A stretch of 25,643 nt of DNA. Source: Fonticula alba ATCC 38817. Its lineage: Eukaryota; Protista; Nucleariida. The notes beneath the pieces are model-generated. The model was not told the origin of the DNA. It did no database searches and worked only from the letters and a program-made list of their open reading frames with translations. The position numbers and the translations under genes were made by a program. The DNA lies in NCBI GenBank assembly GCA_000388065.2, contig KB932206.1; one strand, 5' to 3'. Positions 1 to 25,643 of the stretch are shown in pieces (within the stretch, counting starts at the first letter, position 1; each line of letters begins with the position of its first letter).

Positions 1-64
1 AGAGAAAAAGAGAAAAAGAGAAAAAGAGAAAAAGAGAAAGAGAGAAAAAGAGAAAGAGAGAGAG
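1..64. repeat. AG-rich simple repeat (AGAGAAAA-type) in the gene 1 intron
   Basis: Seen directly; CT-rich on the gene 1 sense strand. Confidence 0.85.
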
Positions 65-240
65 AAGGACAGAGCATACAGACGGAAGGGAACAGGATGT
101 GAGCAACGCAGGGGACAAAAAGACGAGGGGGCAGATCAAGAAAAAGAAAAGAAAAGGCAGGAGGCCACCCCGAAAGCCCCGGGGCCAGCGGGGCGCGCGC
201 ACCCCCCCCCCCCCCCCCCCGCACACAAAGCAACACGCAC

Positions 241-2267
241 TTGATCTGCTGCTCCAGGGTGGAAAGCTGGATACGGCTGATGAGGGCACCCATGTAATGG
301 CGGAGCTGACGCTTGCGAGCCTCATGCTTGTGCATGCGGCGGTCGACATTCGGGGCCATGCGCCGGGCGAACTTGTACTTGCCCTTGACAACACGCATCG
401 AGCGCCGGGTGACATCCTCCTTCTCCTCCTCGAATTCCGAATGCTCATCCTCAATGAGAGCCTCGCGCGCATACAGCTCGGCGCCGGTCATGAACTCGTA
501 GGTGGGGTACTCCGGGTCGGCGTCCTCCGGGATCGGCGCACCGAGCAGGGCCTGGTCACGCAGGACAGTCGGGCTGTGGATCTGGAACGCGTGGTCCGGG
601 ATGCGCACCGACAGGCCCTTGTCGCTCAGGTAGATGGGAGCCACCTCGGCCCACATGTTCTGATCGCCATGCATGAAGCTGGCCCGGTCGCCGGAGCCAG
701 TGGTGCCGGTGGCGGCCGCCGAGGCACCGGCCGCCTCCGCGTCGGCGGTGGCCGCCGCGCCAGTGGCCTGGTAGAAGTCGCTCGGCAGCCGCGGCCGACG
801 GAAGAAGTGGGTCTTGAGGGTGCGCTCATTGCCGGCCTTGATCTGGGCATACTCCTGGACCAGGGCCGGGATGAAGGCAAACATGGTGCTCACCGACTGG
901 GCAAGCTCCTGCTGGTCATGCTGCTTCAGGTAGTTGCGCAGCTCGGTGTACAGCAGCGAGCGGGTGTCGAAGAAGTCGAACGTCAGGACGGTCCACTTCT
1001 GGCTGAGGAGCTCGGCCACGGCCGAGATGGCCGGCCGAAGTTGGAACAGCTGCCGCGACAGGTCCTCCACCTGGGCAGCGGCATCCTTCAGCGGCCGGGC
1101 AAACTCCGGCAGCTGCTCCATCACGGCCAGGGCCGTGGGGCCATACTGGTACTGGAAGAGGGCCGCCAGGGTGCTCGGGAGGTTGGGATGCTCGGCCAGC
1201 ATCGGGCCCAACTGCAGGGGGTTCTCCCGGTCCAGGGAGTCCAGGTACGACCGCAGGGTGCTCACCAGGGCCACGAGATCCGCCTCATGGGCCAGCTTGG
1301 TGGTGTCGCGCGAGAAGAGGAAGCGCTCGGTGTCCACGAAGGAAGACAGGACCTTGACAATGTGCCCGGCGGTGCCGACCTGGGTCGGGGTGGTGGGAGT
1401 GCTGGTCAGCTGGGCCAGGTCCTCGAGAGACGACCGGAAGGGGGCCGCCTCGTCCCCGGTGGCCGCGGCGCCCGGGAGCAAATGCCGCCGGCGCTCCAGC
1501 TCCCCGAGCAGCTGCTGGAAGTCCGCGGCAAAGCGACGCCCAGACATCGGGAACAGGGTCCGGTGCTTCTGGAAATCGAACACGAAAGGCCCCGGCAGGC
1601 GGCAACTCTCGAGGGCCCCCTCCGAGTCGTAGCCGGCATCCAGCTCATCGGAACCCAGGCCCGGGGTGATGCCATCGGACCGGAGGCCGGATTCCTCCAG
1701 GGCGGCCAGCAGGCGCGCCCGGGCCGACGATTCCGTGGAATCCTCGTCCAGGAGGTTGTCGGCGCGGGTGGCCCGGAGCGCGGCGCGAATCGACTCGAAG
1801 CCGCGATGGTTGGGGTTGGACATCATGGCCCCGATCAGGGTCATGGCCTCCTCGGAGATGTATCTATCCTTCTTCTCGTCGAACATGCCGGGGAAGCTCT
1901 GGTTGACCATGGGGCCGAGAAGATCCTCGGCCAGGTGATCGATGTCCGAGTCGTTGTCCACGGTCGCGGGCAGGGTCTCGAACTCCGGCGGGATGGCCGG
2001 CTCCTCCGGGCGCTCGGGGAAGTACGAGTTGATGGGGGTGTAGTAATGCTTGGCGCGCATGCCACGCATCATGGTCCGGACCACCGTGGTCGGGGTGGCC
2101 GTGGCCGGGGCCGCGGCGCGGGACTGCTTGTCATGCAGGCCGACGGCCGACAGGCGGGCCGCCATCCCGGCGACCGAGGGGACATGGTGGCTGGGCGCGG
2201 CCCGGAGGACGGTCCTGGCCAGGTGAGCACCCGAGGAGAACATGCTGAGTGTGGATCCGGAGTGCAT
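241..2267 (-). CDS. Uncharacterised protein with predicted mitochondrial presequence (first exon, ~675 aa; 3' exons lie left of the window)
   Basis: Stop-free minus frame antisense to the 99..2810 shadow ORF. ATG at 2267 (alternative in-frame ATG 2243): MHSGSTLSMFSSGAHLARTVLRAAPSHHVPSVAGMAARLSAVGLH..., rich in R/S/A/L with no acidic residue in the first 45 aa. Strong C/G third-position codon bias. Exon ends ...STLEQQIK AAG|gtgcgt at 241/240, followed by a pyrimidine-rich intron to the window edge. No family recognised. Confidence 0.8.
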
Positions 2268-2544
2268 GACCAGGCCGGGCGGGGAGGAGAGGGGAGGGGA
2301 GGGGGAGGGGGAGGGGGAGAGGGGGAACGGGGCGGCGACATGGCAGCGGTCGCCAGAAGGACCCAAGAGAAGCACGAGGTCAGGAGTGGGAGGGAGACAG
2401 GGGGCACGGGCGGGGAAGGGCTGGAGGAGAGCGGCAAGAGGGCAACACGAACATGGTTCGGGGGCACGAAAGCAGTGACCGACGGACTGAGTGCGATTCC
2501 CCCTGGTCGATGGGCGGCCCGGATGTGCGTGAAGGCTGGCGTGG

Positions 2545-2590
2545 GAGGAGGAGGAGGAGGAGGAGGCGGCGGCGGCGGCGGCGGCGGCGA
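2545..2590. repeat. Compound (GGA)n(GGC)n trinucleotide repeat in the divergent intergenic region
   Basis: ggaggaggaggaggaggaggcggcggcggcggcggcggcg. Confidence 0.85.
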
Positions 2591-3493
2591 GGGGAGCGAG
2601 CGAGTGGGGTCTGCCTGTGCGCGTGCGAAAGGGGGCGGCGAGGGCAGGGAAGGCAGCAGGGGGGGGGGGAGGGGGCAGGGCGGGAAGGGGCACAGGAGGG
2701 GGGGTGACACATGCCCGGCCGGGGACCACCCGCGGCAGGGAGACTCTTCTCTTTGCTGGGCCGTGGCGGAGGGCGGCGTGGGGCGTAGGGCGGGGGGGGG
2801 GCGGGATTGACCCGTGCGGGCGGCTCTCTTTCCCTCGGGTCGAATGTCTCTAACCCTCACACACGCTCCCCCCCCCCCCTAGGGGATGGGTGTGCACGGG
2901 CGTGCAAGCGGGCCCCAGTGCACGCAGGGCCGGGCGAACGCGGCCCGGCCCTGTCCGGGGGACCCTCGGCCGTGTGCAGGGCACGACCCCCCGTCCCGTC
3001 TCCGTCGACCGTGTCCCCGCCCGCCCGCCCGCCCGTTGGCGGCGCCTGCAACCAGTGCCGCCCGAGCTCGCGCCAGCGCGCGCATGCGGCCCTGACGCCC
3101 TGACCACGCTCCTCACAAGAGGAGGTTGGGGACCTGCTGGTCGCGCTCGGGGGGGGGGGGCGGGCGGGACAATCCGGAAACAGTGGTGGTCCAAATGGTA
3201 TTCCTCGAGCGGGAGCCCTCCCCGGAGAAGGGGAGTTCTGGTGTCTTGGATTTAGTTGCCAACGAATGCGGCCACGGTCTAAAAGGTGCCCCGGGGCCGG
3301 GGGCGATCGGGCCGCCCTGGCGTGTAGAGAGGGGCACTTCCCTTTTCTCCCTCTCGCCCCTCCCTCTCCTGCCCAGCTCCTCTCTCTCCCTCCCCCCTCC
3401 TCCGTTCGTGAGCCGATCGCGCCGCGCTCCCTTCCCACCCCTGACTCTCCCGCCCCCTTTGGCCACTGCGCCTCGAAGGAGATCGAAAGAAAG

Positions 3494-4390
3494 ATGGCCA
3501 TCCCCCGGCGTGGGCTGCTCGATGAGCTCCGCTCCGTGACCCGAGCCGCGACCGGGGCGGCCACACCGTCGAAGGGCCCCGCGCCGGCCGGCAACGCCAA
3601 TGACCTGGCCCCCTACACCCCGGCGTCCGATGCCTTGCTTGGGGACATTGCCAAAGTGGTGTACGAGGCCCTCCAGCCAGGCAGCGCCCTGTTGGACTTT
3701 GGCTGCGGCGATGGTCGCGTCCTGCGGGCGGTGGCCAAACACGCGGGGGCCCTCGCCGGCCATGATGTGCCCCATCTGCTGGGCGTTGAGTCCGATCCGC
3801 AGGCCGTTGCGCATGCGGTGGATCTGCTCGGCCGGCAGGCGGATCCACCGGTGCCTGCCGGGCGGGCGCATGTCTGGTGGGATGATGGCAGCCTGGATCG
3901 AGCGTCGGCCGAGGAGGGCGCCCCTGGGGCCGGGTGTGTTGGCCTCGGCGCGTGCAGCCTCTGCCAGGCGGGAGGGGCACCCTCGCCGACCCCGGCGCGC
4001 CTCCCCTGGTCGCAGATCTCGGTTGTCTTTGTGTACCTCTCGCCCAAGAGCAACCTGCAGATTCGCGAGCGTCTGGTAGCCCGGCTGCTGGGGGCCGGGC
4101 CGCCTGCGGACCGGGCCCGGACGATTGTGTCGCTGCGCTTTGGCCTCGGCGACCGGTGGCCGGCCAGCCATGTGCGCACGCTGGCCCTGATCGACCCGGT
4201 GGCCGGGGAGAAGGTCCCGCTCTATGTGTACACCGTGGACCCGGCCATTGGGCGCCTGAGCACCGGCCAGGCCTCCCCGGAGGAGCTGCTTGCCCTGGGA
4301 CCGGCGGTCGATGGGGCGGCCGCGCCGCGGAATTGGAATGCCGAAGATGAGCAGCGGGAACTGCTCCAACGCGTTCTTGGAGTCCAGTAG
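3494..4390 (+). CDS. Class I SAM-dependent methyltransferase, FAM173 (ATPSCKMT/ANTKMT)-like or prokaryotic-homologue type; 298 aa, intronless
   Basis: ATG 3494 to TAG 4390. APYTPAS pre-motif, motif I LLDFGCGDGRVL, post-I LLGVESDP, VVFVYLSPKSNLQIRERL and IVSLRFGLGDRWP match the FAM173/bacterial PYVPT...LGCGDGR...VTLYL...VVSHxF pattern. Confidence 0.8.
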   Translation: MAIPRRGLLDELRSVTRAATGAATPSKGPAPAGNANDLAPYTPASDALLGDIAKVVYEALQPGSALLDFGCGDGRVLRAVAKHAGALAGHDVPHLLGVESDPQAVAHAVDLLGRQADPPVPAGRAHVWWDDGSLDRASAEEGAPGAGCVGLGACSLCQAGGAPSPTPARLPWSQISVVFVYLSPKSNLQIRERLVARLLGAGPPADRARTIVSLRFGLGDRWPASHVRTLALIDPVAGEKVPLYVYTVDPAIGRLSTGQASPEELLALGPAVDGAAAPRNWNAEDEQRELLQRVLGVQ

Positions 4391-4728
4391 AATACATCCA
4401 GATCCACCAGATCCAGGGCCATCATTTAGGAACCCCCCGTGCGTGGGCGATGCTTTCTTTCTTTTTGCCCGCCCGCCCGCCCGGGGTGGCGAGGCCGCGC
4501 GGGGGGGGGGGGCGGTCCCCCTGCCCAGGCGGGGTGTGTGTGCGTGTGTGTGTGTGGGCGGGTGGAGGGGGAGGGGGGGCGACACGCGCGCGCGCGCGCG
4601 CCGCGCCCGCAAACGGCTGGCGGACACTGAAAAATGGGAAAATATATATACATCCATTTGGCGGGACACCCTCCGGCCGTTAGTAATTCCCATGGGGCCG
4701 GAGAGGGACGCCGAGGAGCAGTATATCT

Positions 4729-4732
<4 letters not shown>

Positions 4733-4767
<35 letters not shown>

Positions 4768-4768
4768 T
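4733..4768. repeat. (GT)n microsatellite upstream of EIF3K
   Basis: Seen directly. Confidence 0.9.
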
Positions 4769-5281
4769 GACGGTCGCATCACCACGCGTCCCCGTTTTCC
4801 CGCTTCGGGCGCACCGGGCCGGGGAGGGCTCGCGCCATGGGCGGGCTCTTCCCCCCCCCCCNNNNNNNNNNNNNNNNNNNNNNNNNNNNNNNNNNNNNNN
4901 NNNNNNNNNNNNNNNNNNNNNNNNNNNNNNNNNNNNNNNNNNNNNNNNNNNNNNNNNNNNNNNNNNNNNNNNNNNCCCCCCCCCCCCCCAGGAACGAACC
5001 CCCTCTTCGGCCCGACCCTCGGTGGTCAGGCGCCTCGGTTTTCGTCTCCCTCTCTCGCTTCCTCCCTCTGTGGGGCCCCTCTTGCGATGTCGCCGGCGCC
5101 GCTGCTAAGAGACACCCCGTTCGGGGCTGGGATCGGTGGATCCGTGCTCCCTCCTCCTCCTCCTCCTCCTCCTCGGTCGCCAGCGTTCCCCCACCTGCGC
5201 GTCTCCCCCCTCCCCTCCTTCCCGCCCCCTCGCCCGCCTTCCGTCGCGCCCCCTCCTCCCTGCCCTTCCCGCCCCGTCATC

Positions 5282-6480
5282 ATGAGCGTCCTCCCCGAGC
5301 AGATCAGCCAGCTGGAGACCAGCGTCGCCGCCCAGTTCTCCGGGGCCCAGGAGTACAACCTGTCCGAGATGATGAACCTCCTGAAGTTCTACAACTTCGA
5401 CCCGGTCGAGGTCGGCACCGAGGCCGCCAAGGCTCGCGGCCTCATCGTCGCCCGCATCATCATCAAGTCCCTGACCGTGTCGCCGCGGGCTGATGCCGCC
5501 GCCGCCTGCTACCTGCTGAGCGCCACCCTGGTGCGTAGGCTCCCGCGTCTGGCCATGGCCCTCCGGCCTTCCCCCCGCCTTCCCGCTCCCTTTCTGCTCG
5601 CCTCCGGGGACTGACCGGTCGATCTGCCCGCCCCCCTTGCTCCCTTCCGCGTCGCCCGTCCTCTCGCCTCCTCCCCCTTTCCCCATCACCACCCTACCAC
5701 CCAGCTGGAGGACGAGAACGTCCAGGCCGCCCTTACCCTGCAGGAGCAGTTCGAGTGCATCCGCCTCGATGCCTTCTGGGCCTCCGTTGCCAAGCCCGCC
5801 GTGGCGGCCCTCATCGAGCCGGTCGTCGGCTTCTTCGACAACATCCGCGACGTCATCGCCGGGGTTGTCTCCATCACTTACCAGCGCCTTTCTCTTTCTC
5901 TCTTCGGCACCCTGGTCAACCTGTCTGGTGCGTCCTCGCATGTTTGCACATGTCCGAGTCTCCGCTTTCTTTAGCAATTGGGTGATCATTTTCTGACAAC
6001 TCTTCTCTCCTCTCTCTCCTCTCTCTTCTTTTTTTCTCTCTCCTCTCTCTCTCTTCTCTCCTCTCTCTCCTCTCTCTTCTTTTTTTCTCTCTCCTCTCTT
6101 TCTCTCCTCTCTTTCTCTCTTCTCTCTCTCTTCTCTCTCTCTTCTCTCTCTCTCCTCTCTCTCTCTCTCTTCTTTATTATCTCCCCCTCTCCGCCTCCCC
6201 TGGCCAGGCGCTGAGCTCACTCAGTTCATCTCCTCCAAGGGCTGGACCGTCGAGGGCGACGTCCTGTCCCTGCCCCTCGTCCCGGAGAACACCTCCTCCG
6301 ATGGCTCGGTTGTCTCGGACAACATCCAGCTCCCTCGTGCGTGACCTGCCCCCTCCTGTTTCCCTTTTCTCTGTCCACCCCTTCCCCCCTGTTGACTGAC
6401 CGCCTCCCCCCCCCCCCGCCGGCTGTTCCAAATCCCCAGAGCTCACCAAGCTGATCACCTACGCTTCGACCTCCAACTAA
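5282..6480 (+). CDS. EIF3K: Eukaryotic translation initiation factor 3 subunit K (213 aa)
   Basis: Exons 5282-5530, 5705-5927, 6208-6336, 6440-6480; all GT-AG and phase-consistent. PEQISQLETSVAAQFSGAQEYNLSEMMNLLKFYNFDP matches the eIF3k N-terminal YDLEANLAVLKLYQFNP region; PCI-like IRDVIAGVVSITYQRLS; ends QLTKLITYASTSN*. Confidence 0.93.
6001..6175. repeat. CT-rich compound microsatellite in EIF3K intron 2
   Basis: Almost pure C/T tract with an internally repeated ctctctcctctctcttcttttttt unit. Confidence 0.9.
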
Positions 6481-6738
6481 GCGTCTGCCAGTGCCACACC
6501 GCGCGGCGCATCGCACCTCGCTCTGTCCTTTTCATTCTGTCCTTCCCTGGGTGCCCCCTACTGGCCGGCACTTCCCGTTTCTTCCCTCCCCTCCTCCCCT
6601 CCCCCCCCCCTTTCGCTGTGGATGATGTGGTCCGCTCCGTGATCCTGCTCTGTTCCATGATCTTGCTCCGGTCTCTGGACGACGCACGTGTACAACAAAT
6701 GGCCAGCTACATTATATTACACTCGGGCTCTTCCTTCA

Positions 6739-6744
6739 AATAAA
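6739..6744 (+). terminator. Candidate polyadenylation signal (AATAAA) for EIF3K
   Basis: AATAAA ~260 nt after the EIF3K stop, inside the only AT-rich island of the convergent intergenic region. Confidence 0.4.
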
Positions 6745-7054
6745 AAGTTCGTTCTCCTCCTCTCGCTCTTGCTGCGCCGCCCCTCCGTGCCACTCGCCCG
6801 GCCTCGCATCTTCGGCAGGCATCGGGGCAGGGCACTTCCATGTCCAGCCATGCCGCATGGACCGGCGGCCCCAGGCTCTCAATGGCCGAGAGTCATGTAG
6901 CGAGACAGGTAGAAAAAGGGGGCCAGGCAAAGCGAGGGGGGCCAAGAGAGAGGGAGAGCAGCCAGTCGTCTGGCCTTCATTTTCCCTTCCTTTCCCCGGC
7001 GTACGCGGATTGCCGGAAGGCCCAGACACAGGGGGCCAGGGGAGCGACATTTGC

Positions 7055-7222
7055 TCAGAGCTTGGTGCGCGGCTCACCGGCATCGTCGGTGCCTCGGCGA
7101 ATGAGAGCAATCATGTCCTGCATCGACTGCTCGATGGCGTGCTTCAGCATGAAGGCGTCGGTGTCGCCGTTGGCCTGGTTGCTGGTCACCGAGATCCAGA
7201 GCTGGGCGATTGTCGTGCCCGC

Positions 7223-7277
<55 letters not shown>

Positions 7278-8989
7278 ACCCCCCCCCGGTCGTGCAGTTG
7301 CGGTCATTGGCGATGTTTGGCATGCGGTCAGTGCTTGACACCAAGGGCGTCGCCAGCGAGTGGCAGAGGGAGAGAGGGAGAGGAGGGGAGGCGGGGGACT
7401 TTCCCTGCCCGACCCGACCGAAAGAGGGGGCCCGCCACGCAGGGGCACAATGCGGCCCCCCCCCCCCCCCGAGGGTGCTGCGGGACACAAGCCAAAGAAA
7501 GGTACACAACGCACACTGTGATCGTTCAGGCCGTAGCAAACGCCATACCCCTCGGAGTACATGGGCGCGTAGCCACCGATGGAGTACTGGGCCGGAGACA
7601 GGTTGCTGGTACTGAGGAGGAAGCGCCCGGCCAGCGCCAAGATCGAGCCATCGGCCGGGGCAAGCAGGGCCGGCACCTCGGACAGCTCTCCCTGACTAAC
7701 CAGCTCCATGGCCAGAATGCGCAGGGCCAGCATGTGCCGGTCGATGGCGGTGCCGGTGACCGTCTCGATCAGCAGACTGCGATGCCGGCGCAAGGCTGCC
7801 TCCAGGAGCTGCAGGCGGTCGGCATCGGTGGCCCCCTCGTCCAGCATGGAGAGGCAGAACTTCCGGCTAGCCAGGGTCAGCGACCGGAGGACATCCGTCC
7901 GCCCATGTAGGAAGGCCCGGGTCATGCCACTCTCATAGACGCCGGCCGGCGGCCGGAGGGGGTGCGCCCGGAGGTACGCCAGTTGGATGGTCAGCTGCAT
8001 GAAGCCGTCGGCGGACACGCGCTTCTGCCGGAGCCAGTCACTGCCGAGAAGGTTGGTCTCCAGAGCGGCGTAGCGGAAGTTCCGGGTGTACTCGTCGACT
8101 GTGGCCTTGGCGGTGGCGAGGGCCTATGTGTGTGTGTGTGTGTGTGTGTGTATGTGAGCATGAGGGTATATGTGTACCCATGTGTGCGTGCGTGCGTGCG
8201 TGCGTGCGTGCGTGTATGCGTGTGTGCCAGGCTTTTTTTTTAAATAAAAAAACGCATGTTCGAGGGGGAAATGGTGAAGGTGTTGGGCGCGGATGACAGA
8301 GGCACAGGAAGGTGGGCCACGCACCTGGGAGATGGTCTCATCGATGTTCCAGCGGAGGAGCGCCGCCAGGGCATCGGAGGTGGAGGGCTCCGTGGCGTAG
8401 ATCCGCCCCTGCGACTCGAGGGCCAGAAGCTCCTCCCTCTCCTCGCTGTGCAGAGGATGGCACGCATGTCGGCCGGGCACATGTTAGAGTGGATCAGGGC
8501 CAAGGCGCCCAAGTGGCGAGAGCCGCAACAGGCCTGTCTCGGACGCACGCGCAATTGATGTAGCTCAGGGCGTTGTGGCAGAGGCTCGGGGCGTCGAGTG
8601 GCGTATGCTCGCACGCCGCGCCGACCTCGCCATCGGCACAGACCACCAGGTTCAGCGTGTGATCACACCAGCGGTTGTGGTTGGCACCCGTGGACAGGAG
8701 CACCCGCGAGCCAAGCTCCCCGCGAGTGGCCGGAGTGTAATCCAGGTCGAAGGACACCAGGAAGAGGCAGGTCTCCACCTGGTCCAGGGACCGGGCGTTC
8801 AGGCCACCCGGGTCCCGGGCCAGGAGATGGTCCCGAGCGTCGGTCCAAGTGTCCCGGTCAGCACCGGTCAGCAGGCCGATGGCCGGCTGAGAGCGGACGC
8901 TCTGAGCGAAGGAGATGAAAGAGTGGATCTTCCTGTGGGGCGTTCCGGGAAAGACGGAGTCAGAGCATGTCCTCATGGAGCGTGCGTGC

Positions 8990-9054
<65 letters not shown>

Positions 9055-10495
9055 GAGGTTTGTCTCCCACACCGGCACGCGGTCACATGCCTCGGCATGT
9101 CCCATGTCCGCCGGAGGATACGCACTTGTAGATGTCCAGGGGGGAGATGATCTTCCGGGAGGCGTCAAAGATCTCCAGACGGAACATCTGCCCGTCGATC
9201 ATGATGATGATGTGGTTGGTATCATGGACGGAGGTCTTGCGGATGGTGTCGGACCCGGGGCCGGGGATGCGGCAATTGGCGAAGGCGGAGCGGATCTGAT
9301 TCATGCAGAGTGGCTGCTCGCGCAGGGAGTCAATCGGGACATGCTCGCTTTGGCCGGATGGGGGTGCGGCATGTGCGCACAGCCAGCCGGAGCCGAGCAT
9401 ATGCATATGGGGGCATGCATGTGTGTGTGTGTGTGTGTGTGTGTGGGTGAGCAGGAAAAAAAAGGCCACTGGGGTATGTGGTAGCGGGGGGCTCCGTTGT
9501 GCCAAACGGCAGCAAGTGAGAAGGGGAGAAGCAACTCCCATGCAGGGCGAAAGGGGGAGAAAGGGCAAAGGGCCGAGCGGAGGCGCACCGGCGGAGGAGC
9601 TCCACGAATTCGGCGCCCTTGCGGATAACCAGCGAGGCACGGGCGATCGGGCAAACTCGGCCATCAGCGGTGCCCAGGCTGGCCGGGTGCCGGGGGAAAA
9701 TGATGAACCTGCAGCAGCGGCGTATGTCGGCCGAGACACGCCCATGGATGGAAGCGAAAGGAGGGGGGGGGGGTGTCAGCAAGGGCAGGCAGGAGCAGGG
9801 AGGCAGGGAGAGGGCACGGCCGGGGCACCCAGGCAGGGTCCCCATGGTGGACGCACCAGTTCGAGGTCGTTGGCAGCGGAGTGCGCCAGATGAGGTAGGC
9901 ATACTGCAGCCACCAGTCCTCGAGCCAGGACTTGTGTTGGGCCGGATCAGCGGCCGCCTTGGCATCGATGGCCTGGGCATGGGCTTGCAGGAGCCCCTGC
10001 AGTCGTTGGCCCAGCCCACCGGGGGCAAGGAATTGCGCCACATCCCGGCGCAGGGCCGCCATCTCGGCCGTGTCGTGGCCATCGGCGTCCAGGCCGAAGG
10101 GCTCGGCGTTGATGAGGACCTACAGGCCGTCGGGGGTCATGGTCAGCATATGGGGCAGCACAGCTAGGAGCAGAAGGGCAGGCGGGCCAAAGGGCGGAAG
10201 GGAGGAAATGGGCAGAGGGTGCAGGGGGGGAATATGGGAGGACCCCAGCGCGCGCGCGCGCGCGGGGGGGGGGGGGGGGGGGCAGGGGTAGACATACACG
10301 CTGGAGAGTCTTCTCAAGGGCCGGGACCGGCAGGGGCGGCAGCGAGGCCTGGTGCTTGAAGGTGGGTGGGATCCGGCCGTCGGTCGAGGGGCCCAGGAGA
10401 AGGCGAGCCAGGTCCATGTCGATCGGCTGGCCGTTGGCCTGGCGCTCGGAGAGCTCGAACCACTTGCTGGGGGAGTTCTTGAACCAGAAGGTCAT
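7055..10495 (-). CDS. Choline/carnitine O-acyltransferase family protein (~687 aa), probably peroxisomal
   Basis: Exons 10495-10298, 10119-9857, 9708-9589, 9347-9126, 8932-8549, 8445-8325, 8123-7515, 7201-7055; all phases consistent. Motifs: SLPPLPVPALEKTL, SWLEDWW, QPLCMNQ, NRWCDH, catalytic EHTPLDAP, DGFMQLTIQLAY, YESGMTRAFLHGRT, LSTS carnitine-binding motif, EGYGVCY; C-terminus PRTKL*. Confidence 0.95.
7224..7287. repeat. Poly-C (sense poly-G) homopolymer in the last intron of the carnitine acyltransferase
   Basis: C54-A-C9 on the + strand. Confidence 0.9.
8985..9053. repeat. (GT)n/(GTGC)n microsatellite in carnitine acyltransferase intron 4
   Basis: Seen directly; similar tracts at ~8127-8225 and ~9420-9446. 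Confidence 0.9.
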
Positions 10496-11917
10496 TGTTG
10501 CGGTGAGCCGATGCTCGGCGGAGGGGGAGGGGGAGAGAGAGGGGGAGAGGGGNNNNNNNNNNGGGGGGGGGGGAGGGGAGGGGAAGAAAGATGGGGTGCG
10601 GCAGGGGCGGCGGAGGTGCAGGTGGCGTGACAACCACTGGGGCCTGGCTCCCCGGGTGTGGGGCACCTTTTGAATGGAGACCCACAGTGGCCGGGGATCC
10701 GGCCCTGGGGCACCGATCGAGGCCCGCCTGGCAGATGGGCCCCAGCAGTTGCAGGGGGAGGGGGGGGGGGACCCCCGGCATGGGGGCGGACAGGCGGAGG
10801 GCGGGCGAGGCGTGCGCGCCGGTGTCCGAGATCGCGCCACTTCCCCCGGTGCCTGTGCCTTCTCCGGCGCTCAACAGGGGCGGCAAGGGGGGCGGGGGCT
10901 CGCCCGGGCTGACGCCTGCAGGTCGGCGAACAGCACCCCGGGGGCAAGCCGGCACACCTGCCCCCGGTGTTATGGGAAAGCGCCTGCCCTTTGTGGCGCG
11001 GCGTCTGTGTTGTGGACTCGGGGTCGGCCGGGGGGGGGGCCGGGCGGGAGGCGGGCAGGGGGAGAGACCGAGGGGCGCAGAGGAAGGGGTGCCCCGGGGC
11101 GGGTGAGGGGCGAGAGGAGGACGCGGGGGGAGGGGCCGGGGGGGGGGGGGGGGGGGGGGAGGGGGAATAAGTCGACCGCCAAGGNNNNNNNNNNNNNNNN
11201 NNNNNNNNNNNNNNNNNNNNNNNNNNNNNNNNNNNNNNNNNNNNNNNNNNNNNNNNNNNNNNNNNNNNNNNNNNNNNNGGGGGGGGGGGGGGGGAGGCTG
11301 GGGCAGCTCAGCTCCGGGCGACCATCCACCCCGAGGCTGGGGGAGTGTTGTGTTCCCCGCCCCCGTCGCCTCTCCGGTCCGAGGACGCCTTGGGAGGAAA
11401 CCCGGGCCAGCGCCTGGGAGGCATCGCAGGGGCACGGCCCCGCGCCGCAGCGATCGGACCGGGGCCAGGGCCGCATTAGACAGGTGGGCCTGCCACGGGC
11501 GGGTGTCTCTCTCTTGTGAAAGCGCCACGGCGAATTGGCGCCTGGGCCGGCGAACAGGGCGCGCCCGGGGGGGGGGGGGGGGGGGGGGGAGCATGAAAAT
11601 CGGGCGCACACACACACACGTCAGGCCCGACACCGGCCCACCGCTGGACACGCGCGCACGCCAGAATGGGCCAGCCTCCCGGGCGGCGGCGGGGGCCGCC
11701 CCCTTTTTATTTTTATTTAAAGACGCATGATCCAGACATGCTCAGGCGCCCTCGGGCGCCGCGGTCCCCGCCGCGAGTCACATGCATGCTGTGGGTCCGT
11801 CGTTTCGCCACCCGTCGGACTGGTGGGCGCGCGGCTTTTCAGCCGGGGCGCTCCACGATCGCGCGCCGGGGCCGACGCACCCCCCCCTGCCCGCCTCTAC
11901 CCTACCCATCCACCCTT

Positions 11918-11952
<35 letters not shown>

Positions 11953-12017
11953 TCCTCGTCCGCCTCATCGCCCCCCATCGCCCTCCATCGCCCCCTTCCC
12001 TTCCCCGCCTCCGGTCC

Positions 12018-14353
12018 ATGCTCTACGGGAACGCCCTGCCCGGCAACAAGCCCCGGTCCGGGCATCCGGCCATGCCGGCCGGGAACTACGTCACCCTTGA
12101 GCGCCTGCTCAACAGCCCGGAGCTCGAGGGCGCCATCCTGTCTTCGTATGTGGTGGAGCTTCCCTGGCTGATTGCCCATCTGCCGGGGGTCCAGCGCGGC
12201 GTGCCGGTGGTCCTGATCGCGCACCAGGGCGCCGGGACCCCGGCCGAGGCGACCTCCCTCCGCTGCGCCGAGTACCCCTCGATGCGCATCCTGCTGCCTG
12301 CGTGTGCCGGGCGCGGGCTCTTCCACGCGAAGTTCATGCTGCTCTTCTACCGGCATTGCATTCGGCTGGTGGTGTCCTCGGCCAATCTCACCTCGCAAGA
12401 CTGGACCGGCGGCGTGGAGCAGTTCCTCTACACGGAAACCTTCCCCAACCTGGCGGCGCCGGCCGGGGCTGCGGCCGCCGGGGCCGGCGGCTTCCCCCTG
12501 GCGGTGCCCCCTCCGCCGGGGACCCTCTGCGCGTGGGGCGGGGACCTCCTGCGCGTGGATCTAGCCGGGTTCCTGCGCGATCTCGACATCCCGGAGGGCG
12601 TGTGGCGCAAGCGCCTCGATGAGGCGGACATGCGCGGGGCCGCGGCGCGTCTGGTTGCCAGCATTCCCGGCACCCACCGGGACAATCGGTATGGGGTCCG
12701 GCGCCTGGCCGAGCTGGCGGCCCAGCTCCAGCCGGCCCAGCCGCCCGGGGCCCGGGTCACGCTCGAGTGTGTCACCGGGTCTCTCGGGGCTCTGTCGGCG
12801 GATTTCATCCAGCAATTCACCCAGCCCACCGAGAAGTGTCTCAACCGGGGCGAAGGGGCCGCCCGAGTGTCGGTCCGTGCGGAGGTTCTCTTTCCCCCCC
12901 GGGCGGATGTCGAGGACTCGGCCTTCGGCCCGGCCGCCGCCACCACCATCTGCCTGCAGCGGCGCTTGTTCCAAGCGCCGTCCTTCCGCCGGGATGTCCT
13001 CCGGCGGTATGCACGACGCTCTTCCGATCTAACCGGGGCGAAGGGGCCGCCCGAGTGTCGGTCCGTGCGGAGGTTCTCTTTCCCCCCCGGGCGGATGTCG
13101 AGGACTCGGCCTTCGGCCCGGCCGCCGCCACCACCATCTGCCTGCAGCGGCGCTTGTTCCAAGCGCCGTCCTTCCGCCGGGATGTCCTCCGGCGGTATGT
13201 GTCGCGTCGGGTGGTGGCCGGCCGGGGGCTCTTGAGCCATGCGAAGATCCTGCGCCTGCGTGTGGACCTCCCGGCCCCGGGGCCGGAGGAGGCGGCGCGG
13301 GCCCGGCGCGAGGCCACGGCCCGCGCGGTGGAGCGGCGCCTGGCCGGCGGCGATGCGCCACCCCCGGCAGCCCCTCGGCCTGCTGTCCCGGCTGGCGCCG
13401 GCCGGCGGATGTTCTACCGCGGCCGGTGGGTGAGCATGGATGCCTCGGATGTCGGGGCCCTGTATTCGGCCCTCGGGGTCGGGGTGGATGGTGCTATCCC
13501 GGTGGTTCGGCGCCGGACGAATGTCATCGAGTCGCCGTGCGTCTCCACCCCGGCCAGCGCCAGTGTCTTTGGCCCGCCGGCCTCCGTGTCGCCCTTTTCC
13601 CAGATCCGGAGCGATGGCACCCGGCCCGGCGAGGAGTCCTCCCAATCGGACGAGGAGGAGGCCGACGCCCATGGTGATGCTGATGCGGTGGTGGATCTGA
13701 CCGACTCGCCGCCGCGCCGTGCGCCCGGCAAGATTGTCGGCTCCTGGCAGGATCTCCTTGGCCCGGTGGATCGGAAGCGCTCGGCTGCTCCGCCGGCGGC
13801 CTTCCAGCCGGCCAAGCGGTCGCGTGCGGCCCTGGCCGCCGGTCCTTTGGCCTCCTCGACCGCGGGCCCCGCACCGGAGGCCGCCTCGGCGTCTCTCAAA
13901 CAGGCCGGCGATGATGGCACGGACGTTCACCCGGGGCCGGTTGTCTCCAGCTCCCTGTGGCTGTATGTCGGCTCGCACAACTTCACCCAGTCGGCCTGGG
14001 GCGCCTGCTCAACCTCCAAAGTTACAGGCGAGGTCCTTTCCACACGCATCGTCAATTACGAGCTCGGTGTTCTCTTGGCTGGTGGGCCCGCCCTGGACCG
14101 TACGTTGCGTCCTCCCTGCGCCCACTCGCCCCTCCTAGTGCCGCCTTTTCCGTGGCGACCTCCTTCCTCCTCTTCTTTTCTTCCTCTCTCTCCGTCCCTT
14201 CCTCTCTCTCTCTCTCTCTCTATCCTGACCCAATCACTGCCTCCTCACACACGTCCATCCGTAGGCGCCCTGCCATATGAGAGTCCGGCGCCGAAATACG
14301 ACCCCCAGGACACGCCCTGGTTCGGCCTCGAGGCTGGCGACACCTCTCCATAG
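12018..14353 (+). CDS. TDP1: Tyrosyl-DNA phosphodiesterase 1 (~660 aa after removing the artefactual 188-nt insert)
   Basis: First HKN motif FHAKFMLLFYRHCIRLVVSSANL (His 12324); RLVASIPG; TGSLG; second motif LSHAKIL (His 13238)...WLYVGSHNFTQSAWG; NYELGVL; terminal exon 14265-14353 ALPYESPAPKYDPQDTPW after intron 14100-14264. Deleting 13012-13199 joins the two supplied ORFs into one frame. Start ATG 12018 is the best candidate but is not proven. Confidence 0.93.
13012..13030 (+). other. Illumina TruSeq adapter remnant embedded in the assembly
   Basis: CACGACGCTCTTCCGATCT is the 3' end of the Illumina read-1 primer/adapter ACACTCTTTCCCTACACGACGCTCTTCCGATCT. It sits between two identical 169-bp copies (12843-13011 and 13031-13199). 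Confidence 0.97.
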
Positions 14354-14782
14354 ACTTCCTCCGCTCCTTCCGCCGGTCGCCAACCGTTCGGGTGCAGAGA
14401 AATAGACACACGCTAGCATGCACATACGTTCCAGATTTGCGCTCCATGGGTGGCCTCCATGGGGGCGTGCCTTCGGGGTGGGTGGTGATGACACAAATAC
14501 CCCAAACTGTCCCACAACTGGCAGGTGAGACTCTTCTTAAAAGGCGCCCCGGTACATATGGTGTGCGCTGAGACCATAGCCCAGGCATGAGTGGGGCCTC
14601 TCCTCCCTCCTCTCCCCCCCCCCCCTCTCTCTCTCTCTTTCTCTCCCCACCACCACCCACACCCACCCACACCCACACCCACACAGACACACACAGATAC
14701 ATATAGACACACACAGACACACATATGCACGCTTCAGGATGGCGAGTGGATGGGCAGGGCACAACTGCGGCCCCACGTGTAT

Positions 14783-17504
14783 TCATCCAAGACCGGAGTG
14801 ACCCACCGAGAGGACACTGAAAGCAAGGGTGTCCCGAGTGGTAGAAGGGGAGAGAGAGAGAGAGAGGGCGGGAAGAGAGACAGGATTGGCTCACGCCGAG
14901 TAGGCCTTTGTGTGAGCAATGAAGTAGAGGAAAACCACGGCCGGCTGGCCGATGATCAGCGTCGACCAGAAGAAGAGGCTCCCCAGGAGGGTCTTCTTCA
15001 TGCGGGCGGTGGCCACCACGGCCAGTGGCTGGGCCAGCATGGCCAGCATGGCGTATGGCGGGGCCTTGCCGATCAGGCCCAGGGGCACGACGGCCAGAGC
15101 CTCGTGCGCCAGAGCCGAGATGATGAAAGACAGCAGGCCGGCCAGGACGCGCGATGCCGCGCCGGACTCCTGCAGGGGGAGATACACATGGGCGACGATG
15201 AAGTTGTGCACCGGGCCATTCCAGCTGCGCCAGAAGTACGCCTTCCGAGTGGCAGGGGTGAGGGAGGGGGGGGGGGAGGGGGAATAAGTCGACCGCCAAG
15301 GAGAGGCACCTCCAGATGGAAGCAGGGGAAAAAAGGCCCAAGAAGAAAGGGCACAGCAGCAGGGAACATACCACGGTGGTGGCATTCCACCAGTCGGAGA
15401 AGAACTGCCGGTCCGAGAAGCGGAGCAGCTCAGAAGTCATGTTGAGGAAAACATGGAAGTAAGCATAGAAGCCCACCAGCCAGATGAGCATGTTCGGGAC
15501 CATGATATGGAGGATGCGCTGACGGGGTTGGAAGGAGTCAGGGCTTGAGCGGATTCGTGGCGGTGGTGGTGGTGGTGGGAGGGGGGCATGGGCAGGTGGC
15601 AAGAGGCGCGCCGGGGGCGCGCATGGGGCCGGATTTCCCCCCCCCCCCCCGGCAAAAAAGATGGCAAGGGGTAACACGCACGGCCGCCAGAGCCAGGTAG
15701 TCCCCCTGCTCGAAGGCCACGATGCTGCCCTGCAGGGCAGGCTGCATCAGCTGCAGGGCCAGGAAAACCTCCAGAGCGCAGAAGAAGAGGAACTCGACAA
15801 AGCGCAGCGCGACAAAGCTCCAGTTGATGGACTGGGTGCGAGGGAAGATCGGCTGGTAGCAAAGGGTCGGCGCCAGGGAGAAGTAAAAGGCATCCCCGAG
15901 GGTGAGATTCTTCGGGTAGTTATTCAGCTTGTCGGCCACGATCTGCGAATACTTGGTGTTGGTGGGATCAGTCTCGGCCATTTTGGCGGCCAAGCGGAGG
16001 CCATCGTTCACAGCACCGTACGACCAGAGTTTCTGGATAGCCCGGCAGGCAGAGCACCCCATCAAGGTCGAGAGAGAGAGAGAGAGAGAGGAGGGGGGGG
16101 GGAGGAGGGGGAGTCAGTGCACTTGCTCATTGAAAAGATCCCCGGGGCCAGCCAGAGCGCGACCAATGGCAGCCGGGGGTGGGCATTGCCAGGAAGAGGG
16201 GGAGAGAAAGAGAGGGGGCCAGACGAACCGCAGAGTGGGAAGCCATGATGATGATGTTCACCGCGTTGAAGCAGATGTTGGTGTCCCAGTTGACCATGGC
16301 CCAGGTGGTGAATGCCAGGCACGAGCAAGAGAGCAATGCACGCAGGGTGAAGAATAGCCCGGTGTGCAGGCGCCCGGTCTTCTCGTAGATGGAGTGAGCT
16401 GCGACGAGGGACATGCCAGCCCGGGCAATCGGCGGTGGTGGCGGCGGCGGCGGCGACGGCAGCAGCAGCAGCAGTAGCAGCAACAGTAGCAGCAGCAGCA
16501 GCAATAGCAGCAGCAGCAGCAATAGCAGCAGCAGCAGCAATAGCAGCAGCAGCAGCAATAGCAGCAGCAGCAGCAATAGCAGCAGCAATGGGGCGGGTAC
16601 ATGACCGGGGCGGGGGGTGGGAGGCATGTGAGAAGGCGAGGCCGAGCAGGACCCCCTCAAAGGCGGCCAGCAACAAAAGACGACACCCGAAGAGGAGAAT
16701 GGCACGCACCGGTCCGCTGGATCAGCCAGCCGGCCAGGACAAAGAGGTTGAAGGAGAAAAGGATTTGCACGGACGGCGATGCCAGCAGCCCCGGGATGTT
16801 GACCAGGTCCCGGGCGAAGTTGGTGAACAGGTACATGGGGGTCAGCCAGCCATGCGTGACGATCGAGTCCAGGGCGTCACGGAGGGCCAGCAGCGCGAAG
16901 CCGAGGATTGCCAGCCGGATCCAGCCCAGGTAGGAGGGCGGGTGCTGGCTGCGGGGCCCCGGCGCAGCCACTGGAGCTGGCTTGACGTCAGGCAGAGGCC
17001 GGCGGACGCTTGGCTTCACCCAGGCCTCCAGGAGGAAGGGCATCAAGGGGGCTTTCGGCGAGTGCCGGTGGAAGATCGTCAGCGAGGAGTCCGAAATCCG
17101 TGGCGAGCGGTTGGCTGGCGACGTCCTCCCGCTGGAGACCTTGTTGTGGCTGCCCTTGTCGGCGACCTTCCGCTGGGGATGGGCTGGTGCCTGGTCACCA
17201 AGGGAGGGCAGGGGGAGCAGGGGGGGGGGGAGGGAGAGAGAGGGAGAGGCAGGCAGGCAAACAGCCATGAGGGATAGAGAGTCAGACAGTGGGCCCCAGA
17301 GCAAGGTAAGGCAAGACAAGCGGCGGCGGCGGCGGGGGGGGGGGGGGGGGAGATCCGCTCCTCTCCCCCGTCCCCCCCCCCCTCTCCCCCGGGTCCCCTG
17401 GGGAGGAGGGCGGATGGGAAAGGGGAGGGAGGGAGAGAGGGAGGCGGAGTCACCTTCTTGTGTACCGTGGTGGTCGAGGCAGCCCCGGACTCGGAGACGG
17501 TCAT
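14783..17504 (-). CDS. DGAT1: Diacylglycerol O-acyltransferase 1 (MBOAT family, ~526 aa)
   Basis: Exons 17504-17454, 17190-16710, 16398-16229, 16032-15682, 15518-15372, 15241-14895 and probably 14816-14783 (stop at 14891 if the last intron is retained). Motifs: KLWSY, YPKNLTL, APTLCYQPIFPRT, IWLVGFYAYFHVFLN, SELLRFSDRQFFSDWWN, YFWRSWNGPVH, SALAHE (catalytic His), GQP. Confidence 0.93.
16461..16589. repeat. (AGC)n-AAT repeat with an 18-nt period in DGAT1 intron 2
   Basis: Repeated agcagcagcagcagcaat units, flanked by a (GGC/GGT)n tract. Confidence 0.9.
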
Positions 17505-17695
17505 GGCTGGGGATCCGCGCGGAAACGGGGGCCGGAAGGGAGCAAAGGAGAGGGGGGGAGGGAGGGAGCAGGGAGGGAGGAGGGGATAGGAGGGGAGGGG
17601 CGCCATATGCTGTCTTGATCTGCCAGGCAGGTCAGCCGGAGCCTGGAGCGGGCTCCCTTCAGTGCCCGTTGCCGGTGCCCCACCGGCAGGCAGTT

Positions 17696-17743
17696 GGCCC
17701 GGAAGAGGGCCCGGAAGAGGGCCCGGAAGAGGGCCCGGACGAG
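17696..17743. repeat. 12-bp tandem repeat (GGCCCGGAAGAG) x4 upstream of DGAT1
   Basis: Three perfect copies and a fourth with one A>C change. Confidence 0.9.
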
Positions 17744-18778
17744 GTCGTACTTGTGCGCACAGGCACCGGGCCCCGTTGGGACCCCACCGTGCCCGGTTGG
17801 ACCGCCGGTATTCCTGGCGTGTGCGCGCGCGCGCGCGCGCGGCCTTGCCTGAGTCCATTTCCCTGTGGGAATCTGCCAGGCGATGCTCCTCCCGAGCAGG
17901 GGACCGGTGTCTTACCGCTCTCTCGGTCTCCGTGTCGCTTTCTTGTTCTTCCGCTCGTCCACCCTCTCGCTCCCAAGCGAACAGCCCCGCGAAAGTCGGC
18001 GACGGCGACGGCGACGGCGACGGCGGCAACGGCCCCGGAACTTCGCTCGTCCCAAGATCCAGGGTGCCAATGGTGGCTTCTTGGCACGCCGGCAGGCCCG
18101 GCCCCAAGTGCCGGCGACGACATTCCCCCGGACAGCCAGCGGGGCCAGCTGCTTTCCTGTGGGGCAGCCCTGCCCGCGCCCCCTGTTTTCCCGGCCCTCC
18201 GTCGCCACTGCCCCCAAGTTGGCCGGCTTCGCCCCAGCCTCGGACGCTCAAAAGGAGTGGGGGGGGGCGCGAGGGGGCAATGCAGGGGGGGGGGGGGGGG
18301 GAACAGGACACAATGTGGTTTTTCCCCTTCCCAGGAGATTGATGCGTGTCAAAGGCAACCTGTAATGGGGCGCACGTGGACGTATCACATGCCGCCCATT
18401 ACCCCACAATCGCCATCGCCTAAACGTCGACACCAATAACAACCAAGAAAACAAACCCCCACCGGTGGATTGCCCCCCCCCCCCCCCCCCCTTCTCGGCC
18501 CCCTGCCACCTTCTCTGGACTGTCGGCAAAGGGGAAGCACGGAGAAATGAAAAAAAAAAAAAAAAGGGCACACCAGGACCGAGACAGCCGTGCATTCTTC
18601 CTGGGCGGGAATCTATTTTTTTCACTTGATCCGCACGCGGGTCTTCCCCGCTTGCTCCCTCCCCTGCCCTTGCCACCCGGCGCGGCGTTATCTTTTCCCG
18701 GCCCCACCACGACTCGAGGGGCCTTCGCCGTCATCGTAGATCGCGCGGCAGCCGGCCCCCGGGGCGCACGCGCGCATG

Positions 18779-20439
18779 CTAGTGCGCGCATCGGGGCGCC
18801 GTGTTACGCATCCAGAGAACCACATTGCTGCGACGGCCATCCGGGTCGATGGGCAGAGCCGCATGGCGCACAGCCCCGAGGTGCAGCTGACCATGCCCCG
18901 GGGCCTGAGACAGGCGCTCCGAATTTTGCACATCAACCGCTTGATCCTCCTCGGGCTTGGCGCCGCCCGGGGCGCCCGACACCCCGAGAAGCATCAGGTC
19001 CCCGCCGGTGAAGGCGACCGCAGTGCACCCGGCCGGCAGGGCAGCGGCCTGCTCATCACCAGGCAGGGCAAGCTGGTGCCCAGCGGGCGGGGGCTCCTGG
19101 AAGTCCCCGACACAGGCGTTGAGCGTGACGTGCGAGTCGTCCGTGTGCGGGTCGAGGGCCACATCGCCGGCCGGCCGGCCATCCTCCAGCCGGAAGGAGT
19201 TGTACTGGATGGCGAAGGCATAGACAAAGTCCAAGGCCGCGGCCGCGGGGAAGGCCACATTGAAGTTGGGCCATGGCTTCGGGCCGGAGGGCAGGGCCAG
19301 CTCCGTGGACACCGGCTGGGGGTGGCATCCGGGCCCGTGTGCGCCGGCCGGCGCCGGGCCCGGCGCAGGGGCCGGCGCATCGCCAAAGAGGGCCTTTGAC
19401 AAGGGGCCCAGGAAGAACTTCATCTGTCCTCATGGGGGGAGGTGTGTGTCCGGCCGGTGGAGGCGCCAGGCGAGCGGCAGGGCGTCAGCACCCGGTCGAA
19501 GGGAGGGGGCCGGGGGCGAGAGCGGGCAAGAAAGTCACAAGGCCGCAGGCCCGCTCCTGGTCACGCACCAGAGTATCCATGAGCTTGTCAAGGCCGAGCT
19601 GCAGCAGGGCCAGGCCATACTTGTTCATGCTGTTCGGGCGCGTGGTGGGCATGCCGGCCTCATTGAAGTGGCGAATCTCCGCAGCGAGAAGCCTGTCCGC
19701 CACAAGACCCACGGATGAGGGGAGGGGAGGGGAGGGGGGGGGGACGTGTTGGATGAGAAATGAGCGGAGGCAGCGGCGAGAGGGGGGCAAAAGGAAAGAG
19801 AGCCCGGCCTCGCGCCCCGCCCGCCCCGAGGTGGCGGCAAGAGCGAGGCACGCACGCGCAGAAGTCCAGCCGGAAGACCGGCAGACTGACGAGGAAGTTG
19901 GCCGTCGATTCGACCTTCAGCAGGGCCCGGAGGAGGTGCTCCGGCGGGCAATCCGGCACCGGGGCCGCCGGGCCGAGCCGCGCATCGACCGGGAGCTGGA
20001 AGGCCCGGAGCAATTCCGGCGCCGCCCACAAGCCCACCTGCTCGGCGAATTCCGGGGCCAGGATCTGCGGGAAGGCCGGGGTGTAGTGGCGCTGGACATA
20101 GGCATCCAAGGCCTGCTTCATGCCCTCAATGCGGGCCGGATCGATGGGCCGGCGTTCCGGGCCGGCGGCCGGCGCATGCTCCGCCTCGTCGTCCGAGCCG
20201 TACACCTCGTCGTAGGTGACCACCTGGAACTGGCTGCCGGCCAGTTCGGCGAACACCCCGGGCGGGTCATTGTCCGGGTCATGGTACACGGCCAGCGATT
20301 TGGTGTCAATCAGGCAGGGCAGCACGTCGCCGGGAATGAGGAAGAAGGCGCGCAGCAGGGCATTGTCCACCAGGTGTGCGGCAACCGAAATCTCGAAGCC
20401 CTCCTTCGACCGGAGGTTCATGCGTGGCGCGGCAGACAT
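18779..20439 (-). CDS. OGFOD2: 2-oxoglutarate/Fe(II)-dependent oxygenase, OGFOD2-like (~450 aa)
   Basis: Exons 20439-19856, 19692-19569, 19423-18779. RPNSMNKYGLALLQLGLD matches OGFOD2 RPNTMNNYG; HxD motif LDPHTDDSHVTLN; FTGGDL; distal His RHAALPI; 2OG-binding Arg RSNVVLWMR. Confidence 0.85.
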
Positions 20440-20524
20440 GGCTGGAGACACTGCGGACGAGGCGCGCTTTGCGGGGCTGGGGGCGGCCAGAGGGACACGG
20501 GGGAAGGCAAGCACTGGGGGGGGG

Positions 20525-21455
20525 NNNNNNNNNNNNNNNNNNNNNNNNNNNNNNNNNNNNNNNNNNNNNNNNNNNNNNNNNNNNNNNNNNNNNNNNNNNN
20601 NNNNNNNNNNNNNNNNNNNNNNNNNNNNNNNNNNNNNNNNNNNNNNNNNNNNNNNNNNNNNNNNNNNNNNNNNNNNNNNNNNNNNNNNNNNNNNNNNNNN
20701 NNNNNNNNNNNNNNNNNNNNNNNNNNNNNNNNNNNNNNNNNNNNNNNNNNNNNNNNNNNNNNNNNNNNNNNNNNNNNNNNNNNNNNNNNNNNNNNNNNNN
20801 NNNNNNNNNNNNNNNNNNNNNNNNNNNNNNNNNNNNNNNNNNNNNNNNNNNNNNNNNNNNNNNNNNNNNNNNNNNNNNNNNNNNNNNNNNNNNNNNNNNN
20901 NNNNNNNNNNNNNNNNNNNNNNNNNNNNNNNNNNNNNNNNNNNNNNNNNNNNNNNNNNNNNNNNNNNNNNNNNNNNNNNNNNNNNNNNNNNNNNNNNNNN
21001 NNNNNNNNNNNNNNNNNNNNNNNNNNNNNNNNNNNNNNNNNNNNNNNNNNNNNNNNNNNNNNNNNNNNNNNNNNNNNNNNNNNNNNNNNNNNNNNNNNNN
21101 NNNNNNNNNNNNNNNNNNNNNNNNNNNNNNNNNNNNNNNNNNNNNNNNNNNNNNNNNNNNNNNNNNNNNNNNNNNNNNNNNNNNNNNNNNNNNNNNNNNN
21201 NNNNNNNNNNNNNNNNNNNNNNNNNNNNNNNNNNNNNNNNNNNNNNNNNNNNNNNNNNNNNNNNNNNNNNNNNNNNNNNNNNNNNNNNNNNNNNNNNNNN
21301 NNNNNNNNNNNNNNNNNNNNNNNNNNNNNNNNNNNNNNNNNNNNNNNNNNNNNNNNNNNNNNNNNNNNNNNNNNNNNNNNNNNNNNNNNNNNNNNNNNNN
21401 NNNNNNNNNNNNNNNNNNNNNNNNNNNNNNNNNNNNNNNNNNNNNNNNNNNNNNN
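20525..21455. other. Assembly gap (931 N); further gaps at 4862-4975, 10553-10562, 11185-11278, 23025-23034, 24835-24844
   Basis: N runs; most gap edges abut G/C homopolymers. Confidence 0.99.
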
Positions 21456-21653
21456 GCGACCCGGCGTGCGTCCTCTTCCCGATGGGGGGTCCTGCGCCAT
21501 GCAGTTGATTGGTGGCTCGAGGCCGGGGCCGACTTCCTCACCACGGAGAATGGCTTCTCCGAGTTCACCAAGGCGTGCTGCCCTCTCCTGTGCTGCCTGC
21601 CCCCCCGTCCGACGGAAACCCGGCCCACTGACCGCTTGACTCTCGGCCTGCAG

Positions 21654-24600
21654 GCGCGAAGCAGCTTCTCTCCTCGACATCTCCCTTCCCAGTGGAGTAC
21701 CTCCAGCCATGGCATCTGCCCAACTACTCCGAGCTGCAGCCCGGGTCGGTCCTGTTCACCTTCGGCCGGACAGCCGTCGCGGAGAAGGTCATCCCCATGC
21801 ACCAGCTGGTACGACATTCTGCCGCTCGTTCGTGCACGCGCGCACGCACGCACGCACGCACAAACATGTCTGGTCCCGGGAGGCCAGTGGTCTCCTCTTG
21901 TTTGTGTAGCCCCCCCCCCCCCCCCCCCGCCGATCACTGATCCGTTACATGCAGTCCGAGCTCCCCGCAGAGTCCTACATCATTCGTGCCAACACCCATC
22001 TCCTGAATGACACGGTTGTGCTGGCTGGCGATGGCACGGCCACCGGCAAGTTTGCCAGCTCCCTGCTTGCGGCTGGCGTCGACCCCGAGGCCTCCCTCGG
22101 TGCTGCCTACGCCACTTACGGTATGACCTGGACGGCCCTCTGTCTGTCATGCTCCGGATGATGGCCCCAACTGACCTCCCTCCATCGTGTGGCCCTGGGG
22201 TGGGGGGAAATCCACCCTGCGGACAATCGCGCCAGCCATCCTCGAAAAGATCGGCTTTGCCTTCCTTCATCCCCTGGAGCCGGTCATCCCTACCAACTGG
22301 TCCATCCACCGGACCGTCGGTCTGAATGAGTCTCGTCAGCCGAACTGGGACACCCGCCTGTGGCATGGTATGCACATGGACAAGCACACGAACAACTGTG
22401 CACGCACATGGATATATTATATAGCGCGCGCACACACACACACACACACCGGCACATCCCTTGGCCTAATGGCCTCCGCCTCTCTCCTGCCCCGCTGACA
22501 TGTGCTTTCCCCTCTTCCCCTCTTCCCCTTGGCCCCCGGCCCCCGGAGCAAAGTCCATACCATGCATCCTCTCGAACTGACGGACATGCTGAATGGCTTC
22601 GACATCCCGCTGACCCGGACGCCGCTGGTTCCTCGGACAGCCAACACCACGCTCCCGGGGACCGGCGCGCGGCAGCTCCGCTACGAGGAGTCCTTCCACT
22701 CGATGCTCACCCGCGACTGGGAGCTCTTCCTGGAGTGGATCACGGCCAATCGGCAAAATGCCGTCGAGTGGGTGCTTCTCCTGTCGCCGGACTGGATGGA
22801 GTTCGGTCTGAGCCCCCTGCGCCAAGAGCGCCTGCGCCAGCTGGTTGACGCGTGCCACGGCTTCGGCATTGCCTGTGGCTTTGTACGTGCTTGTATTTGG
22901 GTGTCTGCTCCCCGGTCCTGGCGTCCTCCCCCCCTCCCCCCCTCGCCCTGGCCCCGTTTCCCCTTTCCCCCCCCCCCCCCCCCTCCCCCCCCCCACGGCT
23001 CCATCCCCTCGCCACACGCCCAACNNNNNNNNNNCCCCCACGGCTCCATCCCCTCGCCACACGCCCAACGTGCAGGATGTACCCATCGCTCTGATTCAGC
23101 AGCACTCCTTTACGATGATCGGTCGCCCCGAGGGCCGGAATGATGAGAACTATGACCCGGTCAAGAAGATGCGCGAAAACAGTGCGTCCACCTGTCCCAT
23201 TTCTTTTCCTCTCTCTCTCTCTACTCCTCTTCTTGTCTCTCTTCCTGCTGCCCCCTGACAACCAATGACCCCCCCCCCCCCCACCCCTGCTCCTGCGCCA
23301 TGCAGTTGATTGGTGGCTCGAGGCCGGGGCCGACTTCCTCACCACGGAGAATGGCTTCTCCGAGTTCACCAAGGGCAGCTGCACGACCATGCTCAACTGG
23401 ATGAACGAGGCAACTGCCTACTTGGCCGAGGCCGGCCGCTCGCTGCACATCAAGGTCCACATCTCCAAGAACCAGGTGTGCGAGGAGTTCCTCGACCCGG
23501 TCACCGGTCAGCCGCTGAACTTCAACTTCCTGCCGACTTTGGCCGACAAGCGCCTCGGCATCTTGCCCCACACGGTGCAGATGTACACCTATGGCGACCC
23601 GGCGTGCGTCCTCTTCCCGATGGGGGGCCGCTCCTCCTGTGTGCTTTTCCCTTTCTCCCCCCCCCCCCCTCTCGCGCCTCCGACACTCTCTCTCTCCCTG
23701 TCTCTTTTCTGTGTCCCGCTTCCTGGGTACTGACCTTCCCGCCGGGTCCCCATCTCCTCGCCCTGGCACCCGCCCTCACAGCCCCACCTATGCCCAGGAG
23801 AGCTTCGACTTCATGTATGACTTCATGTTCGAGGAGATGCGCAAGGGCGAGCGCGAGGTCGTCTTCTACCCGGAGACCGCCTATTGGATCACATACGACA
23901 TTCAGGTGCGTGTGCTGCCCCTCCCTCGCCCCCCTGGCATATTTGACCCCAATGGGAAACCCTCGCCAGATACCGAATGCTCACACCTCCCCCCTCCCCC
24001 TCCGATGGGTGCAGTCCCCCCTGTTCCTCCCCCTCTACGCGTGGAACCGTTTCCGCGACCTGCGTCTCATCGCTGAGAAGGAGGTTCGTGTCGCCGTCTC
24101 TCTCTCTCTCTCTGCCCCTCTCTCTCGCTCTCTCGAGCCCGCTCGTCACTATCAGGCTTGGCTTTTCTTTCCCCCTCCCCTCTGACCATCCTTCTCCTCC
24201 CCCCTGCCCCCCTGCCCCCCTGCCCCCGCTTGATCGCCGAGCAGAAGGAATTCAACACCAAGATCTCCGGCCAGATGATCTTCGAGTCCGGCTGGGAGTG
24301 GGGCTACTGGATCAACAATGTTGTGGCCGCGCGGGCGGTCTTCGATCCGCTGCTGCACATCAACAGCACCACTCTGGCTTTCCAGGAGCTCCTGCGCGAT
24401 GCTCTTTACGTGCTGGACTTCAAGCCACTCAATGCGGCCGGCGGCCTGCCGGAATTCTGGGCCGAGGCTCGGCGCCCGGTGGGCATTCCGCCCGTGGTGG
24501 ACGCCACCAATGCGGCTCCTGTGGTGGATCTCCTGTATCGGTACATCCTGGAGCAGGACAACCTCCTGGTCCAGGGGATTGTCAATGGCAAGCGCCCCTC

Positions 24601-24782
24601 GGACATCATCAAGCGCAATGGCATCGCCTACATCGAGGGCTGGGACACCTTCGCCGACTTCGGGGCCATGACCGATGGCTTCATCTCCACCCAACCCGTG
24701 CGCATGTCCCTGCTGGACTTCCGCCGCGATCCGCCGAAGACCGACAACCCGGACTATCTGTCCGAGATCCGGCCGCTGCTGG
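21654..24782 (+). CDS. Uncharacterised, probably secreted/lysosomal protein, glycoside-hydrolase-like (hexosaminidase-type domain 2 + TIM barrel); partial, ~638 aa visible
   Basis: Exons 21654-21808, 21955-22120, 22236-22367, 22554-22882, 23076-23181, 23306-23603, 23782-23905, 24015-24083, 24245(or 24242)-24782; all GT-AG and phase-consistent. Blocks: GAAYATYAILEKIGFAFLHP, RLWHVHTMHPLELT, NRQNAVEWVLL, GFDVPIALIQQH, DFLTTENGFSEF, DPAPTY, FYPETAYWITYD, QMIFESGWEWGYW. The 5' end is in the 20525-21455 gap; the 3' end is unresolved at the 24835 gap. The exon model is solid; the function is inferred. Confidence 0.8.
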
Positions 24783-25177
24783 GTGCGTCTTTCCGGCTCG
24801 GGCTTTCTCCCTCTCTCCCCCCCCCCCCCCCCCCNNNNNNNNNNGGGGGGGGGGGGGGGGCCGGGCCGGCAGAGAGATCGCACCCACGGGCTTTCGTCAG
24901 CCCCCGGCTAGATCTCCGGGACCGGCGCACGCATGACGCAAGTCGGGGGTCAATCACGCCGTGGTCACGCCCACATCTGCCAACTGTCCTGGGTGTTGTT
25001 ATTTTCCTCCAGGGGGCGGGTGAATTGAATGTCTGTTGTGTGTTGATGGCCCCGGGCCCGGCATGCGTGTTCTCCGGCTCTCCTCGTCCCCCTGGGGGGC
25101 CGCGGGCCGGGGGGCCGCGGGCGTCTGGCACGCCCGGAGAAGTGGGCTGCGCTTGACAGGCGCCCAAGAACGTGCCC

Positions 25178-25643
25178 TCAAAAGAGGGCGACTGACCTGC
25201 CACCGGCGAGCCCCAAAGAGCGAGCCCGCTGGTTTGGTCCGGTCAGGGAGGGGGGGGGGGAGATGGGCGGAACACCGAGTGCCATCTCTTTGGTCCTGTC
25301 CGAAAAGAAGGGGCCCGATAGGACGCCCCGCCGCTCTGCCGCCCGGCCGAGGGGGTGTGGGTGTTTTCCCGATCGCAGCCTCCTACCCCTGGGGGGGGGG
25401 GGGGGGGACTGGGCCGGGCGAATAGACGTACCTGACCCCCGGTGATCCCCGGCCTCCTTCCGGCTGGCGGGTGCGGGGCGACCGGGCCTCGATCGGTCTC
25501 TCGTGTCTGGGGCATCTCAGCGCCCCGGTCCTTGCTCCGCCCCTGCCCCTCGGGCGGGCCCAGAGGGCAGCAGGGCATTATTTTGGCCGCCGCGGCCGCG
25601 GCCAAACTCCAGCCATCTCCTGACACCGCCCGAGCAGCTCCCG
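25178..25643 (-). CDS. Possible last two exons of a minus-strand gene starting right of the window (or a spliced non-coding/UTR segment)
   Basis: Canonical intron 25431-25229 (CAG|GTACGT, poly-C, CTGAC branch, CAG). The upstream frame is open to the window edge and splices to RARSLGLAGGRSVALF*. The product is low-complexity and unrecognised. Confidence 0.3.

Follow-up and report, generated by a model that had tools for sequence, protein, structure and literature searches.

A gap-truncated gene of Fonticula alba encodes a protein of predicted glycosidase-like fold, a candidate for a new enzyme family

GH138 alpha-galacturonidase genes are found in pectin-degradation loci of gut Bacteroides. 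In barrels of the amidohydrolase type, strand 1 carries HxH, strand 4 a bridging carboxylate or carbamate, strands 5 and 6 His residues and strand 8 an Asp. The founding member of GH185 is a DUF4838 protein with a GH20-like fold but no D-E pair; its AlphaFold model is nearest to GH115 and GH84, and Gln, His, Asp and Tyr form its active site together with an Arg from the C-terminal region (PMC10570127). New specificities in the GH20-like fold class, such as GH185, are useful reagents in glycobiology. Here we describe a gene at positions 21654-24782 (plus strand) of a 25,643-nucleotide stretch of Fonticula alba ATCC 38817 (contig KB932206.1, assembly GCA_000388065.2), referred to below as the window. 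The protein may credibly represent a new enzyme family, because its predicted shape is that of a glycosidase but its sequence falls in a large unnamed family. Our preferred explanation, which we regard as fairly probable, is a secreted glycosidase of an unclassified family, most likely a stand-alone and probably exo-acting glycoside hydrolase. The term unclassified applies to Pfam, NCBIfam, the PDB and the literature that we searched.

Gene structure and assembly gaps

The nine spliced exons give a coding sequence of 1917 nt, which translates from its third base into 638 amino acids without a stop. The open frame of about 638 residues proposed in a first-pass annotation of this DNA was thus confirmed. 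All eight introns are of the GT...AG type and are 109-193 nt long. In a tblastn comparison with P0001, the closest full-length homologue, every exon matched in colinear order, and P0001 residues 50-657 were spanned. Exon A (21654-21808) starts in codon phase 2 and encodes residues 1-51 of the fragment, within the N-terminal alpha/beta domain. Exon B (21955-22120; residues 53-106) continues this domain as far as the G-x2-Y-x2-Y helix. Exon C (22236-22367; residues 108-150) contains LEKIGFAFLHP and the start of barrel strand 1, with R147 encoded at 22355-22357. The end of strand 1, with H152 (22556-22558), H155 (22565-22567) and E158, is encoded by exon D (22554-22882; residues 152-260), which also contains strands 2 (NAVEWVLL) and 3 (IACGF) and a lineage-specific loop insertion of 27 amino acids. 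Intron 4 (22883-23075) is interrupted by a 10-N gap (23025-23034) between identical 35-nt copies, an assembly artefact.

Past strand 3, exon E (23076-23181; residues 262-295) contributes D261 and a near-invariant QQH (23097-23105). Strands 4, 5 and 6 and an NFNFLP hairpin lie in exon F (23306-23603; residues 297-394); strand 4 brings E310 (23347-23349) and the invariant E315 (23362-23364), strand 5 K345 and H347 (23452-23460), and strand 6 H384 (23569-23571). Exon G (23782-23905; residues 396-436) encodes strand 7 with the invariant E426 (23873-23875), Y429, W430 and D434, and exon H (24015-24083; residues 438-459) a PLFLP loop and helix 7. Exon I (24245-24782; residues 461-638) encodes strand 8 (GQMIFESGWEW, with E477 and W481) and then the beginning of the helical C-terminal domain. 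An in-frame alternative acceptor 3 nt upstream of exon I (CAG/AAG) would add one Gln. A 57-nt in-frame GT..AG stretch within exon I might be read as an extra intron, but no pyrimidine tract precedes its end and the other introns are much longer; either way the conclusions hold. The motifs quoted in the first-pass annotation were all located in the fragment, GAAYATYAILEKIGFAFLHP starting at residue 100, RLWHVHT at 147, NAVEWVLL at 219, IACGFDV at 256, DFLTTENGFSE at 305, LHIKVHI at 342, GILPHTVQ at 380, VVFYPETAYW at 421 and GQMIFESGWEW at 468.

Within the window the gene is cut off at both ends. A 931-N assembly gap (20525-21455) hides about 46 N-terminal residues and any signal peptide among them; the fragment begins at about residue 50 of P0001, and homologues have signal peptides. 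By homology, the 5' exon or exons in this gap should hold the start codon, the signal peptide and the first strand and helix of the N-terminal domain. The gap edge (21456-21573, plus strand) is a chimeric assembly artefact, in which 34 nt identical to 23594-23627 are followed by 84 nt identical to 23291-23374 (the end of intron 5 and the start of exon 6). We considered whether these 118 nt belong to a tandem second copy of the gene upstream; blastn showed two 100%-identical fragments joined out of order, and therefore they represent a misassembly. The next 80 nt (21574-21653, plus strand) are unique and read as the 3' end of the intron preceding the first visible exon, with a branch-like site CACTGAC and a CAG end. 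On the other side of the gene, a GTGCGT donor opens the next intron (24783-24844, plus strand), which runs into a 10-N gap. The missing part of the helical domain, about 200 amino acids carrying family-invariant R, Y and R, was not found in 24845-25643. The antisense and downstream open reading frames between 21980 and 25626 had no Pfam match.

The flanking genes are ordinary, intron-containing eukaryotic ones (carnitine acyltransferase, Tdp1 and MBOAT), and the GC content matches as well. The sequence is a real nuclear gene with introns, from a GC-rich eukaryote, and only assembly gaps cut it short.

A large unnamed family and its hosts

A word-index search with the fragment returned 557 hits. 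The best of them, P0001, was 47% identical over 100% of the fragment (E 4.5e-173). Among 1.84 billion representatives, the family comprises 1,786 clusters (defined at 50% identity) at E<=1e-3 and 711 at E<=1e-30. Its members are "hypothetical proteins" of about 820 amino acids from Myxococcota, Planctomycetota and protists. The F. alba protein belongs with them by colinear homology and by its R, H, H, E, H, H, E, Y, W and D, the invariants of the C-terminal domain lying outside the fragment. Bacterial members come from at least 556 species genomes. Myxococcota predominate, and Planctomycetota (among them Ca. Uabimicrobium) and Bdellovibrionota are also represented. Eukaryotic members are found in Balamuthia, Phalansterium, Gefionella, one choanoflagellate and chytrids. 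The family is therefore distributed mainly in bacteria-eating protists and in lineages that include known predatory bacteria, and the suggestion in the first-pass annotation that similar proteins occur in amoebae and predatory bacteria was correct.

None of the families in Pfam, NCBIfam or the PDB accounts for the F. alba protein, in line with the unclassified enzyme proposed in the first-pass annotation. Searches with the 638-residue protein of Pfam-A (2025 models; E<=1), NCBIfam release 20 and, by phmmer, PDB sequences up to 2026 returned nothing. An hmmsearch of the PDB with a 95-sequence profile gave four chance matches only (E>=0.39), and a literature search found no characterised member. 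The Pfam signals seen in a set of 34 members are below threshold. Glyco_hydro_67N was touched in 5 of them (best E 4e-4, 21 bits against a cut-off of 24.3), and DUF4838 (PF16126) in one divergent relative, which scored 15.9 bits where the cut-off is 26.6. In a sister subfamily, precomputed matches to PF03648 and PF16126 are sporadic, the latter on 4 of 120 proteins.

An N-terminal hydrophobic signal or lipoprotein-like peptide was present in 74 of 85 full-length members. Many of the bacterial ones carry a lipoprotein-like Cys; in the eukaryotic ones the signal peptides are classical. The F. alba product, whose N-terminus lies within the assembly gap, is probably secreted, as judged by homology with these. 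The six N-glycosylation sequons reported earlier (NYS, NDT, NWS, NES, NTT and NST) are present in the fragment, but 5000 shuffles gave 3.2 +/- 1.6 (p ~0.09). The number is not above chance, and the sequons were rejected as evidence of secretion because they are not enriched.

The first-pass annotation had also pointed to bacterial gene neighbourhoods as a source of evidence. We clustered all flanking open reading frames of 80 bacterial loci and took a Pfam census of 111 immediate neighbours; neither revealed a conserved gene neighbourhood, whether related to carbohydrates or not. Ser/Thr kinases and TPR proteins alone recurred, at positions that were random, and thus there is no operon or PUL. 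An apparent antisense "cluster" proved to be GC-rich ORF noise.

Predicted fold, putative active site and alternative explanations

We modelled P0001 with AlphaFold2, and also a barrel-only fragment. In the P0001 model (pLDDT 90.8, pTM 0.92), a signal peptide precedes an N-terminal alpha/beta domain, which is followed by a (beta/alpha)8 barrel and then by a helical C-terminal domain. This agrees with the domain-2 plus TIM-barrel layout proposed in the first-pass annotation, and the eight strand-like blocks listed there coincide residue for residue with the eight barrel strands. A Foldseek search of the PDB with the full model matched GH138, GH84, GH115, GH67 and GH20 (probability 1.0, E 5e-13 to 1e-10, about 10% identity), so that the suggested resemblance to the GH20/GH67/GH84-like superfamily holds at the level of fold. 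The GH20-type order of an N-terminal alpha/beta domain followed by the barrel is present in the model, and Foldseek matched 5A6B, 2EPO and 8BAL, again with probability 1.0. The best global superpositions were with GH115 and GH67 (TM 0.47-0.57 overall, and up to 0.50-0.57 with the full model). For the barrel-only model (pLDDT 87.8), GH84, GH67, GH20 and GH5 made up 40 of the top 50 hits. The first-pass annotation had named a non-barrel fold, the lack of a signal peptide and a place in a characterised family as results that would speak against it. None of the three was observed, the signal peptides being judged on the members of the family.

In about 250 representatives, R147, H152, H155, E315, H347, H384, E426, Y429, W430 and D434 are at least 98.7% conserved, and the F. 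alba protein retains all ten. The family consensus at strand 4 is T-E-x-G-x-S-E-F. E310 is replaced in the sister subfamily, and therefore E315 alone is universal after strand 4. The catalytic signature of any known GH family is absent. From these residues and the model, we propose a three-domain enzyme in which a catalytic barrel lies between a GH20b/GH67N-type N-terminal domain and a C-terminal helical domain. The sugar would sit in a pocket on the C-terminal face of the barrel. As judged from the strand ends of the model, this pocket would be lined by R147 (strand 1), H152 and H155, the QQH of residues 268-270, H347 (strand 5), H384 (strand 6), Y429 and W430, and W481. The candidate catalytic carboxylates are E315 after strand 4, perhaps with E310, and E426 after strand 7, with D434 nearby. 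By analogy, this layout would resemble that of clan GH-A, with the acid/base on strand 4 and the nucleophile on strand 7. The substrate may be an acidic or N-acetylated sugar, to judge from the abundance of basic residues and from the uronidases and hexosaminidases that are closest in whole-chain fold. The taxa that carry the family suggest a role in digesting microbial envelope or matrix glycans.

A bolder form of this proposal, which we offer only tentatively, is that the proteins constitute a new GH family, or else that the GH20/GH67/GH84 scaffold here supports a new chemistry assisted by metal, and that they are an old digestive tool cleaving a linkage of bacterial envelope or matrix glycans that has no known enzyme family. 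This tool would be common to phagotrophic eukaryotes and to bacterial lineages containing predators. The phagotrophs concerned are Amoebozoa, choanoflagellates, malawimonads and relatives, and the bacteria are Myxococcota, Bdellovibrionota and the engulfing planctomycete Ca. Uabimicrobium. The family is unusually large and its hosts are unusual, with hundreds of myxobacterial, planctomycete and bdellovibrio-like genomes and bacterivorous protists from several eukaryotic supergroups; it is therefore a testable candidate for an enzyme with which predators or phagotrophs dismantle prey or matrix glycans. It may also serve as a marker gene for a predatory or phagotrophic lifestyle in metagenomes. 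Because the F. alba protein clusters with other eukaryotic members in a crude NJ tree, the family may bear on the age of the digestive enzyme set of phagotrophic eukaryotes.

The conserved histidines led us to consider a metal-dependent hydrolase or isomerase on a GH-like scaffold (a deacetylase, amidase, phosphodiesterase or sugar isomerase), in which H150-x-H152, H155, H347 and H384 with E315, E426 and D434 would hold one or two ions. Four near-invariant His and Glu/Asp residues do stand at strand ends, strand 1 ending in HxH, strand 4 being followed by an acid, and strands 5 and 6 by His. The barrel-only hits include the metal-dependent L-rhamnose isomerase (E 3e-6, 14% identity), and a viral structure library gave weak matches to AP-endonuclease-2 and IolE-type barrels, along with a weak one to a phage hexosaminidase. 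However, the rhamnose isomerase alignments have an RMSD of about 10 Å. A linear pattern similar to that of the amidohydrolases is present (H150-x-H152, E310/E315, H347, H384, E477), with no Pfam or PDB sequence match. The top 50 hits of the barrel-only model contain no amidohydrolase. Top structural matches are overwhelmingly glycosidases for both the whole chain and the barrel, and the N-terminal domain of GH20b/GH67N type and the helical C-terminal domain are the architecture of GH67, GH84, GH115 and GH20. In clan GH-A glycosidases, Arg, two His, Glu, Tyr, Glu and Trp are conserved although no metal is used, which also counts against metal ligation. We therefore think this chemistry unlikely. 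A protein that acts on carbohydrate by means other than hydrolysis (a transglycosylase, phosphorylase or lyase), or one whose glycosidase-derived fold binds glycans without catalysis, would fit the missing canonical catalytic pairs, and fold alone does not fix chemistry. One bacterial member has a GDSL esterase upstream and a heparinase II/III-like lyase directly downstream, but such a lyase occurs at only 1 of the 80 loci. The near-absolute conservation of charged strand-end residues across about 250 diverse representatives points to catalysis rather than binding alone, and the structurally closest families are all hydrolases. This explanation appears improbable.

We hold it equally improbable that the family has been classified already, for example as a recent CAZy family or in a paper, and that the F. 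alba gene is simply an unannotated member. Several recent GH families do lack a Pfam model or a structure, yet neither the single sequence nor the profile matched Pfam-A, NCBIfam or PDB sequences, the best structural neighbours in the PDB are about 10% identical, the 240 listed relatives that bear a name are all "hypothetical protein" save one evident misannotation, and the literature searched yielded no description. That the gene is not real, being bacterial contamination, a pseudogene or an assembly artefact, seems very improbable. The assembly is poor here (the 931-N gap, the chimeric 118-nt duplicate and the duplicated gap flanks) and most of the family is bacterial, but eight spliceosomal introns, a frame open through nine exons, the matching GC content and intron-containing neighbours, the retained invariant residues and the grouping with eukaryotic members all argue for a genuine eukaryotic gene.

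Comparison with known glycosidase families

The GH67 and GH115 alpha-glucuronidases (1K9D/1MQR; 4C91, 5BY3, 6NPS) have the same three parts as the present family, a barrel of the (beta/alpha)8 type between an N-terminal alpha/beta domain and a helical domain, and Glyco_hydro_67N is the only recurrent, though sub-threshold, Pfam signal in the family. Nevertheless, the identity is about 10% (10-11% for GH115 in Foldseek). Neither the GH67 middle (67M) nor the C-terminal (67C) model was matched in 34 members, the F. alba protein matches no GH67 model, and the GH115 Pfam model was not matched. The conserved set of four His, E315 and E426, the lack of a xylan-related context, and the occurrence in protists and lineages known for predatory bacteria also set the family apart.

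GH84 O-GlcNAcases/hyaluronidases and GH20 beta-hexosaminidases resemble the family in the N-domain-plus-barrel arrangement, in the Arg at the start of strand 1 and in an acid following strand 4. With both the whole chain and the barrel, Foldseek placed them among its top hits. They differ from the F. alba protein in the residues needed for substrate-assisted catalysis. Its strand 4 (DFLTTENGFSE) reads T-T-E-N-G-F-S-E, with neither the D-D of GH84 nor the H-x-G-G-D-E of GH20, which is likewise missing from the family consensus; the first-pass annotation had rightly noted that the adjacent Asp-Glu pair was not evident. The GH84 likeness is at the level of fold only (about 10% identity, no Pfam match), and Glyco_hydro_20 was matched neither by the F. 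alba protein (E<=1) nor in 34 members (E<=5). GH138 alpha-galacturonidase (BT0997/BP0997; 6HZG/6HZF) gave the lowest Foldseek E-value with the full model (4.7e-13), and GH138, too, was founded recently and recognised by its structure. In contrast, the identity is 10%, the RMSD exceeds 10 Å, the TM score is about 0.42 and there is no sequence relationship; the genes of the present family stand alone.

Clan GH-A enzymes such as GH5 are represented among the barrel-only hits by 6XSO and 5D9N. The Arg on strand 1, a His, the Glu after strand 4, the His on strand 5, the Glu after strand 7 and the Trp on strand 8 recall the GH-A signature. The present protein has neither the N-E-P motif nor a sequence match to GH-A, whereas the GH20b-like N-domain and helical C-domain are missing from GH-A enzymes. 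From GH185 and GH163 (DUF4838), the F. alba protein and its near relatives differ in having no PF16126 match and in length, C-terminal domain and conserved motifs. On the other hand, a few members of the sister subfamily weakly touch PF16126, and the conserved QQH, His, Glu and Tyr and the invariant Arg of the C-terminal domain resemble the residues of the GH185 active site. GH185 is a precedent for a family of this sort. If the present proteins are active glycosidases, they would add a new family to the GH20/67/84/115 structural group.

Gene model and locus

In a draft eukaryotic sequence of ~63-70% GC that contains N gaps, nine exons at 21654-24782 (+) can be spliced together across eight GT...AG introns, all canonical, 109-193 nt long and with CTGAC-like branch sites and C-rich tracts. 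The spliced coding sequence (1917 nt) is free of stop codons and encodes 638 aa. All nine exons match, colinearly, residues 50-657 of P0001, the closest full-length homologue (857 aa). Both ends of the gene are cut by the assembly and not by mutation. A 931-N gap (20525-21455) hides ~46 N-terminal residues, and a GTGCGT donor after 24782 (+) is followed by a 10-N gap. No homology to the family's last 200 residues was found in the 800 bp from there to the window's end, antisense and downstream ORFs at the locus gave no family matches, and Rfam detected nothing in the window.

The 118 nt directly after the 931-N gap (21456-21573) could mimic a second gene copy. This was rejected, as the segment is a chimeric misassembly of two 100%-identical pieces joined out of order: a copy of 23594-23627 (34 nt) followed by a copy of 23291-23374 (84 nt), which together cover parts of exon 6 and of the introns on either side of it. 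The 10-N gap at 23025-23034 (within 22990-23069) has identical 35-nt copies on both flanks, and that at 24835-24844 (within 24800-24880) has a poly-C run on one side and poly-G on the other. No homology to the remainder of the gene is seen beyond the latter gap, so unrelated contigs may have been joined there.

The neighbouring genes encode a choline/carnitine O-acyltransferase (PF00755; 7074-9168, -), Tdp1 (tyrosyl-DNA phosphodiesterase, PF06087; 11727-14353, +) and an MBOAT/DGAT1-like acyltransferase (PF03062; 14891-15385, -). These are ordinary, intron-containing eukaryotic housekeeping genes, and contamination is therefore ruled out as the origin of the locus. A perfect 169-nt direct repeat inside the Tdp1 gene (12843-13011 and 13031-13199, spacing 188 nt) duplicates a coding segment; like the others, this duplication probably arose in assembly and is not biological. 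The stretches ~16435-16600 and ~8900-9500 hold a long GCN-rich trinucleotide repeat, giving poly-Ala/Ile in several frames, and (CA)n microsatellites.

Family, distribution and secretion

The window protein had no match in Pfam-A, NCBIfam or PDB sequences, and a 95-sequence family profile found no solved structure among PDB sequences. A word-index search returned 557 relatives, all of ~780-880 aa and all lacking a Pfam domain; those that carry a name are "hypothetical protein" throughout, bar one evident misannotation (P0060 of Balamuthia mandrillaris, KAL6077698.1, 790 aa, recorded as "60S ribosomal protein L11"). When a profile was run against 1.84 billion representatives, 1,786 clusters scored E<=1e-3 and 711 reached E<=1e-30. 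Some members have long extra regions: P0129 (1500 aa) and P0131 (1728 aa) carry ~670-860 additional N-terminal residues with no Pfam match, and P0160 (1069 aa) has EF-hand domains after the barrel.

Relatives are encoded in at least 556 bacterial species-level genomes. Among the best 80 bacterial loci Myxococcota dominate (Nannocystaceae, Polyangiaceae, Labilithrix, Sorangium, Myxococcaceae, Sandaracinaceae and Bradymonadaceae), joined by Planctomycetota (both Ca. Uabimicrobium genomes among them), Bdellovibrionota, Oligoflexia, Silvanigrellales, Ketobacteraceae, Wallbacteria, Sericytochromatia and Binataceae. In eukaryotes, the family occurs in Balamuthia, Phalansterium, the malawimonad Gefionella, the choanoflagellate Salpingoeca helianthica, two chytrids and one metagenomic eukaryote. 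The first-pass annotation placed similar motifs in amoebae and predatory bacteria, and these taxa show that to be correct. A crude neighbour-joining tree, which carries no support values, places the window protein with P0001 and P0002 in the single cluster formed by the non-chytrid eukaryotic sequences, and the chytrid pair forms a separate branch beside it.

A hydrophobic signal is present at the start of 74 of the 85 full-length members; a lipoprotein-like Cys occurs in many of the bacterial proteins, and the signal peptides of the eukaryotic ones are of the classical type. Since the N-terminus of the window gene lies in the 931-N gap, secretion of its product is predicted by homology only. 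Six N-x-S/T sequons are present, but they are not enriched over the number expected from composition (3.2 +/- 1.6, p ~0.09). Bacterial gene neighbourhoods yielded no clue to function: neither clustering of all ORFs flanking the 80 loci nor a census of Pfam domains in 111 immediate neighbours revealed a conserved neighbourhood, and they showed only scattered kinases and TPR proteins. One member adjoins a heparinase II/III-like lyase. The gene is a stand-alone unit.

Predicted fold and conserved residues

P0001 was modelled with AlphaFold2 as a stand-in for the window protein, using a 94-sequence alignment (pLDDT 90.8, pTM 0.92). The model begins with a signal peptide and an N-terminal alpha/beta domain that closes with the G-x2-Y-x2-Y-x2-LE helix and the GFAFLHP strand; a (beta/alpha)8 barrel and a helical C-terminal domain of ~300 residues follow. 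The motifs listed in the first-pass annotation were all recovered in the 638-aa protein, its eight strand-like blocks coincide exactly with the eight barrel strands, and its N-domain plus TIM-barrel layout is borne out by the model and by Foldseek. Against the PDB, Foldseek gave probability 1.0 and E values of 5e-13 to 1e-10 for GH138, GH84, GH115, GH67 and GH20, with identity of ~10% throughout; the best global superpositions were with GH115 and GH67 (TM 0.47-0.57). As a control for accessory domains driving this result, a barrel-only fragment (P0169) was modelled (pLDDT 87.8) and searched. GH84, GH67, GH20 and GH5 made up 40 of its top 50 matches.

Ten residues are at least 98.7% conserved across ~250 representatives, and the window protein retains every one of them: R147, with which strand 1 starts, H152 and H155 just past that strand, E315 five residues past strand 4, H347 after strand 5, H384 within strand 6, E426 directly after strand 7, Y429, W430 and D434. 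Conservation is 96% for E310, which ends strand 4; QQH after strand 3, K345, E477 and W481 likewise fall slightly below the ten. The C-domain, in the region missing from the window, has near-invariant R 699, Y 763 and R 779 (P0001 numbering).

A shorter sister subfamily of ~720 aa (Minicystis, Polyangiaceae; P0259, P0263, P0265, P0272-P0388), equally unannotated, keeps the SEF-type Glu, the four His and the strand-7 Glu; its strand 4 ends without T-E and the loop is two residues shorter. It has sporadic precomputed matches to Glyco_hydro_67N and DUF4838 and is the sole source of weak sequence ties to these two models. At the sequence level, the family's links to known families are sub-threshold traces only, with Glyco_hydro_67N in 5 of 34 members and DUF4838 in one.

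Candidate mechanism and comparison with known glycosidases

Within the GH20/67/84/115/138 structural group, the protein is best placed in a large and unclassified family of secreted, glycosidase-like proteins. The GH20 Asp-Glu pair, already noted as not evident, and the GH84 Asp-Asp pair are both absent from the family, and the protein was therefore filed in none of the look-alike families. A glycosidase is the probable reading. E315, perhaps helped by E310, would be the acid after strand 4, E426 the putative nucleophile or base after strand 7, and Arg, His, Tyr and Trp would bind the sugar. Because many basic residues are present and the nearest folds are uronidases and hexosaminidases, we infer an acidic or N-acetylated sugar as substrate.

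The main rival is metal-dependent chemistry, which we consider unlikely. HxH at strand 1, Glu at strand 4 and His at strands 5 and 6 form a linear pattern also found in metal-dependent TIM barrels. L-rhamnose isomerases, which are metal-dependent, account for a few of the top 50 barrel-only matches and a branching enzyme for one; the 50 listed contain no amidohydrolase. A non-hydrolytic role seems quite improbable, and there is only a slim chance that the family is already classified somewhere beyond the Pfam-A, NCBIfam, PDB and literature searched. The family is worth expression and substrate screening as a target because its members concentrate in bacterivorous protists and in groups of bacteria with known predators among them.

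A glycosidase with a strand-4 acid and a strand-7 nucleophile or base would be the most economical mechanism, and would be analogous to the strand-4/strand-7 arrangement of clan GH-A enzymes. A direct precedent is GH185, a DUF4838 protein without the Asp-Glu pair, whose AlphaFold model is nearest to GH115 and GH84 and whose active site uses Gln, His, Asp, Tyr and a C-terminal Arg (PMC10570127).
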